Of a DNA stretch of 64,000 nt, positions 1-64,000 are shown one piece after another. Each line of letters begins with the position of its first letter. Within the stretch, counting starts at the first letter, position 1. The translations under genes were made by a program, and so were the position numbers. Origin of the DNA: a virus (lineage: Duplodnaviria > Caudoviricetes); the IMG/VR virus record IMGVR_UViG_3300025270_000009, positions 1 to 64,000 of that record. The stretch is one strand, 5' to 3'. A model generated the notes under the pieces. The model was given only the letters and a program-made list of their open reading frames with translations. It was not told where the DNA came from and made no database searches.

Positions 1-824
1 ATTGACTTCTGACCGGCTCCGCTGCGCTCATACGCAATGTTCCACTTAACTTTTTCACCGACCGACTGTGTCACTTTGTTCTTAATGATTTTCGCCGTGA
101 TTTCATGCTCATGCACGCGACCCTCTTCCGACTTCACCTTCTTGCCGAGAGAGATACGCACTGAAGCGTAAAACTTAAGCGCTTTACCGCCAGGTGTCGT
201 CTCAGGATTGCCGAACATAACGCCTGGCTTTTCACGGATCTGGTTGAGGTAAATCATCACCACATCCATGTCATCGACGAACAGGTTTACCGCTTTCAAC
301 GTCGAACTGGTTACTCGAGCCAGTGCCGTTGTGTCGTTCATGTTGTATTCGCTGATGCCCTTTTCTGCAACAGATTTTGGTACTGCAGCTGCCACCGAAT
401 CCTGAACAATAACGATTGGCTTGTCAGCAAACTCTTTTGAGTTTCGAATTGCTTCAGCAACTTCTAACGCCTTTGTATTGCCTTCTTCCCAAGTAACCGG
501 CTTGATATACATAAAGTGTGGTCGTTTTGTATTCAGACCTAAGTCTTCAGCGAAGTCTTTCTTGAAAGACCGCTCGTAATCCACAAAGATTCCGACACCA
601 CCGGCTTTCTGAGCGGCAATCATGGCCATTGTCGCCATTGCTGTCTTACCTGATGACTCAGGGCCGTAGATTTCATAAATGCGGCCGGTGGCAAATCCAC
701 CATCCGGGTTGCCGCTCAACACAATGTCCAACGGCAAAAGCGATGAACTCATAAAGTGATTTTCTTCTTCAAGCCACTCTTCGTCACCTAAAAGACCGGC
801 TAACTCTTTATCTAAACTTGCCAT
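1..824 (-). CDS. recA: RecA-family recombinase (3' end runs off the window start)
   Basis: Manual translation from ATG at 824: MASLDKEL...GRIYEIYGPESSGKT (Walker A)...QDSVAA...NQIREKPGVMFGNPETTPGGKALKFYASVR, the RecA signature. AGGAG RBS upstream. Absent from the ORF track because it is truncated. Confidence 0.95.
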   Translation of the reverse strand, partial: MASLDKELAGLLGDEEWLEEENHFMSSSLLPLDIVLSGNPDGGFATGRIYEIYGPESSGKTAMATMAMIAAQKAGGVGIFVDYERSFKKDFAEDLGLNTKRPHFMYIKPVTWEEGNTKALEVAEAIRNSKEFADKPIVIVQDSVAAAVPKSVAEKGISEYNMNDTTALARVTSSTLKAVNLFVDDMDVVMIYLNQIREKPGVMFGNPETTPGGKALKFYASVRISLGKKVKSEEGRVHEHEITAKIIKNKVTQSVGEKVKWNIAYERSGAGQKS

Positions 825-836
825 GCTGAATGCTCC

Positions 837-1763
837 TTATGCGAATAGACGTTCAACGGTGTCTATTTGATTCGCCAAACTGATGAAATTGTTGTCCTCG
901 AAAAACACCAAAGTTTCTTCTTTACTGAACTTAGGCTTTTCCATCTTGAGGCCGCTTGGTTTTGGCGACTTGCTCATATCCATAAGCGCTATGTTCCGCT
1001 TAAGGATCTCCAGACCGCCATTTTCGTTGCTACAAAAAGCGTTAATCTTCTTGCGAGCCCGAGTAAGCTCTTTGGGCAAGTCTTCTTTTTCAAACTCACC
1101 ATTTGCCCGATAAGCTTTAATCAATTCAGCTATGCTTCCGAAATGATTAATAACTCGCTGAGCTGTTAGCTCTCCCAGGCCACCAACGCCGGGTATGCAG
1201 TCTGAGTTGTCACCTTGCAAATACTTAGATTCGAGAAATTGCTTGGTTGTTTTAAACCCTGTCTTTTTCTCGAAACCATGAGTATCAACTACCTCATCGT
1301 TATGTAGGTTGTACCAGTGAACGAACGGGTTAACCAATTGCAGCCAGTCCTTGTCACCAGTCACAAGCAAAACACGCTTGCCGTTGTCCGATAACTTTTT
1401 GCTTATCCAATAAGCCAGGTCATCAGCTTCTAAACCTTCATAGCTCAATTGCTGAATGCCCATCTTTTCGAGCGCTTCTTTGATCAGGGGTCGCTGCTTG
1501 CGGTATTCTTCCCGCTCAGCCGCCACTTTCGGATTGTCGTCACGCTTTGATTTGTACTCAGGGTATATGTCAAAGCGGAACTGACAGTGCTCGTCCCACA
1601 GACAGATAATTCGAGCGTCAGGGTTTAAGCGCTTAAACTTGATCATCTGCTTGATACTTTGAAACACGGCTTGAGTTTGGTTACCGTCTCCGTCGTTAAG
1701 CTTGCGAGTGCTATTCGACTGATAACCCACCGCATTCATATCAACCAAAATTACGTTATACAT
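837..1763 (-). CDS. 5'-3' exonuclease / flap endonuclease (Pol I N-terminal, T4 RNase H-like)
   Basis: Motifs YPEYKSKR, EADD, TGDKD, GDNSDCIPGVGGLG (H3TH). Confidence 0.93.
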   Translation of the reverse strand: MYNVILVDMNAVGYQSNSTRKLNDGDGNQTQAVFQSIKQMIKFKRLNPDARIICLWDEHCQFRFDIYPEYKSKRDDNPKVAAEREEYRKQRPLIKEALEKMGIQQLSYEGLEADDLAYWISKKLSDNGKRVLLVTGDKDWLQLVNPFVHWYNLHNDEVVDTHGFEKKTGFKTTKQFLESKYLQGDNSDCIPGVGGLGELTAQRVINHFGSIAELIKAYRANGEFEKEDLPKELTRARKKINAFCSNENGGLEILKRNIALMDMSKSPKPSGLKMEKPKFSKEETLVFFEDNNFISLANQIDTVERLFA

Positions 1764-1784
1764 GGTGTGAATCTCCAGTGAAGA

Positions 1785-1808
1785 GAAAGGGGGCTAACGC
1801 CCCCTTTT
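1785..1808. terminator. Rho-independent terminator
   Basis: AAAGGGGGC-TAAC-GCCCCCTTTT hairpin between the SSB and exonuclease genes. Confidence 0.7.
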
Positions 1809-1826
1809 AAAGTTACCGAGTGAACC

Positions 1827-2909
1827 TTACAGGTCGCCCAAGATGTCGTCTAAGTCATCGTCGCTTGAAGACTCAGCTACCGGCGCGTCTCCGCCTACAA
1901 CTTGCTTTTCTTCAGAAGCCTTTTTCTCAGCTTCAGCTTTGGCTTTGGCTTCTTCTTCAGCTTTCGCCTTAGCTTCCGCTTCTTTGCGCTGTTCAGCTTC
2001 ACGCTTAGCCTTAGCTTCTTCTTCGGCCTTAGCCTTTTCTTCGGCTTCCTGGTCGTCAGATTCAGACTCAACAACCTTCTCTTCTGAAGCTTCTGCTTCA
2101 GGCTCGTCAGCCGGCTCGTACTCAGCATCTTCAATGCTTTCGTCCAACATATTGTCGAGTTCACGGCGCTCACTGGCTTTGTTCTCAAGAGCTCGACCAC
2201 CATCAGCAACTTCGATGCCGACAATAGAGCCAACAGTAGCGATTGCCTTATTGACTCGCTCCTGCTCCCAGTTCTGAGCTTTAATCCACTTGTCGATGTC
2301 CTTGCGAGCTTCTAACTGCTCTTTAGTCACGTCTTTAACGTTATTCTTAGGCGATGTCGGCATGACTGTATATTTACGGTCAAAACCCGAGCCTGTTGCG
2401 TTAACAGTGATATCAAGGCCGTCTTCCGTTGCAATGATTTGCTCACCGTACTCTTCAAACAGACTGATAATGTCGTTTTCAAACAGTGAACGTGGAATGT
2501 CGATCACTTCAACGCTATCATCTGAGCGCTTGTCACCACGCACAACAACGTTTAGCAAAATACGATTACCGGCGTTCGCTTTCTTAAGCGCTTTAACGCT
2601 GTCATCACTGTCATTGATTTCACCCATAGACTCGCGAACATAGCCAAACGCATCGCCAATAGCGTTACAGGTCGGACACTCTTCGTCGTAAGTTGCGCGA
2701 GGGCATACATGAACACCTTTCAAGTCGCCTTTTGCATCTTTTACAAAGTGCATACCAAAATCGTGAAAAAAGGTGTCGTCGTCTTCGCGCCAACCCGGTA
2801 GGATGCGCAACTGCGTTTTGCCTTCTTTCAGTTTATAAGCACTATCGTTACCTAGTTTGCGTTCTTCAGCTTGTTCTTTGCGTTTCTTGATGATGTCGTT
2901 TAGTTTCAT
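1827..2909 (-). CDS. gp32-like single-stranded DNA-binding protein
   Basis: LRILP motif, H..C-x8-C-x2-C zinc site, acidic C-terminus DDDLDDILGDL, position in the replication cluster. Confidence 0.75.
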   Translation of the reverse strand: MKLNDIIKKRKEQAEERKLGNDSAYKLKEGKTQLRILPGWREDDDTFFHDFGMHFVKDAKGDLKGVHVCPRATYDEECPTCNAIGDAFGYVRESMGEINDSDDSVKALKKANAGNRILLNVVVRGDKRSDDSVEVIDIPRSLFENDIISLFEEYGEQIIATEDGLDITVNATGSGFDRKYTVMPTSPKNNVKDVTKEQLEARKDIDKWIKAQNWEQERVNKAIATVGSIVGIEVADGGRALENKASERRELDNMLDESIEDAEYEPADEPEAEASEEKVVESESDDQEAEEKAKAEEEAKAKREAEQRKEAEAKAKAEEEAKAKAEAEKKASEEKQVVGGDAPVAESSSDDDLDDILGDL

Positions 2910-2918
2910 GATGTTTCC

Positions 2919-3446
2919 TTAGCCTTCTACATTCATGCCAGTTGCTTTTTGAATTCGTGATGCCGCAGCCCCACGGTCCTTTTTTGGAGCTGAGTGATAG
3001 CCTTCCAATGAAAGCTGTTCAGACTCCCTTTTGGCCAATTGCGAAATCATTCGCGAACGTTGGTCAAACGCTTCGTTCATGCTCTTGCAAATGCCCAAAA
3101 CTTCTTTCGCATCGATGACTAGGTCTTCCACCTTTCTCATCAATGGGTGTGTCTCAACTTCGGCGGCGATTGCCGGTTCAGTCTTCTTGTCTCCGCTATC
3201 GAGTGCTTGCTTGCGCACTTCTTTAGCAAGAGACGACCGAACTATTTCAGCCGCACGTTTGAGACGCTCATGTTGCTTCTGAGCTTGGCTGTGAGCGACA
3301 CCGGCTAGAAAGGCCAGTGACGGCTGACCTCTCATTTCTTCATCCAGTCTTTTGTCGCTGATAGACAGCTTTGAGCGCATTTCTTTTCCCGTTAATGGGT
3401 TTCGAACGGCTAGCTCAGAAACAAACTCTTTCAAATCTTTTTGCAT
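2919..3446 (-). CDS. Helical hypothetical protein, possibly a UvsY-like recombination mediator
   Basis: Coiled-coil character and position next to ssb/recA. Function is inference. Confidence 0.45.
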   Translation of the reverse strand: MQKDLKEFVSELAVRNPLTGKEMRSKLSISDKRLDEEMRGQPSLAFLAGVAHSQAQKQHERLKRAAEIVRSSLAKEVRKQALDSGDKKTEPAIAAEVETHPLMRKVEDLVIDAKEVLGICKSMNEAFDQRSRMISQLAKRESEQLSLEGYHSAPKKDRGAAASRIQKATGMNVEG

Positions 3447-3538
3447 ATTTTGTATCTCTCTGCTGATTGACGAGAACTATAAAACACTTTCTTAAGAATA
3501 TCTATCTATCCACTGAGATATTTTCCTAAGTAAAGAAA

Positions 3539-6500
3539 TTACTTTCCAACCATTTCTGCTGCCCGGATAAACGCATTTTCTATTTCTTCTGTCAGCTCTG
3601 GCTTCATGTAAATCATGCCTGGACTGACTGTGAATAAATACGTTCTGTCACCGTCTACATCATAAACGTCTTGCCCTGACAGCTCTTCAATTCCACCTTT
3701 AACATCCGGGTGAAATGCACGAACAGTCATTGAGCCGGATAGAATGCAAATAGCAGGGTCCATAATGGCCACTTCTTCTTTTATGATGTCCTTGTACGCT
3801 TTGAGAAGATTCGGATCTATCTCTTCACCAAACTTAGGTTTTTCAGTTTTGAACAAGGTTGTGTAATACACCTCTGCCATTCCAAAACCTGCATTCTTAA
3901 TGGCCGCTTCAACCGTCCCTCGCGTTTTCTTGTCGAGCAACTCACCTTTCTGCAGCTCATAATAGTTTGGCGCATCAACGATCATCATGACGTATGGCCG
4001 CTTACCTGTTTTCGGTACCACTTCAATCGGCACATCGTATTCTTTTTCTTTATCCTGGTACATTTTGAGCAATGTCGGTTCAGCCAGGCCAAAGTTCATC
4101 CTGCGATTAGCCGACACGTCAGCCATAGCAAATGCCCCCATAACTTCTTTCTGAGCCCGAACACGGTCAGCGTGCAACGGATGCTTTTGATCCGGCTCGA
4201 TGTCAGCAAACGCACCAATCGAGTCCAGGTTCTCAATTGCTCGCTTATTAAGTTTGCGACCGTCTACCCTACCCCTTAAGTCTTCTATCGATTCGAAAGG
4301 GCCATTCTTGCGAGCTTCCAGTATTGCTTCAACACTTTTGCCGCTGACGTACTTAACACGGTCGAGAGGTGTGTATAGAACCTCACACTCACGAGCTGTG
4401 TCATAGACTATCTCAAACTTACCCGATGACTTGTTTATGTCGGGCGGCAAAATAATCACCCCATCGTTTGCAGCGTCTCTCGCTACACTGCCGACTTTGT
4501 CATCTGACAGAATCGACATTGATGCTGCGTAAAATACAGCCGGATAGTTCGCCTTTATATAGCCGCACTGATACGAAATTAGTGAGTACGCCACTGCGTG
4601 CGATTTGTTGAATGAGTAGGCAGCAAAGCCTTCAATATCATCCCAAAGCTGCTGAGCGTCTCGCTCAAGCATCCCTGAATCGACACAACCGTTAATGAAC
4701 CGCTCACTCATCGTTGCCATTTTCTCAGCGTCTTTCTTGCCAACTGCTTTACGCAAAATGTCAGCTTGAGCCATAGTGAAGCCAGCCAAGTCTTGCGATA
4801 GCCTCATGATCTGCTCCTGGTAAACCATGACACCAAACGTCTCTTTCAACGCCGGTTCAGCTTTACCGTGAACGTATGCTTCATTCAGCTGACCTGAACG
4901 AATCTTGCAGTACTGCTCTGACAGACCGGCGTCGAGTGGACCCGGACGGTTTAATGCGTTGACCGCAACGATGTCTTCAAAGGTCATTTCGCCGCCTTCA
5001 GCGATGTCTTTTAGCAGTTTTCGAGCATTGCCCCCTTCAAACTGAAAAACCCCCTTAGTGCGACCCTCAGCAAACAGCTGAAGCGTTTTCTTGTCATCAA
5101 GCGGAATCGCATTAAGGTTTAACTTAATATCCCGCTCTTCTAAGAAATCCAGTGCAATGCGCAAAATGTCCAACGTCGACAAGCCTAGCAAGTCGAGCTT
5201 TATCAAGCCCTGGTCTTCTACATTCGACTTATCCCAGTTAACCGTTGCACCTTTTCGAGTTTCGAGAACGGCACGCTCCCTGATCGGAACTCCTGCGACA
5301 ATCAAACCGGCTGCGTGCTGAGACAAGGTTCTTAACTTACCCTGAAGCCCGTCAATTTGTTCGATTATCTCAGGGTACTTCTCTGCGAAACCCTGCATCT
5401 GATCGTCTTGCTCAAGCGCCTCTTCAAGCGTCATTTCATTCAGCTTTTTGGAGACGTTTATCTCCGAGTTACTCAGCCCATGTGTACGACCTAAATCACG
5501 AATCGTTGAAGAGCCACCCAGTTTTGAGTAGTTGCTGATACCGGCTACATATTCTTTACCGAACTTGTCCTCTAAATGCTCCACCACGTTCTGACGACGA
5601 GACGACATAAAGTCCAGGTCGATATCCGGATAGTCGAGACGGTCAGGGTTCAAGAAGCGCTCGAAAATCAGGCCAAAACGAATCGGGTCAACATCAGTAA
5701 TTCCCATTAAATAAGCGACCAGTGAACCCGCCGCTGAACCACGAGCCGGGCCTACCGCAATCTTGTTCTCTTTCGACCAGTTGACTACGTATGAAACGAG
5801 AAGAAAGTAAGGAACGAAGCCCATTTCTTTGATAATGCCAAGCTCATACTTCAAGCGCTCTTTGTAAACCGGCATATCTTCCGCTGACGGCTTATAATCA
5901 AAAACCGGCTTACTGAAACGCAACTGCCAGCCTTCTTTGCACTTGTTAACTAGCTCACCGAACTCATCTTCAGCAAGTTTAGGTAGAGATATCTCCTGAC
6001 GCTCCCACTTGTAATCACAACGCTCATGAAAAGACACGGCGTGCGGCAACAGTCTTTTCAGAAGATCTACGTTGCAAGAAACTTTGAGCTCCTGTGAGCT
6101 CATCAAATAAGCATCCCGGTATTGCGGTATCGGTCTTAGCTCAGATTTAGCCGGAGCTCCTTTGAAAGAAGAGCCGTTAACTATGTAGCTTAAATGGTCT
6201 CGAGTATCGTCCTGACCCTTTTTATACATAGCCGTTCTGGTGATAATCAGTTGAAGACGCTCAGAATCATCGTTCTCAATGAGTTCCAATGCTGCATCAC
6301 ACACCGACTCGAAATAGCCTGTTGGCAGCAATGGCGCCTCAAGATAAAACTCTGGCACTGTATCGACCAAGTTTCTGACAATGTCGGTTGCGTTTGGCAA
6401 CAACAAAGGAGAATTCATGTCATTCGTGGTCACGATGACATTTCCACGACTTGCAACCTTAACGATGTCGTAAAGAGACGTTCTAGGGTGAAAGTAGAAA

Positions 6501-6832
6501 TACTCTTCACTGTTAGCCAGTGAAAGAATTTCAAACAAGTCTTTCATACCCTCATCATTCTTAACGATGATTCGCAACTGGTACATTGGGTTGTGCGCTT
6601 TCTTCTCGCGCAGCTTTGGATCGGCAACAACCGTTACCGATGCGCTTATCACATAGTCCAGGCCAAGCTTGTTGCACTCATCAACAAACTCAGTCATCCC
6701 CGAGACAGTATTGCTGTCAGATAAAAGCGCTACTGGCTTTTCCAACTCTTTTGTCTGTTGAGCGACCTCAGCCGGCTCTAACAGAGCACTTCCGAGAGAG
6801 AAGTGCGTTTGTGCGAACTGATAAACTTTCAT
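3539..6832 (-). CDS. dnaE: DNA polymerase III alpha subunit with C-terminal uracil-DNA glycosylase-like domain
   Basis: N-terminal PHP domain; motifs GPARGSAAGSLVAY, FERFLNPDR, PDIDLDF, HAAG, KLDLLGL, FNKSHA. Confidence 0.95.
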   Translation of the reverse strand: MKVYQFAQTHFSLGSALLEPAEVAQQTKELEKPVALLSDSNTVSGMTEFVDECNKLGLDYVISASVTVVADPKLREKKAHNPMYQLRIIVKNDEGMKDLFEILSLANSEEYFYFHPRTSLYDIVKVASRGNVIVTTNDMNSPLLLPNATDIVRNLVDTVPEFYLEAPLLPTGYFESVCDAALELIENDDSERLQLIITRTAMYKKGQDDTRDHLSYIVNGSSFKGAPAKSELRPIPQYRDAYLMSSQELKVSCNVDLLKRLLPHAVSFHERCDYKWERQEISLPKLAEDEFGELVNKCKEGWQLRFSKPVFDYKPSAEDMPVYKERLKYELGIIKEMGFVPYFLLVSYVVNWSKENKIAVGPARGSAAGSLVAYLMGITDVDPIRFGLIFERFLNPDRLDYPDIDLDFMSSRRQNVVEHLEDKFGKEYVAGISNYSKLGGSSTIRDLGRTHGLSNSEINVSKKLNEMTLEEALEQDDQMQGFAEKYPEIIEQIDGLQGKLRTLSQHAAGLIVAGVPIRERAVLETRKGATVNWDKSNVEDQGLIKLDLLGLSTLDILRIALDFLEERDIKLNLNAIPLDDKKTLQLFAEGRTKGVFQFEGGNARKLLKDIAEGGEMTFEDIVAVNALNRPGPLDAGLSEQYCKIRSGQLNEAYVHGKAEPALKETFGVMVYQEQIMRLSQDLAGFTMAQADILRKAVGKKDAEKMATMSERFINGCVDSGMLERDAQQLWDDIEGFAAYSFNKSHAVAYSLISYQCGYIKANYPAVFYAASMSILSDDKVGSVARDAANDGVIILPPDINKSSGKFEIVYDTARECEVLYTPLDRVKYVSGKSVEAILEARKNGPFESIEDLRGRVDGRKLNKRAIENLDSIGAFADIEPDQKHPLHADRVRAQKEVMGAFAMADVSANRRMNFGLAEPTLLKMYQDKEKEYDVPIEVVPKTGKRPYVMMIVDAPNYYELQKGELLDKKTRGTVEAAIKNAGFGMAEVYYTTLFKTEKPKFGEEIDPNLLKAYKDIIKEEVAIMDPAICILSGSMTVRAFHPDVKGGIEELSGQDVYDVDGDRTYLFTVSPGMIYMKPELTEEIENAFIRAAEMVGK

Positions 6833-7323
6833 AGTAACGTGTATTCCTTGCCATTCTTTTCAATCATGCCGTAGAAGTCGAGCGCCTTTATTGCCGCCGT
6901 AACTTCTGACTGAGCCGTTGTCTGAGCCATGCCCAGGCCTAATGCGTAATCCAATAACTCTGAGCGTGTGAAGCCGCCTGTCTTCAGCATACTTACTGCT
7001 TGCCAAAACACTTTTCTATCTTTGTGTCTCTGACCTGCGCCTAGTATGTCAGCACTTACATACAAATCTTTATCAAAAAGAGAGAGCACAAGCTTCTTAG
7101 GGTGTTTAGCTAATTGATCTAGCTTTTCAGCAAACAGCTCTTTCTGCCGGTTGCTCTCTTCTTTTTTCATTATCTTCTTGTCGTCACTGTCACCGCTAAA
7201 GCTTTGAATGACGCCTTTGACCCGTTCCGAGCACTTATCCTTTATCTCGCACGATTTACAGTAGTCGCTTCTCGGGTCATAACAGGCAGCGTAACCAAAG
7301 CACAGTCTCATACTTAACCCCAA
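6829..7323 (-). CDS. Hypothetical protein with N-terminal Cys cluster and possible C-terminal winged helix
   Basis: CFG..C..C-x2-C-x4-C pattern; overlaps both neighbouring genes. Confidence 0.55.
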   Translation of the reverse strand: MGLSMRLCFGYAACYDPRSDYCKSCEIKDKCSERVKGVIQSFSGDSDDKKIMKKEESNRQKELFAEKLDQLAKHPKKLVLSLFDKDLYVSADILGAGQRHKDRKVFWQAVSMLKTGGFTRSELLDYALGLGMAQTTAQSEVTAAIKALDFYGMIEKNGKEYTLL

Positions 7324-8420
7324 ATTCGTTGAGCAAACTCTTCACACATTGCAGCGTCTCTACCTGGCAGTCGATTGCTAAAGGCTAGTCGTGCACCTTC
7401 AGCCATGTCACCAAGATCGATACCGTTCTGAGCAATGTTGAGAATTACCCGGACGCCGCCTATCGTGTTTGAGATTTTACCTTTCTTAAAAGAGTTTCTG
7501 ACCATGCCGACATACTCCATGATGCTTTTAGCTAGAGATTCGTCCGCATCGGTCTTCTTCATGAGGATCTCGTTTTCCACCTCTTCCCCTAACCCTTCTA
7601 GGTGGTAGACGATTCCAAAGCGCTCCATGTTTGCTGCATTCTGAAGCTTAGCCCCTTGAAACAAGCCGCTCTCATCACCTGCACCGTTCGTGTTTCCGGT
7701 TGCGAAGAATCGAAAGTCTTTGTGTGGGTGAACAATGTTGTTCCCGTTATTAGGGCCTCGAATGACTAAAGGCTTTCCTTCAAGCACAGCCTGATAGTTT
7801 GCCGCAACACTTGGTTGAGCAAAGTCATATTCATCAGCTATGTAAATCCAACCTTTCGTCATGGCCATAGCAAGCAAACCCTCAGCGTAATAGCTGCCTT
7901 CTTTATTGACTCGCTCTGTACCGAGAATCTCCCAGTCTTCTATCTGACCTGAATGTTGAACGCGAATGGCCGGCTTGTTATTTCTGGCGGCGAACTGCTC
8001 TATTAAGCTCGTTTTGCCGTTTCCAGGCATACCGAACACATAGACTGGTACGTTTCGCTCGTAACCCATTCTGATGATGTTGTCGGCTTTTTTGGGTATG
8101 ACGTAGTTATCGTCAATGGCGGGAATTCCGCTATTTGCATCTTCTTTCATGACCGGCTCCGGTTTTTGCTTTTGCTGAATGTCGTCTTTAACGTCTCTGC
8201 CTATTTTCTTGGCGATGGACTTGTACGCTTTCTCCGTGTAAAGCGATGCGCCTGGAAACAATTGCGCATATTGCTTTTCAGCTTCAAATGCGTCATTGCT
8301 ATCGATATGAGACCTGCTGCACTCTTTCAAGTGCTTAATTACCGCCTCACAGTTCTCACCGCAAAACTGACAGGTGACAGTCTTCGACACGTTGTCCTGT
8401 GTTAGTAATTCAAATGTCAT
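7314..8420 (-). CDS. CobS/MoxR-like AAA+ ATPase with N-terminal zinc finger
   Basis: Motifs GMPGNGKT, ADEYD, HPHKDFRFFATGN; N-terminal CQFC..H..C. Confidence 0.88.
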   Translation of the reverse strand: MTFELLTQDNVSKTVTCQFCGENCEAVIKHLKECSRSHIDSNDAFEAEKQYAQLFPGASLYTEKAYKSIAKKIGRDVKDDIQQKQKPEPVMKEDANSGIPAIDDNYVIPKKADNIIRMGYERNVPVYVFGMPGNGKTSLIEQFAARNNKPAIRVQHSGQIEDWEILGTERVNKEGSYYAEGLLAMAMTKGWIYIADEYDFAQPSVAANYQAVLEGKPLVIRGPNNGNNIVHPHKDFRFFATGNTNGAGDESGLFQGAKLQNAANMERFGIVYHLEGLGEEVENEILMKKTDADESLAKSIMEYVGMVRNSFKKGKISNTIGGVRVILNIAQNGIDLGDMAEGARLAFSNRLPGRDAAMCEEFAQRIWG

Positions 8421-8493
8421 TTTACCGCGCTCGTATTGCTGAATGTGTTCTTATAGTATGACAGTGCTGAGATATATTCAACTCGCCAAAAGA

Positions 8494-10260
8494 CTATTTT
8501 TCCATCGAATTGAACAGCTCCAGAAGCTTCTCGGTCATATCGTTGGCGTCTTCTGACACCGTATGATGGTCAAAGAATACTCCTGCATGGTTGGTTCCGA
8601 CCCCCAAACTGCACATTAAAATTTTTCTACGCCACTTATTAATTTTTTTCTTCAAGTCTTCTTCAAACAAATGATAGCTTTCACTTTTACCGCTCATGGC
8701 TTCCGGCATACCGTCACTGATCACAAAAAGCATCTTTTTGGACTCAGGTCGGTCTATCAACATTTTGCAGCAAATATCCACCGCTTCACCGTCCACATTG
8801 TCCTGGTATATCTCCGGATAAGTGGCCATGTCGAACTTGTTTATATTGGTCATTTCAGACCAATTCTTAATAGTTGGCATAAGAAGTGGCTGAATTCTGA
8901 CGTAGTCTTGGGCCATTTCTAAGTCCAGATAGTGAATGTAGTTTATTGGTATGCCACCTTTATTCACACAATTGGCCGTTGTATGCCCCATGACCTTACA
9001 AGTCACACCAACCTTATCCATCACACTCGAAAGAGAATAAGCGGCCTTCATCGCCTCTACATGGCGATTTTGCTCTATCATTGAGTAGCTCATATCAATC
9101 AGTATGATTGCAGCGGCGCTCTTGTCTTCTTTATCGCTTCTTTTTCTGAAGATCCGGTCGTCACCGAGTGCAAAGCGACTTATCTTCTTGGGATCGATAA
9201 CACCAGAAACATGACCACTGTCCCAACCCGAGTTCGTCTTGCCTATTATTTTTCTTTCAATGGCATTCATCAGCTGAGCTCTACCGCTCTCAACTTCGAT
9301 TTTCTCAAAGTCACCAGGCAAAGTGTTGTGCTCTTGAATGACGTCCAGGATTGGCACCCCTATCATGTCGTATGAGCGCGACATCACAGAATACTCTTCA
9401 TCGTCATCCTCATCAGACTGGTTCAACTCCATTTCTATTGCTTCACCAATGTCGCCGTTTCCAGGCTGCTCAAACTTGTCAGCCGGGCTTTCTTCTGACT
9501 CACCCTGCTCATCATCTTCTTCCGGCTTCGAGTCGTCATTTTGGTCACCATCGTCCTGCTCTGGATCTTCATCGTCGCCAGAGTTTTCAACCTCATCGTC
9601 CTCTTCTTCGTCAAAGTAGAGTTCGCTCAGTATCTCTGATATACGGGAGGCCTGTTCACAGCCCTGCTTAGAGTTTTCTATTTGCTGACCGCCGAATTCA
9701 CTTGCTATCTGGTCGATCACTCTTGGGCAAGCAACTTTGAATTCGTCCATAAACTCAGAGTGTCCGGGTACACCGTATATGGCTCTCAAAAAGGTAGGCG
9801 CCGCCGAAACGAAATTGTTAACCTGGTCCTGGATACTTTGAGGGTTTTTGAAGTCATTCTGATAATCCGACCAAAGCTTTTGCTCAAAAACAGCAACAAG
9901 GTTTTTCGCTGAACCTTTCCAACGCTTTATCCGTTTTTGCTCGATATGACAGTCTTCAACAATCTGCCCCACGAACAGTGCCACCTGCGAATCTGCAAAC
10001 TTGACCTTGTACTCTTCGCGTCTATCAATGTCTGTGTACTCAACATGGCTCACCTCGTGATCGACATAGCCGTTGTAGAGTCGCAAAGTTTTTTCATCCA
10101 GATCATCTTTTGGCTCTGGCAGTATCAAGGTTTCAGGTCTCCCATCCACCCCGTACTCCAAACCTGCAGATTTACCGGCTACCAAAACACTGATCTTGTC
10201 TTCAACCAGGCTTTCAGCCAAGTCAGCGATGTAGCTATTAAAGCGCTGCATATATCTCAT
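8494..10260 (-). CDS. CobT-like VWA-domain protein
   Basis: DHEVSH motif, acidic linker, MIDAS-like DMSYS, NVDGEA, VISDGMP; paired with the AAA ATPase. Confidence 0.85.
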   Translation of the reverse strand: MRYMQRFNSYIADLAESLVEDKISVLVAGKSAGLEYGVDGRPETLILPEPKDDLDEKTLRLYNGYVDHEVSHVEYTDIDRREEYKVKFADSQVALFVGQIVEDCHIEQKRIKRWKGSAKNLVAVFEQKLWSDYQNDFKNPQSIQDQVNNFVSAAPTFLRAIYGVPGHSEFMDEFKVACPRVIDQIASEFGGQQIENSKQGCEQASRISEILSELYFDEEEDDEVENSGDDEDPEQDDGDQNDDSKPEEDDEQGESEESPADKFEQPGNGDIGEAIEMELNQSDEDDDEEYSVMSRSYDMIGVPILDVIQEHNTLPGDFEKIEVESGRAQLMNAIERKIIGKTNSGWDSGHVSGVIDPKKISRFALGDDRIFRKRSDKEDKSAAAIILIDMSYSMIEQNRHVEAMKAAYSLSSVMDKVGVTCKVMGHTTANCVNKGGIPINYIHYLDLEMAQDYVRIQPLLMPTIKNWSEMTNINKFDMATYPEIYQDNVDGEAVDICCKMLIDRPESKKMLFVISDGMPEAMSGKSESYHLFEEDLKKKINKWRRKILMCSLGVGTNHAGVFFDHHTVSEDANDMTEKLLELFNSMEK

Positions 10261-10325
10261 TCCTTAAATAGTGCTTCAAAACGAAAAGAGACCGCAAAGC
10301 GGCCTCTAGTCATGAATTTGTTTTA

Positions 10326-10739
10326 TCAGTAGTTGTTGAGAAACTCTTCGAGTTTTTCCATAAACTCGCTGTCGATATCTCCAACCGGAATTCTATCTTT
10401 GATAGTGTCCAGTATAGCTCTATCACCTTCGTCAACGACTACACCGCAACGTTGCAAAATATCGTAACGTTCTTTATCCCACGTTTTAAAAACAAGCGTT
10501 GCAAGCTTGAATTTATCGAGGCCGTGAACGTTTTTAGCAAGTGCTTCAACTTTATTCATTGGTAAAACAACACTGCCTTTCTTCGCCATAGAAAGGTTGT
10601 TTTGGTTTCTATAACCAATCAGTCGAGCAATCTCACCAACTGACTTGCCACTGTGTTCAATCGGGCCCTCAATGTAATCTGCTATTGCTTGAGCGCGACG
10701 AGGCTCTTTCTCTTCAGCTAAACTAATTTGTTGTGCCAT
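10326..10739 (-). CDS. XRE-type HTH transcriptional regulator (candidate immunity repressor)
   Basis: HTH-like segment SVGEIARLIGYRNQNNLSMAKKG; stand-alone gene beside the origin. Confidence 0.7.
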   Translation of the reverse strand: MAQQISLAEEKEPRRAQAIADYIEGPIEHSGKSVGEIARLIGYRNQNNLSMAKKGSVVLPMNKVEALAKNVHGLDKFKLATLVFKTWDKERYDILQRCGVVVDEGDRAILDTIKDRIPVGDIDSEFMEKLEEFLNNY

Positions 10740-10859
10740 AACGTTTCTCCAAAAACTGTTTACCAGTACATCCGTTTACCTGGTCTTTTTTTTAAAATCT
10801 CAATTCGAGACAACTTGAAGTATAAGACTTGTTGTATTTGTGTCAATAGATATAAATGA

Positions 10860-11373
10860 CTAATCTCAACTTTTATTCCTAACTGAGTAAAAGTATCTAA
10901 GTTAAGAAAAACTTATTACTCACGCTTTCTATTTTTGGATTAACTAGCTCTTAAACAGTAGTTATTGTTAAAGACATTGAAAGACATTAAAAGAACATTA
11001 CGGTGTTCAAGATCGAGCTGCAAGCGTTGACCGGCTTGAGCTTCAGAAATGGTCTGTCACTCAAAGTACGCGCCGCGTCACCCGTAGTACGCTACTTGTC
11101 ACCTATGGTTCGTAAAAGCGTCACCCAAAGTACGTTACCCAAATCACAGGTTCCTAACAGCTTTTCAACAGCATATTCACAGGCAAAAAGCTGATATTTG
11201 AGGTCAAATAGACCTGTAACCCCTGCCAAACCCCAGTTTTTGCCAAAAAGCGTCACTCAAAGTACGTTATTTCGTCACCTAAAGTACGCGAATTCGATTT
11301 TATGCGTCACTCAAAGTACGTTTCTAATCAGCCCCGTCACCTAAAGTACGTGCAGAGCGTCACCCAAAGTACG
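10860..11373. other. Plasmid replication origin (AT-rich region plus iterons)
   Basis: AT-rich tract with three AAGA(C/A)CATT-like repeats (about 10970-11000), followed by two iteron clusters immediately downstream of rep. Confidence 0.8.
11056..11373 (+). repeat. Nine 15-bp iterons, consensus GTCACYCAAAGTACG
   Basis: Copies start at 11056, 11077, 11098, 11120 (21-22 bp period) and at 11252, 11274, 11306, 11336, 11359. Confidence 0.92.
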
Positions 11374-11375
11374 TG

Positions 11376-12356
11376 TCACTCCCCTGCCAAGCCGTCTCTT
11401 ATTGCTTTGGCTGACATATTGATCCGGTAAAAGGTAATGCTGTCTCTCTTGCCGTCTCCCAGGTCGATAGTTAATCCGGGTAGCCCTTTCTCCTTGAGAA
11501 GCTTTCTCAACTTGTACTTGTACTGCCTGAACGTGTTTTGACTGTTAGAGCGGCGGTAGAGGTTTTTATAGCTGATAGTGAAAGCCTCTTTTTTATACAT
11601 CATCGTCGTCACTATCATGTAAACAACAACAAGCATTGGCTGGCTTATAGAAAGAAGCTCCCTGTCAAAAATTCGGGTAGCTGTCTTCTCTATAAACTCT
11701 TTTGCAAGAAACGGCGACACTCTGACTTGAATAGCCGCTGTTACAGTTCTGCCGTCCTGCTTTTTCACTTCGAGCCGCTTCGAGCTTTCAATGAACCGTT
11801 CGTCATTAACCAGGTTCAATTGGTCACCGGCTTGGTACTCTTCAATTTGGTCAGTGTCGAATTCATCTTCAACACTGGTCTTCACAAACTTGTACTCTGT
11901 ACCTTTGAGCCTTCTTATCGCCCTCTCAAAGTCCTCATAGTGCTTGCCGCTCGGGTTAGGTATTCCAATGAACTTAAAGTAGTCCCTGGCTTTTATAGTG
12001 AACTCGTTTCTCGGGCTGTCAGAATTATCTTCAACACCCTTTGTTCTAAAGCCCCTTTTTATGGCACCTATGTAGCCGATGATCAGCAAGTCACTGACTA
12101 TTGGCATACCCGCCTCTTTATCAACCACATTGACGCACATACGATACTTACCATCCGGCGATACGTAGTCAGGCATTTCCGTCTGGTGCTTTCTCAGCGA
12201 AAAGAAGTTGTTCTGAGCCATTAACAGGTGGTGAACCGGCTCATCCTGCAGTGGCGAGTCGTAAAGCGCTTCTGATGGAGGGTAATAAGGCGACACATCC
12301 CCCTCTGATGGGGGAATGAAGTCTAAGTCCAGTTGCTTACCCTTTTTATCTGCCAT
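11376..12356 (-). CDS. repA: Plasmid replication initiator protein (RepA/RPA-like)
   Basis: Motifs GMPIVSDLLIIGYI and SGKHYEDFERAIRRLKGT; abuts the iterons; last gene of the par operon. Confidence 0.8.
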   Translation of the reverse strand: MADKKGKQLDLDFIPPSEGDVSPYYPPSEALYDSPLQDEPVHHLLMAQNNFFSLRKHQTEMPDYVSPDGKYRMCVNVVDKEAGMPIVSDLLIIGYIGAIKRGFRTKGVEDNSDSPRNEFTIKARDYFKFIGIPNPSGKHYEDFERAIRRLKGTEYKFVKTSVEDEFDTDQIEEYQAGDQLNLVNDERFIESSKRLEVKKQDGRTVTAAIQVRVSPFLAKEFIEKTATRIFDRELLSISQPMLVVVYMIVTTMMYKKEAFTISYKNLYRRSNSQNTFRQYKYKLRKLLKEKGLPGLTIDLGDGKRDSITFYRINMSAKAIRDGLAGE

Positions 12357-12357
12357 G

Positions 12358-12615
12358 TTAAATCACCTTGAGGCGCTTCAGTTTCTTCTCTATTTCGCCC
12401 GAGATAAAGTCCTGCATTGATATGTCTTCAGTAAGGCAGTGCATTCTCAGCGCCTTATGAATTGACTCGGGAAGTTGGACACGGACATTCTTCATCGGCT
12501 CTCTGCTTCTGTCAACAGGCTTAGCCTCTGCCTCTTCGCTCTTGCTGAACGGATGCTCTTCGCCCTTCTTTTGAAGATCGACAGGTCTTGCTTTTCCTCT
12601 ACCTTGAATACCCAT
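12358..12615 (-). CDS. Ribbon-helix-helix partition adaptor (ParG-like)
   Basis: C-terminal RHH pattern KNVRVQLPESIHKALRMHC...SMQDFI; coupled to parA. Confidence 0.8.
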   Translation of the reverse strand: MGIQGRGKARPVDLQKKGEEHPFSKSEEAEAKPVDRSREPMKNVRVQLPESIHKALRMHCLTEDISMQDFISGEIEKKLKRLKVI

Positions 12616-13304
12616 TATTGTTCCTCATTCAGTAGTTGCTCAACATCATCACAGAATCGTTTCATAAAGAAAACAGGATTTTCATAAGCCACTTTTCTGC
12701 TTTTCGGCAGCTTTTCGATAGCGTCAAAAAGCGTCAGGCCTTCGCTCATTGCTTCACCGATTTTTACACTGTTAGGTAGTGCTGAATCGAAATACGGAAA
12801 GTCGTCTTCTTCCACCATTTTCTTCAGGTTAGAGCTCGATTTTTGGCTGCGAGTGAATTTGGTCTTAACCACGCCAACAAAAGCTGAAGACTGGCCGGAT
12901 TGAACCATTTTCATCATTGAATCGATAGCCGGCCTGGTTGCTGCATAGCCTAACTCGTCCGGTGACACTGGAACTATAACGATATCTGCGAAGGTTACAA
13001 TCTCCTTGTGAACATCTGAGTATCCCAACTGAGTGTCTATCACAAGAACATCCACACCTTCATCAGCAATTTCCTCAGCTAGTTCAGTAGGACTTTGGTT
13101 AGGTTGTAACTCCCAAACTCTCGGGGAATGTAAGTCTGGATGATTGGCCTTACGAACATCATAAAAGAGAGATATACCTCTTTGGGGATCTCCCTCCATA
13201 ACTCCTATTGTTTGTTCGGATGAACATAAGTGTTGTGCGATGTGAGAAGCGATGGGAGTTTTACCCACACCTCCTTTGGGATTGATGATAGCTATTACTT
13301 TCAT
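12615..13304 (-). CDS. parA: ParA partition ATPase (type Ib)
   Basis: Deviant Walker A NPKGGVGKT. The ATG at 13304 has a CAGGAG RBS, so it is preferred over the ORF-track start at 13340. Confidence 0.9.
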   Translation of the reverse strand: MKVIAIINPKGGVGKTPIASHIAQHLCSSEQTIGVMEGDPQRGISLFYDVRKANHPDLHSPRVWELQPNQSPTELAEEIADEGVDVLVIDTQLGYSDVHKEIVTFADIVIVPVSPDELGYAATRPAIDSMMKMVQSGQSSAFVGVVKTKFTRSQKSSSNLKKMVEEDDFPYFDSALPNSVKIGEAMSEGLTLFDAIEKLPKSRKVAYENPVFFMKRFCDDVEQLLNEEQ

Positions 13305-13504
13305 TTGAATCTCCTGCTGAATGTTTGAATGGATCGCCATATATCCATCATTCCAAACTATAAGAGTTATTTACTAACTTCGCAACGTCCTGAGAGAAGT
13401 TTTTACATTGGGATGATACGATGATCATTAGTTCATTTGTTCATTGAGAGGGAGAGAGGTTTGAAGTGGGGGAGGGCAGTAAGTAATTACCACCCTCCGT
13501 TTGA

Positions 13505-14845
13505 TTATCTCACCTTATATCCTTTGGGTTTAGCTTCTCCACCTCCTATGAGAGTAGGGGAGATAAATACAATCTTCACTTTTGATCTTCCCTCTCCATA
13601 AGGCTGTTTTCTCAAGTGTCCGCGTCGCCAGTGAGCTGACTTTCCAGCTCCTTCTTTCGATGCTGCATAAAGCTTATCAACCGGCTCCGTACTCTGTATG
13701 AGTATGTGCTGTCTAGCCTTTCTTAAGCGCTTTTGTTTCTTCTTGAGCTTCGCTTTGTTTCTTGTTTCTTTAACAGAGTGGAGTAGGGGAGTTAGCTCAT
13801 CAACTTCTGCTTTTACTGCCGAACTGCTATTTATGAACAATAAAACGGTAACCAGATAATCGATAAGAACACCGATTTCTGACGCAAAAATGTCAGTAGT
13901 AGGCTGCACCTTTGCAACACCAATGACGGCATCAATTTCGCGATAAATTTCTAAGTGAGCTTCTAACACCTCGCCAATTTCTAAATCTTTATTATCGTCA
14001 AATACCAGGGCAATATCTTTCGTTGCGTCATCGAGAAGGTTTTCTTTGCCGAGAGGTGAGCCAACAAAAGTCAATTCAACTCTTCTGAGTTTGTCCGAGT
14101 CGAGACTAATAATGCCTCTTTTGCTAAGCTCTTTAGACACCGGCATTTCCTTTATGTGCTCCGGGTCTGAATACTCGTTTATGTAGCAACCCTCAACCTG
14201 ATGCTTTCCGCTGACTTCGTGAGTAACGAAAAGATCCAAATTGCGGTCCTGGCCAAACTCTATAAAGCAAAAGGGCAGGGGGCTTCTGAAAAATGAAGTC
14301 GGTGTATCTTTAGCAAAGTCTGTTCTTAACAGTGCGTGGGACAGGGCGTCTTCAATTTGAAAAGTAGGGCGGTCTCTTAGAATCCAGGAATAAACCATTA
14401 AGTTCAGCTGAAAATTTCCCAGGTTGGAATCCCTGCCTTCTTTGTTAAATTCACCCATTACTTCGGATGCTTCCGGCAGCGTTTCAAAAAACTCACCAAA
14501 GGCCTGACTGAACGAAAGTCCGGATCCGACCCGTTGGTACAGTCTCATTACGGCAGTCGCAACTCTGTCCGGTGGTGCTACCGCAACCATCATTTCGAAC
14601 GGGAATATACCGTTCACTGTCAATCTCATGGGATGAGGTAGCAGCATCAGGTCTTTAGACTTGGTTGCTTCTTTTGACAAAAAGAAGGGGTCTTCCTTGA
14701 AATTGTCTACAAACAACTGACGTGTTCTGAAGAAGTCTTCGTTGAAGTCTTTCTTTTGGTGAAAGGCGTTCCAACCTTTGCAGTAATACGTTGTTTGCTC
14801 GATGAATTTGAGCATCATCTTTATTTCATGATCTGTTGTGGCCAT
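13505..14845 (-). CDS. Hypothetical 446-aa protein with C-terminal HWRRGH motif
   Basis: Long ORF with GGAG RBS; basic tail AHWRRGHLRKQPYG. Confidence 0.7.
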   Translation of the reverse strand: MATTDHEIKMMLKFIEQTTYYCKGWNAFHQKKDFNEDFFRTRQLFVDNFKEDPFFLSKEATKSKDLMLLPHPMRLTVNGIFPFEMMVAVAPPDRVATAVMRLYQRVGSGLSFSQAFGEFFETLPEASEVMGEFNKEGRDSNLGNFQLNLMVYSWILRDRPTFQIEDALSHALLRTDFAKDTPTSFFRSPLPFCFIEFGQDRNLDLFVTHEVSGKHQVEGCYINEYSDPEHIKEMPVSKELSKRGIISLDSDKLRRVELTFVGSPLGKENLLDDATKDIALVFDDNKDLEIGEVLEAHLEIYREIDAVIGVAKVQPTTDIFASEIGVLIDYLVTVLLFINSSSAVKAEVDELTPLLHSVKETRNKAKLKKKQKRLRKARQHILIQSTEPVDKLYAASKEGAGKSAHWRRGHLRKQPYGEGRSKVKIVFISPTLIGGGEAKPKGYKVR

Positions 14846-15047
14846 AGAGCTCTCCGTTGCTGAATGCTCTACGATAATACGTTAACAAGCTCAGGGAGCA
14901 AAACTTACAATTAAGATATTTGCCTTACGATCATAAAGCGGCATTTAACATAATGATATTTTATTTATATTTCAGAATTTCTATTACGGATGGTTTTTAA
15001 AGCCCTTTGAAATAAGGGCTTTGGAGATACCTGTATATATTTTAGCC

Positions 15048-15075
15048 ATTTAACATAATCAGGATTATACGCAAT
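15048..15075 (-). other. dif-like XerC/XerD recombination site
   Basis: The - strand reads ATTGCGTATAA-TCCTGA-TTATGTTAAAT. The XerD arm is identical to that of E. coli dif, with a 6-bp spacer and a XerC-like arm. Confidence 0.88.
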
Positions 15076-15103
15076 TAACGATCTCTTGGTGAAAAGTAGA
15101 TCG

Positions 15104-15784
15104 TCAGTACTTTATTAAGTCAGAGAGCTCGTCAGAATTGTCGATAATGATGTTTTGCGAGTCTTCTAGCAACTCTACCCACGGCTTCCCGGTTATCATC
15201 AATGACTCAAACTCAAGCCCGGACAAAGCCAGAGGCTTGTTATTGTGAAGTTCGTAAAATACAAGGTCCGAGTGTATGTGTCGGGGTTGCATACGAACGA
15301 TGTTTTGACAGTATTCCGGCACTTTTCTGCATTGCTTGGCGTATTCTTTCCAGGTCATTTCCATGACTTCTGTTAAATTTTGCTCGCTTGCTAACGCATA
15401 AAGAAAGCAACGCCGTCTCGGTATCGTCATTTTTTTAAGCCAGCCTTCAAGTTCGCTTAACACCATTACAGGTTCCTTCAAAACTGGCCTTCTTAAGAGT
15501 GGTGCATCCATGCCTATCTCTCTCGCTCTATCAATACAGTCTTTAAAATAATCAACTGCTCGTTGGGCTTTGGTTCGGTCATGCTCTCTCATTAACTGAT
15601 ATGCCAGTACAGAGTAATCTAGTCGGGTAACGGTATCGACCGCTTTGTTCCATACTTTAAGTGATTGAATTCGTTCGCTTGAAAAGTATTCAAAAGAACG
15701 ATCTATTACCTGACTCACTGACGCCATGTCCAAACTCCTTTTAGCCTTTACGTCAGTTATACTCAAAAAAGAAAGGGGGCTCAA
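15104..15784 (-). CDS. Hypothetical protein, possibly a degenerate tyrosine-recombinase fold
   Basis: Segment RRRCFLYALASEQNLTEVMEMTW resembles integrase box I without the catalytic Arg; the start may be the downstream Met (MASVS). Confidence 0.45.
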   Translation of the reverse strand: MSPLSFLSITDVKAKRSLDMASVSQVIDRSFEYFSSERIQSLKVWNKAVDTVTRLDYSVLAYQLMREHDRTKAQRAVDYFKDCIDRAREIGMDAPLLRRPVLKEPVMVLSELEGWLKKMTIPRRRCFLYALASEQNLTEVMEMTWKEYAKQCRKVPEYCQNIVRMQPRHIHSDLVFYELHNNKPLALSGLEFESLMITGKPWVELLEDSQNIIIDNSDELSDLIKY

Positions 15785-15794
15785 GCCCCCTTTT
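15772..15794. terminator. Rho-independent terminator
   Basis: AAAGGGGGCT-CA-AGCCCCCTTTT, flanked by A and T runs. Confidence 0.65.
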
Positions 15795-15802
15795 CTTATA
15801 TT

Positions 15803-16360
15803 TTACAGATTGAGTGAATCTGAAATTTCGTCACACATCATGTATGTCTTAGGTAACTGAGACCTTTTTATAACCAAGTTGTAGTTCGCCTTTGAAGCAG
15901 ACATTGCTGATTCTCTAGCCTCTTCCTCATTAAACCTGTAGTTTTCAACAAGTTTTGACGTTTTGTCGGTCAAAAAGACAGTGAAAAGCTCAATACTGTC
16001 GAATCTACCAATTATAGACTCTACCTGATTGATGCCATTTGCATCCGTATAGATAACAGCTCTTCTTTCATCACCAGAGTTTAAAGCCTCTTCAAGATCA
16101 GACATCGTGCTGTAAATGATTCCATTTTCGAAACAGCTTGTCTCTATTGCTGAGCCTTCTTGTATCTCTTTAATTGCTTGTTTTCTATCGACTACCTTCA
16201 TACACTCACTATTTTTGTCAGTAGTCTTGCCAGGAACAATGCTGAATTTGAGTCTTTTGAAAAGGTCCTCGCGAAACTCATCTGCAAGCTCAAAACCTTT
16301 AGCGATGGTTACCGCTAAAACGATAATTCTGTTGCTACTTAAACTCATCAAATCCCTCAC
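15803..16360 (-). CDS. Guanylate-kinase-like protein (degenerate)
   Basis: IETSCFENGIIYST and VIYTDANGINQV resemble the GMP-binding region of Gmk; no intact P-loop. Confidence 0.45.
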   Translation of the reverse strand: MRDLMSLSSNRIIVLAVTIAKGFELADEFREDLFKRLKFSIVPGKTTDKNSECMKVVDRKQAIKEIQEGSAIETSCFENGIIYSTMSDLEEALNSGDERRAVIYTDANGINQVESIIGRFDSIELFTVFLTDKTSKLVENYRFNEEEARESAMSASKANYNLVIKRSQLPKTYMMCDEISDSLNL

Positions 16361-17697
16361 GAATAGCTTACTGTGTCTTTGTCGAAGCGTGGACGCTCAA
16401 AGGCCGGGTGGCGCAAGCTTCCATCTTTCGTCTTTTCCATGTACGAGATTTCGATTATGTTACCGATATACTCATCACGGTTTTTCCATATTCTCAAGCG
16501 ATCAGAATACGGACGCTCCGACAAATCGGTTAGCTCATCTTCTTCGCCAGTAATGTTTGTTAAACCGCTACCAACATTAACTCTGACACCTTCAAAGTCA
16601 ACAACGAAAGCACCGGCTTTACCTTTTATCTCACCCTGGCCCTCAACAACATCGACAACACGAACGTCAACCGTCTCTTTTGGTTTCAGCTTCAGCCAGC
16701 CCTTATTCTTTCTGTTTTTGTAGGGCATATCTGGCTGCTTCACTATGGCGCCTTCCAAACCCTGCTCTCTGAAGTTTTCGTAGTGGAAACGAATGTCACT
16801 GAGAGTCTTGGCAATCGAACTTGGTACCGGCTCTAAACTCACTAATTTTTCATCCGAGCTTAAGTAGTTCGAGCGAGCTCTTAACTGACGCTCTCTAAGC
16901 TCAGACATAAGTACTTTAGTTTTTCCCTCAAATTCGTCAAGAGAAAGATAGCAAAATGCTAAGAACTTTGCATTTTCAGCGTTGTTATGCGAACCGAGCT
17001 GACTCATTGTCCCGTCAAATGAACCATCGCCGGCCATTCCTTCTACTTCTATCAAGAAACTGTCACCGGGTAGACCAATCGCTTCTGCGTCTTTGCGGCA
17101 CTGCTCTGAAAGGACTGGTTTTAAGTGCTCCAGGCTCTTAACATCAAAACCTTCTCGACTGAGAATTTGAAAGACGCCATTTTTCATTCTTAATTCCAGA
17201 CGCATACCGTCATGCTTAGGTTCAATGAATACCGGCAGCTGATCTACGTGCTTCTCGTCATAAGTCAGGCCTCTCATAACTTCAAACTCGTAAATGTCTA
17301 CGTGTTTGCCTATGACCGACTTTCCAATACCAACCAGACCTGTTTTAGCAAGCAATGCTTTCATCAACTGATGGTGCTCTTCAGACTTCGCCGCAATGAC
17401 AAGCCTTTCTTCTTCAAGTTCTCGCTTTGCTTTTGCTTTGAGTTCGGTGTGTTTCTTAGCCAGATCCACCATTTGCTGAAGGCATTCAGCTGTTACCGGA
17501 TCACCGCTTGGAATGAGGCCTTCAAACTCACCTTCTATGAACTTGCGTGAAACATGAAACTTCTGATTCTTGTCGTAGCACATGAAAAGATAATCTTTTA
17601 TTGGTGCCGACTCCGCTTCAAGTCCGGCTATCAGACTCTCTAGTTGGTCTTTGTGAATCTTCTCCTGCGTTGCAGTCACTAGCTTGTTAAACATCAT
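16357..17697 (-). CDS. ATP-dependent DNA ligase
   Basis: Motif I EPKHDGMR, EGAIVK, WLKLKP, OB domain with NVGSG and SLRHP. Confidence 0.93.
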   Translation of the reverse strand: MMFNKLVTATQEKIHKDQLESLIAGLEAESAPIKDYLFMCYDKNQKFHVSRKFIEGEFEGLIPSGDPVTAECLQQMVDLAKKHTELKAKAKRELEEERLVIAAKSEEHHQLMKALLAKTGLVGIGKSVIGKHVDIYEFEVMRGLTYDEKHVDQLPVFIEPKHDGMRLELRMKNGVFQILSREGFDVKSLEHLKPVLSEQCRKDAEAIGLPGDSFLIEVEGMAGDGSFDGTMSQLGSHNNAENAKFLAFCYLSLDEFEGKTKVLMSELRERQLRARSNYLSSDEKLVSLEPVPSSIAKTLSDIRFHYENFREQGLEGAIVKQPDMPYKNRKNKGWLKLKPKETVDVRVVDVVEGQGEIKGKAGAFVVDFEGVRVNVGSGLTNITGEEDELTDLSERPYSDRLRIWKNRDEYIGNIIEISYMEKTKDGSLRHPAFERPRFDKDTVSYS

Positions 17698-17780
17698 TTC
17701 CTCTTTTTATTGCTGAATGCGAAAGAATGATATCAGTGAATAAAAGTAAGTAAACACTGAAATACTAACCCACTTAAATT

Positions 17781-18869
17781 TTATTTCCTCAGTCTGTCTA
17801 ATACTGAAAACTTCCAGTTAACCTCTTTGGCCTGATTGAATGCAGCAAGAACTTCTGACGGTTTGGCCGAGTCAGGGTCGTGACCGTCTTTTAATTCGCA
17901 AACCATGCACTTCAGGCCTGAGACTTTTTGAAGCGCATACGCTTCTTTTTTGGCGCTCGCTATCGTCTTCTCCTCACCATCCCACATAAAATAAACGGTC
18001 TTGAGACCGTTTCTTTTCAAATCCAAAAGCTGAGACAATTGAGAGTCTGTGTCGAGACTGTTAGATAAAGTCTTGCCAAAAGTCCCCAAAGCTACACCAT
18101 CGATACCGTTTTGCTCGAGAATTCTCTCCATTGCATAAACGGAAAACACGCCTTCGCAGAGAACAGCCGTTTCCGCTCCTACGGCATTGTGAGCGTTATA
18201 CAGATATCTTCCCGTAGCCGGTAGACCAGAAGCCATGAGGTACTTTCTATCAGACTCACCAGTTACATCCCGACCCTGAAAGGTAACCAAGTTACCCTCC
18301 ATGTCTCTTACCGGGATGAGAACCCGACCTGAGAAGTACTGTCGCTTCTTTTCGCCGTTAAGAACAAACTCGTGATACCCATTAGAAGAGTATCTCAAGC
18401 CATGCTTTTTAGTCTGCTCTTTAGTAACACCGCGATCCGTTAAGTATTTGAGGTTTTTGCCGCTCTCAGTCGGTAGCTCATGAGACTCGGGCAATTTTAG
18501 GTCGGTAATGTCGACCTCTTTCACCTGTTTCTTCTCAACTTTTGGGCGCCAACCCATAGAGTCATTAAACTGACGTATGGTTTTTACAGCAGGGCCGTTC
18601 TCCAAACCCATGTGTGCCGCCACAAAAGTGACCTTGTTGAACCAGGGATCATCAACACAAGCGCCGTGAAAGCAGTTGCCCACTCCAGTGTCCCGGTTGA
18701 TAAACACCTTCCAGTCCTTGCCGCCGCACCGTGGGCATTCCTTTAGGTTCAGCTGCTCTCCGGAGCGACCGTGTTTGACGTTATAATCAACACCCTGGTC
18801 GTCTAGCCAAACTTCTAAATCGAACTCCTCCAGGAGCTCGTCAATGCTGCTATTGGTGCGGCGATTCAT
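17781..18869 (-). CDS. DNA primase (zinc-binding domain plus TOPRIM)
   Basis: CPRC...CFH..C, FQGR, CEGVFS, WDGE, HDPD. The ATG at 18869 overlaps the helicase stop as TGATG. Confidence 0.88.
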   Translation of the reverse strand: MNRRTNSSIDELLEEFDLEVWLDDQGVDYNVKHGRSGEQLNLKECPRCGGKDWKVFINRDTGVGNCFHGACVDDPWFNKVTFVAAHMGLENGPAVKTIRQFNDSMGWRPKVEKKQVKEVDITDLKLPESHELPTESGKNLKYLTDRGVTKEQTKKHGLRYSSNGYHEFVLNGEKKRQYFSGRVLIPVRDMEGNLVTFQGRDVTGESDRKYLMASGLPATGRYLYNAHNAVGAETAVLCEGVFSVYAMERILEQNGIDGVALGTFGKTLSNSLDTDSQLSQLLDLKRNGLKTVYFMWDGEEKTIASAKKEAYALQKVSGLKCMVCELKDGHDPDSAKPSEVLAAFNQAKEVNWKFSVLDRLRK

Positions 18870-20185
18870 CAGGTTATCTCCAGTACTTCGGTGATAAATT
18901 GCTGACACTCGAGGTTATTTTTAACCCGAACAGTCATCTTGCCCCGTTGGTTACGTGATGCAGCAAAGAATAGTCGAGATTCTCCGGCTGCTAGCTCATC
19001 CTCTGTCGCGTTGATTGAGATAACCAAGTCGGCAATACGAATCTTGTTGATGTCGTCTGAAACGTCAGTGTCGTCAGCAACAGTTCGTTTCATGCCTTCA
19101 CGGTTAGTCTGAGTAGCAGACAGAACAGCAAGGTCGTGCACTTTTGCAATGTCACGAACACCCGTCCAAATGTTCTTCGAGTTTTCTTGCTTGTCATTCA
19201 TCCAACGGTCGGGAGCCATGATGTCGAGGTAATCTACAACCAGTAAATCAACCTTCTCACCACGCGCCTCATAGTCTTCAATAATCCGCTCTAAATCCAT
19301 AGGGCGGAATGTCGATGCCGGGAATTCGTAAATATCAAACTTACCGGCTCGCTCACTGACTTTCTTGACCTCATCAAGAGTCATCTTCATTTTCTTGGAC
19401 AGTTCGGCCATAGGTACGCCAGAAATGTTCGAATCAATACGATCCGAGATAATTTCTTTACTTACCTCGAGAGAAACGCCAACTACGTTGTACCCCTGAA
19501 GGGCAATGCGCTGAGCGAAATCCCAAATGGCCATTGTCTTACCGCGCTTGGCTCCGGCCATGAAAACGGTAAGCTCTTTAATGCCGAGACCCTTGTGGTG
19601 AAGCAGGTTGTCAAATTGACGGATGCCAGTCGGGATGCCGTTTGGCTTAATTTTCCCTTCAGCAATGTCAACGCGGCGTTTAAAGCGGTCACTAGATTTC
19701 TCAAAAAAGTCGTAAGCTTCGACGCCAATTGACTTGCCGACCTTTGAAGCGCTTTCGAATAGCTCCATGATGGAGTCAAAGTCGCCTTTTTCGTGCAAAT
19801 CGACCGAGCGCTCAATGGCGTCGCGAATTGCTGCGTGCCGAGCGAACTTGGAAACTTGGTCGGCGTAGTACTCGTGATCTTGCAAGTCTGCTTTGTAGAT
19901 TTTTCGAACTCGATCCTTAACGTCCTCGACAAGCTTCTTAGGGATTCGTTGAGAGCTGATTGCACTGTGAAGCTCCTCCTTCAAAACGCTCGTGTCTGAC
20001 AACACCGACTCGTAAACTTCAAAATGGCGGTTTGCCAGCTCTATTAGGCAGCCGACAGCCGGGTCTTCAAAATAATCCGGCTGAACCAATGTCTTAGTTT
20101 TCTTTGCAAACTGAAGGTGCCGCATCTGTAATGCGGCAATCTTCAGCTGAAAGTCTTCAGTGAATTCATAGGTTACTTCGCTCAT
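18869..20185 (-). CDS. DnaB-like replicative helicase
   Basis: Motifs AGAKRGKT, SLEVS, VVDYLD, SATQTNR, IADLVI. Confidence 0.92.
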   Translation of the reverse strand: MSEVTYEFTEDFQLKIAALQMRHLQFAKKTKTLVQPDYFEDPAVGCLIELANRHFEVYESVLSDTSVLKEELHSAISSQRIPKKLVEDVKDRVRKIYKADLQDHEYYADQVSKFARHAAIRDAIERSVDLHEKGDFDSIMELFESASKVGKSIGVEAYDFFEKSSDRFKRRVDIAEGKIKPNGIPTGIRQFDNLLHHKGLGIKELTVFMAGAKRGKTMAIWDFAQRIALQGYNVVGVSLEVSKEIISDRIDSNISGVPMAELSKKMKMTLDEVKKVSERAGKFDIYEFPASTFRPMDLERIIEDYEARGEKVDLLVVDYLDIMAPDRWMNDKQENSKNIWTGVRDIAKVHDLAVLSATQTNREGMKRTVADDTDVSDDINKIRIADLVISINATEDELAAGESRLFFAASRNQRGKMTVRVKNNLECQQFITEVLEIT

Positions 20186-20186
20186 T

Positions 20187-20456
20187 TCAAGCACCTTTCT
20201 GTTCGTCTTTCAGAGTGATACTTTCGAGCTGACCCTTAAAGTGAACGACGCCTTCCACCATCACGGTAAACTGATCACATTCTTGAAGTTCACCATTAAT
20301 AAATGCTCCGCTAGCCAGAACAACACAAACCTCTTTGCCAATAATGCTTTTTAAATAATCGTGGTGACTCCAAGCCTTCGGCTTTTTGGATTTTGGACGG
20401 GCACTGCTGTTTGCTTGCTTGCGACGGTTTAGGGTTAAAGTGTTTTCACTTGGCAT
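20187..20456 (-). CDS. Hfq/Sm-like (LSm-fold) RNA-binding protein
   Basis: HDYLKSIIGKEVCVVLASGAFINGELQECDQFTVMV...HFKGQLESI aligns by eye with Hfq Sm1 (L.NG..LQG.I..FDQF) and Sm2 (YKHAISTV). Confidence 0.65.
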   Translation of the reverse strand: MPSENTLTLNRRKQANSSARPKSKKPKAWSHHDYLKSIIGKEVCVVLASGAFINGELQECDQFTVMVEGVVHFKGQLESITLKDEQKGA

Positions 20457-20528
20457 TGCTGATACCTCTTGTTTTATTGCTGAATGTTTGTGAATGCGAG
20501 AACATACTGCTCTCTTATACTTTGTATG

Positions 20529-21284
20529 TCAAGACTGAGATAGCTCCCCAACTTCAAAAAGAACCCTCTCGCTGAAATAAGACGTCAGCCGCTCAACTAC
20601 CTCTCTTCTCACATGGCCGCGATTGATTGCGTTGGCCAGGCAGTACTGTGGGTGAGACATTTTCAAAGCGTGTTGAATGACGTGTTTCTCATGAGCTTTT
20701 TGAAGCTCACTGACCTCTTCGCCGGGTTTGATGATGTAACGCTCGTCTCGGGCAAATCTAGGCGCGTAACGCTGCATTTCTTGCCAACGCTCATAGACAT
20801 CAGCGACTATATTCACTTCATACAAGTTTGACGCTGACAGCATGAGCTTTCTGGAATCCGACGTCTTCATTCTACCTATAGCCGCTTCGCTGTTTTTTCT
20901 GCGTAAAGCGATTTCAGCGGCATTTGTAATGTAAAAGTCGTATGGGGCGCCCATTTCATCAGCATACTGTCTCGCCTTCCAGAAGTAAGTCGGCGTTGAT
21001 ATCTTTGCCTTCTTACCTCTGTTCGGTCTGTTGTCGAGTGGGTCAGGTCTGGAGTATCCGCGAACATTATCGCCAACGTCACTGTCAATGTGGCGAGCGT
21101 AAAGCCGGCGAAAGGTTTCACGGAATGTTCCGGCGAACAAATATGTTTTCCAGGTCGGATGCTTAGCGCGGTAATCCCACCAACAGATATTCATAAGCTC
21201 CGCTTCTTTCTTCCGGTGCTTCTTTGTGATCCGGTTCACGGCTATTTCTTCGTACTCCGTGTGTGAGAGATTAAGTCCGTACAT
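20529..21284 (-). CDS. Hypothetical phage protein
   Basis: 251-aa ORF upstream of the Hfq-like/helicase/primase genes. Confidence 0.65.
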   Translation of the reverse strand: MYGLNLSHTEYEEIAVNRITKKHRKKEAELMNICWWDYRAKHPTWKTYLFAGTFRETFRRLYARHIDSDVGDNVRGYSRPDPLDNRPNRGKKAKISTPTYFWKARQYADEMGAPYDFYITNAAEIALRRKNSEAAIGRMKTSDSRKLMLSASNLYEVNIVADVYERWQEMQRYAPRFARDERYIIKPGEEVSELQKAHEKHVIQHALKMSHPQYCLANAINRGHVRREVVERLTSYFSERVLFEVGELSQS

Positions 21285-21378
21285 TTTAGGGTTGCCTACT
21301 TGCTTTGCTGAATAATTAATTATTAATAAGTATTAAATCAGATAAATATATATAAATACAGAGAGACACCGGCTGACC

Positions 21379-21969
21379 CTAAAAATAGTTTCCTAGCCTA
21401 TTAATAGATTTCATGCGGTCATTCACCGGATATTCGTTAATCTCTTCTATATCAGGCCGGTAAACTTTGTTGGCCGGTTCCCGGTACAGATTGGGGTTGT
21501 TCGCTTTAAAGTAAAAGACAGACGTTCCCCGGTCGTTTCTGCCTACCGGCTTCCCTGTTTCAGCTGAAATAAAAGCAATTCTGCCTCTTGGCATGAATAT
21601 CGATTCAGCCCGGTCGAAAGCTTGATGAAACCAGTGAGAGCACGTTGAGTTGGTAACCAACACACAAACATTGGCGCCCAGGTCTGACATTTGAATAGCT
21701 CTTTCAACGAAAGGTTTGATGTTGCTAAATGGCGGGTTTAACCATACGAGCCCGTCATGAGCCGTGTAATGCTCTAACCAGTTTGTCTCTAGCGCATTGT
21801 CATCTTCAGTAATAAAGTCTCTGGAAACAGCGTTTGCGGCGCTGCTAGCTGCATCGAGAACGATTTCTCTACCGATAAAGTCTTCAAAATACGAAACAAC
21901 GTTGTCTGGTGTCTGCCACAGGTCTTTGTTTGCCTTTTTTGTCTTGCTTTCTGTTTTTGTGCCACGCAT
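21379..21969 (-). CDS. Phage N6-adenine DNA methyltransferase (Dam_phage family)
   Basis: Motifs DLWQTP, LDAAS, WLNPPFS, GRIAF. Confidence 0.9.
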   Translation of the reverse strand: MRGTKTESKTKKANKDLWQTPDNVVSYFEDFIGREIVLDAASSAANAVSRDFITEDDNALETNWLEHYTAHDGLVWLNPPFSNIKPFVERAIQMSDLGANVCVLVTNSTCSHWFHQAFDRAESIFMPRGRIAFISAETGKPVGRNDRGTSVFYFKANNPNLYREPANKVYRPDIEEINEYPVNDRMKSINRLGNYF

Positions 21970-22035
21970 AAAAATACTCTCTTACAGGGGAAACTATAAG
22001 AGAGTATATTACAGCACTGAGATATAAATTTACAG

Positions 22036-22779
22036 TTAACGGTAGCGCTTCAAAATTTCCCGAACAATGCCCGAGCGAACAACGTCGTCTTCATCAAACT
22101 CAATAACACTTGCACCCTTCATACCATCGAATCGATGAATGGCATCATTGAGACCACTAGGGCCTTTGATATCAACCTGATCGATGTCACCGTTAACAAC
22201 GACTCGTGAGTTTTCACAGATCCGGGTTAGAAACATTTTCATTTGTTTCGGCGTACAGTTTTGAGCTTCATCGAGAATGACAAAGGCGTCATCGAAGTTT
22301 GAGCCGCGCATATAAGCTAGAGGTCGGGCATCAATAACCTTTCGCTTTCTAAGGTATTCGACTTTGGATTTGCCCATAAGCTTTTCGAAAGCATCAATGA
22401 ACGGCTGCAGGTAAGGGTCAAACTTTTCATCAAGCTCGCCTGGCAGTGCACCATGATCTTCTTCGATCTGGACAGCCGGTCGTGTGATAACGATTTTTTC
22501 TATATCGCCATTTTGAAGCATTTCAGCTGCAATTGCTGATGCGACAAATGTTTTACCTGTTCCGGCAGGGCCGGTGCCGAACGTCAGTTGGTTACAAACG
22601 ATAGAAGAGGTGTACAGACCTTGAGTTTGCGTTTTAGGTTCAAACCTTGCTCTCTTTGGCTTTTTCGGACTCTTTATCGTATGAGCAAACTCTCTATCCA
22701 ACAATTCGTTCTCAATTTGATTTTGATCTTTGATATGTTGGGTTTTAGAGCGTTGCTGACGCTTTTTCTTTTTTGACAT
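22036..22779 (-). CDS. phoH: PhoH-family ATPase
   Basis: Motifs GPAGTGKT, LAYMRG, ILDEAQN, GDIDQ, VVRSG. Confidence 0.95.
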   Translation of the reverse strand: MSKKKKRQQRSKTQHIKDQNQIENELLDREFAHTIKSPKKPKRARFEPKTQTQGLYTSSIVCNQLTFGTGPAGTGKTFVASAIAAEMLQNGDIEKIVITRPAVQIEEDHGALPGELDEKFDPYLQPFIDAFEKLMGKSKVEYLRKRKVIDARPLAYMRGSNFDDAFVILDEAQNCTPKQMKMFLTRICENSRVVVNGDIDQVDIKGPSGLNDAIHRFDGMKGASVIEFDEDDVVRSGIVREILKRYR

Positions 22780-22789
22780 TTTTCACCTA

Positions 22790-23365
22790 CTACGATGTTT
22801 TGCACAAGTCGTTGTGCTGATGGATTGTATTAGTGATGAATGATTTGAACTTGGCGACGTTTCGCTTTCTGAGACAGCTGAAAGTGCTGTTGCCGATGTG
22901 ATCGCATATTGAAGTGATATCTTTAGAGCGCACCTTTCCATTCACAAAGGTTGGCCCTCTTGTGGCCATAGAAAACCAGGGGCTCGTTAGCTTCATAGAC
23001 AGGTGTTCTGGATTGTAAACAACCCATACCATGTCAGCTCCGGACTCCGGCATTCTGGTGGATGCTTTCAGGTGAGGTTCGACAAGTATAACCGAGCCCA
23101 GGCTTTTACCCCCGGTTAACTCTCTCAGCTCCATCGCCTCAACAACGTACCTGCACGCCTTTCCAAAGGCTACAATGTGGTACTTTTTATCAAATCGAGA
23201 CATCAGCTGCGTGACACGGCTTAAAGAGGGTACGGCATAAGTGGTTATATTGTCTTTGATGCGAAGGCACTCAGACTCGAACGGCAAATCAATAGCAAAA
23301 AAGTCCAGGGCGCTAGGGGCGCTCGCTGGACTTAATACTAAAACCTGGTTGGTTTCTTGGCTCAT
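22790..23365 (-). CDS. Hypothetical protein, degenerate alpha/beta-hydrolase-like
   Basis: HIVAFGKAC and SVILVEP recall a nucleophile-elbow region lacking the Ser; coupled to the endolysin gene. Confidence 0.4.
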   Translation of the reverse strand: MSQETNQVLVLSPASAPSALDFFAIDLPFESECLRIKDNITTYAVPSLSRVTQLMSRFDKKYHIVAFGKACRYVVEAMELRELTGGKSLGSVILVEPHLKASTRMPESGADMVWVVYNPEHLSMKLTSPWFSMATRGPTFVNGKVRSKDITSICDHIGNSTFSCLRKRNVAKFKSFITNTIHQHNDLCKTS

Positions 23366-23799
23366 ATTTCGAAGACCTCAAAGCGAACGGCGTATGTCAC
23401 CGGCTGTCTGAATCCAATATGAACCCACTCTGCGTTACCGACCTTTTCATGAATCAACTGGTCGAACGGCAAATCTTTCATTTCCTGAATTGCCTCGTAT
23501 AGCTGCTTCACTGTGATTCCGGATGGAACGATATCTGCGGCCAAGCCAAACAAGTGAGCGCTGTCATCTACGCCGCCTACTTCTTCATTAAGCTCTTCAC
23601 AGCGATAACCACTTGTGATGTAAAGAGGTATCTCAAATCCAAACTTCTTCTCAATGAAGTCCCGAATTGATTGAAGGCCATGAGCTGTCAAAAACAGGTT
23701 GGAAAGTATTTCTACGTTTCCGGGTACGTTATCTATACCCTTTTCTCTTGCCGTGTTTGAGTCAATCAACTCGTCATAAGAAATGTTATCAGGGTACAC
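23362..23799 (-). CDS. Peptidase M15A-family endolysin
   Basis: SGYRC..LN..VGG...SAH..G.AAD...WVHIG zinc-peptidase motifs. Confidence 0.88.
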   Translation of the reverse strand: MYPDNISYDELIDSNTAREKGIDNVPGNVEILSNLFLTAHGLQSIRDFIEKKFGFEIPLYITSGYRCEELNEEVGGVDDSAHLFGLAADIVPSGITVKQLYEAIQEMKDLPFDQLIHEKVGNAEWVHIGFRQPVTYAVRFEVFEI

Positions 23800-23800
23800 G

Positions 23801-24232
23801 TTACTTCCCCTCTATGACTATTGGTGTTTCAGCCTTAACCCGCTCTGTAATGTAGTTTTTCAAAATAACAGGTCCGACTAACGAAAATACGATGTAAATA
23901 ACACCCACAAAGCCTAAAGACTTCAGGGCAAAGGTAAGAACCGACTTCCAGACGCTCGAACTGAAGTTCTCAAAAAAATCCAGTAGCTTTTTAAGCCTGA
24001 AGTGGTCAGTTATGTGCTCGTGAGCTTCCACCCTCCCAAAATAAGAAGACAGCTTTGATTCAAGCTGCCCCTCCAAGCTGTCCGCTATCTTCTGCGAAAA
24101 GTCTTTCTCGAACTCAGAAAAGGCCAAGCGAGTCTCGACACCATACTCTTCGCGAGATTTAGCGACAGCAGCGTCAATCATTTTCTGAACTTGCTCATGG
24201 CTAAGCTCATTGCTTTTGCCTGACATCACCAC
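23801..24232 (-). CDS. Membrane protein, candidate holin
   Basis: One C-terminal transmembrane segment (LGFVGVIYIVFSLVGPVIL), directly upstream of the endolysin. Confidence 0.5.
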   Translation of the reverse strand: MVMSGKSNELSHEQVQKMIDAAVAKSREEYGVETRLAFSEFEKDFSQKIADSLEGQLESKLSSYFGRVEAHEHITDHFRLKKLLDFFENFSSSVWKSVLTFALKSLGFVGVIYIVFSLVGPVILKNYITERVKAETPIVIEGK

Positions 24233-24301
24233 CTCTCATCAGCTTTCTTGAGTATGGTATCAGTAAACTCACTTATACCTCAATTATAAGTCAATGCTGA
24301 C

Positions 24302-24523
24302 TTATTCTTTTTCTTCTGACTTTTCTACCGGCTCAACCGCTTCATAAATTTCATCAAGAAGCTTTTCGCTTTGCGGGTCCAAGCCAAGCTTTTCAGCTAA
24401 GCCCTGGGCAAATTGAGAAAGCGTTGAGTTAAGGTTGCCGGCTGTTTTATTCAGGTCGTAAATTTCAGCTTTCAAGGTCAGGTTTTCCTGCTGAAGCTGC
24501 TGCATTTGATTAGGCTGTTGCAT
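24302..24523 (-). CDS. Small coiled-coil hypothetical protein
   Basis: 73-aa ORF overlapping the upstream gene. Confidence 0.6.
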   Translation of the reverse strand: MQQPNQMQQLQQENLTLKAEIYDLNKTAGNLNSTLSQFAQGLAEKLGLDPQSEKLLDEIYEAVEPVEKSEEKE

Positions 24524-24857
24524 TTGGAATCACCGTGTTTAAGAAGTGAGTTTCAGCTTGCTCGACAATCGGCATCTGGTCATCTTCAGTTTCAAAAGAT
24601 AAAAACTCAGAGTCATTTTCGTCGCGATATGTCAGCGGATCTTTACCGTCCAGTCGATGCTGTTCGCTCGGCCAATAGATAACGCTGTACTCGACGCGAA
24701 TGTTTTCGCTTGAGTCTTGCGAGTAAGAGCCGTCTTCCTCGTTAAATCGAGCGTTTTTACTAGCGTACTTGTTTAAATTTGCATGGTTTACAGCAAAAAC
24801 GGGCGCCTCATGGGTCAATCCGTGTTGGTCTGTAAAATTAGTTACCGTAGTGATCAT
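24510..24857 (-). CDS. Hypothetical protein, possibly tail-fibre associated
   Basis: 115-aa ORF with GAGG RBS. Confidence 0.6.
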   Translation of the reverse strand: MITTVTNFTDQHGLTHEAPVFAVNHANLNKYASKNARFNEEDGSYSQDSSENIRVEYSVIYWPSEQHRLDGKDPLTYRDENDSEFLSFETEDDQMPIVEQAETHFLNTVIPNATA

Positions 24858-24960
24858 ATTTACCTCTTAAGAGTTTATTGCTTATCGATTAGCACTAGCT
24901 CAATGCTTATAGTATTCTATTCCAATACTGAGATACATTCAATGAAAGCATGAGGTTCAG

Positions 24961-25611
24961 ATGACAGCAAACGACTTCTACGAAAAGCTAATGGCAAAGT
25001 CCACCAGGCCATGCGAGCCCAATAACCGGGTTAACGAAAGACTTGTGGTATTTGAGAATGTCTTTACTGAGAAAGAATGTGATGAAGCACTGAAAAGTTT
25101 CGATCACTTTTCTACTGATATAGGTACCGTTGGCAAGCCTAAATCTGACGACTACTCAGAAGAAAACTACAACCATGTGCTCGACTCAACTCTTAGAAAC
25201 TGTCTTGTGACCTATGCAGATCGCTTGTTTTTCAACAGCTGGATTCATGATCGTATTGAAAAGAAGATTGTAGAGGCTAACGAGGAGGCGTGGAAATGCC
25301 AGATTACCGACTTCAGTCAGCCTATGAGGTTGATGACTTATCGAGCCGGTCATCATTTTGGCAGTTGGCATCAGGACAATGGCGTTCTCGACACAAGCTT
25401 CAGAAAACTCACCGCAATCGTTCAACTATCAAAACCAGAAGAGTATGAAGGCGGTGAGTTTCTCATAGCCGGACACCCCACCCCCGCCGAAGCTTACAAG
25501 CAAGGTTCAGTAATTGTATTCCCCTGCTACTTGATGCACCGGGTTACTCAGGTCATTTCTGGCGAGCGTAACAGCATCGTTCACAGGGCGATAGGTGAAC
25601 CGTTCAGGTAA
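24961..25611 (+). CDS. 2OG-Fe(II) oxygenase (PKHD / prolyl-hydroxylase-like)
   Basis: WHQD...RKLTAIVQLS..EEYEGGEF...HRVTQVISGERNS, giving HxD...H...RxS. Confidence 0.9.
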   Translation: MTANDFYEKLMAKSTRPCEPNNRVNERLVVFENVFTEKECDEALKSFDHFSTDIGTVGKPKSDDYSEENYNHVLDSTLRNCLVTYADRLFFNSWIHDRIEKKIVEANEEAWKCQITDFSQPMRLMTYRAGHHFGSWHQDNGVLDTSFRKLTAIVQLSKPEEYEGGEFLIAGHPTPAEAYKQGSVIVFPCYLMHRVTQVISGERNSIVHRAIGEPFR

Positions 25612-26341
25612 TTTTCGGATGTCTTTTTACGTGCGTTTGGTGGTCGTCGAACTGGTTACCAAACGCATCCACTCCTTTCGCGTAAAGGTGTCCGTTTCTG
25701 CTTGGCTTTAAAGGGTCTTCTTCCTGTCTCTTTCTTGCAAACTCCCTCTTTTGCCTACTTTCTTCTTCAACCTCTTTAGCTGGCAAAACCTCCAGGCCGC
25801 TTGATACATTAAACGAATCAATGAAGCCTCTAGGGACAGGCATAATACAACCTATTAAATCCCCCTTTTTTATTGTAACCGTGTGCCCAGGTCTCGTGCA
25901 CTTAAGGTTAAATGTGAAGTCTCTCCTTAAGTTGTCCGATTCAACAACACCGGTCATGTGGCCAACTCCGTCTATGAAATGGTTTGGCGGATTTACCGTC
26001 ATAAGATTGACACCTTTCGGCGTCTTGAAATTAAATCGGTTCTGTATAGTTACCACTCCCATTCCAAAGTGAGAAGTTACTATTTGAGGCCTCTCATTGA
26101 GTCTGGTTCGTGAGTATTTGTTGTCCATGATTATACTGACGTCTTCCGGATTGTTGCCGCCATTCCATGTAAACTTGAAATCGTAAAGGCTTCTAATTGA
26201 AAAACCATACTGGTTACCAATTAGAAGCGGTAAACAATGGTAGGCGTGCTCAGAGAACCAGTCTCTCTTTTTATCCCCCGCCATTGGCTTGACTATTTCA
26301 GCAATGTGCCGGTTGAAATTTTTATGATCGGGTATTGCAGC
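25604..26341 (-). CDS. DUF6065-like protein
   Basis: RDWF..HAYHCLPLLIGNQYG, SHFGMG, GVVESD, FTFN motifs (family recalled from memory). The start lies between about 26341 and 26392; ATG at 26359 (MKDK) is likely. Confidence 0.65.
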   Translation of the reverse strand, partial: AAIPDHKNFNRHIAEIVKPMAGDKKRDWFSEHAYHCLPLLIGNQYGFSIRSLYDFKFTWNGGNNPEDVSIIMDNKYSRTRLNERPQIVTSHFGMGVVTIQNRFNFKTPKGVNLMTVNPPNHFIDGVGHMTGVVESDNLRRDFTFNLKCTRPGHTVTIKKGDLIGCIMPVPRGFIDSFNVSSGLEVLPAKEVEEESRQKREFARKRQEEDPLKPSRNGHLYAKGVDAFGNQFDDHQTHVKRHPKIT

Positions 26342-26358
26342 TATTGTTTTATCTTTCA

Positions 26359-26889
26359 TCACAGTATGCTCTTGCTCTTCAAATCCGTCCAAAATGACGA
26401 AAGGTTGAATCTTTCTCTACCCCCAGGTGGATTTACCCCGTGTTTCCATTCCAGTGTTGACCTGAACATTAATAAAGTGCCTGGTTTCGGCTTTAAGGTT
26501 ATTCCTTTGTTTGGGAAGTATATTTCTCCGCCAGAGTAGTCGTTGTTTAGGTAAAGTATCGTCGCAAACTTTCTCCAGTGGACCGGGTGTTTGGTGCCAT
26601 CTTCGTTTTCGGCATCAGCATGAGGCGGCATTCCAAAGCCTATAGGCCACCTGGATAAAGCCAAAGTGTCAGGGTACAACCTAGAATACTCTGAGTTCTT
26701 TACGACACAGCTTCTCATTCTTAGCAACAGGTCTTTGGCCAGGCAATATCTCTCGCTGTTTTTTAAGGGCTCGCAAGCCCTGTTTTTCCAAAAACCAGTG
26801 CCACCTAAATCATTCCAATTCGTAGATCTGCACAAATCCAGAAGAGAATTTATCTCCCCTGGTTGTGCAAAGTTTTCTACCACCTTCAT
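26359..26889 (-). CDS. 2OG-Fe(II) oxygenase, prolyl 4-hydroxylase-like
   Basis: PPHAD...ILYLNNDYSGGEIYFP...KPKPG...HGV...RFNL. Confidence 0.9.
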   Translation of the reverse strand: MKVVENFAQPGEINSLLDLCRSTNWNDLGGTGFWKNRACEPLKNSERYCLAKDLLLRMRSCVVKNSEYSRLYPDTLALSRWPIGFGMPPHADAENEDGTKHPVHWRKFATILYLNNDYSGGEIYFPNKGITLKPKPGTLLMFRSTLEWKHGVNPPGGRERFNLSSFWTDLKSKSIL

Positions 26890-27116
26890 TATCTAATCAT
26901 AATGTTAGGCGGCCAGGTGGGTGGCGGCGGTATGTAAGGAGGTGGCGGTGGCGGCGTGTAGTCAGATTTGCCATGAAGGTGGCTCATTGAGACTGAGCCA
27001 GACGTTCTCTCCGCCAGGCTTCTCACGCTGCTCTGTCCTAGTGATATGGAGCCAGATTCACCTAGCTCCTGTCTCACTTGCAGCATCGTTATTGTTCCTG
27101 AAGACGGTAGTGCCAT
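26889..27116 (-). CDS. Small tail-fibre tip protein with polyproline C-terminus
   Basis: The MALPSSG.I.M..VR.ELG...SMSHLHGKS N-terminal module is typical of genes following S74 tail fibres; C-terminus YTPPPPPPYIPPPPTWPP; TAATG overlaps on both sides. Confidence 0.7.
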   Translation of the reverse strand: MALPSSGTITMLQVRQELGESGSISLGQSSVRSLAERTSGSVSMSHLHGKSDYTPPPPPPYIPPPPTWPPNIMIR

Positions 27117-30100
27117 TATGCAGCTCCTATCATTCTTTCAATCTTATCTAGTCGAATTTCCAAGCTCTCACGCTCAAACTTCTCCTCTTTCAAGGCCTCA
27201 ACCAAAAGCGCAATTATCTTTTCTTTGTGAACAGTCAAGTATTCATTGTCGAATGGTGCCGGAACCACAGCATCAGGTATAACCTCTCTCACGTTTTGAG
27301 CAATAAACCCGGTTTCGTGCCTCATTGACGGTGAAAAACCTAAATCCTCACAATTCTTTTTCCAGTCAAATGTGACACCATTAAGCTTACTCAACTTCTT
27401 CAGGGCATCAGGTATCCGCTCTATGTTTTCCTTCAGTCTTTCATCTGAAGCGTATGCTGTAACATTTCCTTTTGTATCCAAAGACTTGTTAAAGTAAAAC
27501 TTGACCCTGTCGGTATATATGTGAGCTGCACTTGTATTGGCGGGTCCGAAGTCTATATAGCCATACTGAGTAGTATGCCTTGTCCATTGACTACTTCTGG
27601 CCCAAAAATAATGGTAGCTACCACCGTCGTACAACGCTATACCCGAATTCCCGTATGTTCCTCCAGATCCATTAGTCCCATTTATATGCAGTATGCCGGC
27701 GTCTGAAGGTGTTCCACCACTACCAAATCTAGCATCAATAGAAATCCAGTCATTTCCTTCTTTATAATGAACTCGACCGTCGACAGCTATTTTATTTGTT
27801 TGGAAAGTACCATCTGTATGAAATAAGTATCGAGTATCTGGACCACCACCAACTCTTATTTGAAAAGAACCACTAGCATCATTTTCGTTGGATGCTAAAT
27901 CCCATTTAGTTGTATTACCAGATTTTAGCCTTATATATTTCCAAGCATTTACAGGGTTTTCTATTTCTAATCTAGTTCCATTAAAGGTTTTAATTCCACC
28001 AACATTTTGACTAGCCGTCGAAGATACAACACCTAGTTCGCTATATTTCGGCTTATGCCCTTCGTGGTAAACTCTTTTCCCATTGACTTGCGGGGTAGAG
28101 AAAAAGCGCACCAATTGATCGGTGTAGTAAAACTGCATAACCTTGTTTGATGGTATAGAGTCTGTTACAGACCCCATTCCTATCCACCCCTTACCATCGC
28201 CTGTGTAAGTTAGATGGAGGGCTGCACTTCCCTTTTTACCTGATTCCCCTATAGATATTCCAGCCCCCTGATCGGTTCCAGTACCACCGGATCCTGGTGA
28301 GTCTATGGTTAGCCAAGGATTGCTCTTAGAAATAGCAAGGTCACCAGAAAGAGAGCCACCGCTTAAGGGTAAGTAACTGTGACTGTGGGACGCCTGGGCT
28401 GCTCCAATTTCGCCAGGGGTGGGCTTGTGACCGGTGTGATAAATCTCTCTGGACCCAATAAAAGAGCCGTCTCTAAACCTTCTAAAGAAAAGTCGATCTT
28501 GTAAGGCTGCTACACCTATTTGAAAGCCGTTACCGCCACCACCAGAAGTGATAAATGTAGGGTAAGAGCCGATAGCGCTACCTGCATGGTTGCCAGCTGA
28601 GTAAAATCCGCTTTTTTGACCTCCTGCATCATCAGCGCTTGATAAGCTCTTTTTATAACCAAGCCCAAACTTTCTTACATCCTCATTTCTTACACTGCCT
28701 AGACCTACATCACCCGCCGTGGTTGCTCTAGCCCTTAAAGAAGAGTAAGTTCCAGATGAATTAAACACGTCACCTTGCAAGCTGAAAGTGGTGCCATTCA
28801 AACTCAAGCCAGCCCCTGATGAGTATTGCGTGTCACCAATTAAAGCTGATGACGGCAAAACTGACGTCGGTATTATGCCACTATCTATCTCGCTTGCTGT
28901 TGGGTGTCTATTCGGCAAAACTTCGTGAGTTTTGTCTACAACTCCCGAGTGTGAGGTTTCAAATGTAATGTCAAAATTTGAGCTTGTCGAGCCATAGCCA
29001 ATTACAAGGTCCTGCACTGATACATGAATGTGAGACCAGTTAGTAGTCTCTTCACCAATAAGGATGTACCTTTCCCCACCTTCAGTGACAAATCTAACCT
29101 TGACTCCTTCATAGTCTTTATCGGCACGACCAGAAACATGAGTTCTAAACCAAGACCCGCCCGATATGTAAGTGTAACCGCCTACTGTTATATCTAAAAG
29201 TCCAGAGTAAGACCATACAACCACTCTGGCGCTAAACATTACATTGTCGCTGCCGACATTTATCTTTATAAAGCCGCTTGACGTCGGGTCTATGTATCTC
29301 CCCGAAGTGTTCACCTTTTTTGTGGTGCCACCCATACGGTCAGATCTAAGAACAAAATCAGGTTTGCTAGTCACCTCCGACCAAGAAGGCCAACGAGTTG
29401 CTGTTGCCGGTTTTCCGGTTACCTCAGACCAGCTTGGAGTCCACCCTTCAGCCTTAGCTCCTATCTCAGACAGGGTAGGCCAACGAGTTGCTGTTGCCGG
29501 TTTGTTCTTAACTTGAGACCATGAAGGTGTCCAGGTGTCAGGCAGAGCGTTTACATCAGAGTATGTCAGGTTTACTGAACCAACATAACCATTAACGCTA
29601 TCAACCTTGTCTGAGCCGTCCTGTTTGAACCACTCAGAGTTTTGAGGGTTGTAAATGATGCTGTCGCCAGGGGCGTACTCGATGCCTAGTATTGTTCCCG
29701 AGTTTACGATCTTGTAAAAAACTGAGCCAACGTCAGGTGTTGGTGGAACTTGGCCGGTTGACGCATCCCATTGGCCACCCATATACATACCACCCGTTAG
29801 AGCTTGAGCGGCCTGTTTTGCCTCTTCAGAGTAACCTTTTGAGACTGAAGACCAGTGTTTACTGCTGTACTTGCCGGTTTCAACTTCAACACCGTCAGCT
29901 TCTTCCGCCCACTGCATAGCCTTGTTCATGTGAGACTGCGCCTGGCTCATAAAATATGATGCGTCTGACTTGTGTTGACCTGCCGCTTGCTCGCTTTGAA
30001 GAGCTTCTGCTGCGCTCCCTGCTGACTTTGTAGCGTGGTGTCTTGAAGAGTAAAGGCCCGTCTCTACCTCAATATCAACGTCCTTCTCCGACCATTCTTT

Positions 30101-31507
30101 AGCCTTTAATTTGTGCTGTTCTGCCAGTGACTCTGAATTTGAGGCTGCAGCTGCACTATCCGCCGATTCCCCGGCTTTCAGTGTCGCTGTCGATTCTGAG
30201 TCTGACGCCTCTGAAGCTTTTTGAGAAGCTATTTGTTCGCTGTTAGCCGCTGCCGTCTCGCTATTTTTCGCGGCATTTGCGCTGTTCTTTGAATCAACCG
30301 ACCAATGATAAGCAGAATACTCGCCAGTTAATACCTCAACGCCGTAAGCCTCTTCAGCCCATTTCTTAGCCAAGTTTTTGCTATCTGCTGCATCTAATGA
30401 GTGAGAGGCTGCATTTTGCTTGTGCTGCTCTGACAAGTTTGCATCGCTAGAAGCACTTGATGCTTTTTGGGTAGCCACCTGCTCGCTTGCTGCCGCCTTT
30501 TGCTCACTTTCAGAAGCTTTTACTGAGTAGTGGTAAGCTGAGTATTTGCCAGTTGTTACTTCTACATCAACATCTTCAGTCGCCCAACTTAGAGCCTCCA
30601 GGCGGTGTTGATTTGAAGCTGTTTCGCTTTGCTTTGCCGCTTGCTCTGATGAGGCCGAATTGGTTTCAGACTTTTTAGCGTTGGTTTCTGAAGTATTTGC
30701 AGCGTCAGCGCTCGCTTTAGACTCTACCGACCAGTGATAGGCAGAGTAAAGTCCGGTCTCTACCTGCACGTTGTGAGCTTCTTGTGCCCACTTTTGAGAC
30801 TTCTGCTCGCTTGCAAGAGACGCCGTTTCGCTATCCTTTGCTGCAACTTGGCTATCTGAAGCTGCCGCTGCTGAATTGCTTGCCGCTGTTGCTTTTGAAG
30901 AAGCGAGTGATGCACTTGCCGCAGAGTTGCCTTCGCTGTCAGCAGAATTTATTTCACTGTTTCTTGCGGCTGTTGCGGAGTTTGAGGCTTCTAACGCTTT
31001 TGCCGCCGCCCTGTCCGCCTCATCTTTTGCATTTTGGGCGTACATTGGTGCGTCACCAATCAATGCTAAATCTGCCTGAACCTGGTCAGCATTTTGCTGA
31101 ATTTGATAGGTCATCTGAGGCAAAGTTTCTATTTGAGTGGCACCTGAAGGACCGTGGACTTCGACGGTGCCCATTTCATTGAGCCAGATGTCCATTTTCG
31201 TAAACCAACCAGTAAAAGCATCGTTTTGCTTTGATACCTGGCGTGTTACTTCTCGCAAGTCTACTGTTGTTGGTAGCAATAAGCCTTTAACTCCAGCCTG
31301 ATCTGCGTATGGCCAGGGCTTTTTAAGGGTTAGCTCGTAGTCTGAACCTGAGACCTTTGTAGCTCCCACAACGGCCACTGGAAGGCCTTGCTCTGTGAAA
31401 AGAGCAATGGTTTCTGACAGAACAAAGTCCTGGGTATCTAGTGATGCTTGCACCACTGTCGCGCCGGATGTGACGGACAGTGATGTAATGTTGATAATCT
31501 CTTTCAT
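27116..31507 (-). CDS. Long tail fibre with C-terminal peptidase S74 intramolecular chaperone
   Basis: Ala/Ser coiled-coil repeats, fibre repeats, SDERLKENI autocleavage motif, GFIAQ. Confidence 0.9.
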   Translation of the reverse strand: MKEIINITSLSVTSGATVVQASLDTQDFVLSETIALFTEQGLPVAVVGATKVSGSDYELTLKKPWPYADQAGVKGLLLPTTVDLREVTRQVSKQNDAFTGWFTKMDIWLNEMGTVEVHGPSGATQIETLPQMTYQIQQNADQVQADLALIGDAPMYAQNAKDEADRAAAKALEASNSATAARNSEINSADSEGNSAASASLASSKATAASNSAAAASDSQVAAKDSETASLASEQKSQKWAQEAHNVQVETGLYSAYHWSVESKASADAANTSETNAKKSETNSASSEQAAKQSETASNQHRLEALSWATEDVDVEVTTGKYSAYHYSVKASESEQKAAASEQVATQKASSASSDANLSEQHKQNAASHSLDAADSKNLAKKWAEEAYGVEVLTGEYSAYHWSVDSKNSANAAKNSETAAANSEQIASQKASEASDSESTATLKAGESADSAAAASNSESLAEQHKLKAKEWSEKDVDIEVETGLYSSRHHATKSAGSAAEALQSEQAAGQHKSDASYFMSQAQSHMNKAMQWAEEADGVEVETGKYSSKHWSSVSKGYSEEAKQAAQALTGGMYMGGQWDASTGQVPPTPDVGSVFYKIVNSGTILGIEYAPGDSIIYNPQNSEWFKQDGSDKVDSVNGYVGSVNLTYSDVNALPDTWTPSWSQVKNKPATATRWPTLSEIGAKAEGWTPSWSEVTGKPATATRWPSWSEVTSKPDFVLRSDRMGGTTKKVNTSGRYIDPTSSGFIKINVGSDNVMFSARVVVWSYSGLLDITVGGYTYISGGSWFRTHVSGRADKDYEGVKVRFVTEGGERYILIGEETTNWSHIHVSVQDLVIGYGSTSSNFDITFETSHSGVVDKTHEVLPNRHPTASEIDSGIIPTSVLPSSALIGDTQYSSGAGLSLNGTTFSLQGDVFNSSGTYSSLRARATTAGDVGLGSVRNEDVRKFGLGYKKSLSSADDAGGQKSGFYSAGNHAGSAIGSYPTFITSGGGGNGFQIGVAALQDRLFFRRFRDGSFIGSREIYHTGHKPTPGEIGAAQASHSHSYLPLSGGSLSGDLAISKSNPWLTIDSPGSGGTGTDQGAGISIGESGKKGSAALHLTYTGDGKGWIGMGSVTDSIPSNKVMQFYYTDQLVRFFSTPQVNGKRVYHEGHKPKYSELGVVSSTASQNVGGIKTFNGTRLEIENPVNAWKYIRLKSGNTTKWDLASNENDASGSFQIRVGGGPDTRYLFHTDGTFQTNKIAVDGRVHYKEGNDWISIDARFGSGGTPSDAGILHINGTNGSGGTYGNSGIALYDGGSYHYFWARSSQWTRHTTQYGYIDFGPANTSAAHIYTDRVKFYFNKSLDTKGNVTAYASDERLKENIERIPDALKKLSKLNGVTFDWKKNCEDLGFSPSMRHETGFIAQNVREVIPDAVVPAPFDNEYLTVHKEKIIALLVEALKEEKFERESLEIRLDKIERMIGAA

Positions 31508-31571
31508 TTCGCCACCCTTTTAAAATCTTTCCTCTATTCTAATATATATATCTAAGTACTGAAATATAAAG

Positions 31572-34500
31572 TTAGTCCCGTTTGTGACCTATTGCCGTTA
31601 CATATTCTGATTCTTTTAGTATCTGGAACGATAAAATTTGACGTGAAAACTGAACTTTAGAGTCGGGCCAGGAACCATCCAGTGACGCCTCCATATAACA
31701 GTCAAAAACAGGGCTTGTGTTTTTAGGAACAGTAAGCGCTACTTTTTTAGTTAAAACTTCTTCTCCTCTATTTACCTGATTGTATCGGTGGCTCTCGTAA
31801 TTTCCATCCCTGAACCATTCAAGCAAAAATGAATTTTCTAAATTAGGGGCATTATCACTCCCGTCAACTATAATTCCGTCAACAATAACTATTCTGTCCG
31901 AAGGCGCTTCTTTAATGGACAGCCTTAGCACTCTTTTCCTCTCGCCACCTATTCCGTCATAAAAAGATGCAAATTCAAGCTCTACAAATCCACCGGCTGA
32001 CTGCTCACCTATAATTTTTTCAGCTCTCACCGTTCCAGTGAAGTTACCATCAACACCATTCAATGTTGCCCCGGTGATATTGTTACCAACAAGATCACCC
32101 TTGAACACGGCAGATCCACTCTTCTTAACGTAAAACACAGCGTTGCCGTCAGTTTGAGAGCCCTTTCCCGACCATATAGCGTAATTACCCCCTCCACCGA
32201 CTACGGTTCTGTTCCCGTTATAAGATGGAGAAGCGGTTCTGTAATAGCCGCCTGTGAATGATGTACCGTTGATCGTTCCGCCATTGATCGTCCCGCTCTC
32301 AAAGGTGGATGATTTTAGGTGTCCCCGAATGACCATTTCCGAACCGTCCCAGGTTATCGGACTCATGTTTCTACTTGCCGAATAAACCTCCAACTCTTCT
32401 GCAGCCAAACGAATTTTGCTCTGCGAGCTTGAACCGTTTACATGAACGCCGGTTAACACACCATTTGAGTTAACCCCGACAAAAGAGCGAGCCATTAGCT
32501 CGCCTGTATCGTCTTCTAACGCTCTAAAATAGCTTAGCGCTTGAATGGTATTGCCCGAACCATCTGTGAGCTCTGCTGCTTTAAGGCTTTCTGCAAATGG
32601 GGATGCTGCACGCCACACACCTCCGGCTGCTTCACAGGCAGAGGGTGTTTCGTGAGAGGTTACGCTTCCGCTTTTCATGCAGTAGCCAACCATCGTTCTA
32701 TTGTTGGTCTTTATTGATGACGATATTTCGCTATTTAAGCTAGACTCTAACCGAGTTAACGCCTGGGATCTCGCCGTTGACTCATTGGATATCGCATCAT
32801 TAACCTCATTTATAGCCGACTTTCTGTCGTTTATTTCTCCGGTTATTGCTGTATCCAGGCTGTTGTACTGAGACACTCGAGTACTGGTTTCATTAGATAT
32901 AGCCTGATTGACAGACGTTATCGCTGCCTTTCTTTCCGTGGTTTCGTTGCTTATTGCTGCATCGAGACTGTTAAACTGAGTTGCTCGAGTTGAAGCCTCG
33001 GAAGATATCGATTCGTTTACTGACTTTATCTCTGAAGCCCTTGTCGTGCTCTCATCAGATATAGCAGTGTTAACCTTGCTAATGTCGGTAGCTCTAGCCT
33101 GGCTCTCTGAAGCGATTGACTCCTGGAGGCTGCTGACCGCTGACTGTCTGGCCTGGGTTTCGTCAGACAGTGAAGAGTTGAGCTGACTGATCGCCGTCGC
33201 TCTGGTTTCACTTTCTGTCGTAATTGACTTTTGAAGGTTTGTTATCGCTGACTTTCTTGTTGCGCTCTCATCTTCGATCTGAGAAACAATCGATTCTCTA
33301 GCCGATGCTGACGCCTGTTTCTCGGTAGCAATCGTCTCGTCTATGCGTACTATCTCTGCCTGTACCGCCTTGTCGTTCTTTACGATCTCAGAAGATATTC
33401 TCTCTATCTGGTAAGAGTGCTGAGCGTCGGATCTTTTCGACTCCCCACCACCTACAATGTCCATGAGGTTTTGCTGTAAAATCTTTTCCAGCTCAGCCTC
33501 GCTTTTGAATGCTGAGTCGCTTATGTCATTCAGTCTGTCGTCGTATTGCTCCTCTAAGGTTTGCAGTTCACCTTCTACAGCCTCAACCTTTTCATCTACG
33601 TTTTTGATAGAGTCGTTGACCTGCTGAACAACCTCGTCAGAAATTGAGTCTATGGAGTCAAATAGAACCGTTATTATCCACGGCGTAGCAACGCCTAAAC
33701 GGTAATACCGGGTTGCTTGAAACTTGTGCGCGTCAGTTGTCTTCTTTGACCAAAGCTCAGACTTTGTTTCTGGCGTGCCAACCATAGAAAGCGTGTAATC
33801 AGCCGGCCCTGTGAAGTACATCACCTCGATGCCTTCTTTTGAGCGCAAGTCAAACTCTGCCGGTGTCGTCAGAAGCTCATGAACCGGCTCTACTTCGTTT
33901 TCGGCGCCTGATATGTCAGCAGGTATAACGACATAGTCATAATAGGTATTCGTCTGAATTGGCTCGTCTACATAGTAGGTTTGAGTTGTTTTCGCTATCA
34001 GATCGAAGCCGTCTGGAATTGTGCCGTCTTCATTGAATTGAAAAACTGGAGCCGGCGTCAAAGGTCTACCTTCAGAGTCTCGAGCAAAACCCTGAGAGCG
34101 TCTTAGAACCTTGTAATGGCCAACAATGTCTTCGCCAATGTCATTCTTCGCGTCAGCCCATGACAAAACAGCGGTGTCCTGAAAAAGCGCAACAGAGAAT
34201 TCGTCAGGCTTTTCGGGTGCGGTATTGTGCTCTATCAGAATTGTTCCGAAAGATGACTGCTCTAATTCCTGAACAGACACGCCGTTTCTAGCGCAAACGA
34301 TGACCTTTACACGATCAAGGTGTTCAACCTCGATATCACTATATGTTCCGGCTCTCGACTGGTAAAGCTTAGGGTCTTCGTCGTTTTTGGAAACCCAAAC
34401 ATCGGCCTGTTGAAACAAGTTGGATTCAGGGTATGACCAATAAGCGGTCAATATGAGCCTTCTAAGAGACCCCTGACCCCTCATGTTTACCTCAAAACTA

Positions 34501-37340
34501 ATGTCGGTTACAGGCTTTATCTTTTCGTCAATTGGTGGCGTATAGCTTGGTAACGGACCAGTCTCACCTGAAGTCATCAGCTCCGGCACATATTCCATGC
34601 CAGTTATTTCGTACTCGTAAACGTCTGAGCTTTTTACGCCGGTTATTAAGAACTGCTTTTTGCGGTACTGAACTTCACCTAAAGACCAAGCCAGACCTTT
34701 AGCGTTTGAAGGCAGCAAACCGTCGAGGGAAATTTCATTGTGTGTACCAGGCCCGGTTGTTACGGTTCTGCTTTGAACCACGTCTTTTGCATACGCAATG
34801 CAAGCGTTGCCTGTGCCTGTGATATTTCTGTCAACCTGGACCACGCTGTCATTCAGGTAACCAAGAACTATGTACTCTTCACCGTCGAAAACGATTTGAG
34901 ATATATTCTGATCAGCAAAATCGCCCAGTGTGAACTTGTTGTCTGTAAAGCTGACAACTTCAACTTCCCCCAAAGACAAAGATGGAAACTGAACAATCAG
35001 CTCATACTCTGACTCGTTAAGGGTGACTTCTTTATCAAGTTCAAGAATTGAGTTTCCGTTTGAATCCAGGTGCTCTGAAACCCGACCACCAACAGACCAG
35101 TTAGGCATAGGGTGTTGGATATAGACAACATCGCCTATCTGAACATCTTTACCCTCAAGCGTCGAAGTAAAGGATACAGTTTGGCCAACTCTGTTCATGT
35201 TGAGGGCAAACATACCCTCATCAAAGGCCTGTTGATAATCAACAACGCCGTGTAGAGTTAACTGCGTCGCCCGAGGCTCGTCACCTCTTTGAAAGGCCAG
35301 CTGATCATAAACTTTAAACTCAGAACGCTTGTAATCGTTCTCGCGGTCATAAAATATAACATCTATCTCATTAGCCCGGTCTTCACTTCCAGACCAGGAT
35401 ATAGACAGTGAGCCCGATTTTATGTTTGATTCGTTGAACAGCATTGACGGCATTTTCGGATGAATAATGCTGACGCTGAACAAGTCGCCGTGCATTGTTC
35501 TCCTTGCATGGCCAACTTTGTAAACTGACTTCAGTGAGTCAAATATATTGCCGTCAGTATCGAATGTTCCGTTGAACATCCAGCCGTTCTCGTCACACAC
35601 TTTCGCCCACTTTATGAAAGCGGGTAAGTCCATCTGAGATCTGTCGTACCGGCCGCCCCAACGCTTATGAGTTAGAACGTTGTAAGTTATCCAGGCCGGG
35701 TTCGCAGTGTTTTCTTTTTTCCACTCTCCCGTTTCAGAATCGTAAACGTCGAGTACTGCGCCTTCCAGGTCAAATGTGACGTTTGGAATTCTTGAAAGCT
35801 GATCGGTTACCAAAACCTCAACGCCTAAAAGCGCCGTGTGCTTGTAAGACACACCGTAAGGCATAGACTCTACAATGTCGTTAAGCTGCCAATCAGAAGG
35901 CAGTGGATTTCCGTTCTCGTCATTTCTTTGAGGTGAAATACGATCAATCATCACCTCGTACTTTTGAGGCTTAACTGGGCGAGACGATATGTTGTATCTG
36001 TACGGCGACATCACTTTTTTTCTGATCTTGTGGATGCCGTTTTCGTTGTAGTTGCTTCTTATTCCGTATGGCGTTGAGGAACCGCTTATACGACCAACCT
36101 CTTCCTCCTCTCCAGTGTGTATATTCACACCTTTGATTATTTTTCGAGGCTTTTTGTATTGAGGTTTAGTGCGTCTAGGCTCTCTTGATCCGCGATACCG
36201 GTCTTCACCCTCTCTTATGAGGCTGTTCTCAGCAACGTCTCTCCCATGCTCCCTGATGGTGAAGTCTTTATAATCCCTTACGTCAACAACCGATTCGTAA
36301 GTTATCCCGCCTTCTGTAAACTCTTTGGTGTTTGGGTAAAACTCACCATCGCTTTCTGAAATAGGAATTCCAGACGCATTACTTATAAACTCTAAATCGC
36401 CCTCTTTCGACCCTGTTTGTAGGTACTGCCAGGGCTCATTAGAACCTAGCGGTCTCATTTTGATCGCTAGCTTTATTGAGGCCGACTGCATTTCGTTTTT
36501 CACCAAGTCATAAAGTCTTGGAATGGTAACGGATAGATCTATCTTGTTAGGCTCATTGTTCGTTTCGAAAGTGAATAGATCATGCTCGTTTTTGAACGAA
36601 AAGCCTATGTTCTTGACCTCTTTTACGGTCTCGAATCCTGGTATCTCTGCCTGATCTGCTGTCCCAAGGCGCTTAGTGATGGTTGGATTGAAAGACTCAG
36701 CATCAATATCGTTAAACTTGATATTGGTTATGTCCTTTATTGGCCCCTCACCGGCGTTGATAAGCATATAGAGGTACTGCTCGCGACCTCTATTGTCGGT
36801 GTATAAAGAAACAATGTTACCGGCTACCCGACTCTTACCAAATGTTATTGGTACAGGTATGCCCTCTCTTGAGGTGTTTTTAGGACCGTCTATTCCGTAG
36901 GTAGGCGACTCCCCTCCAGACATTCCCTCTGAAGCGTCCATGTTTGGAGTTTCAAATGGTAAAATTGCGTTTATTAACAACGTACCACCGGCCGCTACTG
37001 CGGCTGCAGCCCAGGCTCCGTATGCTGCGTATGCGCCCTGAGTGACAACCGTCAGTATGATCGTCGCTATTATTCTGACAATAGTCTTGCCGTCATTATC
37101 CCCGCCGCCTGGGAGGACAAGTATTGAAAGTACCTCTCCGGCCTTCGGCACAACAGTGCCATACTCATGCTCTTCTATCTCTCGCCCATTCAGCTGAACT
37201 GAGAAATCTAGGTCAGTATTAACACCATAAAGTAGGTCTTTAATGGTGCGGTCTTCCGCTTCAACACTTAAATGCTCGAAGTCGTAAAGATCAAAAGGGT
37301 TACTGAAAATCAGCGTTTCAATCGTGTTACTTTGGCTCAT
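31572..37340 (-). CDS. Tail tip / host-specificity protein (lambda gpI+gpJ-like)
   Basis: N-terminal ubiquitin-like gpI part, PVPITFG, GEGPI, NPAWI, FN3-like and coiled-coil regions; start likely MSQSN at 37340. Confidence 0.88.
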   Translation of the reverse strand: MSQSNTIETLIFSNPFDLYDFEHLSVEAEDRTIKDLLYGVNTDLDFSVQLNGREIEEHEYGTVVPKAGEVLSILVLPGGGDNDGKTIVRIIATIILTVVTQGAYAAYGAWAAAAVAAGGTLLINAILPFETPNMDASEGMSGGESPTYGIDGPKNTSREGIPVPITFGKSRVAGNIVSLYTDNRGREQYLYMLINAGEGPIKDITNIKFNDIDAESFNPTITKRLGTADQAEIPGFETVKEVKNIGFSFKNEHDLFTFETNNEPNKIDLSVTIPRLYDLVKNEMQSASIKLAIKMRPLGSNEPWQYLQTGSKEGDLEFISNASGIPISESDGEFYPNTKEFTEGGITYESVVDVRDYKDFTIREHGRDVAENSLIREGEDRYRGSREPRRTKPQYKKPRKIIKGVNIHTGEEEEVGRISGSSTPYGIRSNYNENGIHKIRKKVMSPYRYNISSRPVKPQKYEVMIDRISPQRNDENGNPLPSDWQLNDIVESMPYGVSYKHTALLGVEVLVTDQLSRIPNVTFDLEGAVLDVYDSETGEWKKENTANPAWITYNVLTHKRWGGRYDRSQMDLPAFIKWAKVCDENGWMFNGTFDTDGNIFDSLKSVYKVGHARRTMHGDLFSVSIIHPKMPSMLFNESNIKSGSLSISWSGSEDRANEIDVIFYDRENDYKRSEFKVYDQLAFQRGDEPRATQLTLHGVVDYQQAFDEGMFALNMNRVGQTVSFTSTLEGKDVQIGDVVYIQHPMPNWSVGGRVSEHLDSNGNSILELDKEVTLNESEYELIVQFPSLSLGEVEVVSFTDNKFTLGDFADQNISQIVFDGEEYIVLGYLNDSVVQVDRNITGTGNACIAYAKDVVQSRTVTTGPGTHNEISLDGLLPSNAKGLAWSLGEVQYRKKQFLITGVKSSDVYEYEITGMEYVPELMTSGETGPLPSYTPPIDEKIKPVTDISFEVNMRGQGSLRRLILTAYWSYPESNLFQQADVWVSKNDEDPKLYQSRAGTYSDIEVEHLDRVKVIVCARNGVSVQELEQSSFGTILIEHNTAPEKPDEFSVALFQDTAVLSWADAKNDIGEDIVGHYKVLRRSQGFARDSEGRPLTPAPVFQFNEDGTIPDGFDLIAKTTQTYYVDEPIQTNTYYDYVVIPADISGAENEVEPVHELLTTPAEFDLRSKEGIEVMYFTGPADYTLSMVGTPETKSELWSKKTTDAHKFQATRYYRLGVATPWIITVLFDSIDSISDEVVQQVNDSIKNVDEKVEAVEGELQTLEEQYDDRLNDISDSAFKSEAELEKILQQNLMDIVGGGESKRSDAQHSYQIERISSEIVKNDKAVQAEIVRIDETIATEKQASASARESIVSQIEDESATRKSAITNLQKSITTESETRATAISQLNSSLSDETQARQSAVSSLQESIASESQARATDISKVNTAISDESTTRASEIKSVNESISSEASTRATQFNSLDAAISNETTERKAAITSVNQAISNETSTRVSQYNSLDTAITGEINDRKSAINEVNDAISNESTARSQALTRLESSLNSEISSSIKTNNRTMVGYCMKSGSVTSHETPSACEAAGGVWRAASPFAESLKAAELTDGSGNTIQALSYFRALEDDTGELMARSFVGVNSNGVLTGVHVNGSSSQSKIRLAAEELEVYSASRNMSPITWDGSEMVIRGHLKSSTFESGTINGGTINGTSFTGGYYRTASPSYNGNRTVVGGGGNYAIWSGKGSQTDGNAVFYVKKSGSAVFKGDLVGNNITGATLNGVDGNFTGTVRAEKIIGEQSAGGFVELEFASFYDGIGGERKRVLRLSIKEAPSDRIVIVDGIIVDGSDNAPNLENSFLLEWFRDGNYESHRYNQVNRGEEVLTKKVALTVPKNTSPVFDCYMEASLDGSWPDSKVQFSRQILSFQILKESEYVTAIGHKRD

Positions 37341-37704
37341 ATACTCCAACCAACCTCTTTTCCCATACACCAGAAAGGCGCTCAACAACTACCATGTCGG
37401 CGCCCTCCCAAGCGTGAATGAATTCATCATCACCCAAATAAACAGCCAGGTGGCTTTCATGTCTCTTTATTCTAAAAACCAGTATTGCGTCTCGCTTTAA
37501 ATCGCAAGGTCTGCAAATATCTCTTAAAGCAGAGAATATATTCCTGGCATTTTCAGACTGGCTCTTAGAAGACTGGTAGGACGGCAAAGGCTTTCCGGCT
37601 CGACGGTAGTATTCGTATAGAAAGCCAAAGCAATCGTAGTAGCCGTCCTCGCCTCTTGAGCCATACTTGAACGGCGCACCAACTAGATCCGAAACATCCG
37701 TCAT
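37327..37704 (-). CDS. NlpC/P60 tail assembly protein (gpK-like)
   Basis: DCFGF...HLAVYLG...FIHA. Confidence 0.88.
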   Translation of the reverse strand: MTDVSDLVGAPFKYGSRGEDGYYDCFGFLYEYYRRAGKPLPSYQSSKSQSENARNIFSALRDICRPCDLKRDAILVFRIKRHESHLAVYLGDDEFIHAWEGADMVVVERLSGVWEKRLVGVYEPK

Positions 37705-38324
37705 AGGTTTCTAACCTGTATTGACGGATACCCCCCGAAGTTTCTTACATTTCCATGCGCTTCACAGCCGTTTGGACCGTCCATCGACAAATCGCATGAC
37801 TCCATGCTGCCCGTATAACCGCACTCGGGAGACTTGTAGCGCCATTGACAGCGAAGCTTGGTCTGTCTTCTCGCCGGGAACTTCTGAGTTAACTGATTGG
37901 GTACGCCGAGATTGATTGTGGCGACATAGCTTTCCGAGTCCGAGCTAGCACTTTTTACACTGAAGCGATAAAAGGCCGGCTTCATATCAGTTTCGTTGGC
38001 GTTGACCGTTGCTATTCTTACCTTGCTACCTTTCAACCCCTGGTACCGCTCAAGGTAATTATTAAAGACAAGGTATGGGTCCGACATTGAGAGCGATACT
38101 TCAGGCAGCTCATTCTCTTTCTCATTAATGTTGAAATCGAAAGCGGCAGCTTCATAAGTGTTTCCGTTTATCACAACCGGCTCGGAGTTTTTTACTGCTC
38201 GAATCGTTTGCTCAACGTCACCCGTTTCCTGGTCGATAATGTCCAGTTCCACAGCGAGAAGACACACTACGTCTGAATTCACCGCTGATTTGTTAATTGC
38301 TGCCGCTATCGATGTATTTTTCAT
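37701..38324 (-). CDS. Minor tail protein L-like
   Basis: C-terminal Cys motif CQWRYKSPECGY...CD...C...FGGYP. Confidence 0.85.
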   Translation of the reverse strand: MKNTSIAAAINKSAVNSDVVCLLAVELDIIDQETGDVEQTIRAVKNSEPVVINGNTYEAAAFDFNINEKENELPEVSLSMSDPYLVFNNYLERYQGLKGSKVRIATVNANETDMKPAFYRFSVKSASSDSESYVATINLGVPNQLTQKFPARRQTKLRCQWRYKSPECGYTGSMESCDLSMDGPNGCEAHGNVRNFGGYPSIQVRNL

Positions 38325-38364
38325 AACTATGTCAACACTGAGATATATTTGTTTCCATTATAAA

Positions 38365-38739
38365 CTAGGCGGTCTTCAATTCAACTTTGATGTTATACCT
38401 CTTCGACTTTCCGAGGCCTTGATAAGTAACGTCTGGTTCTTTGGCAAACTTCACTTCCATGTTCTTTTCAAGTACCGGGTTGAACCAGGTGAATGTTTTG
38501 TACATACCGAACTCGTCCCACATTTGCTCGAATATGCTGTAGTGGTCTTGATCCAACATAGTGAAGCCTGTGGTGTAGACTTTTGGCGGTTTTCTGGTTG
38601 ATCGTGGTCTTCCCCATGAGTAACCATCTTCTGTTTCTATCTCTACCGCATTACTTTGAAGCTTGACGCCATAAAGCGACTGGTCCTCTCCTTCGGACCA
38701 GCCCGTTGTTTCTTTGGGTGGAAAAACTGGATCTAACAT
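38365..38739 (-). CDS. Distal tail protein (gpM-like)
   Basis: EDGY..R, FTWFNP; directly after the tape measure gene. Confidence 0.75.
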   Translation of the reverse strand: MLDPVFPPKETTGWSEGEDQSLYGVKLQSNAVEIETEDGYSWGRPRSTRKPPKVYTTGFTMLDQDHYSIFEQMWDEFGMYKTFTWFNPVLEKNMEVKFAKEPDVTYQGLGKSKRYNIKVELKTA

Positions 38740-41700
38740 TACTTAATACCTCTAATCGTTTCTCGGACCGGACCTGGCTTGCTGGCATTCTTGAGAAATA
38801 CATCAATAATCATTTTCTCACCATCCAGTCGACTTCTTGATTCCGCCTTTTTCTCGTTGCCTTCGTTATATACATTCACCTGGACATCTTGCCCAACTGG
38901 TCTCTTGCTTGCAGCTTGTTCAGAATTTGTAACCGTTACCGGAATCGTTCTTCCGTCAGGTAGTGGCACGTATGCCTCTGGCATTCTTCCCTCGCCAAAT
39001 AAAGCGAGTTGCGGTGAATTCGCTATTCCTCCATTGGCGTAAGCGTTAAGCGGTGCACGACCGTGATCTGTCATAATGCCACCCTTAGCGAATTTATTGG
39101 GTATAGCCGGCATATCAAAATTCATATTGCTAGCCTGACTTTGCACTCCGCCTGATATTTGACCGCCACCACCGGCTCCCCAACCAAAAGCGTTCATCAT
39201 TGGTTGAATTACGTACTTCATTAAGATCATTTTTGCGATGACTTTGTTTAGCGATTTAAGGACACCTTTAGCCCAGTCATCCCATGAACCACTGCTTCCG
39301 GTTAGCATATTAGCCATAGAGTCGGCAAAGCTCTCCAGGCCATTAACCTGTACTGACTTAATGTTTTTCTCAAAGTCTTTCCATGAATTTATCATCTGAT
39401 GGAGCTCGTTTTGCTCCATCTTTTGAGCTTTAGCTAGGTCAGTATAAAGAGTTTTGGTCTTCTGAAGTCCTGTTATAATTCTCTCTTGTTGAGTGGATAG
39501 AAAACCTTTAACTCTAGCCTCTTCTTTAACTCTGGCTATAGCCTGGTCGATCATGCCTATCTCTCGCGTGTATCTTTCGCCTGTCTCGCGTCCGACGTTA
39601 TTTATCTGCTTTTGAAGCTTCTTGTTTTTGTCAGTGATAAGCTCAATGCTATTAGCAAAATCAGCGCTGTACGCTTGCTCCTGCATATCTATTAGGTCTT
39701 GCAAGCTCACGCCCATGTCAACAAGACTTAAGCCGAGAGCGTCCGTTTCAGCCGCTACACCGGCGAATGAGCCTGACAAGTTCGAGGCGACCAGTTGAGA
39801 CTTAAGCCCGGCTTTCTCCAGTCGGTCATTTATCTTCCCAAGATCCGCCTCAAAGGACTTCAGGTTTTTGTTGCTGAAAAAGTCATTGTCTAGGTTGGAA
39901 AGTGTATCTTCAGCCTTAAGACCTAAACGGTCGTACTTAACGCCTAACGTACCAATTAAGTCGCCCGTTTTTTCGAGACCTCTTTGTGTCTTGTAAAGCT
40001 TTTCAGTATTTGCCATTTCAGCAAAGATTTTCTCAAGCTCTTCCAGAGACTCTTTCATGCGGTCGTTCTCACGGACAGATTCAGGTAGAGAGTTAACGTA
40101 TGCCTGAAAAGGAGTGGCGTTTTCCATCTTAACCTGTAGCTCGTCTATATGACCTCTTACGGTGCTAACCTTGCCCTCAACTTTTGACATATAGTTACTT
40201 AAGGTGTTTAGCGTTGGATCAACCGGCTCATCCATGTTCTGAAGACGCTCACGTTCGTCGCCCATTCTCTCAAGCTCATCATTAAGCGCTTTGAGAACAG
40301 CTTCGTACTCTTCCTCATTCAGATCGCTTCTTCCGGCGTCGTATTCTTTTTTGAAGGTTTTAACTCGTTTTGTAAAAAGCTCCATCAAGCTTGCCTGACG
40401 CTCGATTTTTATAGCTTGAGAGGCGCCAAAAAATTCATCCTGAGTAATCTCAGAGCCGGGTGCGTTGTAAAGCTTGTTTAGCTCTTCAAGCGCCTCCGCA
40501 AAGCCGCTGCGAACCTTGTCAGTATTCGACTTGAAGTTATCCACTATTCTGCCTGACACCGACTCTGCTGAGCGCTCTATGGCAGAGTTTAAATTTGTAT
40601 CGATTCTGTACTCAAGCTCTTTAATTGCTTGTTCTGCATTTGTTATGTTTTGCTCGAGCATTTCCCTGTGAGAGCCGTCCGTGTCGTACCCTTGAGTTAC
40701 GCCGTTTTCAAATGTATCAAGCGCTTGCCTTGCCTTTTCAAGATTTATCTTTTCCTCTTCAAGCTGCTCCCTGGCCCTCTCTATTTCGTCCATTCCTATT
40801 AGGGCGTCCGGGTTTCTCAGAGTTTTAAGTAGGCGCTCCGTTTCTTTGTTGGCGGTTATCATTTTCTCGATATACATGATGATGCCGCTTATCGCAATGC
40901 CGCCCATTATTCCGCCGAACATTCTCATTGCGCCGCCCAGGGCTCTTTTGGCTACGGCCATTTTCTGAGTAGCCCGGCGTTGTCTTTCAATGACGGCTGC
41001 GCCCTGAGCCAACTGCTCGACATGAGCCCTTTGAGCTCTTGTAAGGGCTTGGGTTTTAGTCTTCATCGCGCCTATAGCGACCATGTGAGCTCGGTACCCT
41101 TTACTGGCAGCTGCCATGTGACGGTTGATTATGGCCTGATCTTTAATGGTCGTTTGAGACATGGCTTTCTTAGCTGCAGCCAGGCGTCTAACCGCGACAA
41201 TCTGACGCTTTATTTTTTGAGTGGCAGACTGATAGCCAGACCCGACACTCTTTATGCCAGATGTCATCACGTTGAACACTTTCTTACCGGCGTACAACAT
41301 GAATACGGTTTTTATAACCTCACCGTACTCATAAGCGGTCTGTGTCAGAGTAGACATTAACTTAATAACGCCTTCTAAAAACTGACCAAAGGTTCGGGCC
41401 CACTCTTTAGCCTCGCTACTCTCAAGAAACTCAAGAAACTCTCTCATTTCGCTTTTTAGAGTGTCGAAGTAACCGGCTTCATTCAACTCTTTCATTAGAA
41501 TGGTGAACTGGGTTTTTATGCGTGACTTGAGACCGTCGTAGGTTGTCATCAGGGCATCGGCCGAACCTTCAGCGTCAATTATCATTTCTCTTGCCATTTC
41601 TTTCATGGCTGATTGAGCGGCAACTTTACCTTCAGAGACAAGTTTCACAAATTCGGCATACGTCATGGATAATGAACGAGCTGCTAGTTTTGCAGCATTT

Positions 41701-42308
41701 GGCACTGCTTCACCAAGCTGCTGTCTCAGCTCCTCCATTGATATCACGCCTTTGCCTCCCATTTGCAGAATGGCAACTGAAGCACGTTTTAACATTTCCG
41801 AGCTGCCGCCAAACTGCGAAACGGACTCAGTAAGTCCTTTAAATAGAAGGTTCGCGTCTTTTCCGACGCCAGTGTTTAATTTTACCAAACTATCTTGAAG
41901 TGTATTGAACTCAAACGGCAGCTGCTTTGCTTTTTGGAGAAGTCCGTCCACCTGAGCTTTTGCATTTTCCATGCGCTCCATTCGGGTGGCGCCTTCACTG
42001 AAGTTCGACATGATTACTGTCGATCTTTCTAGCTCAGCATTGGTAGAGGCAATTGCGTCATTCCACCCCCAGGTCATGTTAATCAGATCCGGCATGAAGT
42101 AACGGAATGAGGCGCCGATTACGGACACGTCTCTTAGCACTGAGAGCCAGGACTTCTGAGTTCTGGTATTTCTCTTTACGGCTTTGTCCAGGCCATAAAC
42201 AGACTCACTCATTTTGTCCGTGGTACGCTGAAAACGGCGGATCTTCGCCTCACCGTTGTTATCGTCAAAGTCTAGGTCTAAAACCAACCGTTCCCGTGTC
42301 GTACTCAT
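38739..42308 (-). CDS. Tape measure protein
   Basis: QMGGKGVISMEELRQQLGEAVP tape-measure domain; C-terminal FAKGG/FGEG..PEAYVPL. Confidence 0.93.
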   Translation of the reverse strand: MSTTRERLVLDLDFDDNNGEAKIRRFQRTTDKMSESVYGLDKAVKRNTRTQKSWLSVLRDVSVIGASFRYFMPDLINMTWGWNDAIASTNAELERSTVIMSNFSEGATRMERMENAKAQVDGLLQKAKQLPFEFNTLQDSLVKLNTGVGKDANLLFKGLTESVSQFGGSSEMLKRASVAILQMGGKGVISMEELRQQLGEAVPNAAKLAARSLSMTYAEFVKLVSEGKVAAQSAMKEMAREMIIDAEGSADALMTTYDGLKSRIKTQFTILMKELNEAGYFDTLKSEMREFLEFLESSEAKEWARTFGQFLEGVIKLMSTLTQTAYEYGEVIKTVFMLYAGKKVFNVMTSGIKSVGSGYQSATQKIKRQIVAVRRLAAAKKAMSQTTIKDQAIINRHMAAASKGYRAHMVAIGAMKTKTQALTRAQRAHVEQLAQGAAVIERQRRATQKMAVAKRALGGAMRMFGGIMGGIAISGIIMYIEKMITANKETERLLKTLRNPDALIGMDEIERAREQLEEEKINLEKARQALDTFENGVTQGYDTDGSHREMLEQNITNAEQAIKELEYRIDTNLNSAIERSAESVSGRIVDNFKSNTDKVRSGFAEALEELNKLYNAPGSEITQDEFFGASQAIKIERQASLMELFTKRVKTFKKEYDAGRSDLNEEEYEAVLKALNDELERMGDERERLQNMDEPVDPTLNTLSNYMSKVEGKVSTVRGHIDELQVKMENATPFQAYVNSLPESVRENDRMKESLEELEKIFAEMANTEKLYKTQRGLEKTGDLIGTLGVKYDRLGLKAEDTLSNLDNDFFSNKNLKSFEADLGKINDRLEKAGLKSQLVASNLSGSFAGVAAETDALGLSLVDMGVSLQDLIDMQEQAYSADFANSIELITDKNKKLQKQINNVGRETGERYTREIGMIDQAIARVKEEARVKGFLSTQQERIITGLQKTKTLYTDLAKAQKMEQNELHQMINSWKDFEKNIKSVQVNGLESFADSMANMLTGSSGSWDDWAKGVLKSLNKVIAKMILMKYVIQPMMNAFGWGAGGGGQISGGVQSQASNMNFDMPAIPNKFAKGGIMTDHGRAPLNAYANGGIANSPQLALFGEGRMPEAYVPLPDGRTIPVTVTNSEQAASKRPVGQDVQVNVYNEGNEKKAESRSRLDGEKMIIDVFLKNASKPGPVRETIRGIK

Positions 42309-42316
42309 CTATTACC

Positions 42317-42673
42317 TCACTGCAGTCTCTTAAGTCGCTCAATCGATTTCTTGCTGGTTTTTACGTGCTCGACAAACTCTTTCTCAATCACTCCACTCAT
42401 AGAGCTCTCAAGCTCTTCTGAAATGGATTTGACGCCGTCTTGAGAGTGTACTGCTCCAGCTACCTTCAGCGCTCTCATATCTTCCTCAGCACGTACTGCG
42501 TCTATATGCTTGTTCATCGCCCAAAAAAGCTTGATTCTCATGTTCAGAATCTCTTCCGGAGAGACGCCGTAAAAACGACAAAAGCGAGAGAAGAGAAAGC
42601 CGAAACTTACCCGGCTAACTCTCCAACTCGCCTGTTGTTCTTCGTCAAGCTCTTCCGGGCTTACGGCTTTTCC
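42317..42673 (-). CDS. Tail assembly chaperone gpT portion, reached by -1 frameshift
   Basis: The -1 frame is open from the slippery site G GAA AAG (42673-42667) through ...FGFLFSRFCRFYGVSPEEILNMRIKLFW... to the stop at 42317. Confidence 0.8.
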   Translation of the reverse strand, partial: GKAVSPEELDEEQQASWRVSRVSFGFLFSRFCRFYGVSPEEILNMRIKLFWAMNKHIDAVRAEEDMRALKVAGAVHSQDGVKSISEELESSMSGVIEKEFVEHVKTSKKSIERLKRLQ

Positions 42674-42999
42674 GGCTCTTCACCTTCTTCAGCGGCAGAA
42701 TTTGCTTGAGTCAGCCAAGTCATTAATGCAAACAGCTGCTTCGGCTTGAGCCCTTTCAGCTTCTCTTCGGGGCAAGTTGGAATTGAACGAGAAATTGCCT
42801 CAATCATCTTGAGCATCACTTCGTCCTCACCAATGTTTTCTTCTTCATTGGCTTTTGCCGCTTCTTTTTCTTCTCGAATCAATGTGATGTACTCACCAAC
42901 ACTTGACTCGACAACTGGGTATTCTTCGCCACCGATTTTCACGGCACGCTCTTCTTGCGCGATTTCGTCTAAGTCGAACAGGTCAACTTTGTTACTCAT
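42661..42999 (-). CDS. Tail assembly chaperone gpG
   Basis: Lies between the tail tube and tape measure genes; ends in a slippery site. Confidence 0.82.
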   Translation of the reverse strand: MSNKVDLFDLDEIAQEERAVKIGGEEYPVVESSVGEYITLIREEKEAAKANEEENIGEDEVMLKMIEAISRSIPTCPEEKLKGLKPKQLFALMTWLTQANSAAEEGEEPEKP

Positions 43000-43065
43000 G
43001 CTTCACCTATTGCTGATTGATTAAAATAATTAAGTGGCTACGTATGTAGCCACTTAGATACTAAC

Positions 43066-43614
43066 TTAAGGAGTAGTTTCTGTTGCTGTTGGGTCACCAA
43101 CGCTGAAGAGCTTGCCTTCGGCATTCGGATAACCTTTAAACTCAGCATTAAACACTCGTTCGTCGTCTTTCTTGAAAGAGTATTCCATGCCACCCGGCGT
43201 TGACGCCTTAAAGATTGTAAAGTCTTGCGACTTATCTTCGTCAGGTAAGTCAATTGGGTGCAGAGTTAATGGTTTAGCTGACTTAACCAAGTCCTTGCCA
43301 ATGCCAGTGTCGACGTCAACACGTTTCTTGGTTTCGTCAGTTGCGTCAGTTACCAAAGTAGCGCCTGGCATTAGCGCGACAAGGTTTTCCAAAGTGGTTT
43401 CGGCAAACCGAGCCGATACGCTCACGTTACGACCTTGAATGAACTCTTTAACAACCGTGTCACCGTATTGGTCTACAGTTGTCTCACGAGTTGTGGTTGT
43501 CACGCTAACGTCTACACCACCAATCGTTAGACCCATATCATTGCCGTCGAGCATTACCTTACAGGTGCCCAACTGAATGTTTTCAATGTTCCCGTTTTGT
43601 GTTCCTGTTGGCAT
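43066..43614 (-). CDS. Major tail (tube) protein
   Basis: Synteny, size, and the G.T.GGV beta-rich pattern. Confidence 0.8.
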   Translation of the reverse strand: MPTGTQNGNIENIQLGTCKVMLDGNDMGLTIGGVDVSVTTTTRETTVDQYGDTVVKEFIQGRNVSVSARFAETTLENLVALMPGATLVTDATDETKKRVDVDTGIGKDLVKSAKPLTLHPIDLPDEDKSQDFTIFKASTPGGMEYSFKKDDERVFNAEFKGYPNAEGKLFSVGDPTATETTP

Positions 43615-43616
43615 TA

Positions 43617-44027
43617 TTACCCCCTGTTGACAAACACAATCTTAAAATTCGTACTAAATTCATAAGCTGAACTTTTGTTCTTGCGGTACTGAACCGGCAA
43701 GTGCTTCGGCTTACACTTTTTAATAAGTACGTCTTCATTTCCCAAGTTCGCAAAATCAAGTGACTTAACGATCTTGTTAGCCAGCTCGTTACCGGGCTGG
43801 ATTCTTTTTGAGGCGACTATTACTTGAACCTCTGTCTTGTAGTAACCCGGAAGCTCTTCATCGTGAGTTACCGGGTCCATGTCAGGCATAACTGCCACCA
43901 CAGTTTCGCTATCACTTGGGATTTGAGGCAGTTGCCGCTCGAATACTTTTGGCAGACCGTTGTTCACGTTAAAAGAGGCGCATATACCCTCTGATACCAG
44001 TCTTTGAGAAATAATCTCTAAGTACAT
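43617..44027 (-). CDS. Tail terminator-like protein
   Basis: Synteny and size. Confidence 0.6.
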   Translation of the reverse strand: MYLEIISQRLVSEGICASFNVNNGLPKVFERQLPQIPSDSETVVAVMPDMDPVTHDEELPGYYKTEVQVIVASKRIQPGNELANKIVKSLDFANLGNEDVLIKKCKPKHLPVQYRKNKSSAYEFSTNFKIVFVNRG

Positions 44028-44482
44028 TAAAATGCCCCCTTAAGAATAGAGCGGACCCTGCTAACTATCTCTTCTCTCTGCCCTCTGTAGGCTCGATCCA
44101 TAAATTTAGGGCCAACGTTCACCCCAAGCCTTTCCTGCTTCTCTTTTGACTTGGGACCAAGCTCGTAGTCTCTGTTCTCGTGAAGCCAAACTAGGTACTC
44201 GCCAACCATAGAGTCTTGTTTAAGCGCTATGTGAGTCTCATCGACAAATACCGAGTAAACGTTTCTTTTGAAAGGCGCTCTTTCAATGTGAACCTGAATG
44301 GCCTCTGTCATATCCCCGTCATCTACCGGGACGAACATTTGCGCTCTATCTCTTATTTGATAGATTCCGTTTTCCAGTTCGCGATTGATTTTCTGGCCTG
44401 TTTCTTTGTAGCCGTTCATGATGCGCTTGTTAAAGCGAGAAAGTTTCGCGCTGAAATTCGATACGTTTCTTACCCCTGCCAT
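44027..44482 (-). CDS. HK97 gp10-like tail completion protein
   Basis: VPVDDG, WLHE, GPKFMDRA. Confidence 0.7.
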   Translation of the reverse strand: MAGVRNVSNFSAKLSRFNKRIMNGYKETGQKINRELENGIYQIRDRAQMFVPVDDGDMTEAIQVHIERAPFKRNVYSVFVDETHIALKQDSMVGEYLVWLHENRDYELGPKSKEKQERLGVNVGPKFMDRAYRGQREEIVSRVRSILKGAF

Positions 44483-44817
44483 AACTTACAGGTCGCCTCG
44501 TAATGGTCTATTTTTCCGCTTATATCTCTCATGGGTCGCATTTCAGCAACCTCATGCTTTTGAAACTCGCCTTCTATCTGAACTACCGAGTCAGGTCTAG
44601 CTTCGGTGCTTGGGCTTAATTGAACCAGGTACTCTCCGGTTTTTATCTCACCTCGACCTCTCGAGCTAGATGCGTCCGCTCTGATGGAGCTAATGCTCTT
44701 GCCAGATCTGCCGCTCAATGGCGTGCATATTTCTCCGCCTATCTTCACCAATTCTTTCTCTGCATAACGATTCAAATCGTAAGAGTAGATAGTGATCGGT
44801 GTATTCCCCTTAAACAT
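44470..44817 (-). CDS. Head closure protein
   Basis: Synteny and size. Confidence 0.55.
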   Translation of the reverse strand: MFKGNTPITIYSYDLNRYAEKELVKIGGEICTPLSGRSGKSISSIRADASSSRGRGEIKTGEYLVQLSPSTEARPDSVVQIEGEFQKHEVAEMRPMRDISGKIDHYEATCKLWQG

Positions 44818-44855
44818 AGCCTTATTTTCCTCTCTGGCGTTATGTATGTCAACGT

Positions 44856-45404
44856 TTAGATATATGGAGAGAAAGAGGCGGACGTTCTTGGGTGATAAGC
44901 TCCATCGCTTTTCACAGAATCAATCAAACCGTTCAGTGTTTTTGCTCTGTAAACCTCAGAACGTCCGTTGTGTCTTACTTCTACCGAGCCCTTGCCGAGC
45001 TCATAGGCGTAAGATATTTCGGCAAGATTGACAGCCTCCGACGCTACCAGTGCAATCATGTCTTCAAACAGCCGCTTGTTGCGACCGTCTGTCACTCTTC
45101 CGGTGAAACTGATTGAGCTTTCGGAGAAGTTTCTCTTGCTCATAGTGACAAACAGTTCATTTGCCAGTTGCTTTACATACTTGCCCGACTCTCTAATGAA
45201 AAACTCTCTTTCTTTGCTGGCATCGTAACCGGGTAGTCTGCTAGAGACGATCAGGTCAAAAGCTGAAACTAAACTGAAAGACGCTGAGTCAGAAAGTTTT
45301 GATGAAAGAACCCGAAAATTCTTTTCACCTCTGTGCTTTGACAATGCCCCCAAGAAAGAAAGCCTAGTTGCGTATGCAATAGGCTTTATCTTTTCCGCTT
45401 TCAT
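44856..45404 (-). CDS. Hypothetical virion morphogenesis protein
   Basis: Coupled ORF within the head-tail block. Confidence 0.5.
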   Translation of the reverse strand: MKAEKIKPIAYATRLSFLGALSKHRGEKNFRVLSSKLSDSASFSLVSAFDLIVSSRLPGYDASKEREFFIRESGKYVKQLANELFVTMSKRNFSESSISFTGRVTDGRNKRLFEDMIALVASEAVNLAEISYAYELGKGSVEVRHNGRSEVYRAKTLNGLIDSVKSDGAYHPRTSASFSPYI

Positions 45405-46135
45405 CGCGTCACCACAACCGAGTTATCAATATATCGAGCTATGTAACGCCAAGCTCTTTTGTGGATCATGTTGTCCACCGGCTTCGAGCGAAAGAATGTC
45501 GTTGACGATTCACCAACTGTTTTCGAGAAAACCCCGGACTCTCGCAGCTCTTCATTAGGGTCTTCCTGCAAAAGAATGCTTGCCTGGATTAACTGAGCCT
45601 TTCTGAAGTCATCTATTACAACGTCGGGCACCACTTTCCAATCAACAAGGCTAGGAACGCTATGGCCAAATATGCCTTTGTTCAACGGGAATCGAGTTAT
45701 CATGTCGTAACTCTCCATTAAAGCTGTAATTAGCTCGCCACGGTTTCCGTTGAAGTTTATCTTTGTCAGTCTAGGTATTAGCGACAACGCCTTGTTAAAG
45801 CTCATAAATGAGTTTGAAAAGGGCTGTAGCCGCTGCTCTCTGACAACAAAGTAGTAAACAGTGTTTCGGTAAGTGTTGCCGTCTACACCTGTCATAATGA
45901 GAGATACCGCTCTCACGGATGCACCGGCTGAATCTGACAGCGCGTTGTTTTCCGCATTGACGGTTAATTGTAGTGGCGATGAAAATTCAGAAACGGTGCC
46001 AGTTTGAAGAACCTGATCTTCGTCATCAGTAACCTCATACTCGGCACTAGCTACATCGACAGGCTCACCCTCTTCGGTTTTAAAATCGATTTGAACGTGA
46101 ACGTCATTGTTCTGCAAAAAGCTTTTCATCACCAC
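45401..46135 (-). CDS. Head-tail adaptor protein
   Basis: C-terminal VP...KAQ..QA...SKTVGESS pattern; synteny. Confidence 0.6.
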   Translation of the reverse strand: MVMKSFLQNNDVHVQIDFKTEEGEPVDVASAEYEVTDDEDQVLQTGTVSEFSSPLQLTVNAENNALSDSAGASVRAVSLIMTGVDGNTYRNTVYYFVVREQRLQPFSNSFMSFNKALSLIPRLTKINFNGNRGELITALMESYDMITRFPLNKGIFGHSVPSLVDWKVVPDVVIDDFRKAQLIQASILLQEDPNEELRESGVFSKTVGESSTTFFRSKPVDNMIHKRAWRYIARYIDNSVVVTR

Positions 46136-46142
46136 CTCTCAA

Positions 46143-46769
46143 TTAGACTTTGAGTAATTTTTCAATCAACTCTTCGATGCTCTTTGCAGAAACATCGTGC
46201 TTTTCACCGATTTCGCGTAGGCCTTTAATGCCACGGTCGTCAGCTACAGACTCAAGGTACTCGCGGGTGTACTTATCGCCGCCGTCTTCCGTACCTTCAA
46301 TGCCTTCTACAGAAGAGCTATCTTCTGCACCTTCAGCACCGTCTTCCGGGTTCGCACCTTCCTGCTCGCCGTCTTCTGAGCCCGTTGGGTTGTTGGTTTC
46401 AGTTTTGTCTTCATCACCAACATCTGCGTCAGCTGAACTCAGGTCTTCAGAGTCTTCACCTTCAGGGGTATTATCTGAATCACCGCCACCAGGATTGTCG
46501 GAGTTGTCAGGGTTGCCGTCTTCACCTGATTCCGCGTCAGTTTTTTCTTTCGCTTGTGCTTCACGCTTGGCATGAGACTCGCGTGAATAATAAGTAACTG
46601 GCGAGATTTCGTTACCATCATCGTCAGTAATGGGCATTGAAGCGCCGATACGTATGGCTTCTTGAATGCTCATCAAGTCAACAGAGCGGCCTTCTTTGAA
46701 CTCAACCATGCCAATCATGCCGGTGTATCGCTCTAAGCCTTTCTGTTTAATTCGAATATGTAGTGCCAT
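46143..46769 (-). CDS. Hypothetical protein with long acidic linker and small C-terminal helical domain
   Basis: Follows the capsid gene; D/E/G/S-rich middle section. Confidence 0.6.
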   Translation of the reverse strand: MALHIRIKQKGLERYTGMIGMVEFKEGRSVDLMSIQEAIRIGASMPITDDDGNEISPVTYYSRESHAKREAQAKEKTDAESGEDGNPDNSDNPGGGDSDNTPEGEDSEDLSSADADVGDEDKTETNNPTGSEDGEQEGANPEDGAEGAEDSSSVEGIEGTEDGGDKYTREYLESVADDRGIKGLREIGEKHDVSAKSIEELIEKLLKV

Positions 46770-46793
46770 TAAACACCTCCAGTAAAAACGGAA

Positions 46794-46816
46794 AAGTGGG
46801 GCAAAAGCCCCACTTT
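46794..46816 (-). terminator. Terminator after the capsid gene
   Basis: AAAGTGGGGC-AAAA-GCCCCACTTT. Confidence 0.7.
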
Positions 46817-46827
46817 AATGCCAGCTA

Positions 46828-47721
46828 TTAGCTAGCGATAACACCTTCAACCGCAGATACCGCTTTAGTGCTCTTAAGAGCCATGCCGCAGTACATTTTG
46901 ATACGAGTACGAGTCGCATCGCGGTTTTGAACGGTACCAAGATCTTCCAGTACGAAACCGGCTGTACCTTGACCACCATACAGACCGTGTAGGCCGCTAG
47001 CTTCGTCAAAGTTGACCGCGTAAAGCTTAGAAGTCTTGTCAGATGTACCTTTCGCTTCGGTTTCGATTTTGTCATTCACCATGATTGGAACACCGTCGTG
47101 AGAAGGCATTGTCAATCCGCTTGGCAACGTGACAAAGTCAGGAGTTGTGCCGCCCAGTGAGCGCAACAACGCCTTGTAAGCGCGGTACATATCTTTACGC
47201 ATCAGGATTGCGTCAGCACCTAATTCACAAGCGTCAAGTAGCTCATCGAGCATTGACAGTGAAAGTGCATTACCGTCCGCTGCTGTGGTGATGGTTTGTG
47301 CGCTAGGCACCAAGTTCTTCAGACCGTTGAACTGCTTGTTAGCGGTAGAACCGTTAACCAGTGCGTCACGGAACTGCATAGACATACCCTTCACCTTGGA
47401 GGCGATCTGGATAGCCTTCTGGCTGTTCGCATCAGACTGAACGTTGTTCAGGAATTTGTCGACGTCTACGTCACCGATCAAGATACGCAGTTTAGTAGTG
47501 ATCTCGTCGAACGTGCTCGCGCTTTCGTTGACGTCCTGGTTAGGGTCTAACCAGTCACCTTGCGCCAAGGTTTTCTCACGGTTGTAAACGTAAGCTTTAC
47601 CTTCTGTTTCCGCAAAAGGCAGCATTTCAAATAAGTTATCCGTCTGGATGAACTCTTCGATTACGCCGCGAACCAAGTCGTTTTCTGACAGTTTCGCCGC
47701 TTCTTGTGCTAGTAATGGCAT
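46828..47721 (-). CDS. Major capsid protein (HK97 fold)
   Basis: LPF...G.AY.YNRE, GDVDVDKF, FNGL, LDELLD; follows the scaffold gene. Confidence 0.9.
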   Translation of the reverse strand: MPLLAQEAAKLSENDLVRGVIEEFIQTDNLFEMLPFAETEGKAYVYNREKTLAQGDWLDPNQDVNESASTFDEITTKLRILIGDVDVDKFLNNVQSDANSQKAIQIASKVKGMSMQFRDALVNGSTANKQFNGLKNLVPSAQTITTAADGNALSLSMLDELLDACELGADAILMRKDMYRAYKALLRSLGGTTPDFVTLPSGLTMPSHDGVPIMVNDKIETEAKGTSDKTSKLYAVNFDEASGLHGLYGGQGTAGFVLEDLGTVQNRDATRTRIKMYCGMALKSTKAVSAVEGVIAS

Positions 47722-47751
47722 CTAACTTACCTCTTTATTAAAAGTGAAAGG

Positions 47752-47769
47752 TATCTCAGCGATGAGATA
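47752..47769. promoter_or_regulatory. Perfect copy of the dispersed 18-bp operator TATCTCA-N4-TGAGATA
   Basis: TATCTCA-GCGA-TGAGATA upstream of the capsid gene; about 17 near-matches at other intergenic sites (see findings). Confidence 0.75.
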
Positions 47770-47791
47770 CCTGTTTGCTCACAAAATTGGG

Positions 47792-48706
47792 TTAGCCGCC
47801 CTGACTGTCCAAGCCAGCTCGGATACGGTCAACCCCTTTACCAACGGTCTTCTTAGCTCGACCGTTACTCTCTTTGGAATCAGAGCCTTCTTTAACCTTT
47901 GAACGCAAGATTGTGTCTTTGTCCGGGTCCGCCTCAATGATGCGCTGCAGGGCAACGTCGAAAGAGGCAGGGTCGCCGTTCTTATCAACAATCTTCGTGC
48001 GGTCTTTGGCTCCTGATGGTTTGTCGTAAGCAACCATTTTTCCATCTTCACCGACCTCAAAGTGGTCACCGTAAATCTTCTGAGTCTTCTGAGGAGAAGG
48101 TACCAGGTTTTCACGGATGAACTGGCTTTGGCCAAACTGTGAATCAACAACAAGAGATTTAAGCTGTGTATCGCGATCACCAAGTTGAGACTGCAATTCT
48201 TCAATGGTGGATGTCAGCTCACTAATTTTCTCATTAGCTTCGCTCTCAACCTGCTCAACACGACTGTCAGCTTCAGCGCGAATTGTCTGTTCAAGCTCTT
48301 CATAGTTGCCTTCTTCAGCCAACTTACGCTTTTCACCTTCTTTCTGTTGAGACATAAGCTCTTGATACTGCTCAAGGTCGATGCCTTCAAACTTGCTGTT
48401 CAGCTCTTCAAGCTTGCTTTCAAGTTCTTGACGCTGAGTGCTCGCTTCTTCTAGCTGACCGCTTAGCTCTTTAATCTTTTCCTTGCGAGACATCGACTCT
48501 TTTAGAAGCTGACGTTTTTCAGGGTCCATGCCCTTGTCGTCATCACCTTCTTTACCGCCGTTGTCACCGCCTTCGTTGCCGCTGCCGCCTTCATCGCCGC
48601 CGTCGCTGCCGTTATCTTGGCCACCACCACCGGCTCCGCCGCCTTCGGCTCCTACTTGATCTTGAACTAATGTGCGATTAGCCATAAGTTTCTGGAAAAA
48701 TGTCAT
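47792..48706 (-). CDS. Capsid scaffolding protein
   Basis: Gly-rich N-terminus, long coiled coil, between portal and capsid genes. Confidence 0.8.
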   Translation of the reverse strand: MTFFQKLMANRTLVQDQVGAEGGGAGGGGQDNGSDGGDEGGSGNEGGDNGGKEGDDDKGMDPEKRQLLKESMSRKEKIKELSGQLEEASTQRQELESKLEELNSKFEGIDLEQYQELMSQQKEGEKRKLAEEGNYEELEQTIRAEADSRVEQVESEANEKISELTSTIEELQSQLGDRDTQLKSLVVDSQFGQSQFIRENLVPSPQKTQKIYGDHFEVGEDGKMVAYDKPSGAKDRTKIVDKNGDPASFDVALQRIIEADPDKDTILRSKVKEGSDSKESNGRAKKTVGKGVDRIRAGLDSQGG

Positions 48707-48776
48707 TGCTACTTACTCCTTCCAACGGTTTCTTGTTGGGTTAAAAAAAATAAACGCCATTCTCTCGGCAAAACTA

Positions 48777-50378
48777 CTACTCATCTTCGAGTTGATCAGA
48801 CTCTTGACTTTCGTCATCTTGGTTCTGCTGATTAGGTAATGAAGATTTCACTTCCTCACCCAAACCAGAAGACTTTTCAAATTTCTCCAGGGCATCTTCC
48901 ATTTCATCGATTGCTTCCTGAAGTTCTTTGATTTCTTTCTGAGGTGCACCCTGATAAAGCTTATTAACAGCTCGCTTCAACTGATACTGTCGCAATTTAA
49001 GCGGTGTAGTAATCATTTCGTAGCGTGCTGACAGCTGAAGCTCATCTTGTGCACCAATAACATCGTAATTCTCCGGGTACTTAACCAGAGGCTCGTCGAT
49101 GTACTTCTCATCCCATTTATCGTGGTAGCGCAGAACAATCTCTATAAGCTTGTTTTCCGCCCACTCAAGGCTTTGACCTTTTGAAATAAGAAGAGAATTG
49201 ACGCGCTCAAAGTCGAACGCCTTAGCAACGCCGGATGAATTGTCGATACCCATAGCGTTATCTTGCTTGGTACGCTCACCGGCCATGCCAATGCAGTGAT
49301 AAATTTCATTGATGATCTGCTGAACCACGTCAGTGATCAGGCTTGCCTGTTTTGGATCTGGAGACAGGAACATCGGCTCTCCGCCTTCAGAGTCGTAAAG
49401 AAACACACGTTTGGTGCCGACTTCCTGCATCTTTTTTCGAGCTTCTTCATCGCCAGTTTCGTCATCAACACTCATGTGCTCCTGGAACAATGAGGATTGA
49501 GCCGGCATAGCGAGCTGAGAAAAGGTTTGGTCCTGGATGATTGCATCCAGGTTTGACAGGTAGTTGGCAACGGCGCGGTCGAGATAGGCAATATCATCAA
49601 TTAGCGACTGAGAAGAATACTCTTCATCCGAAATCTGATGATCAACCGGGAACACCGGAACAACGCCCAAGTTGTGAGAGCCTTCTTCGATAAGTCTCGA
49701 TGGATCTTTGGACGTCGACTTGGGTTCATCTATCGAGCCACCTAGCTCGAAAAGATACCAGTCCGTCTGAGTCCAGATTCGAATTCGATCAACTTCCTTT
49801 GTGTCACCAAAAGGATCGGAGTCATGTCGAGCTTTCTCAGCAAACATGATCCAAATAATGTTGCCGTCATCGTCGTAGGCAACGTCAAGCATATCCTGGG
49901 GTCTCTTCCAGTAGAAAAACGTCCGATAATCGGCACGCTTTTCATCTTCGACTGACTTAATTTCACCTAGAGCTTTCGTTGCATCAACAACTGCCCAAAT
50001 ACGGCCGTAGATGGATGACCCTTTCGAAAGTGTTGGCATCATTTTCTCGATAGACCAACCATTTCGACGAGAGCGACGCCAAAAGCGTTTAATTTCTTCA
50101 GGCGCGTCCTGTGAACGCACCACCTTGCCGCATCGCCAAACATATTTGTTGACGAGATCAACGACTTCTCTGGTGTGGTTGAATCGATAAGCCCGCTTCT
50201 TGCGCTCTTCAAATTCTGACTTAGACTCCTTCATGTATTTGAAGATGTGCTTGTCGAACCAAGCACGACCACCACGATACGTCTCATAGAGAAAATCCCA
50301 ATGAGGCTTCATGTCTTTGTATTGCGGATGTCGGCGTATCGCCAACTTATCGATCTTTTCTTTACTGAATCCAGTCAT
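48777..50378 (-). CDS. Portal protein
   Basis: HP.Y....W......Y.GG, HNLGVVP, SGVAK; follows the terminase. Confidence 0.88.
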   Translation of the reverse strand: MTGFSKEKIDKLAIRRHPQYKDMKPHWDFLYETYRGGRAWFDKHIFKYMKESKSEFEERKKRAYRFNHTREVVDLVNKYVWRCGKVVRSQDAPEEIKRFWRRSRRNGWSIEKMMPTLSKGSSIYGRIWAVVDATKALGEIKSVEDEKRADYRTFFYWKRPQDMLDVAYDDDGNIIWIMFAEKARHDSDPFGDTKEVDRIRIWTQTDWYLFELGGSIDEPKSTSKDPSRLIEEGSHNLGVVPVFPVDHQISDEEYSSQSLIDDIAYLDRAVANYLSNLDAIIQDQTFSQLAMPAQSSLFQEHMSVDDETGDEEARKKMQEVGTKRVFLYDSEGGEPMFLSPDPKQASLITDVVQQIINEIYHCIGMAGERTKQDNAMGIDNSSGVAKAFDFERVNSLLISKGQSLEWAENKLIEIVLRYHDKWDEKYIDEPLVKYPENYDVIGAQDELQLSARYEMITTPLKLRQYQLKRAVNKLYQGAPQKEIKELQEAIDEMEDALEKFEKSSGLGEEVKSSLPNQQNQDDESQESDQLEDE

Positions 50379-50432
50379 ATTGTTAATTCTACTATTGTTC
50401 CTAAGTATGTCAACGCTGAGATATAATAGTTC

Positions 50433-51713
50433 CTAAAGATTTGTCCCGAGAAGCTTAACTTTCTTAATTGGGAACTTGTATTCAATAGGATAACCAACAG
50501 CATCAGTTGCGTGCTCCACTCCGCCTCGCTTGTCGACTTCGGGGGCACCCTCTTTAAATATCGTCTGTTCAAATGACTTGATCGTTTTCTTGCAAGAACG
50601 ATCAATGAACAAACGAGCTTCGCCTTTTGCGTCAGAGAACATTCGGTTAACAGAGTTAATCCGGTCTGCGACAAGTGGCGCTTTCTTCTTGAAAATAATC
50701 TTCTTAAACCCGGCGTCGCGGAATATGTCAAAGCTTGTTTCACCACGAGCGTGCTGACGGTTATTGCCTGACGGGTCCGGGAAGATGCTGATTTTACTCT
50801 TGTGTCTCCAATACCGGCGCTCGAGTTCATTCGAAACATCGACTACTGAAGAGCGGTCGCGAATGATTTCATCGACAATCCAGACTTCGCCATTCTTCTG
50901 AGGCTGCATAACCACCGTTGACATTGGGTCAACGTTAAAGTCCTGGCCGACCCAAATTGGAAGGTCAGGGTTGAACTTGTAGTCCCCAACGTGCTTCTTG
51001 CGATCAAACGAGTGATAGACACGGCCTGATACAGACTCGAACGATGCTTCAAATTCCTGTCTGAACGTTTTGTCGTCCATATCCTGCTTCGCCTGTTCAA
51101 TCTCAGACGGCGGTATGAACGGACTCGATATTGTTGGAAACTGCCAACTTTGCCATTCAGGGTTATCTGACTGGCCATTAGTGTAAAGTTCATAAAGCAA
51201 GTTGTAAGATTTTGGTGTGCCTATCATCATGGCATCACCACCGGAGTCTACCAGTGTCGGACGAATTGCTTCGTACCAAACTTCCGGGGACATATCCTGG
51301 ATCTCATCGAGTACGGCGTATTGAAGTGATACACCACGCAAAGAGTCAGGATTGTCTGCTGATTTACACTGTATGATTGATCCGTTTTTCAGGATCAATC
51401 TCATTTCAGCTTCGTTTTTCTTTTTAACCCACTGTTTAGGGACTGACTTAACCAAGCTCATCCACATGATTTGCTTGGCCATTTGGAAAGATGGAGCTAT
51501 GTACCACACCATCTTGCCTTTATTTTTGGCCGCAAACTCTATCATTTGCGACTTGGCTAACTCAGTTTTACCCCAACGGCGACCTGCAACAACAACCTTA
51601 AAACGGGCTCGCGTATTGCGAACCTCCATCTGTTTAGGATGTAGCTTGGTTACCTGTCTGTTTCTCTGCCGGCTCGACCTGGTAACTCGGCCAGCTCTTG
51701 CTAGCTGGCTCAT
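50433..51713 (-). CDS. terL: Terminase large subunit
   Basis: AGRRWGKT, LRG, VLDE, GTP, QEFEASF, GQDFNVDP, HATDAVGY. Confidence 0.95.
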   Translation of the reverse strand: MSQLARAGRVTRSSRQRNRQVTKLHPKQMEVRNTRARFKVVVAGRRWGKTELAKSQMIEFAAKNKGKMVWYIAPSFQMAKQIMWMSLVKSVPKQWVKKKNEAEMRLILKNGSIIQCKSADNPDSLRGVSLQYAVLDEIQDMSPEVWYEAIRPTLVDSGGDAMMIGTPKSYNLLYELYTNGQSDNPEWQSWQFPTISSPFIPPSEIEQAKQDMDDKTFRQEFEASFESVSGRVYHSFDRKKHVGDYKFNPDLPIWVGQDFNVDPMSTVVMQPQKNGEVWIVDEIIRDRSSVVDVSNELERRYWRHKSKISIFPDPSGNNRQHARGETSFDIFRDAGFKKIIFKKKAPLVADRINSVNRMFSDAKGEARLFIDRSCKKTIKSFEQTIFKEGAPEVDKRGGVEHATDAVGYPIEYKFPIKKVKLLGTNL

Positions 51714-52321
51714 CAGTCACCATCCTCGTCAATGTCTTCAACGTCAGCATCAACTACTTCGCCACGGCTTTCCCGGTATTGAAGCTCCTGCTGTCTTCTT
51801 ATCTGGCCAATGTCATCTTCAGACATTTCACCAACCAACAGATCCGGTAGATCGTCGTCTTCCGTCTGGTCTTCACCAAAGAACTTGCTTGCAACATCCT
51901 GTATCGTTCTGAAAGACAGCGCCAAGCCTTGTAGAGCTTTTACGTCATCGCCAAGCAAAGCCAGAGAAGTAGCCTTCTCACCCTGATTCTTTTTAAGAAT
52001 TCTTAGGTGAGAATTGACAAGCATTTGCAGCGCTGCGTGCTGCTGCATATCCCACTTCTCCAGGCGATCCTTTTTGATGCGCTCTTCTTCAGAAAGCTCT
52101 TCTTGCTCTTCCTGTTCTAGACGGCTCATTAGGCTTTCTTCGATGCGCTTTTTTAAAACGCCCTTCTCCCAACCATTCCGGCGAATGATCGAGTAAACTG
52201 TGTCACGTTTCAGATTCAGCGTTTCCGCAATATCATCGACGGTATGCTCACCTTCCTCCCACATGGATTTGATAGCATACTTGTCACCGGTCATGACTTT
52301 TGTGCGTGTTTTACTTGGCAT
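51713..52321 (-). CDS. terS: Terminase small subunit
   Basis: N-terminal HTH; coupled to terL. Confidence 0.75.
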   Translation of the reverse strand: MPSKTRTKVMTGDKYAIKSMWEEGEHTVDDIAETLNLKRDTVYSIIRRNGWEKGVLKKRIEESLMSRLEQEEQEELSEEERIKKDRLEKWDMQQHAALQMLVNSHLRILKKNQGEKATSLALLGDDVKALQGLALSFRTIQDVASKFFGEDQTEDDDLPDLLVGEMSEDDIGQIRRQQELQYRESRGEVVDADVEDIDEDGD

Positions 52322-52535
52322 TCAAAAACCCTAAAAATCGTTATCCCTAGAAACAAGTGCCTACTCTAAAGCTCTTGATATCCGGGGCTTAGAGAGATAT
52401 CCGGACTTGAGTTTTCAATTTTTAGGGTCAAAACGTGTCTCTCTATATATATATTTATACTTTTTACTAATTATTTATTTATATATTTATAAACAAACGA
52501 AAAACCCGGATTGACCCTAAAAACTCTGCCTAAAA

Positions 52536-52799
52536 TTAACTCAAGTACAAACTACCTTTGTCAGTGATAACCCATAAACACCGGCTAGCACCTCTACGTT
52601 TCTGATACCCGGATTTCTTAATCAAACCTTTTTCCTTTAAACTCCGGAGTGAAAACTGGATAGCCGGTTTAGTCACTTCGTAAGGAACTTTCTTAATGAT
52701 CTGGTCCAGGTCCATGTGGCGTCCGGGGTGCTCTTTTTCGTAACTACCACCGGCTACCAATGTTTTTAGAATCATTCGCTGTTTTTTCGTTAAATTCAT
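52536..52799 (-). CDS. Winged-helix DNA-binding protein
   Basis: LTKKQRMIL...SLRSLKEKGLI...ITDKG, a MarR-like pattern. Confidence 0.7.
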   Translation of the reverse strand: MNLTKKQRMILKTLVAGGSYEKEHPGRHMDLDQIIKKVPYEVTKPAIQFSLRSLKEKGLIKKSGYQKRRGASRCLWVITDKGSLYLS

Positions 52800-52884
52800 A
52801 AAACGCTCTCAAATCGTTTCTAAGCGGTTAAAATGTCTTACCCTTTACAATGTGATATCTCAGCATTGAAATACTTATATGAGC

Positions 52885-53766
52885 TCAGTCAGCTTCGAGA
52901 TCGTGCATCGACAGGGGGTCATTCAGCCCTTGTTTGTCAAATTCTCGAAGCTTTAGCTGTTTTGGCAGCTCTCGACCGTAGTCTGGATTTGTGTAAACAC
53001 CATAAAGCAGTTGTGTGTGAATCAACTGATTGCAGTTTTTCAAAAGCTGCTTGTCGGTGTACTTGTCAGCCAGAGAATCTATCTTCTTGCCTAAATTCAC
53101 ACCCGTTTTGTCTTTGGTTGTGAACTTCCAATAGAACTCTTCAAAGTCCTGCCTAAGCATTTTCTTGATAGGCCCCGGCTTTGACTGCCACTCTTCATAG
53201 ACCGCAACCCAGTCGTAAATGTTGCAATCAAAACGCTGAGACAAAAATTCAATGCCGGCTTCATAGGCAAAAGAACGACTCGGAGGTGCATAAACGAATC
53301 CCGATTTTTTGGCAAACGGGTTAAATCGCATCATTGCCGATGTAATCTCGATGTATTTACGCCCGGTCATGCGGCACGCTAAGTTCACCATGCGGTATGA
53401 GACGCCGGCTCCTCGAAAAATCGGGCTTGTCACTATGCGTGACGCACGTAAGAAGTTTTCATTGAGGAATTTAGCTCTCACTTGATTTGACGTTTTGGTC
53501 TCGGTACCCGTTGGCTTCAGTCTCGGAAACATTACATGACGCTCTTTCAAGAGCATCTGAGGGGTCGAGAAAACGATCACTCCGATCAATTCATCGCGCA
53601 ACATACAACGATACATTGAGTGACGCGGCGGCATCGACTCGGCTTTGTAATGCAAGTGGTGCAACTTGTCCCAGTCTTCCAATGTAGCCGGCTCGACAAC
53701 CATTTCATCTAAAAGTGAAAGTGCCGGGGAATCCGGCACGTTATTTTCAATGACTTCTGGATTCAT
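52885..53766 (-). CDS. GNAT-like acetyltransferase (ABC-ATPase associated)
   Basis: HHLHY, SRIVTSPIFRGAGV acetyl-CoA motif A, MMRFNPFAKKSGF. Confidence 0.78.
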   Translation of the reverse strand: MNPEVIENNVPDSPALSLLDEMVVEPATLEDWDKLHHLHYKAESMPPRHSMYRCMLRDELIGVIVFSTPQMLLKERHVMFPRLKPTGTETKTSNQVRAKFLNENFLRASRIVTSPIFRGAGVSYRMVNLACRMTGRKYIEITSAMMRFNPFAKKSGFVYAPPSRSFAYEAGIEFLSQRFDCNIYDWVAVYEEWQSKPGPIKKMLRQDFEEFYWKFTTKDKTGVNLGKKIDSLADKYTDKQLLKNCNQLIHTQLLYGVYTNPDYGRELPKQLKLREFDKQGLNDPLSMHDLEAD

Positions 53767-54437
53767 CAGTAGACCTCCAGCTCGGCCGGGTCGGTTACCA
53801 ACATTTTCTTCTCATGGGCGTACTTCTTAATAATCGTCTTATTAGCGCCCAGGTCACGCTGCAGGTCGCGATGAGTGGTTGCGGCCACTACTGCAATTTT
53901 GTGCTTCAATGAGACATTCCAGATGTGCCTGGCAAGCACTTTTGCAGTCTCTCTGTCCAAAATTGCACCAAATTCGTCGCAAATAATGACATCGACGTTC
54001 TTCTCAAGCAGCTTTGCAATTCGCAAACGGTATTTCTGACCGTCCGACAGCTGATTAGGCTTTCGGATGAATAGGTGTGCATCGTTCAAACCCGCCATGT
54101 TCAAAAGTTCGATAGCGTGATTGGTCGTCTCACCTAACTGGTCGACAAGCGGCTTATCTTCAATATCGACTTCGTCCAGATCACCAACTTTGAGACCGGC
54201 GTCGATGTAGTCTTGCTTCATCTGACGCAAAAGCTGAGTTTTTCCAGAGCCGGATTGCCCGGTTACATAGATACGCTCGCCTTTTTCAGTCTCAAAGTTA
54301 AAGTCTTCGTAGACAGTAAACGTGCTGTCCGCCATATCCATGCCGAACGCTTCACAGGCTTCAATAACCCGATCAGTCCGTTCGACCGAGATCGGGAATT
54401 TAATGTTAATGCTATGCTGAATGGGAAAATTAGACAT
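53766..54437 (-). CDS. Soluble ABC-family ATPase
   Basis: GQSGSGKT, LSDGQ, CDEF, TTH; likely start MSNF at 54437 with GGAG RBS. Confidence 0.88.
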   Translation of the reverse strand: MSNFPIQHSINIKFPISVERTDRVIEACEAFGMDMADSTFTVYEDFNFETEKGERIYVTGQSGSGKTQLLRQMKQDYIDAGLKVGDLDEVDIEDKPLVDQLGETTNHAIELLNMAGLNDAHLFIRKPNQLSDGQKYRLRIAKLLEKNVDVIICDEFGAILDRETAKVLARHIWNVSLKHKIAVVAATTHRDLQRDLGANKTIIKKYAHEKKMLVTDPAELEVY

Positions 54438-55131
54438 TGGCACTCTCCAACAACGCAACAAAGGCCTCTGAACGTTGCTCGTCAGTGGCTTTAACCGGGT
54501 CATGGCCAAGCTCGTCTAGCTTAATGGCCATAAACTCACGTAATTTTCGTGCGTGTTTTTGAGTGACCGTCTTAAAGCCGACCGTTTTAGTCAGTGCAAC
54601 CGTCTGATCGCCCTCGTCTTCAACTTCATCATCTTCGATCCCGGGATCTACCTCAGTCTCGTCTTCAATGTCATCCAGAGGCACTTCCATTTCACCTAAA
54701 TCTTCAGTGAAAAGCTCCAAGTCACGAACTGAAAAGCCGGTCATTGCCGCCAAATCTTCTTCGCTAATGTCCTCATCAAGCTCTTTCATGATGACGTTCA
54801 TTTCGAGCTTTTCCATTTCCGCATCGTACTCGGTCGATGTGGTTCGGTTCGCTGCCAGGCGTAAGCGACGCATTTGCGCTTTACTCAGGTCATCACGAAC
54901 GTAGACAGGTATCTTTTTCCAGCCTAGCTTGTTTCTGCAGGTCATCCATCGACCGTGACCGCTGATTATAGTGCCGTCAGGCTCGATATGAGGGTATTGC
55001 TCAAGCCCCTGGTCTTGAATTGACGCGGCGAGGCGCTCAAGGTGTTCATCCGGGTGCTTTTTGGGATTGTTTTCGTATGGCTTGAGATCATCAATATCAA
55101 CAAGCTTCGGCTCTAAGATTACTTTATCCAT
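54430..55131 (-). CDS. ParB/Srx N-terminal domain protein
   Basis: LKPYENNPK.H, IISGHGR, RLAANR. Confidence 0.88.
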   Translation of the reverse strand: MDKVILEPKLVDIDDLKPYENNPKKHPDEHLERLAASIQDQGLEQYPHIEPDGTIISGHGRWMTCRNKLGWKKIPVYVRDDLSKAQMRRLRLAANRTTSTEYDAEMEKLEMNVIMKELDEDISEEDLAAMTGFSVRDLELFTEDLGEMEVPLDDIEDETEVDPGIEDDEVEDEGDQTVALTKTVGFKTVTQKHARKLREFMAIKLDELGHDPVKATDEQRSEAFVALLESANV

Positions 55132-55780
55132 CGTGGTTCTCCAGGTACTCTCTCATGCACTCAGCCAAAGCTTCACCCCGGTTAATGGCATTATCGGAGT
55201 CGTCAAGCTCTAGCATATCGACGATTTTGTTCAGGTCGCGCTCAAAGTCTTCGTGAAAATCAATGCTCACTCGAACACGAACAGGCTTGTATAGCTTCAG
55301 ATCGGTGGTTGTGTCTTTGCGATCAACTTCTGGCGGTGTCTCGTCGATGTCGTCCAGGTCATCAAGCGAAACGTCTGTAGCCCCCATAATCTCTTTCAGC
55401 TCGTCTTCATCGATTGGTAGAGTTTCTACCGCAACATCTTCAAGTTCACGAAGCAGTTCGTTCAGGGCGTACTGGTCGTCATAACCATAGCGTGAGTTAT
55501 CAGCAATAGTGATTTGCTTAGCACGCTCGTCTGAGATATTTCCCAAGTTAATGTACGGCGCTTCTTTACCGCGCTGGATGTAGTACTCACGACGATGGGC
55601 GCCGCCGAGAATTTCATGCGTACCGTCTTCTAACTCCCGGACTAGCAACGGTTTGAACTCGCCTTCGTCCATTGAAGCGAACAGCTTTTGTTCGTTCTCT
55701 GCACTCATCTGGTTCGGGTTCCAGTCGTTCGGAATGAGCTCTGACGGGTCCCCGTATTGGATAATTAGTTTGTCACTCAT
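55124..55780 (-). CDS. ParB/Srx N-terminal domain protein
   Basis: PNDWNPN, EILGGAHR, TIADN. Confidence 0.85.
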   Translation of the reverse strand: MSDKLIIQYGDPSELIPNDWNPNQMSAENEQKLFASMDEGEFKPLLVRELEDGTHEILGGAHRREYYIQRGKEAPYINLGNISDERAKQITIADNSRYGYDDQYALNELLRELEDVAVETLPIDEDELKEIMGATDVSLDDLDDIDETPPEVDRKDTTTDLKLYKPVRVRVSIDFHEDFERDLNKIVDMLELDDSDNAINRGEALAECMREYLENHDG

Positions 55781-55859
55781 TTGACCGCCTCAAAGTATAA
55801 GTATAAGATTCATGTATCTCAATTATGACATACATTTTCCAAATATATAAGGAATCGAT

Positions 55860-57545
55860 ATGAGTGAAAGAGTCGTAATAGGCTCGGGAGCCGTCAAAGC
55901 CCAGGTCTTCGAGGGCTCGCGTGACGTTGAGCGCATCATAAATAAAGCGCTCAGCTACCACGTCTACGGCAGTGAGCACATGAACGAAAAAGGGGCTGCA
56001 ACGGGATGGGACGGCATGAGCAGCTTTTACTCGTTCAGGAAGAAACAGTTTCCGGCCGGTTTTGCACGCTCGGTTGTGACGTCTTTGCGCAAGAAGGGTT
56101 ACAACGTTATATGGAAGCAACGCCAAGCACCGGAGCCACTGGGCCCACTAAAACCGAAAGTAGATGACTTTCCGGAAGATCCACGTTACAGCTATCAACC
56201 TGAAACGGTCAATCGCCTGGTGAAGTACCAAAAAATCATTGCGAAAGCAGCAACCGGCGCTGGCAAGTCACGTATAGCACGTTTAGCGCATAAGCGCATC
56301 GGCAGAAAGACATTATTTCTAACGACTCGCGGCATTTTGATGCACCAGATGAAAGAAGGCTATGAAGAGTCCATCGGTGAAAAAGCGGGAATTGTTGGTG
56401 ACGGCGAATGGGACGAAGTCAACGGCTTTAACGTTGGCATGGTGCAAACACTCGCTCAAGCACTGGAGCCGGCTGACCTCAAGAAAGAAACTGAGCGCTA
56501 CTTCTCCAATAAAGAAGCCGAGCTCGACCGCGATGTTGAGCGAATCAAACGAGCTCGCAAGCGTCAGGGTTTTGCGCTTGGCAAAATCATGGACGAGATT
56601 GCTGACTATCGTGATAAATTCAATGAATCGCAACCAAGCTCTGAAGAAATAGAGAAAATAGTGCGTAAGCGCTATGAGCGCCAAAAAGAGCGTAATGAAA
56701 AAGCGCTCAAGTTCTTAGAGACCGTCGACCTTCTCATCTTAGAGGAGGCGCACGAAACCGGGTCTGATAGCTATTACAAGGTTTGCAATGCGTGTAAAAA
56801 CGCCATGTACCGCTTGGCACTAACCGGTACCGCCTTTCAGAAGTCTCAGGCAGAGGATAATATGCGCCTCATGGCCGTCAGCGGCCCAATTGGCATTATC
56901 ATCAGCGAAAAACTGCTTATTGACCGGGGCATTTTGGCCACACCGAAGTTTATGTTCCGTGATGTTACGGCGCCGACCAAGCTTTACCGCTCGACGGGTT
57001 ACCAACGAGCTTACAAATTCGGCATTGTCGAGAACCAGTTGCGCAATGAAGATGCGGTTATGCACGCCACACACCTCTCATCGTTCGGTCTGACCTCGAT
57101 GATGCTTGTTGGCCAGAAGAATCACGGTAAGATCTTAAAGTCGATGCTTGAAGACGCCGGATTAAGGGCTGAGTTTATCCTGGGCGAAAACAGCCAGAAA
57201 CAACGCCAGGCTGCGCTCAATAAACTTGGCCAGGGCAAAATCGATGTATTGATTGGCACGACTATTCTGGATGTCGGTGTTGATGTTCCCAGTGTCGGCG
57301 CCGTCTTTCTTCTCGGTGGCGGTAAAGACGAGGTCAGTCACAGACAGCGTATTGGTCGTGGACTGCGAGCCAAGAAGTCAGGGCCCAACATTTGCTTTGT
57401 GTTTGACTATCTCGACCGCAAGAACAAACACCTCAAAGAGCACGCGGCCACACGCCTTAAAATCATTAAGGATACGCCAGGCTTCAGAGAGAACATTGTC
57501 GAAAACCTTGAGCCTGAAAAGTTTGGCTTTGAGAGGGCTGCGTAA
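55860..57545 (+). CDS. Superfamily 2 helicase
   Basis: ATGAGKS, EEAH, LTGT, DVGVDVP, QRIGRGLR. Confidence 0.92.
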   Translation: MSERVVIGSGAVKAQVFEGSRDVERIINKALSYHVYGSEHMNEKGAATGWDGMSSFYSFRKKQFPAGFARSVVTSLRKKGYNVIWKQRQAPEPLGPLKPKVDDFPEDPRYSYQPETVNRLVKYQKIIAKAATGAGKSRIARLAHKRIGRKTLFLTTRGILMHQMKEGYEESIGEKAGIVGDGEWDEVNGFNVGMVQTLAQALEPADLKKETERYFSNKEAELDRDVERIKRARKRQGFALGKIMDEIADYRDKFNESQPSSEEIEKIVRKRYERQKERNEKALKFLETVDLLILEEAHETGSDSYYKVCNACKNAMYRLALTGTAFQKSQAEDNMRLMAVSGPIGIIISEKLLIDRGILATPKFMFRDVTAPTKLYRSTGYQRAYKFGIVENQLRNEDAVMHATHLSSFGLTSMMLVGQKNHGKILKSMLEDAGLRAEFILGENSQKQRQAALNKLGQGKIDVLIGTTILDVGVDVPSVGAVFLLGGGKDEVSHRQRIGRGLRAKKSGPNICFVFDYLDRKNKHLKEHAATRLKIIKDTPGFRENIVENLEPEKFGFERAA

Positions 57546-58090
57546 TGGCTCTCAGATTTGGCAAAACAAAGAAAATCGACCTGAGCAAGCTGACAGCGAG
57601 AGAAATCACCTCTCGCTTTCACACCATTATCGGCCAAAAACACTACGAGTCGTGCTATCCAAACGTTGTTCTCGACGAATGGGGTGAGCTCGATATCCTG
57701 GCTTTTCGAAAGTCAGGTTTTGCTGATGAGTTTGAGGTGAAAATAAGCCGCTCCGACTTCAAGCAGGACTTCAAAAAGACCTGCCATTTCGAAAGGCGTG
57801 GAGACGACACGCGCAGAAAGCACAGAAACCCGGTTCGCGACAAACACGGCTGTCTTGAGGCCGGAGACTGTCTGCCCAACTATTTCTGGTTTGTGACTCC
57901 CAAGGGGCTCTTAAAACCCGAAGAGATTCCGGAATACGCCGGTCTTATCGAAGTCAGTGAGCTCGGCATCCCACACTTCATAAAGTCGGCGCCGAGACTG
58001 CACAGGCACAAGCTCGACCCGGAGAGACGGTACTACATTGCTCGAAAACTAAGCTTTCGGTACTGGGATATGATAAAAAAGAGTTTTTAG
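57545..58090 (+). CDS. MmcB-like PD-(D/E)XK nuclease
   Basis: ELD...EFEVKISRSDFKQD, NYFWFVTP, PEYAGL. Confidence 0.72.
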   Translation: MALRFGKTKKIDLSKLTAREITSRFHTIIGQKHYESCYPNVVLDEWGELDILAFRKSGFADEFEVKISRSDFKQDFKKTCHFERRGDDTRRKHRNPVRDKHGCLEAGDCLPNYFWFVTPKGLLKPEEIPEYAGLIEVSELGIPHFIKSAPRLHRHKLDPERRYYIARKLSFRYWDMIKKSF

Positions 58091-58128
58091 GGGTTTACAC
58101 GGTATCTAAATGCTGAGATACTATTTCC

Positions 58129-58282
58129 AGTTCAACAACATGACGACCTGTTGAGCCATTTGAATTCTCCACAATTCAGACGTATTACCAAGTCCTTTTG
58201 GTTAATTTTAAATCAGAGCCTTGCTTTGTGCACCGCGCACACTAGCTGAATGAAGCCCCTTTCGCCATGAGGGGCTTTTTTT
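58129..58282 (+). ncRNA. Candidate small regulatory RNA
   Basis: Putative promoter TTTACA-17-(TGA)GATACT at 58094-58122, several short hairpins, no long ORF, ends in an intrinsic terminator. Confidence 0.5.
58253..58282 (+). terminator. Rho-independent terminator
   Basis: AAGCCCCT...AGGGGCTT followed by a T run. Confidence 0.8.
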
Positions 58283-58353
58283 ATTGCTGTCTATTGACCC
58301 CCTATCTATTTCATTTAGCATTGTCCGTGAATTCACAGAAACGGACTAACTGT

Positions 58354-64000: not shown

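Follow-up and report, generated by a model that had tools for sequence, protein, structure and literature searches.

The gene that directly precedes the DnaB-type helicase gene of this phage, an ORF of 89 codons plus stop at 20187..20456 on the minus strand, very probably encodes a divergent Sm/LSm protein of the Hfq branch and belongs to the regular gene content of a nickie/SSU5-like phage lineage. The window, i.e. the whole stretch of DNA that was analyzed, comprises bases 1–64000 of a complete 101,852-bp IMG/VR virus record. Many bacteria rely on Hfq as their central small-RNA chaperone. Some members of the phage family already carry the database annotations ‘hfq’ or ‘LSm family protein’; a literature search found no study of phage-encoded Hfq, or of a phage Hfq beside DnaB.

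As a tentative explanation, quite possible though short of probable, we propose that the protein is an Hfq-like ring that binds the U-rich RNA 3′ ends of phage transcripts and is made together with DnaB. Ring formation as such should be expected by analogy with Hfq. Earlier suggestions for the function were chaperoning of phage sRNAs, poisoning of host Hfq hexamers and a part in replication. The family appears to keep only the U-binding face of Hfq and adds invariant residues and a basic tail; it thus offers a natural dissection of Hfq functions. The virus may carry a chaperone for small RNAs that it makes itself, or an Sm ring may have a new role in replication; as a relative, Pseudomonas phage nickie (gp117), can be cultivated, both ideas are directly testable.

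Homology and fold of the 89-aa protein

Considered alone, the window protein did not reach the threshold of any curated model (Pfam, NCBIfam). Its match to Pfam LSM had an E-value of 0.002 (18.2 bits versus a threshold of 23.4 bits), the match to Pfam Hfq had an E-value of 0.009 (16.0 versus 27 bits), and the TIGR02383 score was 14 bits versus a threshold of 61.7 bits. A word-indexed protein search with the single window sequence returned only the match to itself; no match was obtained in 50,697 phage records, either by megablast and tblastn with the window gene or by tblastn with two other family members. PADLOC reported nothing, and the leads to Sm/Hfq in the ESM Atlas were all below threshold.

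Searched exhaustively with phmmer, 1.8 billion representatives yielded 48 matches, nearly all of them 79–121 aa long. Two long matches (P0009 and P0025) were Ig-repeat proteins; they were dropped as false positives, leaving a 46-member family alignment. Pfam Hfq was touched by 24 of the 46 members, with the best E-value at 2.8e-7. When the profile of the 46 homologues was compared with all PDB sequences, the best five matches were Hfq chains (top match 4nl2, E 2.2e-5, covering both Sm1 and Sm2); matches below E 0.01 were nearly all Hfq or Hfq-like (E 2.2e-5 to 2e-3), with LSm proteins appearing from E 0.01 only. The hhalign comparison with Escherichia coli Hfq had a probability of 91.7% (E 7.8e-7) and aligned S30–K83 of the window protein with S6–S65 of Hfq.

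The AlphaFold2 single-chain model built from the family alignment (pLDDT 84, core above 90) has an N-terminal helix (residues 31–37) followed by five strands (42–47, 52–60, 64–67, 70–73 and 77–82). Among the Foldseek matches listed for the PDB all were Hfq (TM 0.67–0.82, rmsd 1.1–3.2 Å). VIA-align, a method independent of Foldseek, was run against 48,161 chains and ranked Hfq first (Z 9.7–10.0, rmsd 1.0–1.4 Å), the best match being Caulobacter Hfq (Z 10.0, rmsd 1.2 Å over 57 residues); archaeal Sm proteins came within one Z unit of it, and Hfq, SmAP and LSm chains were all found at Z 8–10. Identity to Hfq over the core was 14–22% in the structural alignments. Taken together, the profile, hhalign, Foldseek, VIA-align and AlphaFold2 results argue for Hfq/Sm identity, and the similarity in the profile and hhalign comparisons exceeds chance by far. 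The initial annotation had proposed such an identity, naming the absence of an Sm fold from a predicted structure as the outcome that would speak against it; the model has the helix and five strands of the Sm fold, and Hfq came at the top in the profile, Foldseek and VIA-align comparisons alike.

If the ORF had arisen by chance, or were a decaying remnant without function, scores below the thresholds of the curated models would be expected. We give this reading practically no chance: the ORF has homologues in 111 clusters, four positions of the family alignment are invariant and many more nearly so, and the gene combines a confident fold with a good ribosome-binding site and a conserved position, so that the reading is refuted in practice.

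Bacterial Hfq (PF17209, TIGR02383; E. coli 1HK9, S. aureus 1KQ1, Listeria 4NL2, Caulobacter 6GWK) shares with the phage family the fold of a helix and five strands, the Gly/Asp pattern of Sm1, the short Sm2 of the form [Y/F]-K-[H/S]-A, and the counterparts of Q8, D40, Q41, F42 and K56. Unlike Hfq, the phage proteins have neither the distal aromatic residue nor R16/R17/R19, mostly have Ser in place of His57, and remain below the curated thresholds; they carry a basic N-terminal tail of ∼28 residues and a W-x-H motif, whereas Hfq has a variable C-terminal tail; and they are encoded by phages, in genes coupled to dnaB. Archaeal SmAP/LSm proteins (1LOJ, 6TFL) match the fold nearly as well as Hfq does (Z 9.0–9.6), and the Hfq-like protein MJ1435 of M. 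jannaschii (2QTX) was matched by the family profile with an E-value of 2e-4. The SmAP/LSm proteins and MJ1435 are simple U-binding rings without the distal and rim sites of Hfq. The profile, however, ranks LSm below Hfq (E at least 0.01 versus 2e-5), and Sm2 is here of the short Hfq type, unlike that of archaeal LSm.

The Nickievirus Pseudomonas phages carry members of the same family (nickie gp117, YP_009620715, hhalign 95.9%, E 6.4e-9; Nican01, XAI70047). These homologues have the same length and occupy the same slot between the phrog_2500 protein and DnaB, with an overlap with the helicase start; the Nican01 copy is already annotated as ‘hfq, RNA-binding protein Hfq’. Identity between the nickie copy and the window protein is only about 16% in the hhalign alignment; the nickie copy is also distinguished by a longer insert separating strands 3 and 4, and is nearer to Pfam Hfq (23.4 bits).

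The VIA-align match list also included PDB 9lu5 (2026), in which host Hfq is assembled under C6 symmetry with gp13 and gp14, the neck proteins of phage T4; docking of an Hfq ring on a six-fold phage assembly has a precedent in this structure.

Residues of the RNA-binding faces

We compared residues in the hhalign register against E. coli Hfq and by column counts over the 46 family members. The family consensus, in proteins of 80–120 aa, is K-P-K-x-W-S-H-Q-D ... G ... G-x-L-x-x-A-D-Q-F-T ... F-K-S/H-A, and four residues, W29, H31, D61 and K74, are invariant (46/46). In the window copy the signature reads KPKAWSHHD, CDQFT and FKGQ, with the K-P-K-x-W-S-H motif at residues 25–31. The Sm1 pattern consists of G50 (33/46), G55 (38/46) and D61 (46/46), aligned to Hfq G29, G34 and D40. 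Both DQF and HFK, the latter taken for the YKH of Hfq, had been picked out earlier as parts of the Sm1/Sm2 segments. DQF (61–63) does align with D40-Q41-F42; HFK was one register off, as it is F73-K74-G75 that is aligned with Y55-K56-H57.

In Hfq the proximal face reads U-rich 3′ ends, while the distal face reads A-rich tracts. As to the proximal pocket, the counterpart of Q8 is Gln in 42/46 members, that of D40 is Asp in 46/46, that of Q41 is Gln in 38/46, that of F42 is Phe or Tyr in 46/46 and that of K56 is Lys in 46/46; the position of Y55 is occupied by Phe in 41/46, whereas at the position of His57 there is Ser (25 members), His (17) or Gly (4). The window copy has H, Q, F, K and G at the positions of Q8, Q41, F42, K56 and H57, i.e. 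three of the five are kept. With His for Q8 and Gly for H57 its pocket appears, from the alignment, to be among the least canonical of the family, and this counts against RNA binding by the window protein.

The position of the distal Tyr25 is taken by V/T/L/A/C/Q and is never aromatic-dominated; it is Val in the window copy. The positions of the rim residues R16/R17/R19 are I, G (45/46) and K, followed by a gap, so that the arginine patch is absent. The rim arginines of Hfq are described in PMC3753642 as catalysts of annealing. What the family has added is an invariant Trp-x-His immediately in front of helix 1, together with a basic N-terminal tail, noted already in the initial annotation, which spans residues 1–28 of the window copy and has a median length of 27.5 aa and a net charge of +6 across the 46 homologues. 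One could speculate that this tail might substitute for the rim patch.

The residue pattern predicts a protein that would bind U-rich 3′ ends rather than act as a complete matchmaker; a classical matchmaker role is weakened by the loss of the distal Tyr and the rim Arg patch. We suggest that one face of the ring would carry the conserved uridine pocket (the counterparts of Q8, D40, Q41, F42 and K56, with Ser, His or Gly at His57) and that the invariant Trp-x-His and the basic N-terminal tails would surround it. Because most residues of the uridine pocket are kept in the family and both the distal Tyr and the rim arginines are absent, the likely activity would be the capture of U-rich single-stranded RNA 3′ ends, rather than full sRNA–mRNA matchmaking in the manner of Hfq.

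The same residues bear on whether the target might be the host, i.e. whether the protein mixes into host Hfq rings and poisons them, or soaks up U-tailed host sRNAs. Hfq is usual in Proteobacteria, and the hosts or source organisms in the records of relatives (Pseudomonas syringae, Magnetospirillum, Shinella, Methylobacterium) all belong to this group; the Sm core and most pocket residues would be available for such interference. However, core identity as low as that given above makes mixed rings doubtful, and the family-specific W-x-H and basic tail suggest a function of its own. We consider host interference very unlikely.

Junction with the helicase gene and distribution in related phages

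The Hfq-like gene is followed on the minus strand by the gene of a DnaB-type replicative helicase (18869..20185; PF03796, E 4.8e-19; phrog_19, E 4.6e-76) and by that of a DnaG-type primase (17781..18908; PF08275, E 1.8e-10; phrog_47, E 3.4e-46), third in the unit and overlapping the helicase stop. On its 5′ side, beyond the region 20457..20532 (minus strand, defined by reading by eye and by leader sharing), are genes for a 251-aa all-helical phrog_2500 protein (20529..21284, minus strand; phrog_2500 E 6.9e-30, synteny, AlphaFold2 pLDDT 85), for a Dam methylase and for PhoH. A terminator-like 14-bp inverted repeat with a T-run is located between the PhoH and Dam methylase genes (window 21974–22007, minus strand).

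The stop codon of the Hfq-like gene (20189–20187) is separated by one base from the helicase ATG at 20185–20183 (GGT GCT TGA A ATG AGC). An alternative in-frame helicase start, GTG at 20194, would give an 8-nt overlap with the Hfq-like gene, as annotated in phage nickie. The Hfq-like gene has an AAGAGG ribosome-binding site (20470–20465) 8 nt 5′ of its ATG; the helicase ribosome-binding site, AAAGGTG, lies within the final codons of the Hfq-like gene. The earlier description of an 89-aa ORF that ends 1 nt before the helicase ATG, in tight coupling to the helicase-primase genes, is therefore accurate, and the coupling extends to related phages.

A sub-alignment search recovered 14 IMG/VR loci of the family, mostly on contigs of 105–118 kb. 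The order PhoH–phrog_2500–Sm–DnaB–primase was found in all 14 loci as well as in phages nickie and Nican01. The nearest DnaB start lies −8 to +6 nt from the Sm stop in the 14 loci, and the gap upstream of the Sm gene measures 23–88 nt; at the DnaB–primase and PhoH–phrog_2500 junctions, which contain gene insertions, the spacing extends from overlap to about 1.9 kb. This difference in spread indicates that the Sm–DnaB junction is under a constraint that its neighbors lack.

In the relatives examined, the phrog_2500 gene (product of ∼240 aa) always precedes the Hfq-like gene or, in phages that lack the latter, DnaB. Across 14 sequences of the phrog_2500 protein 17 residues are invariant, and its confident model is all-helical (pLDDT 85, pTM 0.79). 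A comparison with the PDB revealed no sequence relative, and structure matches were poor (Foldseek E > 0.3, VIA Z ≤ 5.5); the protein might at most be speculated to be an initiator or loader, to which the structure search adds no clue.

On a larger scale, a profile search of 5.8 billion clusters yielded 111 family clusters at 90% identity. Most of them are named ‘hypothetical’, a few ‘LSm family protein’ (Magnetospirillum), ‘snRNP-like’ or ‘Hfq’, and only 2 of the 111 have a precomputed Hfq or Hfq_1 match. Several of the clusters are on contigs of 105–120 kb, some from isolate assemblies (Magnetospirillum, Shinella, Methylobacterium). Searching the phage records by tblastn with the nickie copy gave five Pseudomonas-phage relatives, and canonical Hfq matched 7 of the 50,697 phage records, two of the seven being titled as Salmonella genome contigs. 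Thus, the initial remark that Hfq-like proteins are uncommon on phages is right for canonical Hfq, but does not apply to the divergent family, which with its 111 clusters is a regular gene of its lineage. None of 185,579 species genomes matched KPK[AS]W[STN]H[QH]D, and no relative turned up when viral contigs were scanned with P0005 as the sole query.

The window also contains a ParB-like gene and an ABC-type ATPase. Along with the relatives of 105–120 kb, some of them in isolate assemblies, these genes would fit a phage-plasmid lifestyle without being proof of it.

The module also occurs without the Hfq-like gene, namely in phage SSU5, Escherichia phage Cyrano and Rhizobium phages RHEph10 and B1VFA; the gaps there are 43–118 nt. 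In a DnaB tree, in which one Sm-negative clade was placed, the carrier L017 groups as sister with B1VFA, a non-carrier, and RHEph10, likewise without the gene, branches just outside this pair (clade support 100/99); the Hfq-like protein of L017 had no tblastn match anywhere in the phage collection. As the non-carriers keep the module and L017 and B1VFA are sisters, a loss or gain of the Hfq-like gene must have occurred within the lineage, and DnaB works without it. A 69-aa ORF of Stenotrophomonas phage ANB28 (L004:3290-3499) fills the same slot before DnaB and has, by eye, an Sm1-like pattern; it could not be assigned to the family (hhalign 3.7%, no Pfam match).

These observations bear on the question whether the protein is a replication accessory, a ring made 1:1 with the hexameric DnaB and acting on the replisome. 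Possible roles are loading or capping of the helicase, holding RNA (an origin transcript or a primer) or T/U-rich strands at the origin, and coupling of helicase and primase. All 16 carriers examined (14 IMG/VR loci, nickie and Nican01) have the gene immediately before DnaB, and the junction stays within −8 to +6 nt although insertions are common at the adjoining junctions; the gene heads the helicase-primase unit with a promoter-like region of its own, and no DnaC-like or lambda P-like loader was recognized among the neighbors tested. The junction with DnaB is the only lineage-wide constant, and it fits a role in replication at least as well as it fits RNA binding. On the other hand, SSU5, Cyrano, RHEph10 and B1VFA keep the PhoH–p2500–DnaB–primase order without the gene, and its absence from phages as close as the sister of L017 weakens an obligatory role in replication. 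Moreover, all carriers are in one syntenic lineage, so the adjacency may reflect a single historical event. A longer form or a fusion of Sm with DnaB was looked for and not found, which is weak evidence. We know of no Sm-family protein that acts as a helicase loader. Overall, a replication accessory seems to us somewhat unlikely, albeit with a substantial chance of being correct.

One could also imagine an Hfq-family ring recruited to replication, where it would supply the helicase-primase with an RNA 3′ end, be it that of an origin transcript, of a primer or of a small RNA. If true, such recruitment would tie the RNA-level control of early genes of the phage to the start of replication; to our knowledge, no Sm protein has a role of this kind, and we regard the idea as improbable.

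In the reading that we tentatively prefer, capture of U-rich 3′ ends, the Hfq-like gene would be first in the helicase-primase transcription unit and translationally coupled to DnaB and, because it heads the unit and is so coupled, ring and helicase would be made together at the onset of replication.

Control region and candidate small RNAs

Reading by eye suggested a promoter-like site in front of the Hfq-like gene, TTGACA (20532–20527, overlapping the stop of the upstream gene), a spacer of 17 nt and CAGTAT (20509–20504). A consensus promoter scan did not call this site, and the 19-nt promoter word is unique within the window, with no second copy. Further downstream in the 5′ region is the leader word ACATTCAGCAA (20487–20477), preceded by a near-copy, CATTCACAA. 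Genome-wide there are 18 occurrences of ACATTCAGCAA, while the core of this word, CATTCAGCA, is present just 5′ of about 20 gene starts; the leader motif ascribed to the gene earlier is indeed there, and is shared with about 20 other gene starts. Leader-word sites in the window, all on the minus strand, are for instance at 8445, 13323, 14866, 17719, 20486, 62501 and 63384. In the form (A)CATTCAGCAA the word is common to ∼20 genes genome-wide, usually 15–30 nt before the start codon. The TAAGAGAG motif was not enriched.

The gene had also been credited with its own operator at 20525. We saw there one half-site, TTGACATAC (20532–20524), of the palindrome GTATnTCA..TTGAnATAC; the full palindrome is incomplete at the Hfq-like gene, but present at 11 other sites, just 5′ of the leader word. 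A compound word, TATCTCAG-N-TTGACATAC (TATCT(C/A)A(G/A)-N2-3-TTGACATAC), found at 20532, is shared with sites at ∼50413 and ∼44852 (minus strand), both just 5′ of an ATG; it may represent a second promoter class.

With such a leader the protein could be an autogenous or operon-level translational regulator, which binds its own leader or the dnaB start and sets helicase-primase output, in analogy to the self-repression of Hfq or to the tandem-Sm repressor FljA. The tight coupling, the position of the dnaB ribosome-binding site inside the end of the Hfq-like gene, and the duplication of the leader motif (CATTCACAA then ACATTCAGCAA) would all agree with regulation of this type. Nevertheless, the 76-nt leader has no conspicuous stretch rich in U or A, and a leader common to ∼20 operons is not operon-specific. 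Such a regulator is, in our estimate, quite unlikely.

The leader has a counterpart in antisense orientation. An sRNA-like unit at genome positions 86306–86415 (minus strand), outside the window, consists of the reverse complement of the leader abutting a 13-bp hairpin with a U6 tail, so that a 25-nt anti-leader seed is directly 5′ of the terminator hairpin. The seed has a 21-nt match to one leader and a 13-nt match (ACATTCAGCAATA) to the leader of the Hfq-like gene itself. Matches of at least 9 nt were observed in 18 of 117 gene 5′ regions, versus 2.9% of background windows; targets were ranked by seed-only matching, as duplex energies of the whole sRNA were too noisy. A second sRNA-like unit (window 58094–58282, plus strand) has a terminator preceded by GCTGAATG, an anti-leader match of 8–9 nt.

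A seed beside a U-tailed terminator is the module read by the Hfq proximal face; since the 86306–86415 candidate has this architecture of seed, hairpin and U6, a self-contained circuit of protein and sRNA in this phage is plausible. Hfq-dependent sRNAs and the c4 antisense RNA of P1/P7 are comparable, the candidate likewise having its seed 5′ of a hairpin and U6 tail; unlike in those systems, the anti-leader RNA is here a prediction from sequence, and none was found in four other carriers. A crude scan of these carriers (G001, G003, G004 and nickie) for terminator-tailed anti-leader RNAs gave only cis-antisense matches or palindromic operators, a weak negative given that RNAs of this kind may escape notice in high-GC genomes, where U-tail terminators are few. 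Still, with an anti-leader RNA found in this genome but in none of the four others scanned, a lineage-wide function of the protein cannot depend on that sRNA network.

For the proposed capture of U-rich 3′ ends, the candidate ligands in this phage would be the terminator-tailed anti-leader RNA or RNAs and the ∼20 leader-bearing mRNAs, among them the mRNA of the Hfq-like gene itself. In regulatory terms, the protein might then belong to a loop that shuts off early and replication genes.

A repeated word at the start of transcription units is seen in a relative as well. In G001 (IMG/VR, 117,697 bp, high-GC) many units, e.g. those at L034–L039, start with GCTATAAC and the palindrome CAGTCAGC-nn-TGACTGA, an operator or 5′ hairpin that resembles the leader word of the window phage.

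Follow-up and report, generated by a model that had tools for sequence, protein, structure and literature searches.

In the extensin/HRGP pathway of plants and algae, prolyl 4-hydroxylases (P4Hs) act on contiguous proline runs, followed by hydroxyproline O-arabinosyltransferase (HPAT). In viruses, a known class of second receptor-binding proteins carries a short conserved N-terminal anchor, and their genes follow that of the first fibre or spike. The chlorovirus PBCV-1 possesses a prolyl 4-hydroxylase together with proline-rich repeat proteins of its own (Eriksson et al. 1999, as cited in PMC9301287). For bacteria, Iyer, Abhiman, de Souza and Aravind (2010; PMC2938197) predicted from comparative genomics, as we do here, that dioxygenases hydroxylate the structural proteins encoded next to them, in their case collagen-like or tail-collar ones; however, a text search of that paper found neither "proline-rich" nor "tail fiber", and cyanophage arrays are assigned to secondary metabolism there. 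A survey from 2022 ranked prolyl 4-hydroxylase among the commonest "auxiliary" genes of aquatic viromes, the viral use of which "remains cryptic" (PMC9301287).

Here, we analysed a window of 64,000 nucleotides (positions 1 to 64,000 of IMG/VR record IMGVR_UViG_3300025270_000009) from an uncultured phage, whose genome of 101,852 bp is rated complete by CheckV. Start/stop overlaps chain the genes for a tail fibre, a 75-aa protein, a P4H-like oxygenase and a DUF6065 protein (Table 1). This overlapping chain, reported in a preliminary description of the DNA, was borne out: TAATG junctions are present at 27116 and 26889, and a third overlap, TGATG, joins the oxygenase to the DUF6065 gene. A second oxygenase gene converges from the + strand, as had been described, and shares 8 nt with the 3' end of the DUF6065 gene. 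The Peptidase_S74 domain of the fibre (PF13884, residues 1354-1414, 2.3e-17 in Pfam) is accompanied by matches to many PHROG tail-fibre families. Megablast of the locus gave no match, nor did tblastn of DUF6065 against 50,697 GenBank phage records, and the P4H-like oxygenase found only weak cyanophage matches; since both the locus and DUF6065 went unmatched in these searches, no cultured phage can serve as a model. With moderate confidence, we propose that the phage hydroxylates its own fibre-associated protein by means of a predicted virion-protein tailoring module in the late operon. The overlap of fibre, peptide, P4H and DUF6065 genes within a structural operon counts in favour of this proposal.

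Table 1. Features of the putative tailoring locus; positions refer to the 64,000-nt window.
Feature	Position	Strand	Basis
Tail fibre, 1463 aa, with C-terminal Peptidase_S74, an intramolecular-chaperone domain; stop overlaps next start (TAATG)	27116..31507	-	ORF
75-aa ORF, whole	26889-27116	-	ORF list
75-aa protein, residues 1-51, generic N-terminal adaptor module	26964..27116	-	phrog_26817, 1.5e-12
75-aa protein, residues 52-75, proline-rich tail DYTPPPPPPYIPPPPTWPPNIMIR, candidate hydroxylation substrate	26892..26963	-	sequence
P4H-like 2OG-Fe(II) oxygenase of 176 aa, consisting of just the catalytic domain	26359..26889	-	2OG-FeII_Oxy_3, PF13640, 1.1e-10
DUF6065 protein of 251 aa, starting with the ATG overlapping the oxygenase stop	25604..26359	-	PF19541, 2.4e-41
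Second 2OG-Fe(II) oxygenase, 216 aa, PKHD/PiuC-like	24961..25611	+	phrog_61, 1.4e-28
Inverted repeat AGTATT-N7-AATACT and recurrent word CTGAGATAC, divergent intergenic region	24911..24936	.	repeat and word count

Twelve of the last 24 residues of the 75-aa protein (DYTPPPPPPYIPPPPTWPPNIMIR) are prolines, in agreement with the preliminary description. The tail contains proline runs of 6 and 4 only, and it is the sole proline-rich segment in any real gene of the genome. Judged by codon changes, the 75-aa ORF is a genuine gene and its tail end is under purifying selection: relative to L003, the closest related locus, codons 1-57 differ by 12 synonymous and 3 conservative changes and the last 12 codons by 4 synonymous and no non-synonymous ones, the indel being in frame. 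The N-terminal 51-54 residues, earlier likened to a fibre-tip attachment module, indeed correspond to the N-terminal module of proteins encoded directly after fibre genes. In tblastn searches, this module matched the N-termini of post-fibre proteins of 170-320 aa in Vibrio, Providencia, Pseudomonas and Ralstonia phages, and a profile search recovered it in 6,136 protein clusters, where it invariably occupied residues 1-54. As in the second receptor-binding proteins, the 75-aa protein thus opens with a module typical of post-fibre proteins, but in place of a receptor-binding domain there is only the tail. That such a domain is missing had also been noticed before, and is illustrated by the relative P0138, which consists of the same module, about 125 residues and the same tail; the window protein is devoid of the middle part. 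Tails of this type (a proline run, W-[PS]-P and a short end) were likewise found in L003, L004 and L005.

The suggestion of a RiPP-like leader/core arrangement, on the other hand, was not supported. The module is generic, with no proline run in 145 of the 150 top clusters, and proline tails beside these enzymes are also borne by module-less proteins (L004, L089), so that the N-terminal part does not qualify as the pathway-specific leader of a RiPP precursor. Pfam families of leader proteases or recognition elements were not detected in the cassette or its syntenic copy, though small unassigned genes nearby may encode one.

The first oxygenase, labelled prolyl-4-hydroxylase-like from the outset, falls into the peptidyl-prolyl hydroxylase clade (P4H/P3H/PHD) by both sequence profile and fold, which supports a predicted activity in proline hydroxylation. 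Across 25 relatives, H90-x-D92, H150 and R160 do not vary, and the HxD...H iron triad, the basic residue for 2OG binding and the double-stranded beta-helix are all in place (AF2 model, pLDDT 94.3). Against the PDB, the family profile matched P3H1 (2.2e-13), the P4H of B. anthracis (2.6e-10) and that of PBCV-1 (1.4e-6), whereas TET/JBP enzymes reached only E 0.013. Among the top Foldseek matches listed for the model, all were peptidyl-prolyl hydroxylases bar the uncharacterised putative oxygenase 3dkq at rank 31. The entry titles of the structural matches 5v7y and 4iw3 speak of bacterial P4Hs that either modify EF-Tu or bind to it; by analogy, the phage oxygenase may have a host target such as EF-Tu.

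The enzyme of PBCV-1 (vCPH, 5c5t; third structural match, 1.3e-9, TM 0.73) provides a viral parallel: there, too, a virus encodes both a P4H-type oxygenase of one domain and proline-rich proteins. However, PBCV-1 infects a eukaryotic alga and its enzyme is without a DUF6065 partner, whereas here the candidate substrate is encoded directly 5' of the predicted enzyme in a phage fibre operon. With the extensin/HRGP pathway the locus and its relatives share the P4H-type enzyme (Chlamydomonas Cr-P4H-1, 2jig, 6.7e-8), Tyr-containing motifs between proline runs, and HPAT-like domains fused to DUF6065 in Planctomycetota; unlike that pathway, no secretory route is involved here, and the HPAT link stems from distant bacterial fusions barely above the Pfam threshold. 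The P3H1/CRTAP/cyclophilin B complex of collagen modification (8k0e and related entries) gave the best match in profile as well as in fold (8.1e-10), and its combination of a hydroxylase, a non-catalytic partner and a cyclophilin parallels the fusions of DUF6065 to P4H and to cyclophilin. Nevertheless, DUF6065 is unrelated to CRTAP and the substrate here is no Gly-X-Y collagen.

The co-occurrence of proline-rich proteins with these enzymes across genomes, a check set beforehand, turned out strongly positive. The gene set is found again in many phages and some bacteria. Of 86 loci, 78 have a P4H gene no more than 7 kb from DUF6065 and on its strand, and in 39 it is directly upstream; counted after dereplication to 49 clusters with 7-kb flanks, the oxygenase is linked to DUF6065 in 45 of the 49 loci and fused to it in some. 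In this dereplicated set, proline runs of 7 or more are encoded by the gene directly 5' of P4H at 10 of 42 loci, but by only 7 among 595 other genes (odds ratio 26, p 7e-9). Fibre-adjacent module proteins, of which 3 in 150 have a proline run, provide a second baseline (p 1.7e-5). The nearest DUF6065 relatives (L003, L004, L005, L089) all follow a protein with a C-terminal proline tail, and the longer cassette-linked proteins of relatives show proline runs of 10-40 between small Cys-bounded domains. On a bacterial chromosome (L093), an SdrD/Cna-type adhesin of 1815 aa with a 32-proline run precedes a DUF6065-P4H fusion. In some loci, glycosyltransferases come after the P4H-DUF6065 pair, as in L006 with two Gnt1-type genes (PF11397); a hydroxyproline-directed glycosyltransferase was found neither in the window's cassette nor in its syntenic copy, only in such distant relatives (L006 and the HPAT-like fusions).

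Other observations count against tailoring. In L003, about 440 bp have been deleted from within the P4H gene, so that most of it is gone together with its ATG, while the genes for the peptide, for DUF6065 and for the other oxygenase are retained, all under purifying selection; the P4H is therefore dispensable there, and a need for this enzyme is not supported. After dereplication, about 70% of the P4H-DUF6065 cassettes lack a polyproline gene next to them, and many of those that do reside in sugar-nucleotide, methyltransferase or RuvB islands. In the reverse test, a (CCN)12 scan of viral contigs yielded 80 loci, 76 with a readable tract of at least 10 prolines, of which 2 had a P4H-family match and none DUF6065; many of these tracts are in short, probably non-genic frames or on giant-virus contigs. 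The gene next to the P0138 tail encodes a membrane protein (943-nt contig), and module-plus-polyproline proteins found independently of DUF6065 (P0138, P0179, P0273) lie on contigs too short for judging their context.

The abundance of cassettes without a polyproline neighbour in metabolic islands, the deletion in L003, the loss of the middle domain relative to P0138, the EF-Tu entries and the rank of P4HA, of unclear role, among the commonest "AMGs" of aquatic viruses (PMC9301287) would all fit host-directed cargo. The oxygenases and DUF6065 would then constitute a moron/"AMG" cassette inserted at the fibre module's variable end, acting on a host protein (EF-Tu or a ribosomal protein), and the 75-aa ORF would be the remnant of a second receptor-binding gene with a lost domain. 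We hold this to be unlikely, as polyproline genes are enriched 26-fold immediately 5' of P4H; the purifying selection on the tail end, the translational coupling inside a late structural operon, the same pairing beside a bacterial surface adhesin (L093) and the DUF6065 fusions to HPAT-like and cyclophilin domains also speak against it.

The gene given as DUF6065-like proved to be a full member of its family (PF19541, 142.2 bits, gathering score 26.6, match covering positions 14-234 of the 236 in the profile), which comprises more than 940 homologues; a search for related loci with the single sequence gave nothing, whereas an alignment query succeeded. Judging from the predicted model, DUF6065 has a dUTPase-like fold of the trimeric dUTPase/dCTP deaminase superfamily type. 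The model aligned with 14 dUTPase or dUTPase-fold entries at Z 8.1-10.2 over 103-131 residues, compared to Z 5.3-6.9 for dCTP deaminases and related chains and at most 3.4 for unrelated folds, the Foldseek E being 1e-3 and the pLDDT only 78.6. DUF6065 is fused to P4H in L009, L093, P0278 and P0281. In four Planctomycetota proteins, it is fused to an HPAT-like domain scoring 23.7-30.8 bits, one of which (23.7) misses the cut-off of 23.9. Further partners are cyclophilin (2e-27), TPR repeats and VIT1, so that the identifiable fusions are mostly protein-directed with one VIT1 fusion as the exception. Those to proline- or hydroxyproline-related domains (HPAT-like, cyclophilin), and also to TPR repeats, count for tailoring; the nucleotide-enzyme fold counts against it.

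This fold would also suit a chemistry in which DUF6065 and the oxygenases act on a nucleotide, nucleotide sugar or metabolite, the proline tail being coincidental. NTP_transferase, GDP-mannose dehydratase and epimerase genes near some cassettes point in this direction, as does the assignment of cyanophage dioxygenase arrays to secondary metabolism by Iyer et al. (PMC2938197). However, the dUTPase model PF00692 (motifs I-V) matches neither DUF6065 nor anything else in the genome, and hhalign of the DUF6065 profile with E. coli Dut returned a non-significant probability of 0.3%. Given also that the oxygenase is far closer to protein hydroxylases than to nucleic-acid oxygenases, that fusion partners are mostly protein-directed apart from VIT1, and that polyproline genes are enriched, we consider such chemistry most improbable.

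Proline runs are known to stall ribosomes. DUF6065 and its partners might hence aid the translation, isomerisation or folding of long proline runs in a chaperone/PPIase-type manner, without leaving a covalent mark on the tail; the fusions to cyclophilin and TPR repeats, and P3H1 within its complex with CRTAP and cyclophilin B as top structural match of the P4H model, would be in line with such helpers. This, too, seems improbable to us: the catalytic set of the oxygenase is intact, the window tail has runs of just 6 and 4 prolines, and most viral polyproline genes are without such a helper nearby.

According to the tailoring proposal, the 75-aa protein would be produced by translational coupling to the fibre gene and probably docked on the fibre through its adaptor module, leaving the 24-residue tail as substrate. 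Its prolines would be hydroxylated by the P4H-like 2OG/Fe(II) oxygenase, as family and neighbourhood suggest, together with DUF6065, which may hold the proline-rich chain as a subunit or add a second modification. The same cassette would serve longer proteins in relatives, the window presenting a minimal version of adaptor and tail without middle domain. In the virion, hydroxyproline might stiffen a polyproline-II rod, provide a glycosylation site or take part in host binding. Hydroxylation itself, and the role as adhesin or decoration ascribed to the peptide in the preliminary description, we infer from this arrangement; a literature search found no description of hydroxyproline in phage virions. 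The proposal is simply testable, for the 24-residue tail is a defined candidate substrate, and its coding sequence lies one nucleotide from the enzyme gene in a CheckV-complete genome. If correct, tailed phages would chemically tailor their own fibre-associated proteins, as do plants with extensins and animals with collagen, and DUF6065 would gain a functional context that includes its fusions to a hydroxylase, a cyclophilin and a hydroxyproline arabinosyltransferase-like domain.

A wider possibility, doubtful but worth entertaining, is that DUF6065 represents a new dUTPase-fold enzyme class working on proline-rich chains with or after a prolyl hydroxylase, for example by nucleotide-dependent transfer onto hydroxyproline. 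P4H-DUF6065 would then be a widespread polyproline-rod tailoring unit for fibres and adhesins of aquatic phages and bacteria, and would give the abundant, unexplained viral "P4HA" genes a substrate. Our literature search found no mention of DUF6065.

Upstream of the second oxygenase, an operator had been placed at 24918. An inverted repeat does span 24911-24929, and the adjoining word CTGAGATAC occurs three times in the window against 0.33 expected. The operator is thereby only partly confirmed: repeat and word overlap a minus-strand sigma70-like promoter site (24942-24914) facing a leftward 115-aa gene, so that control of the oxygenase is putative.

The second oxygenase itself is similar to PKHD-type (PiuC/YbiX-like) enzymes. 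In the PDB, its best match is the PKHD-type hydroxylase 3dkq (2.3e-8), with PiuC structures at 0.03-0.04, and its Pfam matches all stay below the cut-offs. It might contribute further hydroxylation or act as a backup of the first enzyme, which is the weakest step of the proposed mechanism. Distant relatives (25-44% identity) seemed to occur near polyproline ORFs, an artefact of antisense readings of glycine-rich fibre genes. Close homologues are confined to the loci with a W-P-P type tail, namely L003, L004 and L005.

With only slightly more confidence than doubt, we propose that the genes adjoining the tail fibre gene constitute a late-expressed module in which the proline-rich tail of a protein associated with the fibre is hydroxylated; DUF6065 (PF19541) would be an obligate-looking partner, either holding the substrate or adding a second modification. 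Among the closest known systems are the PBCV-1 prolyl 4-hydroxylase (P4H) with the virus's own proline-rich proteins, the plant and algal extensin pathway, and the P3H1/CRTAP/cyclophilin B complex. For bacteria, co-encoded collagen-like and tail-collar proteins have been predicted to be hydroxylated (Iyer et al. 2010, PMC2938197); a term search of that paper turned up neither proline-rich nor tail-fibre proteins.

The window covers the first 64 kb of a single viral record of 101,852 bp, rated complete by CheckV. Four minus-strand genes form a chain with start-to-stop overlaps (junctions TAATG, TAATG and TGATG, in order), and a convergent second oxygenase gene overlaps the end of the DUF6065 gene by 8 nt. 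This arrangement had been recognised in the preliminary description and was confirmed, as was the proline-rich tail of the 75-aa protein: 12 of its last 24 residues are prolines, and no comparable segment was found in any other real gene of the whole genome. The fibre itself carries, at residues about 620-700 (window 29400-29650), three tandem repeats of a W-(T)-PSWSEV-x-x-KPATATRWP-type motif.

Positions of the fibre-adjacent genes and of the recurrent word in the window
Feature	Position	Strand
Tail fibre, 1463 aa, C-terminal Peptidase_S74 chaperone domain	27116-31507	-
75-aa ORF	26889-27116	-
2OG-FeII_Oxy_3 oxygenase (P4H), 176 aa	26359-26889	-
DUF6065 gene	25604-26359	-
Second oxygenase, 216 aa	24961-25611	+
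CTGAGATAC, copy 1	24928-24936	
CTGAGATAC, copy 2	47751-47759	
CTGAGATAC, copy 3	58113-58121	

Judged by its substitution pattern, the 75-aa ORF is a real gene. Compared with L003, a 91% identical relative from a different sample, codons 1-57 show 12 synonymous and three conservative changes, the last 12 codons four synonymous and no non-synonymous ones, and the single indel is in frame. Residues 1-51 match phrog_26817 as well as the N-termini of 170-320 aa proteins encoded directly 3' of fibre genes in cultured Vibrio, Providencia, Pseudomonas and Ralstonia phages. A profile search with this segment retrieved 6,136 protein clusters, in every case at residues 1-54, and by these matches it is a generic N-terminal module. 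Because a proline run occurs in only five of the 150 best module matches, the module is not a leader specific to this pathway, and the RiPP-like leader/core analogy drawn earlier does not hold. The guess that a middle domain is absent fared better: one of those five, cluster P0138, consists of the module, ~125 residues and then ...PPPPPPPWPPNQHIP, and the 75-aa protein is thus a version without the middle domain, which makes it a minimal candidate substrate. The tail type (proline run, W-[PS]-P, short end) recurs in the related loci L003, L004 and L005 and in P0138; in L004 it is borne by a protein without the canonical module. L005 encodes an 85-aa module-plus-tail protein and, upstream of the fibre gene (L005:2-1129), a second Pro-tail protein with 21 prolines followed by W-GGGGGPGQIEP. 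A Trp immediately after the proline run was seen in five tails.

Membership of the putative P4H in the prolyl-hydroxylase clade is supported by sequence and structural model. H90-x-D92, H150 and R160 are strictly conserved in 25 relatives. The family profile matched P3H1 best (2.2e-13), then Bacillus anthracis P4H along almost the entire protein (2.6e-10) and PBCV-1 P4H (1.4e-6), followed by PiuC, PHD2 and lysyl hydroxylases; TET/JBP reached 0.013 at best. The top structural matches listed for the AF2 model (pLDDT 94.3) are almost exclusively peptidyl-prolyl hydroxylases (TM 0.62-0.78). Against tail hydroxylation, the titles of some entries among these matches refer to bacterial P4Hs that modify EF-Tu or are bound to it.

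The window protein matches Pfam DUF6065 strongly (2.4e-41). More than 940 homologues with ~50% mutual identity were found, mainly on metagenomic and viral contigs, and none in 50,697 GenBank phage records; the family is not mentioned in the literature searched. The model (pLDDT 78.6) adopts a dUTPase-like fold, with 14 dUTPase or dUTPase-fold entries at Z 8.1-10.2 and unrelated folds at 3.4 or less; at the sequence level there was no dUTPase match. DUF6065 is fused to P4H-like oxygenases in both orders (L009, L093, P0278, P0281), to a hydroxyproline O-arabinosyltransferase-like domain in four Planctomycetota proteins (23.7-30.8 bits, cut-off 23.9), to cyclophilin (2e-27) and to TPR repeats. 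These partners point to chemistry on peptide-bound proline rather than to nucleotide metabolism. In one case (P0279, 455 aa, ENA, 27 member sequences) the fusion partner is VIT1 (PF01988), a domain from an iron/manganese transporter family, which would link DUF6065 to iron. In a Planktothrix MAG (L135:5926-10410), DUF6065 occurs twice in one protein that also has a cyclophilin; upstream lies the gene of a 1293-aa TPR protein, Pro-rich at its N-terminus, and downstream a PMT_2 (protein O-mannosyltransferase-like) gene.

In 78 of 86 DUF6065 loci a P4H gene is found no more than 7 kb from DUF6065 on the same strand, directly upstream in 39. Immediately 5' of P4H there is often a gene for a protein with 7-40 consecutive prolines, whose typical order is module, polyproline, an 80-aa Cys-bounded domain, polyproline and a further domain. 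Once the loci were dereplicated at 85% identity, leaving 49 clusters, 10 of 42 such genes had seven or more prolines in a row, compared with 7 of 595 others (odds ratio 26, p 7e-9) and with 3 of 150 fibre-adjacent module proteins in general (p 1.7e-5), which bears out the co-occurrence proposed earlier. The pairing extends to bacterial and MAG contigs. The nearest relative there, L089 (59% identity), has the order fibre, 219-aa Pro-tail protein, P4H, DUF6065, and in L093 an 1815-aa SdrD/Cna-type adhesin with a 32-Pro run accompanies a DUF6065-P4H fusion. On an ENA contig (ERZ19533941; L006:543-8290), P4H, DUF6065, two PF11397 genes and more glycosyltransferase-like genes lie, in this order, downstream of the gene for a 1299-aa Thr/Ser/Pro-rich protein that has a P8 run close to its end. 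Members of PF11397 add GlcNAc to hydroxyproline of Skp1; this locus may represent a full hydroxylation-plus-glycosylation form of the cassette (the P4H-DUF6065 pair). In Steroidobacteraceae/Proteobacteria MAGs, proteins ~2 kb downstream of such pairs (L111:8348-8953, L115:8195-8863) have signal-peptide-like hydrophobic N-termini and C-terminal runs of 19-28 prolines, then poly-threonine.

Several observations weigh against the proposed module. An adjacent polyproline gene is absent from ~70% of cassettes, and many of these have sugar-nucleotide, methyltransferase and RuvB genes as neighbours. The majority of viral polyproline tracts lack a cassette in their vicinity, and the gene after P0138 encodes a membrane protein. 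In L003 the P4H gene has lost ~440 bp and its start codon, but the peptide gene is retained, as are the genes for DUF6065 (28 synonymous and 12 non-synonymous changes) and for the second oxygenase (17 synonymous, 6 non-synonymous). P4H can thus be dispensed with in this relative, where the second oxygenase may make up for its loss.

This second enzyme is PKHD/PiuC-like. The only close homologues found are in L003-L005, the loci with W-P-P tails, three cases being too few for testing a link; distant relatives follow glycine-rich and collagen-like fibre genes. In IMG/VR, such distant relatives (phrog_61 type) lie just downstream of 33-39% glycine proteins (L286:166-5393, L298, L328, L332), in L286 also after a collagen-like (Gly-Pro-Thr)n protein. 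Apparent polyproline ORFs at these four loci were rejected as antisense artefacts.

The "operator" described at 24918 proved to be a genuine inverted repeat that adjoins a recurrent word, CTGAGATAC, but it overlaps a promoter-like site facing the leftward genes. The word occurs three times in the window (0.33 expected) and looks like a shared regulatory site of the phage. At least two copies (24928 and 58113) lie within longer imperfect palindromes, and half-sites similar to these were seen near 20525 and 55815.

Follow-up and report, generated by a model that had tools for sequence, protein, structure and literature searches.

A candidate small RNA gene with two-part complementarity to a leader shared by many operons of a phage genome

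Positions 58094-58282 of a 101,852-bp phage genome, which lie at the 3' end of the helicase-nuclease operon, have the layout of a non-coding transcription unit, and the 3' part of the RNA predicted from it is complementary, in two separate blocks, to a short leader that opens about two dozen operons of the same genome. The preferred reading, to which a probability of roughly 0.45 is given from the sequence comparisons described below, is that the unit encodes a real small RNA that shares its terminator with the operon and acts against the shared leader. The narrower proposition, that the unit gives rise to a real RNA sharing a terminator with the operon, is judged probable.

As proposed here, an RNA of about 154 nt would be made from an operator-controlled promoter, and probably by read-through from the operon as well, and would end at the operon terminator. 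Its last third would be an anti-leader composed, in order, of CCUUGCUU, a small hairpin, GCUGAAUG and the terminator. This segment would mirror (A)CAUUCAGC at the 5' end of the mRNA together with AAGCAAGG at the ribosome-binding site, an arrangement belonging to 23 operons. Pairing in trans with these leaders would cover the ribosome-binding site and lower translation, and the recA, cobS-like, parA, ligase, hfq-like and early-cassette operons would be turned down in this way, probably with the assistance of a U-tail-binding Hfq-type chaperone, either the host's or the phage's own.

The genome and its relatives

The stretch of DNA analyzed, referred to throughout as the window, is the first 64 kb (64,000 nt) of the virus record, which is rated complete. 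Encoded in the window are a DNA polymerase III alpha subunit, RecA, a CobS-like AAA_5 ATPase, ParA and an ATP-dependent ligase, which confirms the identities that an earlier sequence-only reading of this DNA had given to the last four. The helicase shares 41-45% identity with its counterparts in Pseudomonas phage nickie, Rhizobium phage RHEph10 and the phage-plasmid SSU5, and ParB_N-type proteins are recorded at syntenic genes in the relatives L011 and L012; we read the element as an SSU5/nickie-like phage with plasmid-type partition genes. Nearly all genes lie on the minus strand, and 55860-58668 forms a small plus-strand island.

Two lineages of relatives were recovered by protein search and then exact look-ups. 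The close lineage (L011, L132 and L133) is near-identical, whereas the 181-aa protein encoded by the last gene of the helicase-nuclease operon has 85-86% amino-acid identity in the diverged lineage, L012 and L007. An identical 181-aa protein is present on 11 contigs, and these closest contigs are uninformative because their 58094-58282 unit is identical too. Wider searches brought little more: a nucleotide search against phage and plasmid records gave no match, exact-pattern scans of IMG/VR for the leader returned solely unrelated coding matches or single chance matches, and a helicase-guided locus search of viral contigs found nothing. Searching with the 181-aa alignment found nothing in species genomes and, in metagenomes, only relatives of at most 43% identity, so that no third lineage was obtained and the comparison of the unit rests on two lineages only. 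In Pseudomonas phage nickie, which is too distant for comparison, the helicase gene is followed by tRNA genes.

The relatives also differ in the large subunit of ribonucleotide reductase, which is 1119 aa with a faint LAGLIDADG match in a close relative (L016:1-3190) and 730 aa in a diverged relative (L017:1271-3463). This pattern suggests an intein or homing-endonuclease insertion.

Anatomy of the 58094-58282 unit

The sequence of the unit agrees with the earlier description of an ORF-free region having a promoter, an operator, hairpins and a U-tailed terminator (Table 1). Plus-strand coding capacity is confined to one 32-aa TTG ORF and one 4-codon ORF, and neither is conserved in the relatives. 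A decayed small gene was also considered and rejected, as tblastn of all phage ORFs against the unit found no protein remnant. The stop codon of the 181-aa gene ends at 58090, immediately ahead of the promoter, and no second terminator was found between 58090 and 58252. Transcription is predicted to start at about 58129. In its geometry (-35, 3 nt, TATCT) the promoter conforms to the other operator-bearing promoters of the phage. Loops of the body hairpins are CU-rich (CUCCAC, UCCU), and the fold of the unit has a z-score of -3.7 against shuffles.

Table 1. Coordinates of the unit, its proposed targets and related features. Positions refer to the window unless a genome or relative is named.
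Feature	Position	Strand	Description
Sigma-70-type promoter (predicted)	58094-58122	+	-35 TTTACA 58094-58099, 17-nt spacer, TG-extended -10 GATACT 58117-58122
Operator-like palindrome TATCT-N8-AGATA	58103-58120		Overlaps spacer and -10
RNA body	58129-58218	+	Three predicted hairpins (58130-58156, 58159-58180, 58187-58202), then an A/U-rich single-stranded stretch
Seed B CCUUGCUU	58219-58226	+	Complement of the leader's AAGCAAGG Shine-Dalgarno block
Small hairpin UGUGC-ACCGC-GCACA	58227-58241	+	Between the seeds, in place of the leader's 2-3 nt linker
Seed A GCUGAAUG (= GCTGAATG)	58245-58252	+	Complement of CAUUCAGC, the leader's first bases; abuts terminator stem
Intrinsic terminator	58252-58285	+	10-bp stem 58252-58278, U7 tail; common to helicase-nuclease operon 55860-58090
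Leader copies in the window (proposed targets)	825, 8438, 13316, 14859, 17712, 20479 (20479-20486), 62494 (62494-62501), 63377	-	
Hfq-like (Sm-fold) gene, 89 aa	20187-20456	-	Own mRNA carries the leader at 20479-20486
86.3-kb unit	G000:C1:86312-86430 (L013:1812-1931), outside window	-	Promoter, anti-leader, terminator
65.7-kb unit	G000:C1:65663-65775 (L014:1663-1775)	+	About 75 nt; three-block complement to leader/ribosome-binding site of 225-aa gene
Perfect operator-like palindromes	Window 3503, 47752, 58103; genome 86955, 101490		
Operator half-sites	8467, 22017, 38338, 50416, 61155, 62550, 65182 and others		

Two features are those expected of known classes of small RNA. The 10-bp stem followed by T7 is a strong Rho-independent terminator with a tail of at least six U, as in Hfq-dependent sRNAs, and a terminator common to the upstream mRNA, together with an own (predicted) promoter past the coding sequence, is the arrangement of 3'UTR-derived sRNAs. 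Rfam gave no gathering-threshold match to the unit and sub-threshold noise only at E <= 10; the C4 covariance model had no gathering-threshold match in the whole window and was absent from the E <= 10 matches in 57900-58500.

Several smaller observations concern the body of the RNA. The A/U-rich stretch at 58203-58218, along with the U-tail, would be compatible with Hfq binding. A 13-nt hairpin sequence, GUCCUUUUGGUUA (58195-58207, plus strand), recurs in minus-strand sense at 61708-61720, within a hairpin-rich non-coding stretch (61683-61878). Both copies would present the same anti-ribosome-binding-site loop, and a search for a target matching this loop found none. The 5' end of the unit (58129-58145) is itself leader-like, reading AGTTCAACAACATGAC as compared with ..GTAACAACATGAC at the start of the 83727 gene. 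L012 has a 5' stretch, CUCAGCGA, at about 10578-10592 with which its 3' seed pairs, and the RNA of the 86.3-kb unit masks itself likewise; such self-masking 5' ends may point to a toehold-type design, or else to the way in which the units originated.

The shared leader and its operons

The leader motif is strongly over-represented. The window contains 17 copies of CATTCAGC where 2.67 are expected, a count reached in none of 100 shuffles, and the 101,852-bp genome contains 39. A motif profile was built from 22 leader-context copies, to which the RecA copy (825) and a GTTCAGC variant (88.2 kb) are additional. Genome-wide, the leader opens some two dozen operons (count 23), with all copies on the minus strand. 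Its layout is (A)CATTCAGCA(A), then a short linker, then a purine block that is AAGCAAGG or resembles it, and finally ATG. The sequence-only reading had assigned the motif to the leaders of recA, the cobS-like gene, parA, the 446-aa gene, ligase, the Hfq-like gene and two accessory operons, and it was found in all eight. It is kept unchanged in the diverged relative L012/L017.

Most copies of the motif start 7 nt past the -10 of a stereotyped promoter and would thus form the first bases of the mRNA. Three copies (62494, 72084 and 86235) instead lie 19-35 nt further downstream of the promoter, past a hairpin, which argues that the leader acts as RNA and not as a promoter DNA element.

Between 69 and 101 kb there are about 15 small-gene cassettes, each bounded by a fused terminator hairpin-promoter-leader module (L014, L015) in which the -35 is supplied by the descending arm of the hairpin. 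These modules are a likely substrate for cassette shuffling. In T4-type phages, cassette boundaries are formed by the promoter-early stem-loop (PeSL), which the modules resemble; the modules could explain the spread of leader copies. We know of no matching antisense RNAs for PeSL modules, and in this they differ from the leader modules described here.

Two-part complementarity and predicted pairing

The exact complementarity of GCUGAAUG (58245-58252) to CAUUCAGC, and the UGUGC/GCACA hairpin at 58227-58241, were both borne out as the sequence-only reading had given them. A second block had been overlooked: CCTTGCTT, at 58219-58226, is complementary to the leader half that reads AAGCAAGG. The match thus comprises 8 + 8 nt, with the blocks in the order and orientation needed for antiparallel pairing with one leader, and the probability of both fixed 8-mers falling within 30 nt of each other in a 150-nt unit is about 1e-6. 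The two-part match therefore excludes chance, and leaves either a functional antisense RNA or a non-functional copy of the leader. In having two separate stretches that lie over a target ribosome-binding site (CCUUGCUU and GCUGAAUG against AAGCAAGG and CAUUCAGC) the unit is like RNAs of the C4 type, and in having a short seed at or near the target ribosome-binding site (8 nt on all leaders, and 8 nt to AAGCAAGG on about nine) it is like Hfq-dependent sRNAs. Two other explanations of the complementarity were tried and rejected. End-to-end pairing inside the helicase operon mRNA fails since the leader of that mRNA starts ACATTTTCC, without the motif; and, for a reading of the region as a minus-strand leader, there is no promoter between hairpin and motif, no start codon follows AAGCAAGG, and the 12-aa ORF is missing in relatives.

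Neither seed is free in the predicted structure, both being partly paired. Seed A had been described as unpaired, but its first two bases (GC) and the A before them pair to GCU of the upstream block in the minimum-energy fold, and its UGAA pairs with the U-tail. The cost of opening is 4.1 kcal/mol for seed A and 3.3 kcal/mol for seed B; in L012 and L007, where the seed pairs with the leader-like 5' stretch, it is 5.7-6.7 kcal/mol. Pairing energies of seed A on all leaders tested were -12.2 to -14.2 kcal/mol (-12.6 on most), at about the 1st percentile of background, and those of seed B were -14 to -17 kcal/mol on about nine leaders. Plain duplex energies of the 3' part differed by at most about 1 sd between leader genes and other genes. 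Duplex energies for the whole-length RNA were dropped, being non-discriminating and dominated by unrealistic long imperfect duplexes, and seed-segment and opening energies were used in their place. By these calculations pairing would be feasible but modest.

Two stronger antisense units elsewhere in the genome

Judged by its sequence, the 86.3-kb unit, an independent instance of the layout seen at 58094-58282, is the strongest candidate anti-leader RNA unit of the genome. Its promoter (TTGTCG-17-TGTAAT) is operator-free and conserved in three lineages, and a 22-nt contiguous anti-leader is followed 1-3 nt later by a terminator. The unit pairs at 21/21 positions with the leader at 88223-88243 and over 10-13 nt with some 20 further leaders; seed energies on the leaders tested range from -17 to -41 kcal/mol against a background of -10.6 +/- 3.8, and the fold z-score is -5.7. 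In L017, the seed of the 86.3-kb-type unit and the orthologous leader are both without the same TAGCAAGC block. L017 also carries, at 10540-11120, a MazE/PemK toxin-antitoxin pair between the 148-aa gene and the 86.3-kb-type promoter that is absent from this genome, and this insertion upstream of the promoter indicates that the unit does not depend on the gene before it. The anti-Shine-Dalgarno half of the 86.3-kb RNA is masked by the RNA's own 5' end in both lineages, and the part complementary to the mRNA 5' end stays exposed.

The 65.7-kb unit is directed at the leader of the 225-aa gene (60393-61070), at 61070-61115 on the minus strand of the window and 4.6 kb away. Here a compensatory change is seen, AAGCTG/CAGCTT in this genome being AGCGA/TCGCT in L012, with 14-15 nt of perfect pairing kept. 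On these comparisons, trans-antisense control appears to be a real feature of this phage group, and the results for the 86.3-kb and 65.7-kb units raise the prior for the 58094-58282 unit. The phage multi-target antisense system that had been proposed from the sequence alone is thereby upheld as a concept, through two units that keep their complementarity, but is not established for the 58094-58282 unit, which on sequence has the weakest complementarity among at least three candidate antisense RNA genes in the genome.

Conservation of the unit and alternative explanations

Relative to L012 and L007, the promoter is 74% identical with both hexamers kept, and the terminator is about 80% identical with its stem kept through changed pairs. 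The RNA body is 33% identical, with 28 gap columns and large indels, and seed B and the small hairpin are missing in both. A complement of the leader nevertheless abuts the terminator, as TTGCTGAAT (9 nt) in L007 and as TTGCTGAA (8 nt) in L012, so that at least 8 nt of leader complement are kept at the same spot in the diverged lineage, but shifted. The outcome for joint conservation of seed and leader, which had been put forward as a check on the small RNA, is thus divided: the complement persists at the terminator (8-9 nt) and the leader is kept, whereas the seed is shifted and seed B is missing. The seed versions tAGCTGAATG, TTGCTGAATa and TTGCTGAAa are each 1-2 changes from a putative TTGCTGAATG; their differences could come from drift or neutral decay of this ancestral 10-mer alone, and the pattern would fit selection equally.

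These data bear most directly on the main rival, which is rather unlikely. It holds that the anti-leader is a non-functional remnant, of an 86.3-kb RNA paralogue or of an old leader copy, in the 3' UTR of the operon; that the terminator ends the operon only; and that promoter and operator are kept for something else, for example the binding of a regulator. The absence of seed B and of the hairpin from L012 and L007, seed differences that fit neutral change, and a body of low identity with large indels would all be expected of such a copy. The operon is without any other terminator and needs this one in any case, and the operator palindrome is a general protein-binding motif. Decay does less well with the retention of both promoter hexamers, in-family spacing and plus orientation beside a body diverged beyond alignment, or with a complement that in each of the two lineages lies right at the terminator. 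An inverted whole cassette, moreover, would put a promoter between leader and hairpin, and none is present. The earlier caution was that the terminator may simply end the helicase-nuclease operon; it is the operon's only terminator, and the promoter hexamers and the adjoining complement have been kept as well.

It is a good deal less likely that the small RNA is real but has other main targets, in host or phage mRNAs, reached through the CU-rich loops CUCCAC and UCCUUU, with the leader complement being incidental ancestry. Of the body's motifs, only UCCAC and a C/U-rich stretch are found in L012 too, the CUCCAC loop is complementary to GUGGAG, the ribosome-binding site in the 65156 leader, and the sequence of hairpin 3 is the one that recurs at 61708-61720. 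The matches, however, are just 5-6 nt, and no long complement to any translation start was found in the phage genome.

A cis-acting leader or attenuator, in which the 58094 promoter and the 58252-58282 terminator would form a conditional read-through switch for a lipoprotein gene (58354-68), is very unlikely. Promoter, structured RNA, terminator and gene do follow in that order on one strand, and the only weak Rfam matches are amino-acid operon leaders; these matches are nonetheless far sub-threshold (20 vs 55 bits), a separate in-family promoter, TTGACC-CCC-TATCT at 58294, belongs to the lipoprotein gene and keeps its -35 in relatives, and no alternative anti-terminator pairing is evident in the fold. 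Coincidence, which the sequence-only reading had allowed for and which gains from the approximately 2.7 copies of such an 8-mer expected per window, has a negligible share given the second 8-nt block in the right order and orientation, a position against the terminator that the 86.3-kb unit shares, and the retention of a complement in relatives.

The Hfq-like protein and the operator-like motif

The proposal that the 89-aa protein is Hfq-like is supported by its family profile and its predicted fold. Taken singly, the protein falls below Pfam gathering thresholds (LSM, 18.2 bits vs 23.4; Hfq, 16 vs 27), but a profile of 33 homologues, of which 12 match Pfam Hfq, reaches solved Hfq structures at E = 1.8e-5. 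The AlphaFold model (pLDDT 83.6) has a helix at 31-37 and strands at 42-82, as expected of an Sm fold, in which an N-terminal helix precedes a bent sheet of five strands. Every top-ranked Foldseek match listed was an Hfq; target TM-scores were mostly 0.7-0.8, and rmsd was 1.0-3.3. The protein has a basic N-terminal extension and about 48 distant homologues in a library of 1.8 billion proteins. The exact phrase 'phage-encoded Hfq' was not found in a literature search.

The operator-like motif TATCT-N8-AGATA is present as 5 perfect palindromes, with more than 12 half-site copies at other promoters. As palindrome or in the half-site form TATCTCAG-N4-TG..ATA it is found on more than 15 promoters, late-gene promoters among them, and the motif TATCT(C)-N-(G)AGATA overlaps the -10 of both early and late promoters. 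Early cassettes carry a wider-spaced version, TATYTC-N14-GARATA. Dispersed over promoters in this way, the palindromes may be likened to the C1 operators of phage P1. A gene for an HTH_3 protein lies just downstream of the 86.3-kb unit.

Relation to known systems and implications

MicL and DapZ are 3'UTR-derived sRNAs of the host chromosome that have an internal promoter (type I). Like them, and with no homology implied, the unit starts right past the last stop codon of an operon and uses the operon terminator. With its own promoter and a terminator shared with the operon, the RNA could arise either from that promoter or by processing of the operon mRNA.

The closest known system would be the c4 antisense RNA of the phage-plasmids P1 and P7, of which the unit would be a variant with multiple targets and multiple genes, and possibly with a chaperone encoded by the phage. 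In the account given in PMC12197685, which summarizes Citron and Schuster 1990, c4 (immI region) acts in trans, with two short stretches that pair with phage mRNA including the ribosome-binding site and block translation; the target named there is icd/ant only, which is transcribed from c4's own operon. The likeness, of a trans antisense RNA encoded by a phage-plasmid with two separate blocks that cover a ribosome-binding site, is an analogy of mechanism and not homology. Unlike c4, the unit has 23 dispersed operons as its proposed targets, its seeds lie beside the terminator rather than in loops, and there are several RNA genes. VpdS, of the phage-plasmid VP882, and PreS, of lambda, are Hfq-dependent multi-target phage sRNAs that use host Hfq and act largely on host genes (PMC12197685). 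With these the unit has in common a short phage RNA, a U-tailed terminator, a short seed and a proposed Hfq-assisted action on several mRNAs, phage mRNAs included. It differs in that its targets are defined by a leader on the phage's own operons and in that the phage encodes an Hfq-like protein; no sequence relation of the unit to VpdS or PreS was found.

A more far-reaching proposal is tentative and somewhat unlikely as a whole. According to it, a private leader on 23 operons, at least three trans-antisense RNAs and the phage's own Hfq-like chaperone would together make up a self-contained riboregulation, a global translational switch for early, replication and partition genes in which the operator-controlled copy at 58094-58282 would be lytic and the operator-free copy constitutive.

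In T4, the RegA and RegB proteins turn down early mRNAs globally and post-transcriptionally through a short signal at ribosome-binding sites. The control considered here is similar in that a whole class of early messages would be turned down, and differs in that the proposed effector is an RNA. To our knowledge, the phage antisense RNAs described so far (P1 c4, P22 sar, lambda OOP, VpdS and PreS) act on one or a few genes, or on host genes. If action of the unit against the shared leader is true, a private leader would mark an entire class of the phage's operons, small RNAs that mirror this leader would address all of the marked operons, and the phage may supply its own Sm/Hfq-type chaperone. 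Such a system would be an RNA counterpart of the early shut-off by T4 RegA and RegB, and would constitute a compact, portable post-transcriptional regulon.
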